Assembly (NCBI GenBank): GCA_964016885.1
Contig: OZ024743.1
Coordinates: 335,420,001-335,484,000 of the forward strand
DNA from: Eledone cirrhosa
Taxonomy: Eukaryota
Reading direction: 5' to 3'
Length of the DNA: 64,000 bases
Shown here: piece after piece, positions 1 to 64,000 of the stretch
Layout: each line of letters starts with the position of its first letter
Numbering within the stretch: the stretch's first letter is position 1
Made by a program: the position numbers and the translations under genes
Notes under the pieces: model-generated
Told to the model about the DNA's origin: nothing
Database searches by the model: none
Seen by the model: the letters and a program-made list of their open reading frames with translations, nothing else

Positions 1-116
1 TTGTCGCCAAATTTCGCGTGTGTGTTACTTTAACAGCTTGACCGCATGCGTCGGGCAGGTAGCGAAATATTGACTTACTATGAGATTTGCACCCTTATGG
101 TATGGAAATAAGATGT

Positions 117-181
117 CTGAAGATCTAATCTTTCCATTGGAAATTCTCTGGATTTCCAATCTTTGGATTAGTGAAAGCGTC
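117..181 (+). ncRNA. Hammerhead-like motif, probably degenerate
   Basis: CTGAAGA (117-123), T-CTAATC...GATTAG-T stem II with a nested ATTGGAAAT/ATTTCCAAT hairpin, then GAAA-GCG-TC. Stem I pairing is not convincing. Confidence 0.4.
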
Positions 182-411
182 GGTAACAGCAATAGAGCAG
201 GTGAATATTAAATCGTTTTTTTATTTATTTAAGTAAGTAAGTAGGTGTAGTCGGATAAACGTCGAAACGGCTTGGTGGAATGCAACGAGAAAATTTGCAC
301 AATTATGCAGAATGACCCGAGGAGGCGTTGGGTCGACTATCAAGCTACAAGCTTCCATGGTTACGGAGAAAATCGATGAAACCGGAATTTCCCATTCAAA
401 TTGAACTGAGA

Positions 412-635
412 GTAATCTGTGAACGCAGAAGTAAATATTTCGAGAAACGTTGCAACCGAAGGAAAACAGGAAGACGAAATTTTTTTTCCTGAAGACGTTC
501 CCTGGCAATGAACGGAAAAATAGTGAGGATAATACGTCGTTATGTGGAGCGTGAAGAACAATTTCATGCAAAGACAAGACCAAATTTATGGTATAAATGG
601 AATCGTTAGACTAATATTCTATTTAAAATAACAGA
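412..635 (-). mobile_element. Fragment of the PLE-1 family pseudo-LTR / 3' UTR
   Basis: Reverse complement resembles roughly 5170-5375 (aatctgtgaacgcagaagtaaatatttc...gttgcaaccg...ggaagacg). Confidence 0.6.
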
Positions 636-829
636 ATGATTTCCAGCACCGGAGTTTAAGAATGATGTAAATTAAATTGAAAACGAAAATGACAGAGGTT
701 ATTAAAATAGTAAAAGTAAATAGTGAAGATTTAGGCCAGTACATACGTATGCCGCGACGGACATACACATACATACGCACACACACACACGCACACACAC
801 TCGCGCAGGCGCGCGTATGTATAAACCTT

Positions 830-1373
<544 letters not shown>

Positions 1374-1591
1374 CCCGAGTTCAATCGGGAGTAAACACAG
1401 TAAGTAAGGTACTCAATACATAGTGTATATACAACAAATATTAACATGTAAATAAACAAATAAATAAACAAATAAAAACACACACAGACACCCGGATGTA
1501 ACACATGCGCAAACTAAGCACACAACACACAAAAACAAGATGGCGTAGGACAGAACAAAGGAGAGGCACAAAAGAAAGGAAAGAATCCCCA

Positions 1592-1634
1592 GTCACTGAA
1601 GAGGTCACAGAATGTGTGACGAAAGAACTTTGAC
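1592..1634 (+). ncRNA. Minimal type I hammerhead ribozyme
   Basis: Stem I GTCA/TGAC; core CTGAAGA plus one extra G; stem II GTCACA/TGTGAC; GAAA; short stem III AG-aa-CT; cleavage triplet CUU. A decayed inverted relative lies near 26020-26065. Confidence 0.7.
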
Positions 1635-1918
1635 AATATATGAACAACCGTAGGGTTGTGGGACCAACAATCAACCGGAAATTTATAAATTTATAATTTT
1701 AATTTATAATATATTGAAGTGAAAGCATCGGTGCGTGTGTTTCTTATTGGCAACATGACCCTCACAAAGTATAATAATATCGGTTTCAACACACGTTTTC
1801 AGATAAAGAATCTTGCTAAACACATTCAGAAACGAAACATATATATATATATATATTTTTATCGATCGAATTTCGTCAAATCGGACCGAGGAAACAATGT
1901 TTCCGTTGGTCTTTCCAA

Positions 1919-1976
<58 letters not shown>

Positions 1977-2088
1977 TATCAGATTAAAGTTTAAGCAAAG
2001 AATCGCTGCTTTCACCCTTAACGAGATCTTCAGAAACTAAAAAAAATCAATCTGTGAACGCAGAAGTAAATATTTCGAAAAACGTTCA

Positions 2089-2163
2089 CAGATTGATTCT
2101 TTTTAATTTCTGAAGATCCCGTTAAGGGTGAAAGCACCGATTCTTTGCTTAAACTTTAATCTG
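2089..2163 (+). ncRNA. Type I hammerhead ribozyme of the PLE-1 pLTR
   Basis: CTGAAGA (2110-2116), T-CCC-gttaa-GGG-T, GAAA (2130-2133), stem III AGCA/TGCT, CUU, bulged stem I with CAGATT/AATCTG. Other copies: 1980-2054(-), 5370-5443(+), 35661-35734(-), 36857-36930(+); the last three have a CAGAAGA core. Confidence 0.7.
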
Positions 2164-2280
2164 TTATTTTAATAAATATTTGCTGCAGAGTTCTTATATA
2201 TATATATATATATATTTATCCTCTCGAGCCCTCTTTGTATTTTAGACTTCAAATTTATTATTATTATTATTATTACTATA

Positions 2281-2470
2281 GGGCAAGGGATTGGCAGTAT
2301 CGGTAGATGGTCGGACGCCATGCTTTGACGCGTAGAGTTACGGCCCTTGCCATTCTGAGTTCAAATCCCGCCGAGGTTAACTTTGCCTTTCATCCTTACG
2401 GGGTCGATAAAATAAAGTACCAGTAATACACTGGGTAATTGCTGGCCTTGTGCCAAAAGTAGAAACAATT
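2281..2470 (+). mobile_element. tRNA-derived SINE, family A
   Basis: A box TGGCAGTATCGG, B box GAGTTCAAATCC, conserved body gcctttcatccttacggggtcgataaaataaagtaccag; TSD attattattactata. More than 20 related copies in the window. Confidence 0.9.
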
Positions 2471-2652
2471 ATTATTATTACTATAAGGGTGAAAGCAGCA
2501 ATTCTTTGCTTAAACTTTAATCTGTTATTTTAATAAATATTTGCTCTACGGTTCTTTATCCTTATCGAGCCCTCTTTGGATTTTAGTCTTCAAATTTATT
2601 ATTATTACTATTTGGCTCCCTCGGTTGAGAACTCTATTGACTTATATTCATC

Positions 2653-4670
2653 ATGCAGAAACAACATCTGAATATTTCTACAAAGAACATACCCGTACCA
2701 AGCCGGAAAACATACCTAAAACTCCTGATACAGAAAGAGACGCGTTCATTTAAAGGTTGCGGTGGCGTGCCTTTTATTTCGATAATCAGCGAAAAGCACA
2801 CAACAAACAGGATACATTTGGGTTTAAAACCTATAATAACCCTCCGTGTAACCCAGCATTGCTACGCTTCGAAAATGATGTCTTGGAACTCAATCGGAGT
2901 ATCAAATTTCGGAATAGGAGCCAATTTCTTCCAGCAGGTCCTGAAGAATAGAATTCGTTCTATTAAGGATTCTAATGCCGTGCACGTCCATTCCGACAAA
3001 ACTGGCAACCTATATCAAGTGGAGCGCAGTACTTACCATCAACTAATACATAATGCTGTAACTAAGGATTACCGTAAAACTAATCGGTGCGTCATTAATG
3101 AAATCAACGATGCTGGGTTTAAAATCATCTCTGATCTCAACATCCTGGACCGGACTAAACCTCTGGACCCTATTTCTCCCCACTTTACCCTGAATGATCA
3201 CAAATCCAATTTTCCGAACAACCCCTCTATTCGGCTTATTAACCCTACGAAGTTCGATTTAGGTAGACTTATTAAAAGGATTCTTGATAGAATTATACCT
3301 GAAATTAGAAGTTTGGCCCCTCTTGCACCGTGGAAAACGTCTTTCGCGGTGATTGATTGGTTCAACGGCATATGAAAACAAGGAACATTGTCGTTTTATC
3401 CAATTCGACATCGATCATTTCTACTCCTCCATCACTTTACTACTTCTCCTTAGAGCTATCAATTTCACTAAAACACTCACAGTGGTTAAGGATTTCGAAG
3501 TTGATGTCATCCTCAATGCCCGTAAGTCGGTGATTAATTTCGACGACTCTATTTGGATTAAAAAATCTAATAGTATCCCATTCGACGTGAGTATGGGCGC
3601 CAGCGATTCTGCGGAGGTTACTGATCTTATCGACCTTTTCCTTCTTTTCTCTATCAAGGACGAATTCCCCAACGTGGGCGGTGGTTTGTACCGTGATGAT
3701 GGTCTTTTGACCATGACTAAGTGCTGCCCACGTGCTTGCGACAGGTTCAGAAAAGAACTCACAGCCTTGTTTAAAGGCTTCAACCTCTCTATACAGGTTG
3801 AGGCCAATCTCTCGGTCATTAATTACCTCGACATTACCCTCAATTTATCGAATGGCTTGTATTACCCGTATAGAAAGCCGAATGATACGCTTAATTACAT
3901 AAGTAAGCATTCTAACCATCCTGCCAGCATAACCATGAACCTGGTAAGAAACGTTTCTTTGAGGCTTTCCTGTCTATCTACTAACGAGCATATTTTCAAC
4001 GACCATTCCACATATTACAATGAAGCTCTTGCTCGGAGTGGATGTGTCGATAAGGTAGCATATACAGAGTACGAGAATAGACCTTGAAGAAATAGATCCC
4101 GACGCATTATATTATATGGTATAACCCACCATATAATATGGAGGTGGCCACACCATTAGCTAAGATCTTTTTCTCCCTTATTACAAAGCATTTTTCCCCT
4201 ACACATAAATATAGTAACATTTTTAATAGAAATACTATTAAAATTTCTTACTCTACGACTCCTAACCTTGCACATAACATCACAGCTTCAAATTTAGCTA
4301 AGCAACCTAGCCGTAGGAACACGTGCAACCCTGTTATTAGTACGAGTTGTAATTGTAGGAATCGGGTTGACTGCCCCCTATCCGAGAAATGCCTCTGTAG
4401 TAACATTGTCTACAAATGTAAGGTTGAAACACCCATGTCCCGTAGGGCATACATAGGGTTAACCGCCAATAGATTCAAGCAGCGTCTTTACATGCATACC
4501 CATTCTTTTCGTTACCCTCTAAGAAGGAATATGACGTCACTTTCAACTTATGTCTGGAGTCTAAAAGACAACCACACCAATATAAGTTACACTGGGAGAT
4601 CCTAGCTAGGGCTAGATCGTATAACGGAAATAAAAGACCATGTGACCTCTGCGCCGCTGAGGCCCTGGAG
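2653..4670 (+). pseudogene. PLE reverse transcriptase + GIY-YIG endonuclease, frameshifted
   Basis: N-term KNIPVP..RWRAFYF; RT motifs QFDIDHFYSSI, FDVSMGASDSAEV, GLYRDDGL, YLDITLNL; linker CNC-CPL-CL; VYKC...YIG; CDLC. At least four frameshifts plus stops. Confidence 0.9.
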
Positions 4671-5036
4671 TTTTGCGTCTGTGTGAGTTTGCGGGTTCGT
4701 ACGTATGAAGGGTGTGTGTATATGTGTACTTCGTGTTTTGGTTGACGTTCGTCTCCGAACATATGTGTATTTACATCTAGGTATGTCTGTGCGCTTGTTA
4801 TATACGTATTTATTTATTTATATACGTTTATTTAATTATTTGTATACACGCACACACACACATATATTTATATGTGCGTGTATTTGTATACCTATGGCGA
4901 GTGTTTTCGCGTATGCTTGTGTATGTACGTATATGGATGTGTGTATGTATTTATTTAATTCCAATTAAATCTGTATTTTATTTACTTTATTCTTAACCCT
5001 GAAGCCGAGAATCATTTGGTTTCCTAGTTAGAATTT

Positions 5037-5295
5037 TAGTCTACGACTTCTGCTATACCATTTATGTGGTTTTGTCTTTGCGTGCAATTGTTCTCCACGC
5101 ACCACATATGACGTATTGTCTTCGTTTTTCCGTTCATTGCCAGAGAACGTCTGTATGAACCAGCTAATAGAATATTAGTCTACTACTTCTTTTATAATAT
5201 AAACGTGGTTTTGTCTTTGCGTGTAATTGTTTTTCGCCGCTCCAAATAATGCCGTATTATATTCGTTTTTTCCCGTTCTTTGCCAGGGAACGTTT
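5037..5295 (+). repeat. Diverged ~140-bp tandem duplication in the PLE-1 3' UTR
   Basis: tagtctacgacttc...ccgttcattgccagagaacg at 5037 and 5177; the same duplication is at about 36524 and 36664. Confidence 0.75.
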
Positions 5296-5670
5296 TCACA
5301 AACCAAAGTATCGTCTTCCTGTCTTCCTCCGGTTGCAACGTTTTTTTGAAATATTCACTTCGGCGTTCACAGATTGACTTTGTTAGATTCAGAAGATCCC
5401 GTTAAGGGTGAAAGCAGCGATTCTTTGCTTAAACTTTAATCTGTTATTTTAATAATTTATATATATATATATATACTTTGAGTTTATATATATATATATA
5501 TATATGGAAAGATGGTTACAGCGAGATTAGGTGGTGGGAGCAGCAGTTTTGTAGTAGCTGACCACCGCATAAGGTTTCCTCAAAGAATACTCTGTCCAGG
5601 TTAGAAATTCGTTCATTTATATAGTGATTGTGTATTGAACAATGAAAACAATAGAGATATCAGAAACGTA

Positions 5671-5806
5671 GTTTCTGACGACGACCGTCAATCGAACAGC
5701 AATTTTGAGACTAGAAATATGTAGTAATGTAAGCACTAACATGACAGGCGATACACTGATATTTCACGAGCAATGGATCCTTTGACCTCGGAAACGATCG
5801 TAAAAC
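5671..5806 (+). ncRNA. Hammerhead ribozyme with a ~90-nt loop II
   Basis: Stem I GTTT/AAAC; CTGACGA; stem II CGA-cc-GTCAA / TTGAC-c-TCG; GAAA; palindromic stem III ACGATCGT; GUA. Confidence 0.6.
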
Positions 5807-5892
5807 AATGAAATGTTTAACCGCATACTCCTGACTCCTGTTTTGCTTTCATTGTTCTATACACAAACGCACACACACACACACACACACAC

Positions 5893-5953
<61 letters not shown>

Positions 5954-6059
5954 CGTAAAATAAGAAAATTATAAAATTAACTTACTTACTAAAAAATCAC
6001 TTCCAACTAATTAGTTTCTGGAATGGAGTAAATATATTTTCCGAAGATATATATATATT

Positions 6060-6320
6060 TATTTAATTAGAAATTGAACCACACAAAGTATAACTACTCC
6101 ATTACCAAAGGTTTTTGGATCACAGACGATAATCATATACGTCTGGACCGGTCGTCAGATGGAGATATTGTAGATAAAAGATATTAAATGTATATATCTT
6201 TCATCTATAATATCTCTGTCTGACGAACGATCCAGACGTATATTATTATCGTCTGGGATCCCAAAACCTTTGGTAATGGAGTAGTTATATTTTGTATTGT
6301 TCAATTTCTGATTAAATAGC
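6060..6320. repeat. Diverged fold-back inverted repeat, arms ~125 bp
   Basis: tataactactccattaccaaagg...cgtcagatggagatatt mirrors aatatctctgtctgacg...cctttggtaatggagtagttata. Confidence 0.8.
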
Positions 6321-6628
6321 TCTGTTCTATACATAGAGCACTCTTTTTCCTTTGCTTTTCCTTCGGAATTACCTAACATATATATATATATAAGTGTAAA
6401 ACGAATAGAAGTGATGCTGCTGTCAGTTCTTGTGGTACCTATTTAGAGCTGGCGTTTTAGAGTAGCATAATTTAAGTGTAAGGTGAAGGAGATAACACCT
6501 TGTAATTGGATACAAAACAACAACGATTCAGCTTAAAGCAGCACGTTATCTACATGGTTACATGGTTTATTGTACATATAGTTATCTCGAGAAGACACTC
6601 AATGTAGTGGAAAGATAGAGATGAGATG

Positions 6629-6691
<63 letters not shown>

Positions 6692-6869
6692 TGTAGAGAA
6701 TAAAGGTAACACAAACATGTCTATCATTATGTTTGTTTCCTTTATTCTCTACACTCGTTATTAGTAACCACACCGCCTTCTCCCTTTCAATTCATATATA
6801 TATATATACATATATATATACACATATTTGCATGTATATATATATATATATATATATAGTAATAATAAT

Positions 6870-7057
<188 letters not shown>

Positions 7058-7060
7058 GTG

Positions 7061-7105
<45 letters not shown>

Positions 7106-7230
7106 GGAAAGTTATATTTAAAATTGTTGGGTTACAACTAGTAAATATTTATAACTGATATAAAAGCACTCGACAAATATTTGGAGTATATTTACAATAT
7201 TAAGTAAATGGAAACTATATTTATAAAACC

Positions 7231-7307
7231 ATATTTATTTCATTATATATATTTCGGGGATATCATATTAACAATATGCTATGCCCTCCTCAGACAAAAT
7301 ACAATAT
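7231..7307 (-). ncRNA. Type I hammerhead ribozyme (inverted pLTR of PLE-2)
   Basis: Reverse complement of 11023-11099. Confidence 0.75.
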
Positions 7308-8047
7308 AAACAGTTTTATAGATAAATAGATTCGACATACCGTTATAACACCGACTTCCATTTGAAGAGGTTTAAGCTGGCAGTGAAAAAATTTTACACA
7401 GAGAGAAAGAAAGAGAGAAAAAAGAAAGAAAGACAGAAAACGAAGAAAAGGAAGAAAAAGAAGAAATGCATGGAACAAAATAGCGAGATGGAAAGATAGA
7501 TAAAGCGAAGAACTTCATGTAAAGAAACAGAAAGATATATATATATATAGAGAGAGAGAGAGGAAATAGAGATAGATACATATATATATAGAAAATTAGG
7601 TAGTGGGAGGTCATTTTGAGTAAATGTATCAATGATACATTTATTTATTTATTTATTTATTTAGCTCAAGTATTAATGTAAGGGAGATATATATAGAGAG
7701 AAAAAATATAGAGAGAGGAAAAAATAGCGAGAGAAAAAATTTAAAAATAGCCAGATATATTCGAGGCGTAAAAACCCTATGTTTTAATGTATTAGTATTT
7801 ATAAAACTTACACTATATTGTAAATATCAGTATTCCTGAATGAGACAAGTATCCATAGTGTGTGAAAATTAATTATCTTATGTTTAGTTTTAAAAAAATT
7901 CATATGTTTATGTGACAGCTATAAACATCCATGCGAATCCACATGATTCACTCTGCAAACTCTAAGTTCACGGAAAACATTCTCAATGTGGTATAAAAAT
8001 TTGAGCATACATATATGTGTATTATTATTCCTGTCATTACTCTACAA

Positions 8048-9608
8048 TTAAGAACTTGGATTGTGTATCTAACCTGAGCTTGTGGAGGGGAACTGGAGAG
8101 GTTGTTGAGTGGTTTAAGCAAATTAAATATAACAATAATAATAGGTTTATTCAACTTGATATAGCTAACTATTATTCTTCTATTACCCCTAGTCTACTAA
8201 ATAAGGCACTAAATTACGCATTCAAACATACTGACCTAACTAGCAAAGAAATGCATATTATATTATCGGCTAGGAAAACTTTGATAGAATTTAATGACAA
8301 ATTATGGACCAGAGCAGATAGAGATAGCAATTTTGACATAACTATGGGATCTTCCGACTCAGCTCAGGTAACTGACCTTGTGGGCTTATTTTTAATCAAT
8401 TCGCTACATAGGAAAATACCTGGTACTACCGGAGGTTTATATAGGGATGACATGCTTTTACTTATTAATAATAATAACCCTGAACTAAATAGAAAATGTA
8501 AACAAATTACAACATTTTTTAATTACTTTAACCTTAAAATAGAAATTGAGAACAACCATAGAATAGTCAATTTCCTAGATATAACATTAAATCTCAACAC
8601 ATGTCTCCACTATCCTTTTCACAAGTTGAATGAAAACTTAAACTATGTCAACTTTAACTCTAACCACCCCAGATCTGTCAAAAACACTATAGTAAACTCA
8701 GTTCAAAAACGTATCTCTAGGATCTCGTTGAATAGAAAGATTTTCGACGAAAAGGCCCAATACTATAATGAAGCATTAGCTAGGGCAGGATATGCTGATA
8801 AGATTGTGTACATAGATAATGATAGACAAACTAAACAAAGTAACAACTTTTTTAATTACGGCAACAACATTAACAACTATAATAGAAAGCATTACAATAA
8901 TTCCAAAGGCCAAAAAAGAAATAGAACTAGGAACATAATTTGGTTTGCCCCCCCCCCCCCCCTTTCTCACTAAACATTAAAACCCACATCGCTAAATTAT
9001 TTTTCAAAGCTCTTGATAATCGCTTCCCTAGAACACATAGGTATCACTCAATTTTCAATAGGCATACAATTAAATTAACCTACTCATCCACCAAAATTTT
9101 AGCACAAAATATTAATAGAATAAATAATAGGAACTTAAAACCTAGTGATAAAAGCATAAATAATATACAAGTTAACAAATGTAACTGTAGAGATAGATCT
9201 AAATGTCCGTTAAATAACAACTGCTTAGTTAAAAATATAGTATACAATTGTAATGTTAATACTGACTCTAATTCTTTGAACTACGTCGGTTCCACATCGA
9301 CGGAATTTAAACTTCGCTATAATAACCACAAGAATTCTTTCACAGATCCAAGTAAAAAATCTTCAACGGCACTATCAGGCGTACTCTGGCAACTTAAGCT
9401 AGATAACGTTAGATATTCGACGGCTTGGAATATAGTCTCAAGAGGGATTCCTTTTAATTCATCCTCTGAGACATGTGACCTCTGCGCAGAGGAGATATTC
9501 TTTATACTAAAATCTAAAAATTCCCTTAACCTACGGACAAATTTATTCAGTTGTTGCAAACATAGATTAAACTCAACGTTTAAATATAAATTTAAATTTA
9601 AAATGTAG
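8048..9608 (+). pseudogene. PLE RT + GIY-YIG endonuclease, 5'-truncated, one frameshift at a poly-C run
   Basis: QLDIANYYSSI, FDITMGSSDSAQV, GLYRDD, FLDITLNL, CNCRDRSKCPL, IVYNC..YVGST..FKLRY, CDLC..E. The frame changes at the C run 8948-8962. Confidence 0.9.
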
Positions 9609-10049
9609 TATATTTAGTTTGATTTATATTTATATGGGAAACTAGCCGATAAATTTTTGATTCCTAAATTTTTGATTCCTTCTTTTTATTCTTTTTTTTA
9701 TTGTTTATTTTTATTTTATTTTTATTTAAACATTCCTCATGAAAAATTAAGCTACCCTAAAAGCTGATGCTCCAAATTTTTTGAATAAACCTTACACTAG
9801 ATAAACTTCTATATTAAATATAAGAACATATGTAGACCAATTTGGACATCATAAACTTTTTGAAATGATCTTTGCTAGATGTGATTTGATAGATAATTTT
9901 TGGCTTTGTCTTGTAATGAACTTGGCAATATATTGTCAATTAACTTTGAAGGGTTGATCTTTGTGGTTTATTTTTATTTTTATTTTTTATTATTGTAGTA
10001 TTTTATAATTATTTTATTTTTTATTTTTATTTTTAATATCTTTAATATG

Positions 10050-10150
10050 TAAATTTTTAATACGTAATATTTTTAATACGTAATATTTTTAATACGTAAT
10101 ATTTTTAATATGTAATATTTTTATTATGTAATATTCTTTCGTAATATTTT
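10050..10150. repeat. ~19-bp AT-rich minisatellite (taatacgtaatattttt)
   Basis: About five tandem copies in the PLE-2 3' UTR. Confidence 0.8.
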
Positions 10151-11022
10151 TTTAGTTTTCTATTTTATTATTACTTATTTTTACTTATTATTATTATTGT
10201 TATCTTTTATTTTTTTAGTTTTGTTTCTGATATATATTTTTATTAGTATATTGAAATCTGCTCTCTATTTCTGCTTGATAGATAATCTTGTAGAGTAATG
10301 ACAGGAATAATAATACACATATATGTATGCTCAAATTTTTATACCACATTGAGAATGTTTTCCGTAAACTTAGAGTTTGCAGAGTGAATTATGTGGATTC
10401 GCATGGATGTTTATAGCTGTCACATAAACATATGAATTTTTTTAAAACTAAACATAAGATAATTAATTTTCACACACTATGGATACTTGTCTCATTCAGG
10501 AATACTGATATTTACAATATAGTGTAAGTTTTATAAATACTAATACATTAAAACATTTTTTTACGCCTCGAATATATCTGGCTATTTTTAAATTTTTTCT
10601 CTCGCTATTTTTTCCTCTCTCTATATTTTTTCTCTCTCTATATATCTCCCTTACATTAATACTTGAGCTAAATAAATAAATAAATAAATAAATGTATCAT
10701 TGATACATTTACTCAAAATGACCTCCCACTACCTAATTTTCTATATATATATGTATCTATCTCTATTTCCTCTCTCTCTCTATATATATATATCTCTTTC
10801 TGTTTCTTTACATGAAGTTCTTCGCTTTATCTATCTTTCCATCTCTCTATTTTGTTCCATGCATTTCTTCTTTTTCTTCCTTTTCTTCGTTTTCTGTCTT
10901 TCTTTCTTTTTTCTCTCTTTCTTTCTCTCTGTGTAAAATTTTTTCACTGCCAGCTTAAACCTCTTCAAATGGAAGTCGGTGTTATAACGGTATGTCGAAT
11001 CTATTTATCTATAAAACTGTTT

Positions 11023-11099
11023 ATATTGTATTTTGTCTGAGGAGGGCATAGCATATTGTTAATATGATATCCCCGAAATATATATAATGAAATAAATAT
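11023..11099 (+). ncRNA. Type I hammerhead ribozyme (3' pLTR of PLE-2)
   Basis: Stem I ATATT-g-TATTTTGT / ATGAAATA-AATAT; CTGAGGA (11037-11043); 14-position stem II with two mismatches; GAAA (11075-11078); palindromic stem III ATATATAT; AUA. Confidence 0.8.
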
Positions 11100-11131
11100 G
11101 GTTTTATAAATATAGTTTCCATTTACTTAAT

Positions 11132-11189
<58 letters not shown>

Positions 11190-11192
<3 letters not shown>

Positions 11193-12159
11193 TTAGTATA
11201 TCTACCAACATATATATACAGATGCATACCTATGCTGCCAAATATATAGGTTTTGTCTTAGTAACTTTGTGGTTCAATGCAAGGGGATGCAGATCAATGA
11301 TATGAAAGACGTAAAATAAGAAAATTATAAAAATTAACTTACTAAAATTTCACTCCAACTAATTAGTTTCTCAAAGGGAATAAACATGGTTTCCGAGTGG
11401 AACAACATGGAGAAAAATCCTTTCGTCTTCAGGGAGGTCTATTCTGAGCTAAGTTCCCAGGCAATGCGTGGACACAGGGAACTTATACAAAAATAATTCA
11501 GGGGATGGAAAAAAGCAAGCGAGGACTAAATTCCAGGACATTGAAAAAATCACTGCCTACTTGGTCGGTGGCAAATTCAAAAGAATCAATCACGACATCG
11601 AGGTCAATCAGTGAGGAGTGGGGGAGCTAATAAGACAGTAGCCTGACTATTACTATGAACCATAGTAGTAGTTTTGGCAAATAATTTGGAGCTAATTATA
11701 AAGAATTAGTATATATATGTTGGTAGATATACTAATTCTTTATAATTATCTCCAAATTACTTTGTTGAGCAAAAATTTGCCAAAACTACTATTATGGTTC
11801 ATAGTAATAGTCAGGCTACTGTCTTATTAGCACCCCCACTCCTCACTGACTGATCTCGATGTCATATGATTGATTCTTTTGAATTTGCCACCGACCAAGT
11901 AGGCAGTGATTTTTTCAATGTCCTGGAATTTAGTCCTCGCTTGCTTTTTTCCATCCACTGAATTATTTTTGTATAAGTTCCCCGTGTCCACGCATTGCCT
12001 GGGAACTTAGCTGAGAATAGACCTCCCTGATGACGAAAGGATTTTTCTCCATGTTGTTCCACTCGGAAACCATGTTTATTCCCTTTGAGAAACTAATTAG
12101 TTGGAGTGAAATTTTAGTAAGTTAATTTTTATAATTTTCTTATTTTACGTCTTTCATAT
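11190..12159. mobile_element. Non-coding fold-back element, terminally redundant ~513-530-bp unit with a hammerhead-like core
   Basis: 11300-11714 mirrors about 11727-12159; 11191-11218 is the reverse complement of 11712-11737; core CTGATGA-CGA...TCG-GAAA at 12027-12069. A related fragment is at about 5949-6045. Confidence 0.75.
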
Positions 12160-12190
12160 ATATATATATATATATATATACACGCATATT

Positions 12191-12223
<33 letters not shown>

Positions 12224-12389
12224 AACCACGAATCAGAGTAGTAATATATATATAGGAAGAAACAGATTGTCTACAAAGTTACATAGTTATGTTTACCTCT
12301 TATCATAGCAAACTCATATCATAATAATTGATATTATTTTATAATACGGCAAATTGCTTGATTGCTTTAGGAATATATTACTGACATCC

Positions 12390-13065
12390 CCGCCCACTTA
12401 TTCCTGAGACGGTCATTAGGGCAGATTCCTTAAACCCTCCTTCCTCTAAGAAGGAAACTACTCTAAATGATCCAGCTGGATCCACAAGCTCGTGGATATT
12501 GTCAGCCAAGCTCATGGATGTTATCCAACCCTCTTGTTAGGGATCTACACCTGGGTATCTTGTCGGTTGGTTTGGGCCTTAAAATCTATCAGAGTGATTC
12601 TTTCCTGAGACACATGCCCTTTGTGTCGGATCTGTGATCTCTCAATTCGGAGAAATGGTGGCTCTACCTGGAGTGACTCTCTGAACTCCGATCTACGCAC
12701 TCTGGTAGAATAACGTTACTCCAAACACCCTTCGGAGGAAACACATTTCGGCCGCTTGAATTCGTGATCGTATTATCCTTCAGTAAGGTTGGCACGAATA
12801 CCGAATTGAAGGTAGCTGATTTGGCTTTTACACATACCTACCTTCTTCTGATTACCGAATGCTGAAGCTGGCGCATTATTACACCAGCTCCTAAATTATG
12901 ACACTTAATTCAACCTCCTGCACTCCATCCTCCGTGAACATGGCCCTGATATACTTAAACTTCTCCACCTGCTTCAGTGGAGCTCCATTCACATGTAGAG
13001 TGCACATGTAGAGGTCTCCTTGAGAGGACGAATATCTCAGTTTTCGCAGCACTCACTTTCATTTC
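12390..13065 (-). mobile_element. Old RTE-type LINE 3' fragment
   Basis: Homologous to 43090-43630 and 30272-30495; minus-strand remnants such as VEKFKY and KSATFNSVFVPTL. Confidence 0.6.
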
Positions 13066-14029
13066 AGTCATTCATTTGTTGCCGAGTGCTGCATATTAAT
13101 GTCATAAAGAAAGAAATAATTTTTCAAAGTTTGATATGAATAGGGTAAAAACATTTTTTTATATTATGTTTTTTCGATTTAGGCGAAAGGTCAAGTTTTC
13201 GGGGAGCGAAAATTCGATTAAATCCTCCCCAATGCATGCACTTCTGGTACTTTATTTATCGACTCCGTAAGGATGAAAGGCAAAGTTAACCTCATCGCTA
13301 TTTGAAATCAGTATGTAAAGGGCCCTAACTCAATGCCTCGATACATGGTATCTGGTGCTTACCGATACAGATTATGTGCTTGAAATTTCAGGAGGACGTC
13401 CAACCATATAACGCTCTCAATTTGGCTTATTTCTACATTAGGAAGACGGTCTGAAATATTTTGAGCAACAACCATTTGGTATAAATTACAAATAAATACA
13501 ATTCATATAGTAGTAATATATCTTTATGCTACCTATCTCAGTGGAAACAATTTTAGAAATTAAATTATATTTCGAAATCGTTTAATTTATTGAAAATATT
13601 TCGTGGATTATGCATAAAGCTAAAGCAAAGAAATAAGGCTTTCTCTATTCTGGATAAAATAAAATATGCGTTTATATTGCAAGAGGCAAGATTGACGCGT
13701 AATACAATGAGAAGCATTCTGAAAATGATATGCATGATAAGGTTATTGTAACAAAAGAACAGCCTTCTAATTAGACATTGAAATATAAATATCATTTTTC
13801 AGATATTCGTCGGAATAAATAACAGATACATGCCGACTATACATTTTTAAAATACAGTATTTTCCGTTCATACCCGAATGCTGAAATACTTGCATAAAGA
13901 AAAAATTTCTCTTCACATGTTCGCTTATTTGATCTTATTTGCACATGTATGTTTGCGTATGTATGATTTAATCTTAATTATCTTTTACATTCCTGTGAGA
14001 GTGTTCATATTATATGTATGTAAATAATG

Positions 14030-14210
14030 ATTTCTAGTATAGGCACAAGGCCAGTAATTTGAAGGGGAGGGGAAAGTCGATTAAATCGACCCAGTGCATT
14101 ACTGGTGCATTATTTTATCGGGATTTCAACTCAGACCGCAAAGGGCCGTAACTCTATGCTGAAAAGCATGGTGTCCCACTCTCTACCGATACTGCCAATC
14201 CACCGCCCTT
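14030..14210 (-). mobile_element. SINE family A
   Basis: Reverse-strand match with an internal deletion; a further decayed copy at about 13180-13370. Confidence 0.75.
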
Positions 14211-14699
14211 ATATGTATGTAAACAATGACTTTGTTCCTTTCGCTCATTTCTTTAATGGCTTGGATAATATTTGTTTTGTTTTCGTTTTTTTCGTGTGTT
14301 GTGTGGGCTAGACTTTGCAATGCGTAATATCACGTGATGTAGGTGATCATTTGGGGGTTTAAGTTGAGAAAAGGACGACGAGAGAAGTTCAATCCCGGCC
14401 TGTTGCGTAATGGGGCCCTAGTCACTGCAGATAATAATATTGGGTCGTCAAGGATGAAATTTGTAGAAATTTGTTTTTTTTTTAGAAATTTCTACAAATT
14501 CCATACTTGACGAACAACAGCTTTATTAGATTTATTATATAAAAACTAAATGATATAACAGCTGCAGCTAAGAGAAACGTTTTACAAACCAGAATTACCT
14601 CCTCTCTATCACATCACTAATACATCTCGTGAAAACTGAAACCATAAAACTGTCACACCGCCTTCCAACCGGTAGAAACAATAGTTTAGATCCGTATGG

Positions 14700-14890
14700 C
14701 GATCAAATGCGGTCCCACGTGCTGGCCTCCCCACAGCCCCGGCGGACAGGATGGAGAAGGCGTTTCTCCGGAGGATGGAAATGCACTGGAAGAGCCATTC
14801 CAACTCACGAGGCTCACACCTGCGGCTGGCCGGCTCAGCGCCTATGGTGGTGAATAGGGAGGTAGCCCTAGGGCCAAGGACACCAAGTCG
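14700..14890 (-). mobile_element. CRE-like non-LTR retrotransposon 3' fragment
   Basis: EWLFQCISILRRNAFSILS, homologous to 32862-33150. Confidence 0.55.
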
Positions 14891-15871
14891 GTGTTACAGC
14901 TTCAGCTTGATAACGTCTTTGTCATTTAGTGGCTGTTGTGGTCCATGTTTCGTTTGTGAATTTGGGAAGGTGGGTGGTTCGCGTTCGGTTTGCCGAATTT
15001 GGAGGCGAAGCTGTCACAGATTGGTTTAACAAACGTCATGAGTGCAGGTTAGCGTTCGGTTTAGGGTGCTAACTAAGGGTTTTGTGGAGAAGTTGGAGCA
15101 GTAACAGTCTTATTTACGTATATAATATCCTCCTGAAAATAGGAAGAGACTGAAATGATTTGGACAAATAATAAGAAAGCCAGTCAACAACTGCGTAGCT
15201 CATGTTTTCTGCCCCGACTCCCCACAGCCCAGATTATATGGTTGAAATTTCAGGAGGATGATCAACCTCGTAAGTATAACAACAACGTTGGCATATTTCT
15301 TTCTTAGGAAGACGGTTTGAAATACTCTGAGCAACAGCCATTTGGTATAAATTACAAATCTATTAACGATATCGGCCTGAAATATGCTAGCGTCAACTAT
15401 CTAGAGTAAATTATACGACAATTAGCCTAGAGATACTATAAATTTTAAGTAGTTGAAATACTACATATTAAAATGTACAAAATCAAAACATAGTAGACTG
15501 TATGATTTATTTATAAGTTAATAATTGATGGTTCACTTAATGAAATTACTTTTTAAGCTACATATTTAGAAGGAAGAGGAGAAGAGAGGCTCCACTTTCA
15601 CTGTTGACTATATATCTTCCGTTAGGTTGAAAGGAGATTCTATCGATTAATGAATTATAATTGATTACTTGATCAACAATAACCCAGCGGCTAAATAATT
15701 TCGTTGATCTGTGAATACAGAGAAAATTATTTGTTCTTTTTTGTTTTATTTTGTTTTGCCTTTTTTCAACCGGATACCAGGATAACAATTCTCCGGATAT
15801 ATGTAACTGCCTGTGGCTATAGGTATATTAGATCTTTTATGCTGCGTGAGCATATGAAACGATTAAAAAAC

Positions 15872-16170
15872 GCATGGCTTAGTAATTAGAGTGTTCGGTG
15901 CAGGATCTTAACGCCGTGTGTTTAATTCTCTCCTAGGTGTTCCGTCCTTCAGCAAGAAACTATATTTCACATTTCTCCAGTTGTATCTGTTATTCAAAAA
16001 GCCAGTTTTGTCAGTGATGGTGTCTCATTGAATCTTCTTAGGGAATACATTATGGTTGCACTTGTCTATGGAATGCTCAGTCACTTGCACGTTAATTTCA
16101 CGAGCAGGTTGTTCTCTTGCTGGAATAACTGGAACACCCATCGTTGAAACCGACCAAGGTCTAAATCCAA
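15872..16170 (+). mobile_element. tRNA/CORE-like SINE, family B
   Basis: tRNA-like head gcatggcttagt, CORE-like middle, tail gcacgttaatttcacgagcagg...aaccgac. Relatives at about 22010, 23620, 24230-24680, 29420-29715, 31230(-), 32700(-), 39650-39990(-), 41100(-), 44500(-), 59870 and 60350-60680(-). Confidence 0.65.
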
Positions 16171-16359
16171 CACTATTTAACAAGTTACAGACTGAGATAA
16201 GTAATTGCTGTCTACATCAAGGGCAAATAGTTATATAGTGGAGTTTCTTAATAGTGATACGTAAGTCTTCCGTCGGTAGAAAACTTGCTTTGTCTTTTGG
16301 AGTAGGCTGTTCAAGTGAGAGAGAAAGAAGAAATATCATTTTTCTAACTGTTTTGTCAG

Positions 16360-16720
16360 TGGCTTGGCAGAATCGGTAATGCGCTGGACAACATGGTTTG
16401 TGGCATAGAGTTATGACTGTTTACGTTCTGAGTTCAAATTTTGCCGAGGGCAACTTTGCCCTTCATCCTTACGGGATCGATAAAATAAAATTCAACTTAC
16501 GTATTAGGGTCGATTTAATCGACTTCCCCCTCAAAATTGGCAGTATCGTTAGAGCGTCGGACAACATGCTTTGCGGCATATAGTTACGGTGCTTTACATT
16601 CTGAGTTCAAATACTGCAGAAGTTAGCTTTGCCTTTCATCCTCGCTGGGTCGATAAAATACAAGTAATGCACTTTTCCTTCTACCTAAACTTGACCTTGT
16701 GCCTGAATCAGGAACCGTTA
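16360..16720 (+). mobile_element. Two tandem SINE family A copies
   Basis: Two A/B-box heads, each followed by the conserved body. Confidence 0.75.
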
Positions 16721-17349
16721 TTATAACTGTTTGTATATGTCTGATCTTTCCTGCATGGTTACAGATTTAGTAGTTAAATTTAGCCAAAGTCAAATACTAA
16801 GAATTATTATATATATCATAATAACTCTACACGGTGTGAAATTAACACAAATAAATGAATTCAGAATTTTGATATCATAGAGAGCTCTGAAAGCTAACGA
16901 TAGATGGAGTAACGTGAATTCTCGAGCCCACATATTCATCAGGGTTTATTGCACTAAATGACAGTGAGTACTGGTATTGGTCCTTCAGAATGTTGTTGAT
17001 GATGGTACTCAATTTCATCTGAGTAGACGAGATCAGCATAAAGTGAGGGGCCAAAAGGATGCACTCAACAAAACACCGAGACCTGGTATCGAACTGTGAC
17101 CTTGCGACCAAAACTTTACCCTCTTGATCACGCATCTCCACGGTAACATGTTGGATCAGGAGACAGATTTCATGAATCCACCCATGAATGGATACACATA
17201 CAATGTTGGATGTAACAGAATAGTAGCAAAATCCTAATTTAGGAGGAAACAATATTCAGTTCATCACGACAGTGAAATATGATGCGAACGAGAAAGTATG
17301 TATACGGTCATTTAAAGAGTTAGAAAAGGAACCGCCAAGTTTCCATCAA

Positions 17350-17480
17350 ATAACACCCCAGCAGCCCGTCTGAGGATGTATCCCCACTAGGTGGGGTGGC
17401 TGTTACAGCGCGAGTTGCTAGCCATTGTCCGCGGAAATGCCTTTGCAGCTTTGTCCTCGGGGTGCAGCCGAGATATTCCC
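17350..17480 (+). mobile_element. CRE-like LINE 3' fragment
   Basis: Translates WLLQRELLAIVRGNAFAALS; inverted relative at about 29170-29290. Confidence 0.5.
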
Positions 17481-19194
17481 CCGCCCTAGGCATATGACCT
17501 GTCACCCTCTCCCCTTCCCCTTCTCTTTCATTCGTAACCTAGTAGTCCTTCTGTTACCTACTTTTCCTCTTATTTATGGTATTTATAGTTGTTTTCCTCT
17601 ACTATTCTTTACAACCAGATCTGCCCTTCTTTATGCCTTCCCACTATTTTCATTACTCAATTTTGTTTTTATAATTTTTCTTTCATATTTCCATCATTAT
17701 ATACCTTTGTAAAATATAGGTGACATACTTTGTTTATGCATAATTGATCAAATAAAAACAATTCGTTTAACTTGTTCATTTATTAATGTAACAAAAAAGA
17801 AACACATTGGATGACCTAGGCTCATAGAATGTATATATAAAAGCAAATACGGGATGGTCATAAGACGAACTTTATTAAGACATAACCTAGGATTAATTGA
17901 CTCCAAGATGTATGTATAGAAACCCAAATCCTTTCAGTGAGACTGTAATAAACTTCTATTGAACTTATTTATACAAATCTTGTAGGTGGGGAATTGGCAG
18001 AATTGCAAACGTGTTGGACAGACGCCTGGCAATATTTGTTCCGGCTCTTTGCACACATGAAGCCTTTCATCCTTCCGATGTCGTTAAAAATGTAGTACGA
18101 ATCAAGTATTCGGTCCAATTCTGTCCCTCTTACTCTATCTCTCTCTTGCTCTCCCCCACTCTATCTTACTCTCTATCTCTCTCTTGCTCTCTCTCACTCT
18201 CTCTCTCTCTCTCTTGCTCTCCCTTACTTTATCTCTCTCTTGCTCTCTCTCACTCTATCTCTCTCTCACTCTAACCCAATCTCTCTCTCTCACACTTCCT
18301 CTCTCTCCCTCACACGCACCTTTTGTTTTAAGCTCTGTCTCATTCACAATATGAAGCACTACTACAGCAACGTTCACTCAATCGCTATTGAAGAATGTGG
18401 TCGCTGCAGCTCTTGGAAAATGCGGCAACTGATGGCGAAGATTATGATTAATTAATACAAAATTCAATTTTTTCAGTGTATCCATATGTTCTGTTTACTT
18501 AATATAAAGGTCCTATCAAAAATATCTTGTATATAATACACTGTGTAAATATGCATCACATGGGAAATATTGCCACTGTGAAGGGATTGCCAAAGCAAAC
18601 GTAGAATAGCGCATTCTTTATGAAAATATCTCAAGTCGATTTGAACAACGATCCATATTTCCTTATTAATTTTTTATATTTTGTTAGGAACCATGTGTTT
18701 TACAGTCAAACGAGGAATATTAGAACAGGTGTTAATACTGATTCTTTTCACTATTATTATTATTGTTGAAGGTGAGAGGGATGTTGTATTTCTTTGCGTT
18801 CATTATCCAAGCACCAAATCGAAATTAAAAAAAATATATATTGAATCCTATTTTCCTCCTCCAGAAATAAATGAAATAGTCAAGTCATTGAATTATTGCT
18901 TTTAAAGACGTTATTAATTATTTTGAAAAGAGTCATTGGTGCCCGCTATCTTTCACTAATCATGAAATATCTGGAGCAGTCATAAAATTTATTACCGGAA
19001 TCCAACACTGGATTTGGTTAATGTATTATAATTATCGCTGAATGTATACAAACTAATGAGTAAATCTCTACTCAGTTGGTAAACCTTATTTTAATAACTA
19101 AAATCTCCATTAAGCTTCAACAGTTTCGTTGATGGGATTGGAAATTCATTTCTAAACTGTTTACACTTGAGCGTTAGGCATTCTATCACATTTG

Positions 19195-19375
19195 TGGATT
19201 GGCAGTATCGGTAGAGTGTCGGACGTCATGCTTTGACGCATAGAGTCATGGCCCTTTCCATTCTGAGTTCAAATTCCGTCGAGGTTAACTTTGCCTTTCA
19301 TCCTTACGGGATCGATAAAATAAAGTACCAGTAATGCACTGGGTAATTGCTGGCCTTGTTCCAATAGTAGAAACA
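19195..19375 (+). mobile_element. SINE family A
   Basis: Full-length match to 2281-2470. Confidence 0.85.
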
Positions 19376-19479
19376 TATATATTGTATATATACGTGTGGG
19401 TGTCATGTTTGAGGGCATGGCCAATCCTAGGAGAAGAATTTAACATTTACATCATCCTCATCATCATAATCATGGTCTT

Positions 19480-19720
19480 TTAACCCTTTTCGGGGCTGAA
19501 CGCTGCAACAACTGTCTGCATCTTTGGTGGTCACAGGTGAGTGCTTGGATTGTGGATAAGTTCTTTCCTGTCACCTCAGCTATTTTGTCTGTCCATCGCT
19601 CTCGCTCTCTGCCCCGCCTTCTCTTTCCCCACACTGTTCCTTGGAGAATTATCTTAGAGAGTCCGTCAGATCATTTCAGCTCACTCCTCTTCACCATCGT
19701 CAGCATTTGTCAAAGAGGCT
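19480..19720 (-). mobile_element. RTE/BovB-like LINE 3' fragment
   Basis: Minus strand reads DGLSKIILQGTVWGKRRRGRERERWTDKI. Confidence 0.6.
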
Positions 19721-19841
19721 CACATGTTGGGTGGTTCATTTTTTTAACACATACAATTCAGCTCAAATATGTTTTGTTTTTCTACACATTTAAATACTTG
19801 ACCAAAGCCCGTCTCCTCAATCTATTTTATTTCTCATTCTT

Positions 19842-19877
19842 TCTTCTGATGAAGGACTAGCGTCCGAAACGTTAAGA
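19842..19877 (+). ncRNA. Minimal hammerhead ribozyme
   Basis: Stem I TCTT/AAGA; CTGATGA plus an extra A; stem II GGAC-tagc-GTCC; GAAA; palindromic AACGTT; GUU. A decayed relative lies at about 54110-54180. Confidence 0.7.
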
Positions 19878-19962
19878 CCCCCTTCCTCCTATATCAAGCG
19901 TTAACCTAATATATCCCTTCCATATACTGTACCGATTATGTTGTTATTTCTGTTTACTCTTT

Positions 19963-19994
<32 letters not shown>

Positions 19995-20000
19995 GTACAT

Positions 20001-20126
20001 ATAGGAACATGTTTGACCTCGACGGCAGACCCCAAGCCGTTTCGACGGATATTTCTGAACGGAAGAGTCCAGAAATAGCCGTCGAAACGGCTTGAGATCT
20101 GCCGTCGGGGTCAAACATTTTCCTAT
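20001..20126. repeat. Fold-back palindrome between (TA)n tracts
   Basis: atgtttgacctcgacggcaga..caagccgtttcgacgg mirrors ccgtcgaaacggcttg..tctgccgtcggggtcaaacat. Confidence 0.85.
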
Positions 20127-20146
20127 TACCCACTCTACTACCCTAA

Positions 20147-20215
<69 letters not shown>

Positions 20216-20924
20216 AAATTTAGTACTGTATCAACGAAGCCATGGTTGCAGCCAAGCTAACGAATACAGTTTCGGTGTGCAGCTCAGCACTCGATAGGGT
20301 ATATAACCCTAGAGTTATAACATTACGTTTAAACACCTTTGCATATATATAAAGGTTTCTCTTTTGAATCCCTCTTTCTGCCTAGTAAAAGACACCTAAC
20401 TCCCCTCTCCTATACTATTAGCACTCTTCTTTCCTGCTTCCTTCTTTTCTATCTCTTTCTTCGTTTTCTCCCTTTAACCTCCTCTACCAATCCTCATTAT
20501 AGAAGTAACCTCGCCCCTTTTCCTCCTACACACCCACCCTAGATACTTGCTCCATTAGATCGAATACCTCTACCACCACCATCCTCAATAACCTACTGAT
20601 ACAACTATAAATAACCAGGGCTGATCAACTTTATTTGATATTCTTGACGATTTCATAAGAATGAAACAGTCCTAGTCTTGTAAAGGTCATTTCTACATAT
20701 GTAGTAAAGATGCATATATATATCCTACCACTGTATTGACTACCTTCTTAAACCGTGGTCATCTCAACGACACAACTCAGAAATGTGTGTGTGTGCGTGT
20801 GTGTGCGTGTCCCGGGTTCAATCGGGAGTAACCACATTAAGTAGGGCTTTCTTGATGATGTCCTCCGAATGAAACAGTTCTAGTCCTGTAGAAGCCAATT
20901 CTATATTAAATATATATACTGTAT

Positions 20925-21140
20925 ATATCAGGTGGTGAATTGAAGCGACATATGAACATACACAATAAGCAAACTCAAAGTGGAAACAGGAGTGAAATGA
21001 AATATCATTGTATTACTTGTGGACGGGTCTTTCACGGGCTTTCAGGACTCACAAGGTCATTTGGGATCCCATGCTAGGATGGAACGAACATGAAATGCAA
21101 GAAGTGGTGAAGCTTTGTACGGATCAGACGACCTTCATAT
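20925..21140 (+). mobile_element. RTE 3'-end fragment with C2H2 zinc-finger remnants
   Basis: GGELKRHMNIH...HCITCGRVFHGLSGL, similar to 28162-28431. Confidence 0.55.
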
Positions 21141-21149
21141 TATATATTT

Positions 21150-21550
21150 AATTGTTTCTACTATAGGCACAAGACCAGCAATTTTGGAGGAGGGGAAAGT
21201 CGATTAAATCGATCCCACTACTTACTGGTGCTTTTTTTTATCGACCCCGTAAGGATGAAAGGCAAAGCTAACCTCGGCAAGATTTGAACTCAAAACGTAA
21301 AGGGCCATAACTCTCTGCCACAAAGCAGTGTGTCCGACGCTATACCAATACTGCAATAATAATAATAATAATCATTTCTACTATAGGCTCAAGGCCGGCA
21401 ATGTTTGGGAGGGGGAAGTCGATTAAATCGACTTCAGTGCATTACTGGTACTTTATTTTATCGACCCCGTAAGAATGAAAGGCAAAGCTAACCTCGGCGG
21501 GATTTGAACTCAGAATGTAAAGGTCCGTAACACTGTGCTGCAAAGCAGGA
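21150..21550 (-). mobile_element. Two tandem SINE family A copies
   Basis: Reverse-strand matches. Confidence 0.8.
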
Positions 21551-22414
21551 TGAATAATAAAACAGTACACAATAACATAATGTAGATTACGTGTAGAATC
21601 TAATCGTCAAAAGCAAACTACGTGGGCTAATAGTTGTTTATAAAATACTGTGTAGTCGCCAAGGCAGCCAGAACAAAACAATAGAAAACAAATCGTATTT
21701 TTTTTATCTCGCATTGTCACAATAATTTGTAACAAGAAATGTCAAAATATGAATCAACTTACGCAGAAAGACAAAATATGAAATTAAAAAACAGGCAATC
21801 AGAACAAGCCAGAGCAATGTTAACAATAAATACTAAATCTCATGTTTTTCTCCTTTTGTTTATCTCTCATTGTCACAATAATTTGTAACTAGAAATGTTA
21901 AGATATTACAATATTAATTAACTTACGTAGAAGAAAAAATATGTAATTAGAACCGTGAAAGTGGTGAATGTGTAATGGGAGGTCAGTATGTGGATCTACC
22001 TTGGTCGGGCGCTTAAAGAGTTCGCTTCACAATCACTAGGTCCTAGGCTCGAACTCTCTGCGGGACATCTTAGGTAAATGTCATTTACCATTGCCTCGCT
22101 GTTATTGAAAGTGCTAGCCTTCTCAAACATTCTACACATACATACTAGGAACCAAATCGGCATCGCACTGTCTGAGAAGTAGCTATAAATTAACTCCTAG
22201 ATTCGAACACTCTGGGGGTATCTTAGATAGATGTCATTTACTATTGCTTCGGATTGACTGTACCTCTATTTCAATGCACCAGCCATGTCACATACTCGGT
22301 ACATATATCCTAGAAGAGTAATCGGCGTTGTACAGGCTGAGAAGTAGCTATCAATGTACCAGAAATATTCTTAACGGTGGCATATACGGTTTAACAGAAG
22401 GTTATTAGATTTCT

Positions 22415-22604
22415 AGGCGGTAGATTGGTAGTATCAGTAGAGGGTCGGACACCATGCTTTGACGCATAGAGTTACGGCCCTTGTCATTCTGAGTTCAAAT
22501 CCGGTCGAGGTTAACTTTGCTTCTCATCCTTACGAGGTCGATAAAATAAAGTACCAGTAATCTACTGAGTAATTGCTGGCCTTGTGCCAAAAGTAGATAC
22601 AATT
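22415..22604 (+). mobile_element. SINE family A
   Basis: Full-length match. Confidence 0.85.
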
Positions 22605-23869
22605 ATTACATTTCTATTTGAGTTCTTTTTTTTTTATTGTGTAAAAACTACTTGGCATTCTGATGTAGTGCCTTGTGCTATAGCAACGTAGATACGGACT
22701 CAATATAGAGATTATACTTTATAAATTAATTGTGTAAATGTCAGGAGCTAACTCATGTGTATTAAACAAGAACACAGAAATAAACAAACACGTTTAATTA
22801 ATTAGTAAACATTATAAGAACATAATATTTCATATTTCTTGAAATATTTTAATTCATATAAAACATTTTAAATTAGTAAAAATCGGTTTTGAGAGATAGC
22901 CCATCAATGGATTTAAAACCATTGTTATAACATGTGGGAACCAGGTTACTTAGTGTTCAACCACATATCTAAATATTGGAACTAGATAGAAGCAATATTT
23001 GGAATAATAAAGAAATGTCATTAATAATTGCTGTGATTCTAGCTTTATGACTTTAGATCTGTGATATTCATAGCCTTAGAAATTTGTAACCATTTCTCCT
23101 TTTGTTATTCATCATATTATTATGAATAACATTCCCTTTCAATTATTAACCCTTTCACGACCACATTTCTAATGTGATACACTCTATTTAATTTAATTAG
23201 TGAAGGATTTTGAGGGATTTACAAAAATTATTAATTATTTCATTACTAAGATAGTAACTTAACAAAATCGTGTTGGGTGGATTTACCAAAATTATTAAAT
23301 CTTTCATTACTAAAACAGTAACTTAACAAAATTATGTTGAGAGATTTTAATTCAAATAGAAACCCATTAACACAGTCAGTTATATTTCATAGAACCCCTG
23401 AGACGGTTTTGGGCGGGTCGGTAATCTAGACATTCAAATAACACATACTAATGTTTCAAAACTTAATTCCATTAAGAGTGTTAGCTAGATGACTACCTTC
23501 AAACAGAGTCAACTACACACTCACATATACTGAAATACACATATAGAGAAATATAGAAAGTGCATCCGTTGCACAAGCAACACTACTCCAATCTCTTACA
23601 AATTTCCCCTGTGTGTGAAGGAGAATGGCTTAGTGGTTAGTGCATTGGGCTTGCAATCGAAAGATTGTGAGTTCATGTGTCGGACCGGTGATGTGTTGTT
23701 TCCTTGAGCAAGGCACTTTATTTGACGTTGCTCCAGTTTACTCAGCTGTAGAAATGAGATGATAGGACTGGGGCCCCCATCATTAAATTACCCAAGACAC
23801 CCCCAACGAGATATACCTTGGAGGAGGCCAGTTAAACCTGCATAGGCGTGAGCTGTCACACACATATAC

Positions 23870-23900
<31 letters not shown>

Positions 23901-23902
23901 TA

Positions 23903-23986
<84 letters not shown>

Positions 23987-24126
23987 GGAACCGTCAACTC
24001 CCTTCTCTATCCATTCAATATAAATAAATACTTCAACTTGACATACATTTAGCTTATTTTTCTGCATATTTTCTATCAACCACTTGCCTTACTATTTCCA
24101 CTTGGGTCGACCTATGCCTTGTACGT

Positions 24127-24216
24127 GAAATAGACAGATAATTGTTTCTACTTTTGGCACAAGGCCAGCAATTACCCAATGTATTACTGGTACTTTATTA
24201 GAAATAGACAGATAAT
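24127..24216 (-). mobile_element. 5'-truncated SINE A tip with a ~16-bp TSD, nested in SINE B
   Basis: gaaatagacagataat on both sides of a ~58-bp SINE 3' end. Confidence 0.75.
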
Positions 24217-25097
24217 GGAAGCACGTCAAATGTACACTACCTATAATTCAAAAAGCCACACCGAATCTCGCTGAATCTCTCGGAGAATCACGTTATCGGT
24301 ATATTCTAGGATTTCGAATAATCGACCCCACTCCCCACTTATTAAATTTTGCTGCAACAATTAATTTTCTTTATTCATCAAATACCATTAAACATTACAA
24401 ATAAAGAACATTACTAGAAATCTCATACGTTATAACATAAATAGGATGGGTTGGGTCTCAATATGTAAACTAAACGACTAATTCTGGTTTTTAAAAACTC
24501 AACGGAGATAACCTACAAAATTTACCTATTTCTCACACCCACTTATTTCAACTATCATCTTTGACCCGAGAGTACGTGTATATGGAATGCTCAGTCACTT
24601 ACATGTTAATTTTTTGAGCAGTCTATTCAACTCATCGAATACCTGGAACATATATTGTCGAAACCGACGGAGGTCCATCTTTCGATCGATGCAGCTTAAT
24701 CATAGTAAAGACAAAAACAACTACGTTTCATTAAGCTGGTAAGCTGTAACAAGCCGACAACATATTACTCTATCAATAGCTTAGTTTATCAAACATGCTG
24801 TACCATGCAATTTATGATTGCACAATCAAATGTATCTGTCTTTTTACGCTTGTCTTTATTTCTTCGACTTCAACTGATACATGACTCGCCTTTTCTCCTA
24901 ATGGATATCGATTTATTTTTCTACATTTCTAGAAGAATAATATATTGTCAATAACGATAGAGTAATTGTGGTCCAGATATGGAATTTCCTTTGGTGCCCT
25001 ATACACATCATTATTTTAGAAATCTATTGCCCCATTCATCTATTTCTTAACTCGATAGATGATATATTTATCTTTTTACAGTAACCACGATAAATAG

Positions 25098-25543
25098 AAT
25101 TGTTTCTACTTTTGGCACAAGGCCAGCAATTATCCAGTGCATTACTGGTACTTCATTTTATCTATCTCGTAAGGATAAAAGGCAAAGTTAACCTCGGCGG
25201 GATTTGACTTTCATCCTTACGAGGTCGATAAAATAAAGTACCAGTAATGCACTGTGTAATTGCTGTCCTTGTGCCAAAAGTAGAAACAATTAATTATGTA
25301 GAGTAGAAAACTAAAATTTATATTCTACATAATTAATTGTTTCTACTTTTGGCACAAGGCCAGCAATCACCTAGTACATTACTGGTACTTTATTTTATCG
25401 ACCCCGTAAGGATGAAAGGCAAAGTTGACCTCGGCGGGATTTCAACTCAGAATGGAAAGGGCCGTAACTCTATGCGTCAAAGCATGACGTCCGACCCTCT
25501 ACCGATACTGCCAATCCACCGCCCTATATTCTACATAATTAAT
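25098..25543. mobile_element. SINE A cluster: (-) fragment, (+) fragment, and a full (-) copy with TSD
   Basis: Full copy about 25336-25524 flanked by tatattctacataattaat. Confidence 0.85.
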
Positions 25544-26234
25544 GCCATGGCAGCTGTGTTGTACAAATATTTATGTACTAGAAACTGCATAATTAATTAA
25601 AGAGGGAGTCAAAGGTTTATATCACTTCATCAGACCTATATAAACAAAACTGAAATAAAAAATCTCTCTATCGATTGATTCTGAATTCAGTGATTGCATG
25701 GTCTAATTAAACGGTATTAATTGTTTTGCTAGGTTTACAGCACTATTGGAATATTGTGAATACTGGACTACGCAGTATTTCCATTTTGATTAGTAAATCG
25801 GGTGATCTCATTAAATGCCGAGTGTGGTTTGTGCCCAAATTGTTTATATTCTTCAAAACCTAACTAACCACACATACAAACACAGGTTGTTTTACCTTGA
25901 GAGGATCAGGCTACCAATAAAAACACATGCACCTATTGGTTTTCATTTTTATCATATTCACAATTTATTATAAACTTCCAATTTGTTAGTTTAATAGGCG
26001 GATCGTTGTTTATTTGGTTATTGCCAAAGCTCCTTCGTCACACATTCTGTGACCTCCCTAGTAAGAAATTTGTTATTCTGTGTCTCTCCTACACCATCCG
26101 CTGTAGAACATTGAAGTGAAAACCAACAGGTGCATGTGTTTTTGTTGGCAGTATGACCTTCCCAAATTATAACAATATGTGTTTCAACACACGTTTTCTG
26201 ATAAGGAATCTTGCAAAACATATACCAAAGCGAA

Positions 26235-26300
26235 GTATGTATGTATGTATGTATGTATGTATGTATGTATGTATGTATGTATGTATGTATGTATGTATGT
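26235..26300. repeat. (GTAT)n microsatellite
   Basis: Direct reading; abuts the RTE TSD. Confidence 0.95.
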
Positions 26301-26350
26301 ATTATAACAATACATTTTAATGAAATTTAATACACTTTTTTTTTTATTCC

Positions 26351-28160
26351 CTTCCTCACATCCCGCTTTACTTTCTCGTGTGCGATTCGAGATGCCTCAA
26401 AGGCAACTTTTCCCTCATATACAGTCTTTCTCCATTTATTACAATCAGCAGCAATATTTTCCCATGTATCAGCAGAGATGGTAGCGTCTTTCAGGGAGGC
26501 TTTCAAGGAATCCTTATACCTCTTTTTTGGTTTATCTGGCGGTCGTTTTCCTTTAACCAACTCTCCATAGAAGAGTTGTTTTGGTATTCTAGAATCCTTC
26601 ATCCTGGCAAGGTGACCACTCCAACGGAGTCGTTGCTTAAGCACAATAGCTTCTATACTGTCACACATAGAGCTTTCCAAAATCTCGACATCACTGATGT
26701 GGTCCCTCCAGTGAACGCCATGGATCCGTCTGTGACACATCTGATGGAAACGCTTTAATTGCTTAAGGTGGTGTCGATATGTGACCCAGGTCTCGCAGGC
26801 ATAAAGAAGACAAGAGAGTACACATGCCCTGTACACCTTTACCTTTGTCCTCCTGCATATGTCTCGCCGACCCCAGAGTCGCCTTTCTAGCTTTCCGAAA
26901 GCATCACTTGCTTTCCTAATCCTAAGTGAGATCTCACTGTCAAGGTTGCCGTATCGATTGACAGTGTTCCCAGGTAGACAAACTGATCAACCACTCCAAG
27001 TCGTTTGCCATACACATAGATGTTTGGTTCAGTGTACTGCTTACTAGGGGCAGGTTGGTACATGACGACGTTTTTCTTGAGACTGACAGTCAAACCCAGG
27101 GCAGTGCAAGCGTCAGAAAATGCATTCAAAATGTGCTGCATATCACTCTCTGTGTGCGCTACAAGATCGCAATCATCTGCATACAAGAGGTCTCTTATGA
27201 TTGATGTAAATACTTTTGTCTTCGCAGCAAAGCGCCTGGTGTTAAATATGCTGCCTGAGGTTCGATATCGGATGTAAAGACCATGCTCGCAATTCCTGAA
27301 TGTAATACAGAAAACCATTGCAAAGTATATGGCAAACAGGGTCGGTGCTGGAATATCCCCCTGTTTCACTCCATTTTTTACTGAGATAGGCTCCGACATG
27401 TTACCTCCGACATTAACCCAAGCCTTCATGTCGTCATGGAAAGACCTAACTAAAGCAAGGAGCTTATCAGGGCAACCAAGTTTCTGGAGAACCTTCCATA
27501 ATGTATCTCTGTTGACAGTATCGAAAGCCTTTGTCAGATCGACAAAAACCTGATACAGATCCAAGCCTTGTTCAATGCACTTCTCCTGGAGCTGTCTAGC
27601 TGAGAAGATCATATCAGTAGTGCCGCGTCCAGCACGAAAACCAGATTGACTTTCAGGAAGAACACAATCTGCAATGTGTGTCAGCAGACAGTCCAGAAGC
27701 ACCCTACATAAAACTTTCCCTACGACAGAAAGCAATGATATACCTCTGTAGTTCCCACAATCATTCCTGTTACCCTTTCCCTTGTACAAGACCACCATTA
27801 CTGCATCTCTCCAGTCCTCAGGTACGGATTCATTAGCCCATATCCTTCCAAACAAAGAGTGCAGATGTTGCAGGAGTCTCTCACCACCATATTGTAGGAG
27901 CTCAGCATGTATGCCATCCATACCTGGAGATCTTCCACTGTTCAGCTTCGAAATAGCCACTGCAACCTCCACAAGCGTCGGAGGTTCTGCGAGAGCTACT
28001 TTCACAGGAGTTTCTGGAATGAGATTGAGGAAATCTTCACTGACGACAGATGGCTGATTCAAAAGATCATCAAAGTGCTCTCGCCACCTTCGTAGAATTC
28101 CCTGTGAGTCACGAAGAAGTTCTTTGCCATCCTTGCTGCGAAGCGGTGTCACCAGAGAAG
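26351..28160 (-). pseudogene. RTE reverse transcriptase (inverted segment)
   Basis: NYRGISLLS, QSGFRAGRGTTDMIF, FVDLTKAFDTV, GVKQG, LLYADD, RLRWSGHLARM, LFYGEL. At least one frameshift near 26960. Confidence 0.92.
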
Positions 28161-28161
28161 A

Positions 28162-28431
28162 AGACAGACTGGACTCGAAAGTCATCTTCGCAGTCATAAA
28201 GTAAGACCAGTGGTTGACTACCAGGCTGCTGTTGGAGATGCTACTCATCATGCTTGCCAAACATGTGGTAGAGAATGTAAATCAGCAGGAGGGCTCAAGC
28301 GACATGCAAAAGTACATGAACTCCAACCACAGCCGACTATTCCCAGTGAATGTTTTGGTTGCCGACTCTGTGCAAGACATTTTAGATCATTGGCTGGGCT
28401 AAAAAGCCACATTCGATCGCAGCACTGTTAG
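28162..28431 (+). pseudogene. RTE ORF C-terminus with tandem C2H2 zinc fingers
   Basis: GLESHLRSH (half finger), CQTCGRECKSAGGLKRHAKVH, CRLCARHFRSLAGLKSHIRSQH, then stop. Confidence 0.8.
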
Positions 28432-28669
28432 TTGCTATCGTGTGTGTGTGTGTGTAGATATGCTTATGTGCGTGCGTGTATGTGTATATATATATGAATA
28501 TGTATATTATTATTGTTGTTGTCGTTATTATTATTATTGCTATTATTATTATTATTGTTATTAATGTATGTGTGTGTATATGTGTGTGTGTGTATGTGTA
28601 TGTATGTGTGTATGTATATATGTATGTATGTATATATATATATATATTTATTTTTTTAATTTTTTTTTA

Positions 28670-28715
<46 letters not shown>

Positions 28716-29849
28716 TTATTTTATTTTTTTATTTATTTAGTTTTTATTTTTTTTTTTATTTTTTTTTTTTATTCTCGTGCAATGGCCATACTCGATAACG
28801 AGGGGGCAGCCATCATGTATGTATGTATGTATGTATTATAACAATACATTTTAATGAAATTTAATACACTTTTTTTTTATTCCATATTATAAAATATCAC
28901 AGTTGTATAAATAACATTACAAATATTGATGGAAATATGAAAGAAAATGAACGAAAAAAAAAGGATAGAAACAAAACCAATCAACGAACAGAAGGAGGAA
29001 TGACTAAAGAAAGGTAGATCTGACTCTATAGGGAAGTAAGAGAAGGGGCTGCATGTGAGTAAAAAAGGGCAAAAAGCAAGGTCCATGACCACGGAAGGAA
29101 GGGAGGAGGATGTGGAGAGGGTGATAGGCCCTATGCCTGGGGTGGTTGGGGTGGTGTTGGACTGCGCACTGCGGACAAAGCTGTAAAGGCATATCTGCGG
29201 ACAATGGTCAGTGACACCCGCTTTAACAGCCACCCCAGGGTGCCTTCCTTAGACGGGGTGCTGATGATCCGATTTGGCAGGTGATCACGTGATTTGTGTT
29301 TACTCGCTACATTAAATTATAACTTGTAATGCAGCTTATGTATATAATTCCTTTTTGCCTCGTACTCTGTGTCGATGCGATATATCCGAATCATTATGAA
29401 GTTAACTATCTAATTATTAGGTCCAGGGTTCGATTCCACCGAGTTGCCCCTTGGGGAAGTGTCATTTAACTTCGAGTAGACCCATGTTTGTGTGTGAAAC
29501 AGTGTAAACGGAAAGTGGAGGCTGGGTGGATGGAATGCGCCCGTATTTCAAAGGACCAACCTTGCCACATACTCTATCACGCTGAATTTCCAAGGGCATT
29601 AGGTTAATGGTACAAGTGTCTTTGGAATGGTCAATCACTTTCACGTTAATTTCTTGAGCAGACTGTTCCTTTGACCAAACATCTAGAACACACGTCATTG
29701 GAATCGATGGGGTGTCGATTTTATCATTTAATTGATTTCTAAATCATTTTACACTCGTATTTCTCTTTTAACAAGAGTGGAATTAGTTATATATCTTCTA
29801 TCTTAAATCATATATCTTCTATTGTCTGGATGTTGATTGATAATAGACA

Positions 29850-30250
29850 GAATAGCAGCAATTTGGTGGAAGGGAAAGACGATTATATCGACCTTGGTGC
29901 ATTACTGGTAGTTTATTTTCTCGACCCTTGTAAGGATGAAAGGCAAAGTTGACCTCAACGAGATTTGAACTCAGAAAGTAAAGACCCAGAACAAATACTG
30001 CTAATTCACCGCCTTCTTTTCTGGCTATTTAATAATGGTTTCTGATTTAGGCAAAAAGACAACAATTTGGGTAAATGTCAATGAAATCGACCCCAGTCCA
30101 TTACCGGTACTTTATTTTATCGACCCCATAAGGATGAAAGGCAAAGCTAATCACGGTGGGATTTGAATTCAGAACGTAAAGGGCTGTAACTCTATGCGAC
30201 GACGAATGTTGTCCGATGATCTACCGATTACTGCCAAACCACCGCCCTAT
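29850..30250 (-). mobile_element. Two SINE family A copies
   Basis: Reverse-strand matches. Confidence 0.75.
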
Positions 30251-30946
30251 TTAATTATCTTTTCTCTTTCATCGCCCACTTATTCATGAGAGAGCCATGG
30301 GCGTAGAGTCTTCCAACACTCCTTCCGGCGGGTCCAACCAGAAGCAACCGTCACTAACTGATCTGGCTGGATTCCCAAGCGAGACCAGCCACTCTCATGG
30401 ATGTTATCCAACTATCTTGCTTAGGGCCTACCCGTGGGTCTCCTGGTTTTGTCCGTCAAATCTGTCCACCGATTTTTCCTGAGATATTCTAAACACATTA
30501 TCACATATAAAATGTATCTGTTTGTTATTGGTCCTACTTTACTCATGGTTAATTTTACTCCGAATCTATGTGTGAAGAACATTGTTTCAACCCCTTCACA
30601 TAGACAATCCATCCTATACTCATAACTATCGTACTTATATAAACTTCGATTATGGCTTTATCGGTCAGTGATTCATCTTTAAACCCAAACAAGTTTTGCA
30701 GCATCTTTTCTCCTTTTCTGGAAAGAGATTATTTTTCAAATAATTATTTATTCTCTATAATATGAGAACAGTTAAGAATTTGTTACATCTAGGTTATATG
30801 CCTCTGTAATCTGTAGAGTTTTCCCACTCAGTGGGCCAGTTAAATATTGCCCCAGACTCGGTCAACAATTTATTATATATCTATGGTAGCAGCTTGTGTG
30901 TCTCTGTTGAATATTTCAACCAGAGGTTCGAGATAATATCATATCC

Positions 30947-30987
<41 letters not shown>

Positions 30988-32260
30988 TTCTTTTGATTGA
31001 TTAAGTATGGTGCAATTTCTTAATGAATGATACAATCAGATTAATTATCCAAACTACCGTATTTCTGATTATTCCTGAACCTCAAATAACTTGATGGAAG
31101 ATGGACAATTTAATTCTTATACAAAGTAAACCTATTACAGTGAGGCAGTAATTTGTGTTCAGTAACAGAACTTGTTGTTCGTATGTCTTAATAATCGTTT
31201 TAATCCAATAGTTACGTGCTCTAGTGTTGAACTTGCCATTATAATGTTGTGGGATCGATTCCTGAACTGAGTCTGTGTGTTGTGTTCTTGAGCAAACCAC
31301 TTCATTTTACGTTGCTCCAGTATACTCAGATGAAACTTAATACCATCAGCGATAGCTGGGAGTTTAACACTATGATGCACTAGCGTCCTATACAGAGGAG
31401 GATGTATTGTAATCTGTCGGTTCACGGAAATCGGGACAATCTTGTATTCTCAGTCAATTAACGCCACTGAAACCGGAACAAGCACTTGCCTAGTGAGTCT
31501 CCGGGCTCAAGACAAATTTTACACTTGTTTTTAAAATATTGAAAGGTTAGTAAGCAACCATTCGATATACTAAAAACGTAATAAATTCAATGCGAATATA
31601 GACAAACCAAACAAATGCATTAAATTTGCTATGAAAATAGAGACATTGATAGACAAATTACATGCTATTATATTGGTAAACAGAAACTTTTAGAGATAAA
31701 TCAACAGAATCGGATGTCATATTTACACATTAAAATCGAAATATGACTAGAAATGATAAATACATACTCAAGGCAGAATTATACACCAGAAACAAAATGA
31801 TAGGCATCAATTTACTAGTTGTGTTATCGATGTTGTTAAATTTGACAAATTGAAAGCTACGCAGTACGATATTGAAAACAAATAACTTTCTCTGGTATAC
31901 AAACTAATATGTAAATGCACATACTAAGAGGTTGTATTTTATATAGGAATTACAAAATGCATATGCTTCCATGAATAAAGTTTTAGCATACATTTACCAC
32001 ATGAAATTTCATATCAGATTTATTGAAAATAGATTATATTAATATTCTAATAGAGTGGGGTAGGGAAGATTTGAGCAAAGAAAAGAAAAACAAAAATGTT
32101 TAGTTAATGAAAGACAATTTTTGTATTGAAGAATCCCAAACATATTTGATATAATAGATGAAATTGCGACTATCACTAACAAGATGGGTGGGGTGCCATA
32201 AATTGCAATAAGTGTCCCAATCGTTTAATCAACAGAAAAGCCTGCTCACAAAATTAACGT

Positions 32261-32606
32261 ATCATCTCGGATCCGAAATAAGGGGGTGGAATAAGCGGGG
32301 TATGGGGTGAAAATCGATAATTTTTCTTGGTAGTCTCCGTTGATTCTTTTAAAAACATAATTAATCGGTTAGTTTACATAATGAGACCCCAACCCATCCT
32401 ATTTATTTTATAATGTATGGGATTCCTAGTAATCTTTTATTTGTCATGTACAATGTTTTTAATGCATAAAGAAAATGTATTATCACAGAAATGCTCCCAC
32501 TTAAAATAAAATTTCGCCGAAGATAGATTAGCAGAATTTAATAAGCGGGAGGGGAATGAAAAATTAATAAGTGGAGGAGGGAACAATTATTCAAAACCCG
32601 AGAGTA
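32261..32606. mobile_element. MITE-like DNA element; inverted relative at about 24301-24573
   Basis: Termini TCTCGG...CCGAGAG-TA; the interior is homologous between the two copies. Confidence 0.4.
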
Positions 32607-32861
32607 GGGGGTGAACATTTCACAGGCACAAGTAGTTTTTACGTAATTGTCGATGAGATTAAGTGAGGAGACAGGGTGTATAACAAAGTTAGTCCATTTA
32701 ATTACTGATGCAGTACATTTGACTGGCTTCCAAACAGTTTCTGTCTACCCAGTTTTACTCACAAGGCATGGGTCGACCCGATAATATAATGGAATCAAAC
32801 CCGGAATCTAATGATTGCGGAGCAAACTTCTTAACCATTCTGCCATGCTGCAACCACTCTG

Positions 32862-33150
32862 GTGCATTCCTCGACTAATCTAGGCTATGTTGCCCGTCGG
32901 GCCGAGGAGAGTAAACTCCCTAAATATCGGTCGCTCTCAAATTGGTTTGCGGTCGAACCCGTAGCAGTGGACACTTCTGGTGTCCTTGGCACTAGAACCA
33001 CGTTCCTACTCACTCCCATCGGTACGGAGTTGGCTACCCGCAGGTGTGAGCCTCGTGAGCTGGAATGGCTCTTCCAACGCAATTCCCTCACTATCCTCCG
33101 GGGAAACGTCTTCTCTATTCTGTCCACCGTGGCCACAGGGCGGCCAACAC
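32862..33150 (+). pseudogene. Restriction-like endonuclease C-terminus of a CRE-like LINE
   Basis: AEESKLPKY...PVAVDTSGVLG...WLFQRNSLTILRGN. Another fragment at about 61335-61480. Confidence 0.65.
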
Positions 33151-33729
33151 GTTGGCTCCCGTTTGCATATAATAGTGAGAGATAGAGTGTCAGTGAGTGA
33201 AAGAGAGAGAACACCAACTATATAATAGTGAGAGATGGGGAGAGTGAGAGAGAAGGAGGCTGTGAGTGAAAGAGAGAGAACATCAACGCACACACGCACT
33301 TGATAAAACAATTATAGATGTTATATCGTGTATTTGCATTGAATGGTACTAACAGGATGCAAACTATATATAATTACATAACTATAATCACCTTGTATCA
33401 ACTTCATTAAACATTTGCTAGCCTTTTATAAGTGACATAAATGTCTTATCTGTATTATAAAATATACTTTTGAAGAAACATTTTCGCAAAGCACTTAGCT
33501 TATGTATTAAATCAGTGTTAGAAAATATGTTATATACCCAAGTATAAAAAGTTTGACACCCAGTTTGTGATCCGCTATACTTATAGAATTCGTTATAATA
33601 TTGGTTTATGGTTTAAGCACAAAGCCAACAATTTTGGTGGAGGAGAAATGTCGGTTGTCATCTAAAAGCCATTGCGTAATGAGTCTGTTTGCTTGCAAAC
33701 GAATCGAATATTATCATTATTTGATATAA

Positions 33730-34160
33730 AAGGGTGGTGGATTTGCAGAGTCAGTGGAGTGTCGGACAAAATGCTTTTCAGTATTCAGTTATGGTGATTT
33801 ACGTTCTGAGTTCAAATCCCGCCAGGGTTAGCTTTGCCTTTCATCCTTACGGGTTCGATAAATAAAGGACCAGTATCGTAATGGGGGTCGATTTAATCGA
33901 CTTTCCCCTCCACCAAAATTGCTAGCCTTGTGCCTCAATCACAAACCATTATTATTCGATACAAATGAGGGCGGTGGATTGGCAGTATCGGTAGAGGGTC
34001 AGACACCATGCTTTGATGCATAGTGTTACGGCCCTTTCCATTCTGAGTTCAAATCCCGCCGAGGTCACCTTTGCCTTTCATCCTTACGGGGTCGATAAAA
34101 TAAAGTACCAGTAATACACTGGTTAATTGCTGGCCTTGTGCCAAAAGTAGAAACAATTAT
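33730..34160 (+). mobile_element. Two tandem SINE family A copies
   Basis: Direct matches; a further 3' fragment at 34707-34826. Confidence 0.85.
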
Positions 34161-35554
34161 TCGATATAGAACTGACGAATACATTTACGTATCCGCTATG
34201 TTAAAGCGAAAATCCAAATTCTAATTTTGTTTATTAATAACATCTTTTTATCTAATTAAAATATAACATATTCAATTTGTGATGCTAAGTGCGATGCGTT
34301 TTGTGAGATTCACGTGAACCCGATTCATTAACCCCACATTTCTGTCAAATCCCGCAGATTCATTCATGATATGTTCCCTCAAGTGTCTCGTATCTGTGAT
34401 ATTCATTGAGTACACATTCTCCTGTAGCTTGTCCCAGAAAAAGACGTCAAGTTAGATGTAAGTAGTGATATTTCCTATGTGACCAGTCTTTAGAGACATC
34501 CTAGACATTTATGTGTATGGCTGTATGTTTACGATTGAACAGCCACACAATAATATAATTACCTGTATCTTTCCTAACATACTTTTACTGTAAATTTACA
34601 TATTATTTTCTACATACTTATATGATTTTGGTAGTTTCGGCAGGAAAGACTTTGATCCAAGACTGCAAATATTGAAAATAAAACCATCTGGACATGTATT
34701 ATTATTACGTTCTGAGTTCAAATCCCGCCGATGTTAACTTTGCTTTCATCCTTACGGGGTCGATAAAATAAAGTACCAGTAATACACTGGGTAATTGCTG
34801 GCCTTGTGCCAAAAGTAGAGACAATTATTATTTAACAGTAGATTCCAAGTGGCGATGGCCTGGTGACATGACCTGGGAGGTGTAGGATGGAAGCATAAAT
34901 GATTTTGTTATTGTTTATTCTCACGAACAACTCTCATCAAGGAGAGAGACATATGAAATACGGATCTCGAGCCGATATCAGGAGGAATGGGTGGCGAAGA
35001 AGGTAAAAAATTGCATTCCAGCCACAAAATCCCTGCTAAATACCAAGCCAGCGACGGAGCCTCTCAGCGGTCGCCTTGGCTGCTACAGAGTGCAAACAGA
35101 TTTTTTTTCAAATCATATCCTGTCTTGTAAAATAAAGAACTCACTAGATAATGCTGTCATAGTTCCCCCCCCCCCCCACACACACACACAAAAAATATAA
35201 AGGATGATGACGGCTGGAAATACTTCTAGCATGTGTGTCAGCTTGATGGAAGCTGGCGTGCTAATAAACGATTAAAAAACCTCGAAACATTTACAACAAT
35301 TTATTTTTCTCCTTTGGCATTCGCCGTTGTTATATACTATAGCTGCTGCTCACACCTGGTCTGTATATTGTTCATGGTGTTTCCCTCGTATATATGAATG
35401 TCTTGACTCTGATCTAGGAATTAATTAATTTCAAGCATCATTGAGTGCTTAGGTAATTCGACTTGTGTGGCCTTATTATAGCTTCAGTTTCGATGTGATT
35501 ATATATATATACTGTATAGTAATATTTTAATAAATATATACTGTATATATATAT

Positions 35555-36933
35555 AGTAATAATAATAATAAATTTGAAGACTAAAATCCAAAGAGGGCTC
35601 GATAAGGATAAATATATATCAAATATATAAGAACCGTAGAGCAAATATTTATTAAAATAACAGATTAAAGTTTAAGCAAAGAATCGCTGCTTTCACCCTT
35701 AACGGGATCTTCTGAAACTAACAAAATCAATCTGTAAACGCAGAAGTGGATATTTCAAAAAGCGTTGCAACCGGGGGAAGACAGGAAGACGATACTTTGG
35801 TTCGTGGAAACGTTCCCTGTCAAAGAACCGGAAAAAACGAATATAATACGTCATTAATACCAATACTGGCTTGGTGAAAAACAATTACACGCCAAGACAG
35901 AACCACGTTTATGGAATAAAAGAAGTCGTAGACTAATGTTCCCTTAGGTGGTTGTATTACAGCCCCACGTTATACCCTAACGGATAGTACGATCTATACG
36001 TGGATATTTTACGTCTTGATGTGGTAACTAAGTATATGTTATGTTTATACCATTACTTATTTGCATAGGTAAGTATATATTACCTGTATGTTTTGTGAAG
36101 GTACGTATACTTTCTCGTCTTTTGGTTATGTGTATACAGGAGTTTTACGTCTGTGTGAGTATGCGGGTTCGTACGTATGTTGGGTGTGTGTATATGTGTA
36201 CTTCATGTTTTGGTTGACGTACGAACATTTGTGTATTTACATGTAGGTATGTGTGTGCGCTTGTTATATAAGTATTTATTTATTTATATACGTTTATTTA
36301 ATTACTTATTTATTTGTATACACGCACACACACACACACACACACATATTTATATGTGCGTGGTTTTGTATACCTATGGCGAGTGTTTTCGCGTATGCTT
36401 GTGTAACGACGTATTTGGATGCGTGTATGTATTTATTTAATTTCAATTACCTCTGTATTGTATTTTATTTACTTTATTCTTAACTCTGAAGCCGAGAATC
36501 ATTCGGTTTCCTAGTTAGAATTTTAGTCTACGACTTCAGCTATACCATTTACGTGGTTTTGTCTTTGCGTGCAATTGTTCTCCACGCTCCACATACGACG
36601 TATTACCTTCGTCTTTTCCGTTCATTGCCAGAGAACATCTCTATGAACCACCTAAGAGAACATTAGTCTACGACTTCTTTTATTCCATAAACGTGGTTCT
36701 GTCTTTGCGTGTAATTGTTTTTCACCGCTCCTATTAATGACGTATTATATTCGTTTTTTCCCGTTCTTTGCCAGCGAACGTTTCCACGAACCAAAGTATC
36801 GTCTTCTTGTCTTCCTCCGGTTGCAACGTTTTTTTAATTATCCACTTCTGCGTTTACAGATTGACTTTGTTAGTTTCAGAAGATCCTGTTAAGGGTGAAA
36901 GCAGCGATTCTTTGCTTAAACTTTAATCTGTTA

Positions 36934-36940
<7 letters not shown>
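35555..36940 (+). mobile_element. 5'-truncated PLE-1 family copy: 3' UTR with inverted pLTR
   Basis: 36138-36940 is homologous to 4667-5453; 35648-35953 is the inverse of 36647-36940; left tail matches about 2535-2610; TA flanks. Confidence 0.88.
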
Positions 36941-36990
<50 letters not shown>

Positions 36991-38018
36991 TGTATTGCTT
37001 AAAGCTTTCTCTGTTAATGTATTAAATATTATACTCTTGATTTGGCCAGGGATGAATATTTCCAGATACTTTTTAGGTATGACTTTCCGTATTTATTCTT
37101 TGTATGTAATATTGATTGTTCTTCCTTATCTTATCTCTGTTTTTAGCCTAAGGAAATACCTATATGCGTGTATAAATAATACATGCATATATTTATTTTT
37201 TTTATATGCAATTGAGTATGTCATCTAATAATCTGAAGAACAAGGTATATAAGCAACAGGTATTGATTGACATTCTAAATGGTTCCTAGGCCCATGAGAC
37301 GAGATACCAAGGGTAGACTTATCATTTGTGTATAAAAGTTTGTGGAAAGTAAACTAGGCATTTTTTTAACTGTGACAATACATAATGAATGTGAGGGGCG
37401 GTGAGGCACAGTAGTGATCAGAAGAGATGGTGCAGTTGGTTACTTGGTTGATGAAAGTATTTCATCCCGAGAAATTAAGGGCTATTAAACAACTCCAAGG
37501 CAGTATTCCAACAGCTTTGTTATCGTTATATTTTTAACATTTTAATATCGAATTTACATTGCTATAACATTGAAATAAAACACTATTTTCAACACAAGGC
37601 TTTAAGCAAACTACAACAGCCTCCAGTTTTAGATATTAACCCTGGAGCTGGAAATGTAAACTAGCGGTTAAGTAAATTTCAAATTTCTTTTTAAAAATCC
37701 ATAGCGAAACTCTCGAATGTTTATTACAAGTAAACATGTATATAGTTTCATATTCACACCTATGATGGAGTTCTCATTTCTAATCACATGCTTTAGCATC
37801 TCTTTCTTCCTTTCTCTTCCACTCTCCATTCGATACGAGGATATATCCTAACCATACTTTTTCACTAAACATATAGTATCCAGCTATACTTCGCGCTGAG
37901 AATATTCCAATTTTACGAATATTCATATACACTTCAAACTCTTTCAGTTAAATATATATATATATATATAAAGTCTGTCTTAAGCCAGAAGGCTTAAGAC
38001 AGACTTTATATGTGTGTG

Positions 38019-38072
<54 letters not shown>

Positions 38073-38429
38073 CACGTTTGATGCAATTAGCATTAAGAAA
38101 ATCTGAACAGTAGTCGTCCCAACGGAAATAATTATAATAGTCAATAAATTTATTGTAGAGAAAATCGGGCAAATTTCCCCTAGAGATGAAAAAGAAAAAT
38201 TGGAAATAGGCGTGTGCAAGAAATCGAAGCACGCCTATGTTGGTTACCATTACGTTAAAGACTTTGTTGCTTCAAATTTCCAGATATTTAGACTGTAGCT
38301 AGAGGTGTAAACAACCTGTTAACTGCACGTATGTTTGCATACACATATATTTAAACACACACATACATACATGCATATATACACCCATATATATCTGCTT
38401 AGTCCTGTTTTTACTAAAACAACTTCTAC

Positions 38430-38493
<64 letters not shown>

Positions 38494-38582
38494 GGAGTAC
38501 ATTTTAGAACAGAATAGAAAAGATTTGGAATAATGCAAATAAAATCAACACATGGTATGATAGCAATATATACCAGAGTGTA

Positions 38583-38985
38583 ATGTTCGTCAATATAGCC
38601 CCTAGAGGCGAACTAGCTTACAGATTTAGAAGGCCCCTAGACAAGCTCAAATTAAATATTAAGATAGTTGAAAGACCAGCTATTCCCATAAAAACCCTAA
38701 TTAGTAAAACATACCCATTTCAAAGAACCCCCTGGATTGATAGGAAATGCATAAACTGCAAGCTAAGCCCACAAACTAACAGCAAAACTAGGAACGTAGT
38801 ATATAGCATAAGATGTACTGTGAGACAGTGTAGGAATAAGAACTTAACATAGAGAGGTGAAACAGCACGTAGCATAGGCGAAAGGGTAAGTGAATACTGG
38901 CGAGAACTCCAGGATGGGAAAAAATCATCAGTACTCCACCAACATGCCAAAATAGAATATAGGGGGGCATTATATTTATATGAAT
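38583..38985 (+). pseudogene. GIY-YIG endonuclease fragment of a third PLE family
   Basis: KCINCK...RNVVYSIRC..C...*RGETARSIGERVSE...SSVLHQH; cut off by a SINE A at about 38990-39175. Confidence 0.65.
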
Positions 38986-41697
38986 TTGATTGGTGGATTG
39001 GCAGTATCGGTAGATGTCGGACAACATGCTTTGTAGCACAGAGTTACGTCCATTTACGGACTGAGTTCAAATCCCGCCGAGGTTAACTTTGCCTTTCATC
39101 CTTACGGGGTCGATAAAATAAAGTAACAGTAATGTACTGGTTAATTGATGGTCTTGTGCCAAAGTAAAAATAATTATATATATAAATATTAGGATAGAAG
39201 CAGCTTTAAATTAGTTAGACCATTATTTAGTCTGGAACTGGCTGTTGTAAATATTTCGAGGTTTCTGTTACCCTCACACCAGCTGTCATGTAGCTTCATG
39301 TTTTCCGCTTTTTTCATTATTTAATTTTTTCTGCACTTTCAATTTTTCTATCTTTCCTCTCTTCCTGTTATATCAATCCTTTGTTTTATACTTTCATCAT
39401 TATATACTTCTGTTCAAAAATCAATTACCTCTCTTTACATTCCTTTCTCTGATCTAAAAACTATTTGAGATATATTATATATATATAGCACTCTCTAGTC
39501 CAGTGAGAAAATTATTGTGACATTGAGCGGGTGTGATTGAATCTGATTCAATACAGTTAGAACCAGGCGTGGTTTATAACAGTCATAAATCGCAGTTGCC
39601 TAATGACAAAGATTTGTTAAAACGTGATAGAAAATAATTACTCCTTGATCGGACCTCCGTTGGTTTCGACTCGAGTGTTCCAGTTGTAGGATGAATGGAA
39701 CAGCCTATTCATGGAATTAACCTGTTAGAAGCTAGGCACGCATAATTTTAACGTGGTTTTCGGGGAGATTCGACGTATCATGCAGAGCATTAATACTGAG
39801 CTTTTGAATTACAGGTACAGTCCATCTGACAGGTTTCCAAGCACTTCCCGTCAACCCAATTTCACTCACAAGGCTTAGGTTGACGTAGGCTATGGTAAAT
39901 GATGCTTTCGGAATATACCACACAGTGGGATCGAACTCCAGACCAAATGATTGTAAAGCGAACTTCTTAACCATTCGGCTATGCTGCGTCCACACCACAA
40001 ATTATGCACGCACGCATGGTCCTGTAACTCAGGAGGGATTCGTTGGGACACCGTGTTGACAGGCCTTTCTAGGGTATTTTTAAACCTGACGGTGCTAATC
40101 CCTCTCCAGGTCTGAATACAGCAGATTTCTTCCAGAGAAGAATAGTGAATAAAAGAATGGAAGTGAGAAATAGATATAGAGGAAGAATCAACCCCATTAC
40201 TAGACTGGTACGTTTTTGTCGAGCTCAAATGGGTGGAAGGCAAAATTGACCTCGGCGGGATTTGAACTCAGAGACGTAGAGCCGAAACTAATACCACAAA
40301 TCATTTTACACAATGTTTTAAAGTTTCTGGCAATTCGCCGGCCACCATAGATCATATGAGCTAATTCATTTTACATTATATGAAAGTGTGTCCGACAATA
40401 TTTACTCTTGAACAATTTTACACATGTAACCACATACAGAATTAATTAATATACTCCGTTGCTTATTTGATTAAAATTCATTGCGCCGTTTTATGCAATT
40501 ATATATGACTTTATGACTTGATAGATGTAAGCAATTATAACGTTTGAAATAAAATATTTTGCAGTCGGAATCCTGAGCGGAGAATCAACTTTTCGTATCT
40601 CACCAGCTTCCTTTCTCCATATTCTTGGCTGTCAAGACTCGGAAAGGAAGCTTAAGTTCGTTAATCTACCTAGTCGACAAGGTCGGAACGCCGTCGATTC
40701 AGAGAATAAGTATCCTGTTTCCCGGACAGCAGAAGGGCCTGTTCTTGAAATTACCGGAAAATCCCTTAGCATTCCTCAGAAATGTGTACCCTTAACGTAG
40801 GTCTCAATACAATTCCGTGTAACACAGCGAGCGACAAGGCTGGTCTTGGAATTACAGGTACAATTAATTTTTCCCAAGTGGAGTAGAACAGCGTTACATA
40901 AAGTTTTGGCTCAAGGGCTTAACTAATCGCTGGTTTGATTTATAGCATTTCGCCGTTATTTCTGACAAACCATGGCAAAGCGATTACATAGAATCCCACA
41001 TTGCTCTCTACTCTAAGTCTAAAGACTGTCTCAAGCCAGAAGGCTCGTTAAGCTGGTGCTTCACGAGGCGTGAAGCGACTGAGAGCACAAGAACCCCCCG
41101 GAGAAGACACACGTCTATCGCAGGGTTAAACAACCAGCTATTACTATTGGTAATATACTAAGCTGAGTGTTCTATAGCAACGTAAATTCAAGTGTTTTGC
41201 ACAAGAAAACAACACGCAACCCAGCCCAGGTATCGAACCCAAACTATTAGGCCACGCGTCCTCACATAGTTGATGGTTAAACAAATTATATATTGCATTG
41301 ATTGCAGTCAGTTGTTGTTTTTGTTTGATTTTTTAGCTACGGGTCAGCCGTAATTAAAGATATATGATCAGTAGTAATCCTGCCATGAAAATCCCTTCCT
41401 TTAACGGTTATCTTGGATCACATTTTCTAATGCATCATTTCTTTTTTTTTTCTTTTTTATAATAGTAGACAGTGATGTGAAAGAGATCAGTTTATTTTCC
41501 CTAACATTAAACAACTGCGTAGAATCTCCATTATTTGTTCACTTTACATTCAGTTATAAACGGTGCCATAACTAATATGGTATTTGGCTAGCGTTTCCGT
41601 TATTTAATCAATTCCTTTAGGTCTCCTAGGGAATTACATAGTGTACAAAGTCACTTTCAAAGTTCCAATATTAAAATCATAATTTTTAGTGTGTTGA

Positions 41698-41915
41698 GGG
41701 CGGTGGATTAGCAGCAACCATTTGAGCATCGAACAACTATCTTTTTAGCATAGTTGCGTCCCTTTACGTTCTGAGTTAAAATCCTGACGAACTTGGCTTT
41801 GCTTTTCATCCTTGTGGGATCGATAAAATGAAGTACAAGTAACGCACTAGGGTCGATTTAATCGACTTTCCCCTTCCTCCAAATTGTTGGCCTTGTGCTT
41901 AAATCAAAACCTATT
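41698..41915 (+). mobile_element. SINE family A, older copy
   Basis: Diverged match; another at about 40180-40340(-). Confidence 0.7.
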
Positions 41916-42289
41916 ATTATTAACACGTCTTGTTCAATCCTTTTCTGTAAAATGACTTAACGGAATGCTTCATCATGCCAATTGAAGGTCCGGAATCAAC
42001 TGATCTGTAAACATTGTTAATGTTCCACCCATTCTATTAATAGCAACTGCTGGTAATGTGGAGAATAAATCAAATCTTTATCAATATTACAGACAACCTC
42101 AAACAGCATGCGAATAAACATGCATGGATAGGTTTTATACAAAAGCAGGCTTAGGCATAAATACTGCTTTTCGTTTATATAATTCTCAAATAGGTAAACA
42201 GATAAATTTATTTATTAGCCACCAGGGCACAAAAGATGGGGACAAATACAAATGGGAAGTTTACATAAAGGTATATGAAAATAAAACTA

Positions 42290-43010
42290 TTAATACAATA
42301 ACAAATAAAATTGAAATCCACAATAGGGGGGAGGTGTTACACAGGGGTTGTACACACCCCGAAAAAATGTACGACCCTCATCTCCAGGAGCACCAAGAGT
42401 GAGTACTCCCTTCCTCTCTTCCTCTTTTTCCTCAACCTACAGGCTTATATAGAGAGAAGGCCCAACCACTCGGGCCATCTTTCCCACATTCACCCACCTT
42501 TTATAAAATGTGCTGGGGTACAGCACCTCTCTCTCCATCCTGATTCTTCTTCCAAAATGATATTTGAAATAACGAATCAGTTGCTCGCCGGAGAGAAAGG
42601 TGTTTGACTTCAGCCCTTTTAACCTGGTACACCATATAACCTCTTTGGTTAACTGGATTGGTCCCACCCGCCATAATAGTCGTTCTACATAGTCCTACAG
42701 GTCGGTAACACCCGGGCAGTGTACAAATGCGTGTGCGACGGTTTCTGTAGAGCTTGTCTGGAACTGGTAGAGCTCCTCGGTAGCACTGCCAGGCCAGGGA
42801 CTTTTGGAAGTTGTCCATTGGTCCCGGGCGGAAGGTCCTACCGAACAGACTGGCCAGTTCGTCCTCCTCTACGCCTAGAGTTTCTCCGAGCGTGTCGTTG
42901 CACTTGCTGCGGACCAACCCTCGATAGAATGTCGAAGTGGTGTCTCCATTGATCGCCGGGTCCGTTTGCCAGAGGACTGTGAGCGCCTGAGCACATTCGA
43001 TATGCCAAGA
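42290..43010 (-). mobile_element. L1/Tx1-like LINE 3' fragment
   Basis: FQKSLAWQCYRGALPVPDKLY resembles the zf-RVT-adjacent region. Confidence 0.5.
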
Positions 43011-43089
43011 TAGATAGACATGTATATATGCGGTAGATAGAGAGAGAGAGGGAGAGAGAGAGAGAAACAGATGGAAAAACAAATTTCTT

Positions 43090-44160
43090 CGCCCACAAAT
43101 TCCTGGGAGAGTTATGGGGATAGAGTCATCAAACACTTCTTCCAGTGTGTCCTATCAGAAGCAACCGTCCCCAACTGATCCGGCTAGTTACCCAAGCGAA
43201 ATGAGCCAGGATCATGCACGTTATCCAAACATGTTGTTCGATGTCTATTCTTGGGTCTCCTGTAATTTGTCCAATGATTACTTCCTGAGATATTCTAACC
43301 CCAAACCATAGTATCGGCGCTGTGATCTCTCATTTCTGAGAAGTAGCGAATCTACTTGGAAAGATTCGCTAGTCTCCAGCTACACACTCTATCGAGTAAG
43401 ATTACTTCAAAGGCACTTCTGAGGAACTCCGTTTCGGCCGATTGCGATCATATTCTTTCGGTCATTACCCAAGATACATGACGAGAGGTAAGGATATGCA
43501 CGAATACCGAATTGAAGATTGCGAGTTTGACTTTTACACTTACCTCCCTTCTTCGGATTTTCGAATGCCGATGCTGTCGCATTACTACACAAGCTCCTGC
43601 AATTCGTTCACTTAATTCAGCCTCCTCATGTAGAGCGCACTGCACAGGTTTCTCTATTTAAGACTTTTAACATCTCCGAATTTCATCCTCCCCAGTGGCC
43701 TTGCCACATTTGAGTTCTTTAATTGCTCCTGTAACCTCAGCTTCCTAGAGACTAATCATCGTTTCCAGATTCACCTCGTGTACATCAGAAGATTCTGTTG
43801 TGATCGGGTTTAGATCAGCAAAATATTCTCTCCACCAACATTGTGAGGTTGCATCTTTCTGAAGTGATGAGGATACGCCATCCTGATAGTAGGTGTGGAA
43901 GAGGACTTCTTATTACGAAGTCGGCGGATGGTCTGCCAGCACACTTTACTTGCTGATCTGGAGTCAGATTCCAGCTTAACCCCAAAGTCCCCCCATGTCT
44001 TAACTTTGGACGCATTTACTATCTCTGCTGCGATTCTTTGTCCCTGCTTGTACCGCAAGTGCAAGAAGGGGGACTTATTCCCAAGCTGAGATTTGTAGGC
44101 CTCCTTCTTTGATCATATGGCATATTTTACCTCTTAATTGAACCAATGTAATACAACATT
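43090..44160 (-). mobile_element. Decayed RTE-type LINE
   Basis: KTWGDFGVKLESDSRSASKVCWQTIRRLR; EVSVKVKLAIFNSVFVHILT. Confidence 0.65.
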
Positions 44161-44968
44161 ACCAGCCAGAAGCCTAAGCTATGAAAACAGCCTAATTATT
44201 ATATCGATAGATTAATATCTGAAAAGTTTAAAGTATTCAAAATTTTATCAATTGAAACAACCAGTATCCTCCTAGTTTAGCAAACAGAAATCCGCCGGAA
44301 TACAGAATTCTACTACAAAGCTGGTACAGTACCGTTTAAAATTCCGTGAAGAATCCGCTGATTATTAATCATTGATTTGTTTGATCATCGCTGAATTTGG
44401 ACTAGATAGAGAGTTTGAAATAAAGACTAATTCTGTCACAAGCCCTGATGCTCTTCAGGCTAATGTGTATCCCGGTTTCTGTAGCGTGGTTAAACCTCAA
44501 GCTATTGCTGAGAATATTGCAGCAACGTAAAATGAAATGTTTTTCTTCAAGAACAAAACATCCAACCGAGTCGAGGAATCAAATCCACTACATTATAATC
44601 ATACATCAAACATCTTTACCTCTAAGCCACGTGCCTCCACACGCTCATGTATTCGTTAATATTTTTAATTGATTAATTATAGTGAAACAACTTGATTTAG
44701 ATAATTGAATTACATGACAGTAAAGGCTAGCTAGGAACTTCCTTTTATTTGAGAATAACTGCAATGTCTTCATCATCCATAAATAAGGAATAGCGAGGTG
44801 ATATTTTACATGTTTATCACCAGAAAATAAATCAAAGCAGTGCTGGATCAAGCGCTGACACTAATATTTCGTAGCTTGATATAACTTTTGAATGGCATGT
44901 ACAACTTAGGAAGAATGTCTCAACAAGCATGTTTTCCCCGCACACACATGTATCATTTTGTTAAGGCT

Positions 44969-45053
44969 AAATATTGAGACTTGTTACTCTGGAGTGTTGT
45001 CTATTTATCAGGATAAATAGACGAAAACTCAAGAGTAACAAGACTCACTATTT
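44969..45053. repeat. Short fold-back palindrome
   Basis: cttgttactctggagt..gtctatttatc / gataaatagac..actcaagagtaacaag. Confidence 0.8.
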
Positions 45054-45099
45054 CACTTTAATAAAATAAATATTAAAGCTTTACTTCGGTATTGAGTAC

Positions 45100-45509
45100 T
45101 CTCTCGCTCTCGCTCTCGCTCGCTCTCTCTCTTTCTCTCTCTCTCTCTATATATATATAATAGAAACATATATATATATATATATATATCTATCTCTCTC
45201 TCTATATATATATATGTTTATATATATATATGTTTATATATATATATGTTTATATATATATATGTTTTTATATATATATATGTTTATATATATATATATG
45301 TTTATATATATATATATGTAATATATAGATAGATGTATATATATGTATATATATATGTATATATGTATATATATAGATATATGTATATATATATATGTAT
45401 ATATATATATGTATATATATATATATGTATATATATATGTATATATATATGTATATATATAGATATATGTATATATATATGTATATATATATATGTATAT
45501 ATATATATG

Positions 45510-45598
<89 letters not shown>

Positions 45599-45797
45599 GT
45601 ATGTATATATATGTATATATATATATATGTATACATATATATGTATATATATATATGTATATATATATATGTATATATGTATATGTATATATATATGTAT
45701 ATATATATATGTATATATATATATGTATATATATATGTATATATATATGTATATATATATGTATATATATATGTATATATATATGTATATATATATG

Positions 45798-45836
<39 letters not shown>

Positions 45837-45920
45837 GTATATATATGTATATATATATGTATATATATATATATATGTATATATATATGTATATATATAT
45901 ATATATATATGTATATGTAT
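45100..45920. repeat. Compound (CT)n/(TA)n/(TATATG)n microsatellite
   Basis: Direct reading. Confidence 0.95.
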
Positions 45921-46287
45921 CATAAATCATGTCTTTAGAATCATCAGATAAAATATATACTATTTCTTCTTCTAATTAGCATAATTAACCATATAAAAAA
46001 TCAATTAGAACAAGCTATAAGAATAAATGCTCTTATGGAGAAATCTCCGACAAATAACCGAACGTAGCCTCTTCGCGGCGGCCTCAATCGGGTATTTATC
46101 CAACATTTCGACGGCATGTAGAAACTGACTAAATATACCATCAACCATACACAATTAGGTGTAAAATTAAACTTAGAAGAAATGCGCACATACCGTAATT
46201 ATATCTCTACCATGGTTTCTTCCTTATTTTTAGACATCTATACATCTATAGAATTCTATAAGAATATAACATCAGTGATCTCGGTAG

Positions 46288-46360
46288 ACAGGTGGGAGTA
46301 GTTAGCCTTGATAAGCTTCAACAAAAGCGAAACAAGGCCTTGTCGGCTTATCTCCCCTGT
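46288..46360 (+). ncRNA. Type I hammerhead ribozyme with U3-A8 variant core
   Basis: Stem I AGCC/GGCT extended by GGGAG/CTCCC and ACAG/CTGT; core TTGATAA; stem II GCTT/AAGC; GAAA; palindromic stem III ACAAGGCCTTGT; GUC. Confidence 0.7.
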
Positions 46361-46566
46361 TTGCTAAGATCAAAGTAAGTTAATTTGTCACTACTCTAAA
46401 AAACAATAGCTTACGGTCTTCAAAATGCTTTTAATTAAGCATAAAGTGTATTGCAAAATACACTATATATACATCCATATATATATATATGTATATATAC
46501 GTTATTCCGGGTTGAATCGGAGGTAACCACAGTAAGTAAGGTATTCAATACATAGCAGAGTATAAC

Positions 46567-46684
46567 AGTTTTAATATAGATGAGATTCTACAGGACTAGA
46601 ACTGTTTCATTCATTTGAAATCATCGATGATTTCAAATGAATGAAACAGTTCTAGTCCTGTAGAATCTCATCTATATTAAAACT
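46567..46684. repeat. Perfect ~118-bp palindrome centred on ATCGAT, made from an HHR-like repeat tip
   Basis: The arms are exact reverse complements; the right arm (GATGA-tttc..gaat-GAAA-cagttctag-TC) matches 20645-20700 and 20850-20910. Confidence 0.9.
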
Positions 46685-46685
46685 A

Positions 46686-46804
<119 letters not shown>

Positions 46805-46845
46805 GTATATATATATATACATATGTATATATATATATACATATG

Positions 46846-46877
<32 letters not shown>

Positions 46878-46982
46878 TATGTATATATATATATATACAT
46901 ATGAATATATATATGTATATATATATATATATATACATATGTATATATATATATATACATATGTATATATATATATATACAT

Positions 46983-48248
46983 ATTTGGATTTAATGCTCT
47001 GAAATAGCGATATATATGTGAAGACAAACATAGAATATTCGAAAATATTCTGTATGTTTATAATAAACATTTTGAAGACCCAATCGCTATAGAATAGAAT
47101 ACGTCACGTATTACAATTTGAGATTCTCGATAAAAGCAAGGGAAGTAACCTACGCGTTTCATTCTTATTAGAAATCATCAGGATTACATATCCAATGCTT
47201 TTATCGAGAACGACACAGCTAGAGACTTATAGAATACTTAGCTGTGTACAGGAACTGGTTTGAAAGAGCGGTAGCCGGTCCGGCAGAAATTAGAATTTGG
47301 ATTTAATGCTCTGAAATAGCGATATATATGTGAAGACAAACATAGAATATTCGAAAATATTCTGTATGTTTATAATAAACATTTTGAAGACCCAATCGCT
47401 ATAGAATAGAATACGTCACGTATTACAATTTGAGATTCTCGATAAAAGCAAGGGAAGTAACCTACGCGTTTCATTCTTATTAGAAATCATCAGGATTACA
47501 TATCCAATGCTTTTATCGAGAACGACACAGCTAGAGACTTATAGAATACTTAGCTGTGTACAGGAACTGGTTTGAAAGAGCGGTAGCCGGTCCGGCAGAA
47601 ATTAGAATTTGGATTTAATGCTCTGAAATAGCGATATATATGTGAAGACAAACATAGAATATTCGAAAATATTCTGTATGTTTATAATAAACATTTTGAA
47701 GACCCAATCGCTATAGAATAGAATACGTCACGTATTACAATTTGAGATTCTCGATAAAAGCAAGGGAAGTAACCTACGCGTTTCATTCTTATTAGAAATC
47801 ATCAGGATTACATATCCAATGCTTTTATCGAGAACGACACAGCTAGAGACTTATAGAATACTTAGCTGTGTACAGGAACTGGTTTGAAAGAGCGGTAGCC
47901 GGTCCGGCAGAAATTAGAATTTGGATTTAATGCTCTGACATAGCGATATATATGTGAAGACAAACATAGAATATTCGAAAATATTCTGTATGTTTATAAT
48001 AAACATTTTGAAGACCCAATCGCTATAGAATAGAATACGTCACGTATTACAATTTGAGATTCTCGATAAAAGCAAGGGAAGTAACCTACGCGTTTCATTC
48101 TTATTAGAAATCATCAGGATTAAATATCCAATGCTTTTATCGAGAACGACACAGCTAGAGACTTATAGAATACTTAGCTGTGTACAGGAACTGGTTTGAA
48201 AGAACGGTAGCCGGTCCGGCAGAAATTAGAATTTGGATTTAATGCTCT
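46983..48248 (-). repeat. Tandem array of 312-bp HHR-containing units, left arm (~4.05 copies)
   Basis: tttggatttaatgctct recurs at 46984, 47296, 47608, 47920 and 48232; HHRs on the minus strand at 47124-47210, 47436-47522, 47748-47834 and 48060-48146. Confidence 0.95.
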
Positions 48249-48261
48249 TCTAGATTTAACG

Positions 48262-49276
48262 CTATTCTATAGCGATTGGGTCTTCAAAATGTTTATTATA
48301 AACATACAGAATATTTTCGAATATTCTATGTTTGTCTTCACATATATATCGCTATTTCAGAGCATTAAATCCAAATTCTAATTTCTGCCGGACCGGCTAC
48401 CGCTCTTTCAAACCAGTTCCTGTACACAGCTAAGTATTCTATAAGTCTCTAGCTGTGTCGTTCTCGATAAAAGCATTGGATATGTAATCCTGATGATTTC
48501 TAATAAGAATGAAACGCGTAGGTTACTTCCCTTGCTTTTATCGAGAATCTCAAATTGTAATACGTGACGTATTCTATTCTATAGCGATTGGGTCTTCAAA
48601 ATGTTTATTATAAACATACAGAATATTTTCGAATATTCTATGTTTGTCTTCACATATATATCGCTATGTCAGAGCATTAAATCCAAATTCTAATTTCTGC
48701 CGGACCGGCTACCGCTCTTTCAAACCAGTTCCTGTACACAGCTAAGTATTCTATAAGTCTCTAGCTGTGTCGTTCTCGATAAAAGCATTGGATATGTAAT
48801 CCTGATGATTTCTAATAAGAATGAAACGCGTAGGTTACTTCCCTTGCTTTTATCGAGAATCTCAAATTGTAATACGTGACGTATTCTATTCTATAGCGAT
48901 TGGGTCTTCAAAATGTTTATTATAAACATACAGAATATTTTCGAATATTCTATGTTTGTCTTCACATATATATCGCTATTTCAGAGCATTAAATCCAAAT
49001 TCTAATTTCTGCCGGACCGGCTACCGCTCTTTCAAACCAGTTCCTGTACACAGCTAAGTATTCTATAAGTCTCTAGCTGTGTCGTTCTCGATAAAAGCAT
49101 TGGATATGTAATCCTGATGATTTCTAATAAGAATGAAACGCGTAGGTTACTTCCCTTGCTTTTATCGAGAATCTCAAATTGTAATACGTGACGTATTCTA
49201 TTCTATAGCGATTGGGTCTTCAAAATGTTTATTATAAACATACAGAATATTTTCGAATATTCTATGTTTGTCTTCA
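48262..49276 (+). repeat. Tandem array of the same 312-bp unit, opposite orientation, right arm (~3.25 copies)
   Basis: ctattctatagcgattggg recurs at 48262, 48574, 48886 and 49198. Confidence 0.95.
48461..48547 (+). ncRNA. Type I hammerhead ribozyme of the 312-bp unit (also 48773-48859 and 49085-49171)
   Basis: Distal stem I TTCTCGATAAAAGCA/TGCTTTTATCGAGAA (15 bp), internal loop, proximal GTAATC/GGTTAC; CTGATGA (48490-48496); T-TTCT-aata-AGAA-T; GAAA (48511-48514); palindromic ACGCGT; GUA, predicted cut after 48520. Confidence 0.85.
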
Positions 49277-49570
<294 letters not shown>

Positions 49571-49574
49571 TAGA

Positions 49575-52500
49575 GAGATACAGATGGCAGCAGCAGATCA
49601 GAAACATTTTTTAGTGATGGCAGAGAAGATTGTGGGACAGCTGACCTGGCTGCATCGTCTCCAGAGCCAGGTCATCCACACCAGCACTCGAGACCACCGC
49701 AGTTAAGGGACCCAGAGTGGCCGCCGCTGACACCAGACCAGGTGTCATACCGACAGCCATTACTGGCACCCCAAAAGTCACACCAGTGCTGCTGCTGAAT
49801 GTCAGGGGCCTGGTGAAACTCAGTAACATGAGTAAAATTTCCTACCTGGGAGACTTAGCCATAAGCAATCAAGCACTATGCATGGCACTAACCGAAACGC
49901 ACCTGGCAAGCAGTATAGCAGATGCAGAAATACATATACGAAATATACTGTATTTCTTTCGGACAGGAAGGAGAGAACTCATGGTGGGTTGCTCTGTATA
50001 TCCGTGAAGATGTCACACCAATAGTACTGTTGACACATTCAAACTCAGTCTGTGACACACTGATAATACATATGAAGCAACTACAGACAGTAATATGTGT
50101 CACATATCGGCCGCCCGATGCCCCCAGTCATGAGGGTAAATTTGAGGATAGCCTAAGTAGGATAAAAGAGGTCCTTGACAAACTGGATCAGGGTCTCAAC
50201 ATCCTACTGCTGGGAGACTTCAACCTAACAAAGGTCAAATGGCCTGAGGGCCACCTCCTCCCTGGAATGACGTCAATAGAACAGCGACAGACGGGGAATC
50301 CCTGCTGGCCCTCACACACAGGCTGTTCATGGAGCAAGCAATACTCCTCCCAACAAGAGGCGAAAATGTCCTGAACCTCTGTTTTACAAACAACGAAGTG
50401 CTCATCCACAATGTAAAGGTGACACCAACAATTCTCTCGGATCATAACTTAGTAGAGCTAATGATATGTGGTCCAAGAGAACCAACAGAGACAAAACCAC
50501 CAAAAAGCTCCGGGACGCTATCCAACCTTAACTTCTACAAGGTTAACTGGAAAAAGATTAAGAGTGAAATCCGGAAGCAAACATGGAGTGAAAACACCGC
50601 CATACAAGACACTAACACACAATTTCAACACTTCATGACAACGATACACACCATATGCAAAAAGTGTGTCCCGGAGAAAGAGGCAAACAGACACAAAAAT
50701 CTTATTCCCAGAGATAGGAAAATCCTTATGAGACGTAGAACTAAACTCTCAAACCAGTTGAATAGTCAACAAAACAAAAACAAGAAGGAATCCTATTTGA
50801 AACGTGCACTACTTGACACCGAGATTGCACTCAAACTTTCACATGAGAATGAGAGGGCAAAGAAAGAGAACAGGGCAATAGAAAACATTAAAACAAACCC
50901 TAAGGCCTTCTTTAAATTTGCAAAAGAAACTGCCTCAGTACACTGCAAGATTGGGCCACTCTTCTACACGGACGGTTCATTAACCGAAAATCCCCAAGAG
51001 ATATGTGAAATACTGAACGAACAGTACAAAAGTGTCTTCATATGTCCACTGAGGCACATGCAAATAACGAAGCCAGAGGAGTTCTTTGATGCCACAACAC
51101 TACATCAAGAAATGGCAACCATCAACCACATAGACATAACGGAGGAGGATGTGGTGTACGCCATTGATGAAATTAGAACAGACTCGGCTGCTGGACCTGA
51201 TGGATTCCCAGCAGTTCTCTTAAAAATATGTAAGCGGGCCTTAGCAACTCCACTGAAGATGCTCTTCAGAAGCTCCTTGGCTAGCGGTGTACTACCCAGG
51301 GAGCTGAAAGAAGGCACAATATGCCCTATCCATAAAGGAGGTAGTAGAGCGGAGGCCAAGAACTATAGGCCAGTCTCCCTGACGTCGCATATCAGTAAGG
51401 TCATGGAGCGAGTCGTCAGAAAGAAACTAATCACTTTCCTCGAAGAAAATGACCGCCTGATTAGCACGCAACATGGCTCTGCCCAGGAAAAAGCTGCCTT
51501 ACACAGCTGCTACATCACTACGACTGGGTACTGAGACAACTACTAGACAGCTCACATGTGGACGTGATATATCTTGACTTTGCGAAGGTCTTTGACAAGG
51601 TCGACCACGGAGTGATATGTCACAAACTACATGGACTCGGCATAACTGGAAAAGTAGGTGAGTGGCTGCATGGCTTCCTAAGGGACAGAAGCCAGGCAGT
51701 CGCAGCAAATGGGACCCTCTCGAGGGAAACACCGATAACAAGTGGGGTGCCTCAGGGGACAGTCCTGGGACCACTACTGTTTTTGGTGGCTCTCTCGGAC
51801 ATGCCCTCTGTGGTGCATGCAACAACATCCCTCACTAGCTATGCTGATAACACTAAGGTAGCACAGGCAATCAAAAACCCGGCTGGCGCTGCCCTTTTAC
51901 AGCAGGATCTGCATGCCATATACAGATGGGCGGAAGAAAACAACATGCAGTTTAATGCTGACAAATTCCAAGCCCTACAAAACAAACCTGCAAACACAAA
52001 TATAGTGGAACACAGCTACACAGGACCAGGAGGGACCGATATCCCCGTGTCAAAATCGATACGAGATCTGGGCATAGACATGAGCGATGATGCATCTTTT
52101 TCTTCACACATCATGAAAGTGGCGACAACGTGCAGACGACTCCCTGGCTGGATCTTGAGGACTTTCCGGACAAGAGATCGAGACACCATGTTGACACTGT
52201 GGAGGACTTTTGTCCTAAGCCGCCTGGACTACTGCTCCCAGTTGTGGTCACCCCATAGTGTCAAACTAACCACGGAGCTTGAGGCAATCCAGCGAAGCTA
52301 CACTAAGAGGATTGCCAAGATGAGGGAGACAAGCTACTGGGAGAGGCTAAAGGAACTGAACCTCTACTCCTTGGAGCGAAGACGGGAGAGATACGCAGTG
52401 ATCTACATGTGGAAAATCCTGGAGGGACTAGCACCAAACTTTGGCATTGGGAGCTGGACCAACCGTCGAACAGGACGTCATTGTGTGGTGCCAAAGGTCC

Positions 52501-52826
52501 CGTCTTCCACGTCTAGAATAAGGAGCAGGTATTGCAATAGCCTGGGATTCAAGGGCCCTCAACTCTTCAACAGGCTGCCGAGGCATCTGAGAGACTTGCA
52601 TGACGTGGAGGTGGATGTCTTTAAGAAACATCTCGACACCTTGTTATCCAGGATCCCGGATGAGCCCACAGCAAGACACGAGGGAAACCTAAGGGCAGCA
52701 GCAACAAACTCCCTCTTACACCAGTGGCCAACCTATACAGGCTGGAGATAAAATGTGTAGCAACAAGGGCGGTGCCACGGCATGGCCTCAGCCGGATGGC
52801 TGAAACAGGTAAAAGAGTAAAAGAGT
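49575..52826 (+). mobile_element. CR1/L2-group LINE (APE + RT), inserted in (TA)n
   Basis: ORF2 remnants, a short 3' UTR and a tandem tail taaaagag-taaaagag. Confidence 0.88.
49790..52751 (+). pseudogene. APE endonuclease + reverse transcriptase ORF2, about three frameshifts
   Basis: LNVRGL, LTETHL, YRPPD, LLGDFN, SDHNLV; NYRPVSLTS, LDFAKVFDKVDH, GVPQGTVLGPLLF, YADN (catalytic D to N), RLDYCSQLWSP. Confidence 0.9.
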
Positions 52827-54021
<1,195 letters not shown>

Positions 54022-54410
54022 CTGACTGAATACAAAAATCTTTTTCAAAACAAGAAAGTCACCTTTCTTTCCTCTTCTTCCATTCAATTTCATCCTTTAT
54101 TCCTCATTCTATCTTCTAATGAAAGACTAGTGACTGGAATGTAAATACTCTTTTCCTACTATATCAGGCTTTAAACTAATTTTTGTAATTATAGTGTAGA
54201 AATAATTTCATATAGTTTTAGCATTTTGATGATTACTTCTCACAAAGAGGTTTGAATTTAAAAGCATTGATGCCATTTTGTTTTTTAACATTTTTTAAGC
54301 TCTTTCGGAAAGGATAGATTAGTAACTAAAGTCATCGAGAGTTTTTGTTGCTGTTTGTAGTTTGATTATTTATGGTTTAATTTATATATACATGCACACT
54401 CATACATATA

Positions 54411-55592
54411 TCTATATATATAAAATTCTTTGTCACTCTGTCTGTCCGTTTTTTTCCTATGCATTCTCAAACGGCTCGACCAAATCAAATTATATTTTAC
54501 AAGGTAGTATTAGACCACGGGCGTGTCAACATGTAATTTTTATTTTCATTTCGATTAAAACAATATAACATTTTATCTAAAATAATCTTTCTATAGTCAA
54601 TTAAAGGACGTGTTATGTCACGACGACGATGACTACGTCACATTTTTTATATGAGTGTGTATGTGTTTGTGCGTTCGTTACGTACGTTAGACCTCAGAGT
54701 ATTAAGCACACATACACACACCTACACATACATATACATACGGGTTGACTGACAAGTATATGTGTGTGAGTGTATGTGAAAGTTAGACGCATTTTGTATA
54801 TGAGTGTCTATGTGTCTGTGATTGTGTGTGTGTTTAAGCTTTCGTTAGATACGTTAGGCCTAAGTAAGTTGCACAGAGAATTAAACACACACGCACCTAC
54901 ACATACATATACATATGTATGTGAGGGTATGTGTGTGAGTATACATACATTTCTGTGACGACTAACATACCGAACACACACACATCTAAAGAGAGAGAGA
55001 TACAGAGGCAGAGAGAGAGTGACGCACAGAGAGAGAGAGAGGGCCGTTATACAGATAGAGATACAATCACAAACGACTCTTCAAGGCAGAATAAACTGGC
55101 TAAGAGCTGCGTTTTCATATGATATATCGAAAAAATTATAGAAATGATCCTAAAGTGGCGATTGATAGCATGGATATTACACTTGGCACGTGTTGCTTAG
55201 GAGGAAAGGTCAGACTTCCACTGATAGAGGATCCTCCAGCTCTTATCCATATCCTGCTTACAGACCATACTAACGAAGCTAAACACTTCAGAATCAATGT
55301 TATGTGGCATATTGCTGCGTTTCAGATCACGTCTTTGGAGCTGAAAAAGATCATACTGACTATGGTTATTTCACATTTAAAATCCAAGGCCAATGCTACC
55401 ATTTCATCGGCTAATAAGGAAGTTGCATGATTGTTTTTTATTCGCCCCCCCCCCCCCTGTCTCTCACATACACACGCACATTATGGTCTCACCTCATACT
55501 GTAAACTAGACAACACATCCACTACAATCGTTTTCTCTTTTATCCGTTTTCTCTTAACTGTTCTCCCGGGCGAAGCCGGGTACCTCAGCTAG
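54411..55592 (+). mobile_element. Non-autonomous Helitron with a RepHel N-terminal remnant
   Basis: A|TCTATATATATAAA 5' end; 3' hairpin CCCGG-gcgaag-CCGGG then CTAG|T; internal CCLGGKVRLP..PP..LL..AKHF..N...AAFQITS..FKIQGQ at 55190-55410. Confidence 0.8.
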
Positions 55593-55640
55593 TATATATA
55601 TATACGAGACCAAAATCACTGGATTTCGATCTAAACCCTT

Positions 55641-55711
<71 letters not shown>

Positions 55712-56712
55712 ATACTTGTGTGTGATATGTTAAACTAGATATTTTTGTCATGTCAAAGCTTGAGCACTCACTATCATTTGATTTATAGAAATAGTATTAT
55801 ATATTTTTTCTTCTATTCATCCTGAGGGTTGATAGGGAAGTGCAAGCATCAGGAGAATAACGATGAAATGCCTTTCAGGTTTAAGTTACTTTTCTTTATA
55901 TTTTAGAATCAAACCTCATTGGCGTTGCATTTTCTTCAATCTATCTAGAAAAAAAATGTTGCTAGTAATGTATGTATTTTGGGAGGTTTTAATTCGATTA
56001 ACAGTATACCTTTATCATAGAATTTTAGCACTAAGATCTTAGTTTATTTGTTGTATTTTACTTTGTAATCTGCTTCTATAATCTCAAAGTGTTATATCAT
56101 AATTAAATCGGGGTAAAATGGGACATGCTTTTTTCTAAGGGCATTAGCAGGTTTAATGAAGTTAAAATTGCTTTCAACCGAGAATGCTATACTGGCTTGA
56201 AATAATTCCAATGATGTTCACTATTGTATTTAAAATTTACATTAACTAATGAAAATGGTAATACAACAAGTATGTGTGTGTGTGTAAGTGTATACGTGTG
56301 TGTGTGTGTAATTTGCGAATAAGTTCACATATGTATGCATAATAAGCAAACCTTGTGGATCTTTGTGTAAATAAACCCTCTGATTAATCCATTAATCTTT
56401 CTCTCTCTCGCTCTCTCCCTCTCTCTCTCTCGCTCTCTAGACAGTAAAAATCGAGAACTGGTTACTACCGGGTAGCGTGGTTGTATAAAGAGCATCTATT
56501 TGGTTCGTCCTATGGCGAGAGCAGCATCTTACAGCTGCTTACAAACAGTTTATCAAACGTAGGTATGTGAACATACCCCCCCCCCCCCCCTCACACTCTC
56601 ATACACTCTGGCTCACGATCTTGCCTTTATATTACACTACCAATGAAAGTAGTGGTATGCAAATGAGAAAAATAAACGCCACTTAGACAGCAGTTTGGGA
56701 GCTATTATCTCT

Positions 56713-57592
<880 letters not shown>

Positions 57593-60500
57593 CATATATA
57601 TATACACATTAATAACACACACCTACACACACCACATACATACACACATATACACACACCCATATAATCCTCTTTCCCCTTCTTGCTTTTAGCGAATGAA
57701 AATAGGATTTGTTTATTCTCAAAACAGATTCATGTAATTTTATTATTATTTGTTTATTACTTAGAGAATCAAATTATAAGGCTCTGCATGAGTACACACA
57801 TGTGTTAGTATATGTTGGTGATTCCTCTTTTCGATATGTGTGTATATAGAGATTATAGTAAGGACAGATGAAAGAGGGACGTGAAGCATGTAGTTTAAAA
57901 GAAATATACGTTTATCAAATTAATTTTATAGTGAAAATTGACTAGTATCTATGTAGATTCGTTTTTCAAATATTTAAACCTAGCTTCGTGATTTTTATAA
58001 AACTGTCTAGTTGTCATCGTTACATTAATTTTTTTTTTTTAATTTTCATTTAATTTTTTATTTACTTATTTATTGTTTTTGAGAAGAAGAGAGCAAAGTA
58101 GCGAGTATTTGTGGATGACTGCTGCAGAAGTGAGTGAAGGACTAGTTGCAAGCCTGTGGAGACTGGCAACAAACAGTTTACAGCTCGTTCCCTTACCAAA
58201 GTCTACGGAAATCTGACCATATGCATTATTGATGATGTGTTCAAGGTTTTGCATACTTGGATGTGTGAAGAACATAGAAATCTAGCCGCAGTGAGATTTG
58301 TTAACTCGTATGCTACTTATGGCTGTTGCACAATACACAACTTCCCCAAACAGCGACATTTAAGTATGTACTACAGTGTGGTAAGGTATAGTTCATCGTT
58401 GTATGCAGTGATAGAAGCAAAACACTGTAAATATGACGAGTGTTTTATTTGGTCACAGTGATGAGTCAAAATCTACTTATGTGAATGTATGCACTATGCG
58501 TGCGTGTATGCGTGTTAATATGTATGAGAGGGGGCATGGAAATACTCGGTTTAGTGACCGAGCGCGCGATTAGCCCATGGGAAGTGAGAGGACTCCTTGC
58601 TCTTGTTAGGGCATCATTCTAGGAGAAGAAAAACTCTGGTGTCAAACGTGACATGTTGGCAGTCAATGATGTTGACCTGTTTATATCTTTGGATAGCTGT
58701 CACCGTTGTTCAGAGAGAGAGAGGGATTGGTCCAGTGCAAAACCTTCTTCACTTAAAAAAGCTTCAAGCAGGCATCAATAGATCTAAACGACTCTCACGT
58801 GTATTGCGTGAGTATCGCCTTTCTTTTTCTTTAACAGTGGCGTATGCAGAAAGGAATATAAGTCCATTACCATGCTAAAAAGTAACGTTCGTGCCACCCA
58901 TATATGAGAAAAGATTCTCGAAGCTGAGCTACATATATGTATATAAGAGGGACTGATGTGGAATCGAACCTGTATCAACTATATAATAAAGTGCACACTG
59001 CTATATAGATGAGCTCAACTGTGTAAATTATAACATAATTAGTTGATAAATAATAAACAAATGGAATAGACTGTCAACGACTAGATTTAATATTATGATA
59101 TCCCACACACACAACTTTACAGATACAAACATTGAACAATTTTACAAAACCCCTCTATAGCTTTCACTACAGATGGATACACGTGATGTTATGTTTTAAG
59201 ATGAGTAGTCTAAAACTAAACATTATCAAATTCCAGAGCCAATAATCTCTATTACAAAGAGGAAATCTGCTTCCGTGTAGTCAAGGGACAGAATCTAATT
59301 GTATTTAATGCGTTAATTTAAAGAAAACATTAGCGTTGATAGAAATAGGAATTAGAGTCTGTGAATAAACTGATGGTAAGGTTCAGCAAAACAAAAACAA
59401 TAGTAATACTAAAGACGCTGTAAGGAGTGGATCTAATATGGCTAAATGTTTAAGTCCGCTTCGTAATCATTAGAGCCCGGGTTCGTGCCCACTGTGTGGC
59501 ATGTTCAAGCCTTATGAGTGGAATTGGGTAGATGTAAACTGCACCTGTATGGCGGGGAATTGGTAGAGTCATTTGAACGTCGGATATAATGTTATGCCGT
59601 ATTTGTTCCGGTTCTCTGTACTCTGATTTCAAATTACACCGAGGTTTGCCTTGCCTTTCATCCTTTTGAAGTTGACTTAAAGTACAAGTCCAATACTAGG
59701 TCATTCTTTCCCCATATCTCTTTATCTCTATAACACACTCTATCTCCTTCTCTAGACGATGTGCTTAGACCCGGAGAAAATATGGACGCTGCCAGGTTTA
59801 AAAAGGTGCCGTGTGGAATTACGGTGCTCCTACGACTCCACCGAGAATTATGGGTTCAAACAATCTGCATCTGTGATTCAAACTGTGTCATACTGTTGTT
59901 CTTGAGAATTACATTAAGAGTACAACGTATCTGTCGAATGCTCAGCTACTGTTAATACATGAGCAAGCTGTTCTCTTGATCGAATAACTGGAACACCCAA
60001 CGTCGAAACCGACGGAGGTTCTTTCGTATTTTAATGTAAATATTTTATGATTTTATCTAAAGAAGAGCAATACGCCGAAAAATATTTCAAATTTTCTCAA
60101 ACAGATGAAGTAGAAACGATCTGTGCTTAACTTGTGAAGTTTGATATCTGAAGTAAAATGTAGTCAATGGACGAGTTTCAGTTTTATTACAGTTCTAGTC
60201 ATTTCTTTACAAGGAGTTCTGATGAGTGAAGTATATTAAAATTAGCGAGAGGAATAGAGACGACTATATCAAGTAGTTTACGTGGATTGCAAATAGAGAT
60301 TCCTTGGATCTGTTTTAATTCGTTAGAGATAGAGAATAAAACATGACTGGAATCTCGAATTAGTAATCGTCGGTTTAAAGGATGAGCGTTCCAGTTGATC
60401 AATCAACGGAACATCCTTCTCCTGAAATTAACGTGTGACTGATTATTCCGTACACGTGTATCAGAATTTCTCAGAGGATTCAGAGTAGGCCCTTTGAAAT

Positions 60501-62095
60501 ACAGGTTCAGCCATCTGACGGGCTTCCAAACAGTCTACATTTACCCAATTTCACTCAAGATATAGGTCGACTCTAAGCTGTGGTAAATTACACTTACCCA
60601 ACATGCCACACGTAGGATCGAATCCGGGCCTCAATAATTTCGAAGAAAACTTCTTAATTATTTGGCTCAGCTGCGTCCACTCCAGAGGTGTAGCTAGGGA
60701 AAATAACGCCGGCAAGCAGGGAAAGTGCACCCTGCCCAAACATGATTTATATAAATTGTTATGATAATCAAAAACAGATCTTACACCTGAAGAAACTTCT
60801 TTTATCACTCTCCGACGATAACTTATCTAACATTAATAGAAAGTGTCCTAGTCGAAGTAGCGCCCCTTTCAATTGGCACAACTGGCACGTTTCAAACATC
60901 TCATAGCCTTGGTTACTCCTCTGGTCCACACTAGTAGAGTAGTGTTGCATTGTATTGATGAATGACATCTGTACCTCTTTTAATGTGATATATAATCTAA
61001 AAGAAATGAATGCTTTGTCCCAGATATATTGTTTGCAACAGTTAACATTCCATCTTTTGTTGTTCATACCCGTGTATCTATGACCACATCATTAAATGTG
61101 GCCTTCCTCATTTTTAAAGTATGTAGCAGGTTGAGTAAAAGGTGACAGCTATTTCTAGCAAATTGTTTATGTGGTGGTTCCCTCATTGCTTCCTCATTGA
61201 CTGCGGCGGTGTATGGCGTACTAGGTAGTCAGCAGCTTTTCTAAGTTATTCGCGAAAATGAATTATTCGCTATTATAAAGAGCCTGTAACAGTATAAAGA
61301 CCCTGTAACAATTCTTACCCCCGGACCAGATCCTTGATCACTGTCACTACTATCGGAGCGGAGTTGGCTGCCCGCCCACACGAGCCGGTGAGGTGGAGTG
61401 TCTGTTCTAGCGCGCCTCCCTCACCGTCTTACGGAGCAATGTATTCCCCATCATGTGGGTCTGGAGCAAGGGGCGGCAGGTACGTTAGCTGGAGATGGAG
61501 GATATTCGTTCGAACGTCATACATATACGCACACACAAAATAAACACTGTTATTATTGTAACAACAGCTTTAGGCATTATATAAGTAAGACTAGCAGAAA
61601 ACCACCCGGTGGGCGGTTTTCTGCTAGCAAATCTAGTGTATATACTGATATTGTTGAGATTTGGATGAGAAATGTTTTCGGCACCACATGTTCACCGTCT
61701 CTCGGTGTGTCTTTTATGCATGTATAAATATATATGTTATCTATACGGTGAAATCTTAGAAATAAATATATGTTAAAACGAAAAAGGAGAAAAAGAGATT
61801 AGTGACGGAAATATAAACGTTATGATACATAAACGTTATGATATAACGATGGAAATATATCTTCAAATGGTCCTTGGCATGATGTCAAGTCAGAACAGCC
61901 TCGAACTGGTTACTTCTGGCTTGTGCAAGGTGTCTCTATAGCAACCAGCGATTCCCTCGGCCTCAGTGACCAAAGTCAGTGGAGAGGGGAAGGTAATGTT
62001 TCTATAGCGACAGTGTTTCTCTTGGTAATACCAAAGTGGAGAAATGAAGGGGAAGGTAATATTTCTGTAGCACCTACATTTGAGTTTTAGGGAAG

Positions 62096-62129
<34 letters not shown>

Positions 62130-62155
62130 GAAATGCCCATATATTGCTCTGTGTG

Positions 62156-62187
<32 letters not shown>

Positions 62188-62192
<5 letters not shown>

Positions 62193-62500
62193 CACACACA
62201 GAAATGTATATATATTTCTGTGTGTGTATATATATATATATATTACACACACATAAATGTATATATATTTCTGTGTGTATATATATATATATATTACACA
62301 CACATAAATGTATATATATTTCTGTGTGTATATATATATATTTCTGTGTGTGTGTATATATATATATATATTACACACACAGAAATGTATATATATAATT
62401 CTGTGTGTATATATATATATTACACACACAGAAAATGTATATATATTTCTGTGTGTGTATATATATATATATTACACATACAGAAATGTATATATATTTC
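62188..62500. repeat. Palindromic ~50-bp minisatellite
   Basis: tacacacacagaaatgtatatatatttctgtgtgtgta repeated about six times. Confidence 0.9.
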
Positions 62501-62621
62501 TTAGAACAAAATTATTATTAATGTTTTGCTGTTCATAACAATTGGAATTGAAAAATTACTTTTGAAATTATTAGTTATTTTACTAATGCTTAGATATGTA
62601 AAAATGAAGCAATGTTTCTAA

Positions 62622-62812
62622 TAATTGTTTCTACTTTTGGCACAAGGCCACCAATTACCCAGTACATTACTGGTACTTTATTTTATCGACCCCGTGAGGA
62701 TGAAAGGCAAAGTTAACCTCGACGGTATTTGAACTCAGACCGTAAAGGGACGTAACTCCATGCTATGAAGCATGGTGTCCGACTCTCTACAGATTCTGCC
62801 AATCCACCGCCC
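62622..62812 (-). mobile_element. SINE family A
   Basis: Full-length reverse match. Confidence 0.85.
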
Positions 62813-63202
62813 TAATGTCTGTACGTAATGAGGGAGTGAGAGGGGAGAGAAAGAAAGGCAGAGGTGAAGTGACAAAGTGACTCTCTCCTCCTCCTCCTCC
62901 CCCATCTTCCCATTCGTCACAGCGATAGAGGGGAGGAATGTTAGTGTGTTACAAAGAGAAAGAGTGAGAGTGAGAGAAACAGACAGACTAAAAGAGAGGG
63001 ATAGCTGGAGAGAGAGAGAGAGAGAGATAGCAACCACGCGCGCACGTGTTTCCACTGTCAGACAGACAGACAGAGAAATTGCTGGTTATATATTATAAGG
63101 AGATTATATGGTGAGTATGATAAAAGTAACATGAAATTTAATATTTGAAAAGTAGGGAAAACATTTTGAATGATATGACAAGTACTGGTTGGCTAATGAA
63201 AA

Positions 63203-63380
63203 ATAATTGTTTCTACTTTAGACACAAGGCCAGCAATTATCCCAGAGTATTATCGACCCCTTAAGGATGAAAGGCAAAGTTAACTTCGGCGGGATTTGAA
63301 CTCAGACCGTATAGATGCGTAACTCTATGTTGCAAAGCATGGTGCCCGACCCACTACAGATACCGCCAATCCACCGTCCT
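63203..63380 (-). mobile_element. SINE family A with TSD
   Basis: TSD tggctaatgaaaa(a)taat at about 63190 and 63383. Confidence 0.85.
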
Positions 63381-63424
63381 AATGGCTAATGAAAATAATG
63401 CAAAGATATTATTGATTGGCAAGG

Positions 63425-63693
63425 TATTGGGTTGTCCAGAAAGTAATTGCATGTTTTTCTCATAAATGGCAATAGAAGTTTTCAAATATAACTAACTTCA
63501 ATTTAAACCATTACTTCATTGTGTGACTTGACAGCTGACGGTTCAATGTTGATTTAGAGAAATAAAGTGCCTGATTTCTTTAATTGTTTATTTGACGTAG
63601 ATTCCAAATAGAAAACCAAAAGGAATGTTATCGCCATGAATTATTGTGTTACTTCCGAAAAAGAAAAACACTTTGTGCAAGCTCATAACGATT
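63425..63693 (+). mobile_element. mariner transposon 5' remnant
   Basis: TA-TTGGGTTGTCCAGAAAGTAATTGC TIR-like end; ENQKECYRHELLCYFRKRK resembles the mariner transposase N-terminus. Confidence 0.6.
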
Positions 63694-63978
63694 CGTCTTC
63701 TTGTCGTATAAGATGAACATAGTTAGAGAGGCAGGTCGAGGGGGATGAGTCAGAGCAAACCATCATTATGGTTTGTCTCCAAGCCGCTGGGAAAACGTCT
63801 GAGGGAGCAATCACGAACAACATACAGTACTGTCTGGTCAGGGTTCCCAACATATGCTGGGTTGTCTTTCATTTTCCATCGATGGAGACGATGGGCTGTC
63901 CTGGCATATGTTTTGCAGATCCGATTAAAGGACAACTGTTGCTTCCTGGTAAAAATGAAGGCTGGCTGGTTTAGATGT
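63694..63978 (-). mobile_element. Ingi/Vingi-like LINE 3' fragment inserted in the mariner
   Basis: 14-bp TSD agctcataacgatt (63680-63693, 63979-63992); NRI...LHRWK...GNPDQT..VVRDC.LRRFP.GL; tail atacgacaagaagacg. Confidence 0.65.
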
Positions 63979-64000
63979 AGCTCATAACGATTAAATATTG

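Follow-up and report, generated by a model that had tools for sequence, protein, structure and literature searches.

The window, that is, the whole stretch of 64,000 nucleotides analysed here, carries a non-coding non-LTR retrozyme whose 312-bp units form two head-to-head arms, and the insertions of this element across the genome bear a quantitative footprint, paired outer ends within (TA)n, which likely ties retrozymes to the enzymes of Penelope-like elements (PLEs). The identity of the machinery that moves animal retrozymes and the role of their circles as transposition intermediates are open questions in the field, and for the first of them PLEs are candidates in the literature; the retrozyme insertions described here carry the PLE footprint, beside young coding PLEs that show the same footprint. 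In addition, an unexplained feature of PLEs, the inverted copy with a tail at one end, is sharpened into a near-strict rule of one start site per arm. Both questions become directly accessible to the existing in vitro PLE assay, given a predicted 312-nt RNA whose start sites are mapped and candidate enzymes that are intact.

Two unequal arms and seven hammerhead motifs

TRF reports a period of 312 at 46983-48248 (4.1 copies) and at 48262-49282 (3.3 copies), with 99% matches and 0% indels for both arrays. The unit is numbered so that position 1 is the base directly 3' of the predicted GUA cut; on this scale the minus-strand arm starts at position 151 and, four cuts later, ends at 168, and the plus-strand arm starts at 54 and ends, after three cuts, at 132. 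The locus includes the following features:

46684..46982: (TA)n target, left side
46983..48248, minus strand: left arm, 1266 nt or 4.06 units, with its 5' end at unit position 151
46983 side, minus strand: 3' end of the left arm at unit position 168, the long or 'L' end
46983..47018, minus strand: 36-nt PLE-type tail (unit positions 133-168), at the left-arm end only
47151..48117, minus strand: four hammerhead cores, starting at 48117, 47805, 47493 and 47181
48249..48261, between the arms: 13-nt junction insert, which partly repeats the adjoining left-arm sequence (17-bp period)
48262..49276, plus strand: right arm, 1015 nt or 3.25 units, with its 5' end at unit position 54
48461..48547, plus strand: type I hammerhead motif, core 48490-48520, with repeats at +312 and +624 and four on the minus strand
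48591..48692, plus strand: module conserved with the 320-bp relative, comprising hairpins at unit positions 81-97 and 100-119, the S site at 132-141 and the L site at 164-172
49276 side, plus strand: 3' end of the right arm at unit position 132, the short or 'S' end
49277..49572: (TA)n target, right side

A sequence-only reading of this DNA had described a 312-bp period, two head-to-head arms of ~4.05 minus-strand and ~3.25 plus-strand copies, a 13-nt spacer, outer ends that both run into (TA)n, and the lack of a real ORF; TRF and the coordinates agree with this layout, and the longest stop-free frame in a trimer of the unit is 56 aa. The point missing from that reading is that the two outer ends are not equivalent, given that the 36-nt tail is present in the left arm and absent from the right arm. 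At the S end of the right arm the (TA)n target is in phase with the AT run that the unit itself has at 134-141, and the 13-nt insert is likely a templated end-joining scar. The flanks consist of (TA)n, which hides any target-site duplication, and the GC content of the two 2-kb bins over the arrays is 30-34%, TA flanks counted in. The variant 148G is present in one unit per arm, at the mirror positions 48668 and 47939.

Seven hammerhead cores were located, spaced exactly 312 within each arm as the sequence-only reading had proposed; the predicted cuts fall after 48520, 48832 and 49144 on the plus strand, and after 48087, 47775, 47463 and 47151 on the minus strand. Stem I includes a 15-bp distal and a 6-bp proximal part (48461-48547), stem II has 4 bp with a U.U mismatch at its base, and stem III consists of a single A-U pair with a palindromic CGCG loop on top; the hammerhead is of a weak type. 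According to the text of PMC4209133, with such a short stem III two ribozymes must pair for cleavage. The earlier claim that each unit forms a full type I hammerhead holds for the fold and the 15-bp distal stem; at the core starting at 48117 a change breaks the outer pair of the proximal stem I, which leaves stem I intact in six of the seven. The ribozyme region folds with z = -6.5 (equally stable shuffles, 0/200), and the circular monomer with z = -5.5 (vs 40 shuffles). In Rfam the best relevant match is Hammerhead_HH9 (E = 0.032), which lies below the gathering score with 20.6 bits vs a cut-off of 52, and at gathering scores there were no hits within the window. Matches to miRNAs at the junction were rejected, since they merely reflect the palindrome.

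A search of the 3.0-Gb genome gives 612 exact matches to the 31-nt core (reversed control, 0), and 162 full units lie on average 2.4 nt off the majority unit, in keeping with the earlier description of the element as young, non-autonomous and dispersed. For a one-base variant of the motif there are 14,975 matches (reversed control, 0), and nearly all of the first 100 listed belong to a younger 310-bp subfamily with longer arrays. The tail motif has 23,618 matches across relatives of 310-320 bp (reversed control, 0); the first 100 matches listed include periods of 310, 311, 312 and 316. A 320-bp relative is identical to the unit at 213 of 302 aligned positions, and the module that it has in common with the unit (48591-48692) is putatively the region of protein binding and of the start of reverse transcription. 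The element is classed as a non-coding non-LTR retrozyme because of its 312-bp period, GC below 50%, one hammerhead per unit, no coding capacity and dispersal; this identity had been suggested from the window and is borne out by the genome survey.

Across the relatives the hammerhead stems are kept through wobble or compensatory changes. For instance, in the proximal stem I of the 310-bp form U.G becomes U-A and A-U becomes G.U, and in a 311-bp array an A-U pair is restored at the base of stem II. In the 320-bp family, among the matches listed, U3-A8 replaces C3-G8 in 45 of 47 tallied cores, a substitution that PMC4209133 describes as a natural covariation; in this family stem III is a palindrome of 12 nt that differs from that of the 312-bp unit, and the distal stem and both hairpins persist through several double changes. 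Diverged copies of the unit are present in runs of six organisms (X1 + X21, X4, X5, X6, X7, X8), one of which, organism A, is possibly the source species itself and in that sense not independent. Among the rows listed these copies show no change in the catalytic core, and pairing is kept at the changes in stem I; a low-depth X7 contig breaks a stem II pair. From these comparisons we infer that the ribozyme structure is under selection, and the hammerhead is predicted to be active in vivo, which we consider probable. In run X4 (organism B) the unit appears as one 342-nt contig, that is, 312 + 30, which a tandem and a circle fit equally; this contig was left out of the evidence.

Paired insertion ends and the Penelope-like footprint

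The insertion ends of the 312-bp form were examined in 64 loci: the window, the 38 best BLAST loci, and 25 loci of chromosome 1 (C1) that make up the rest of the first 100 exact cores listed on it. Ends were called against the majority unit and segments shorter than 35 nt were dropped; a junction at 128-133 or 141, where the target (AT)n is in register with the AT run of the unit, was scored as an S end, and a junction at 160-176 as an L end. L132 was counted as single-armed, and the split arm of L151 as an odd end. The head-to-head layout with 3' ends outward was found in 53 of the 64 loci, which argues that the inverted array is not the fold-back artefact that the sequence-only reading had allowed for. 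These 53 loci comprise 48 S+L pairs, one L+L, no S+S and four with an odd end; that is, S+L in 48/49 loci with two classifiable ends (p = 9e-14), the S end lying at unit position ~132 and the L end ~36 nt beyond it. The same rule is followed in the C1 set, which is unselected for array length (24 S+L in 27 two-armed loci, among 36), in the 310-bp subfamily (11/11 two-armed loci, among 15), and in the 320-bp relative, read by eye (16/19 two-armed loci, the other three with an odd end). A TA-rich flank adjoins 107 of 116 S or L ends.

The 5' ends of the arms are distributed near uniformly over the unit (KS p 0.08 and 0.13). Those adjoining the cut site amount to 5/121 (p = 0.046), or 5/147 (p = 0.09) when the 310-bp loci are added, an excess that is a weak hint of linear cleaved templates. 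At the central junctions (first set, n = 36), 12 carry inserts of 1-25 nt, some of which are arm sequence carrying variants, and the other 24 are either blunt or show an overlap of at most 25 nt. Two particular cases were recorded among these loci. L038:2059-4150, the sole L+L locus, has mirror-image flanks and could reflect either a duplication in the assembly or a genuine fold-back of DNA. L064 and L065, located 470 kb apart on C1, have the right flank and the junction phases in common; because of this, one of them is a duplicate of the other and does not represent a new insertion.

In the literature, PLEs are described as leaving inverted, 5'-truncated copies with a tail of 30-40 bp that is often present at one end only, in (TA)n targets (PMC8557442), and the tail is reported to be the interval between two internal start sites of the reverse transcriptase (RT) (PMC11167929). 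The paired S+L ends in (TA)n are this tail signature of PLEs. The traits of endonuclease-bearing (EN+) PLEs seen here are the inverted 5'-truncated copy (53/64), the 36-nt tail (48/49) and the (TA)n bias known from Neptune/Naiad (107/116); an ORF with RT and GIY-YIG domains is absent from the unit. The element is, in consequence, not a PLE and works like PLE cargo.

The genome carries young coding PLEs with many near-identical copies; two such families with intact long frames are represented by L279-L286. Counting as pairs the outward-facing ends within one fetched stretch, PLE-A (RVT_1 and GIY-YIG) has a 38-nt tail and S+L ends in 11/11 pairs, and PLE-B (~1,270 aa) has a ~57-nt tail inside the start of the ORF and S+L ends in 12/13 pairs. 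Both have a C-x4-C-x2-C linker before the endonuclease, by eye of the Neptune/Nematis type. At E 0.01 Pfam finds nothing in the full PLE-B ORF; the C-terminal part taken by itself does hit GIY-YIG, the ORF aligns to the RT region of PLE-A (E 2e-14), and its Atlas neighbours are PLE-type. The pLTR (pseudo-LTR) of PLE-B carries a minimal hammerhead; no canonical hammerhead was seen near the ends of PLE-A, and the PLE-A frame is split upstream of a 784-aa part by an intron or a frameshift.

At L146 the S arm of a retrozyme is joined head-to-head to the L arm of a 5'-truncated PLE-B, truncated inside the ORF. This is the single chimera among 11 single-armed loci, no further retrozyme-PLE chimera was found among 15 + 17 more loci, and it could represent a deletion between two insertions. 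Tail length favours PLE-A as the partner and the L146 chimera favours PLE-B. The genome survey supports what had been proposed from the sequence, a PLE acting in trans and priming from both target strands, and we hold it very probable that PLE machinery acts in trans on the retrozyme.

Template of the two arms and route of insertion

The alleles of the two arms were compared at informative sites, defined as those at which one arm is fixed for an allele other than that of the majority; L065 was left out, since its flank is in common with L064. The arms agree at 70 of 73 such sites (33 informative loci), against a mean of 11% and a maximum of 31% in 2000 permutations. We are nearly as sure of what this says about the source of the arms as of the trans action itself: both would derive from one template molecule or from sibling products of one transcript. 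Among 52 two-armed loci there are 29 haplotypes, each mostly uniform within its locus. The young 310-bp arrays, with up to ~16 units per locus, are uniform within loci and differ between them; in ~101 units there are 12 locus-wide variants, five singletons and none partly shared, and at L302 all 13 of 13 full units are identical. Since frequent variants that are private to a locus and locus-wide need a bottleneck of one unit, rolling-circle copying is favoured, and the template is, with fair probability, a circular monomer, the route that Cervera and de la Peña proposed (PMC7229834). In the older 312-bp subfamily there are 24 partly shared variants in 64 loci, nine of them in one 22-unit array. 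Together with 148G these call for either a multimer template or events that postdate insertion, namely conversion or local duplication; the mirror variant at the present locus is better explained by a multimer template or gene conversion than by a single monomer circle, which would yield it only if one arm later converted the other. The 22-unit arm (L041:1615-8568) has variants recurring every 2, 4 and 5 units and is a satellite-like expansion after insertion.

Taken as a whole, the reading that we prefer, and hold somewhat more probable than all others combined, is insertion by a PLE in trans in which each nicked (TA)n strand primes its own cDNA, likely on one circle. The array would be transcribed, and adjacent hammerheads would pair through the palindromic stem III and cut, perhaps aided by protein; the 312-nt monomers released would then be closed by a host ligase. 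The PLE protein would bind the two-hairpin module and nick both (TA)n strands. One nick would start a cDNA with little homology at 164-172, where L ends are seen, and the other would anneal to the AU run of the RNA at 132-141, where S ends are seen; with two such start sites, the 36-nt tail would be carried by one of the arms and missing from the other. Each reverse transcriptase may then circle for 0.1-10 turns and stop at random, and the cDNA ends would be joined centrally by microhomology or short inserts, as observed at the junctions, to yield head-to-head arrays. In the anole PLE both target strands are reported to be cut and extended, and the protein is predicted to be a dimer (PMC11167929). 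A more tentative extension, which we consider rather less probable than its negation, is a dimeric PLE-type enzyme whose two reverse transcriptases, starting from sites 36 nt apart, chase each other round one 312-nt circle. If so, both head-to-head arrays would be written in a single event, the pairing of one tailed and one tailless arm would be a general rule of EN+ PLEs, and the retrozyme would be their minimal natural substrate.

A linear multimeric transcript of a source array, uncut or partly cut, could instead be the template for the same PLE machinery at the same two start sites; in this case the ribozyme would be dispensable for copying, and long arrays would be kept up by local duplication. 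The occurrence of 148G in one unit per arm, the partly shared variants of the 312-bp loci and the weak excess of 5' ends at the cut point in that direction, as does the report that the anole PLE, when assayed in vitro, used mainly unprocessed RNA (PMC11167929). We nonetheless regard it as unlikely, at roughly one chance in a handful: to account for the 29 haplotypes in 52 loci and the lack of partly shared young variants, arrays would often have to pass through a single unit; 5' truncation on its own would make arrays shorter with every round, yet fresh arms reach ~10 units; and the pairing of the hammerhead is conserved by covariation. It is very unlikely, in turn, that only one arm is cDNA and that the second is a DNA fold-back copy or the product of L1-style twin priming, in the form where the first enzyme stops at the second primer on one linear RNA. 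Fold-back copying is excluded because either arm can be longer (L in 18 and S in 30 of the 48 S+L loci, with uncorrelated lengths), and a copy can be no longer than its template. The positions of the L-arm 5' ends exclude blocking twin priming, given that 5/69 of them lie near the S site (positions 120-155), with no enrichment; besides, the L146 arms come from two different elements. What a single cDNA would explain is the haplotype common to both arms, the mirror-position variant of this locus and the location of several junctions in internal hairpins.

Xenopus retrozymes are described as resembling pLTRs (bioRxiv 10.64898/2026.07.22.740005), and L041, with 22 units and periodic variants, looks typical of local duplication; it is however most improbable that the unit is nothing more than a coding PLE's pLTR, or that it is a satellite spread by unequal crossing-over. 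In 64 + 15 + 17 loci no PLE ORF was seen with the unit in line as its pLTR, so that the first of these possibilities, which the sequence-only reading had raised, found no support in the loci examined. In a comparison that covered two PLE families of the genome, the unit showed no likeness above shuffles to the pLTR/3' regions of PLE-A and PLE-B, and a satellite does not show paired 3' ends at fixed unit positions in scattered (TA)n tracts. Near-perfect palindromes in (TA)n assemble poorly, and the present locus is known from the assembly alone; the chance that its inverted array is a fold-back read or an assembly artefact is, even so, negligible, given that the arms differ in length, 3' end and junction insert, that the flanks are not mirror images, and that the rule recurs across chromosomes, subfamilies and coding PLEs. 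The look of a true fold-back is that of L038 (L+L with mirrored flanks), one locus in 53.

Known systems and neighbouring insertions

As in the metazoan non-LTR retrozymes described in PMC7229834 (axolotl Rtz331/Rtz353, mussel, coral), the element has an AT-rich tandem unit of ~300 bp, a type I hammerhead per unit, no ORF and a highly self-paired sequence; stem III with one pair and a palindromic tetraloop is found in HHR_Amex1, and U.U at the base of stem II in HHR_Amex2 (PMC7229834). What sets it apart from those retrozymes, as that text presents them, is its (TA)n targeting, its 36-nt tail, and two head-to-head arms per insertion whose 3' ends are paired and fixed; neither 'inverted' nor 'microsatellite' appears in the main text of PMC7229834. 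Cleavage and circles were demonstrated for the retrozymes of that report and are predicted for the present element.

The inverted 5'-truncated copy, the one-sided tail and the (TA)n or AT-rich target are traits of EN+ PLEs as described for the group (PMC8557442) and for the anole element PAc (PMC11167929), and PAc likewise has two adjacent internal start sites downstream of the hammerhead and uses both target strands. Unlike EN+ PLEs, the present element has no RT or GIY-YIG ORF. The start sites are almost strictly split between the arms, whereas PAc in vitro is reported to show no strand difference, and the short site matches the target, whereas PAc is reported to start without homology (PMC11167929). 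Hammerhead cleavage was not needed by the anole PLE in vitro according to the same report, and cleavage of Xenopus retrozyme dimers is given as only 1/9 (bioRxiv 10.64898/2026.07.22.740005); these reports, like the missing strand difference of PAc, weigh against the preferred route.

The retrozyme class is known, and its dependence on PLEs has already been proposed, in the text of Li, Clavereau and Pollet 2026 (bioRxiv 10.64898/2026.07.22.740005) without an analysis of insertion ends. That work on vertebrate retrozymes names the same partner class on the basis of co-occurrence and pLTR homology, with tandems arising by local amplification; in contrast, the evidence here is the insertion footprint, and no homologous pLTR was found.

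Two target-primed cDNAs also give head-to-head arms in the twin priming of L1, where both RNA 3' ends lie at the target. Compared with L1, the second priming site is fixed here and recurs in most insertions, and the sequences of the two arms are free to overlap. The sequence-only reading knew of no description of the family or of its inverted layout in cephalopods. The layout itself is known for PLEs (PMC8557442); for a retrozyme with a tail, no description of such inverted arrays was found in the openly accessible literature searched. In the main text of the Octopus vulgaris repeat annotation (PMC13282606) the words 'hammerhead' and 'ribozyme' do not occur. The two-arm layout may prove common in other retrozymes.

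Several related insertions lie in the window and in the loci surveyed. At 45925-46475 a chimeric head-to-head insertion joins a minus-strand arm of a ~658-bp tandem non-coding family, which has 4007 candidates, to a plus-strand arm of the 320-bp retrozyme (46250-46475); both of its ends are of the short type, an exception to the S+L rule. Next to it, at 46480-46683, there is a short head-to-head insertion of Fam2, a hammerhead-bearing PLE-like family, in which each arm is cut off at the ribozyme core and a ~68-nt tail is found on one of them. This non-coding family has 25/28 nt of the core in common with the retrozyme unit and U.U at the base of stem II; it has 1450 candidates and 363 exact cores, the best copies repeat a layout of ~185-195 bp with varied junctions, and among the output listed no ORF of its own was found at its loci. 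The look-alike at L124 traces to an older non-coding relative. At L055:1150-3400 the 5' end of a retrozyme arm directly abuts a further PLE-like element, whose own 3' end at this junction falls just inside a hammerhead core; a template jump between two RNAs is a possible cause.

Other reverse-transcriptase remnants in the window are broken PLE copies of a third type, related to the L120 ORF and with RT and GIY-YIG-like parts (2641-4670 and 8005-9608), another PLE-B-like fragment (38490-38987), and, by eye, broken LINE-type reverse transcriptase frames (26327-28281, minus strand, and 50248-52751, plus strand). An isolated minimal hammerhead-like motif at 19846-19900 (plus strand), which resembles one near L124:3290, probably belongs to a further PLE family.
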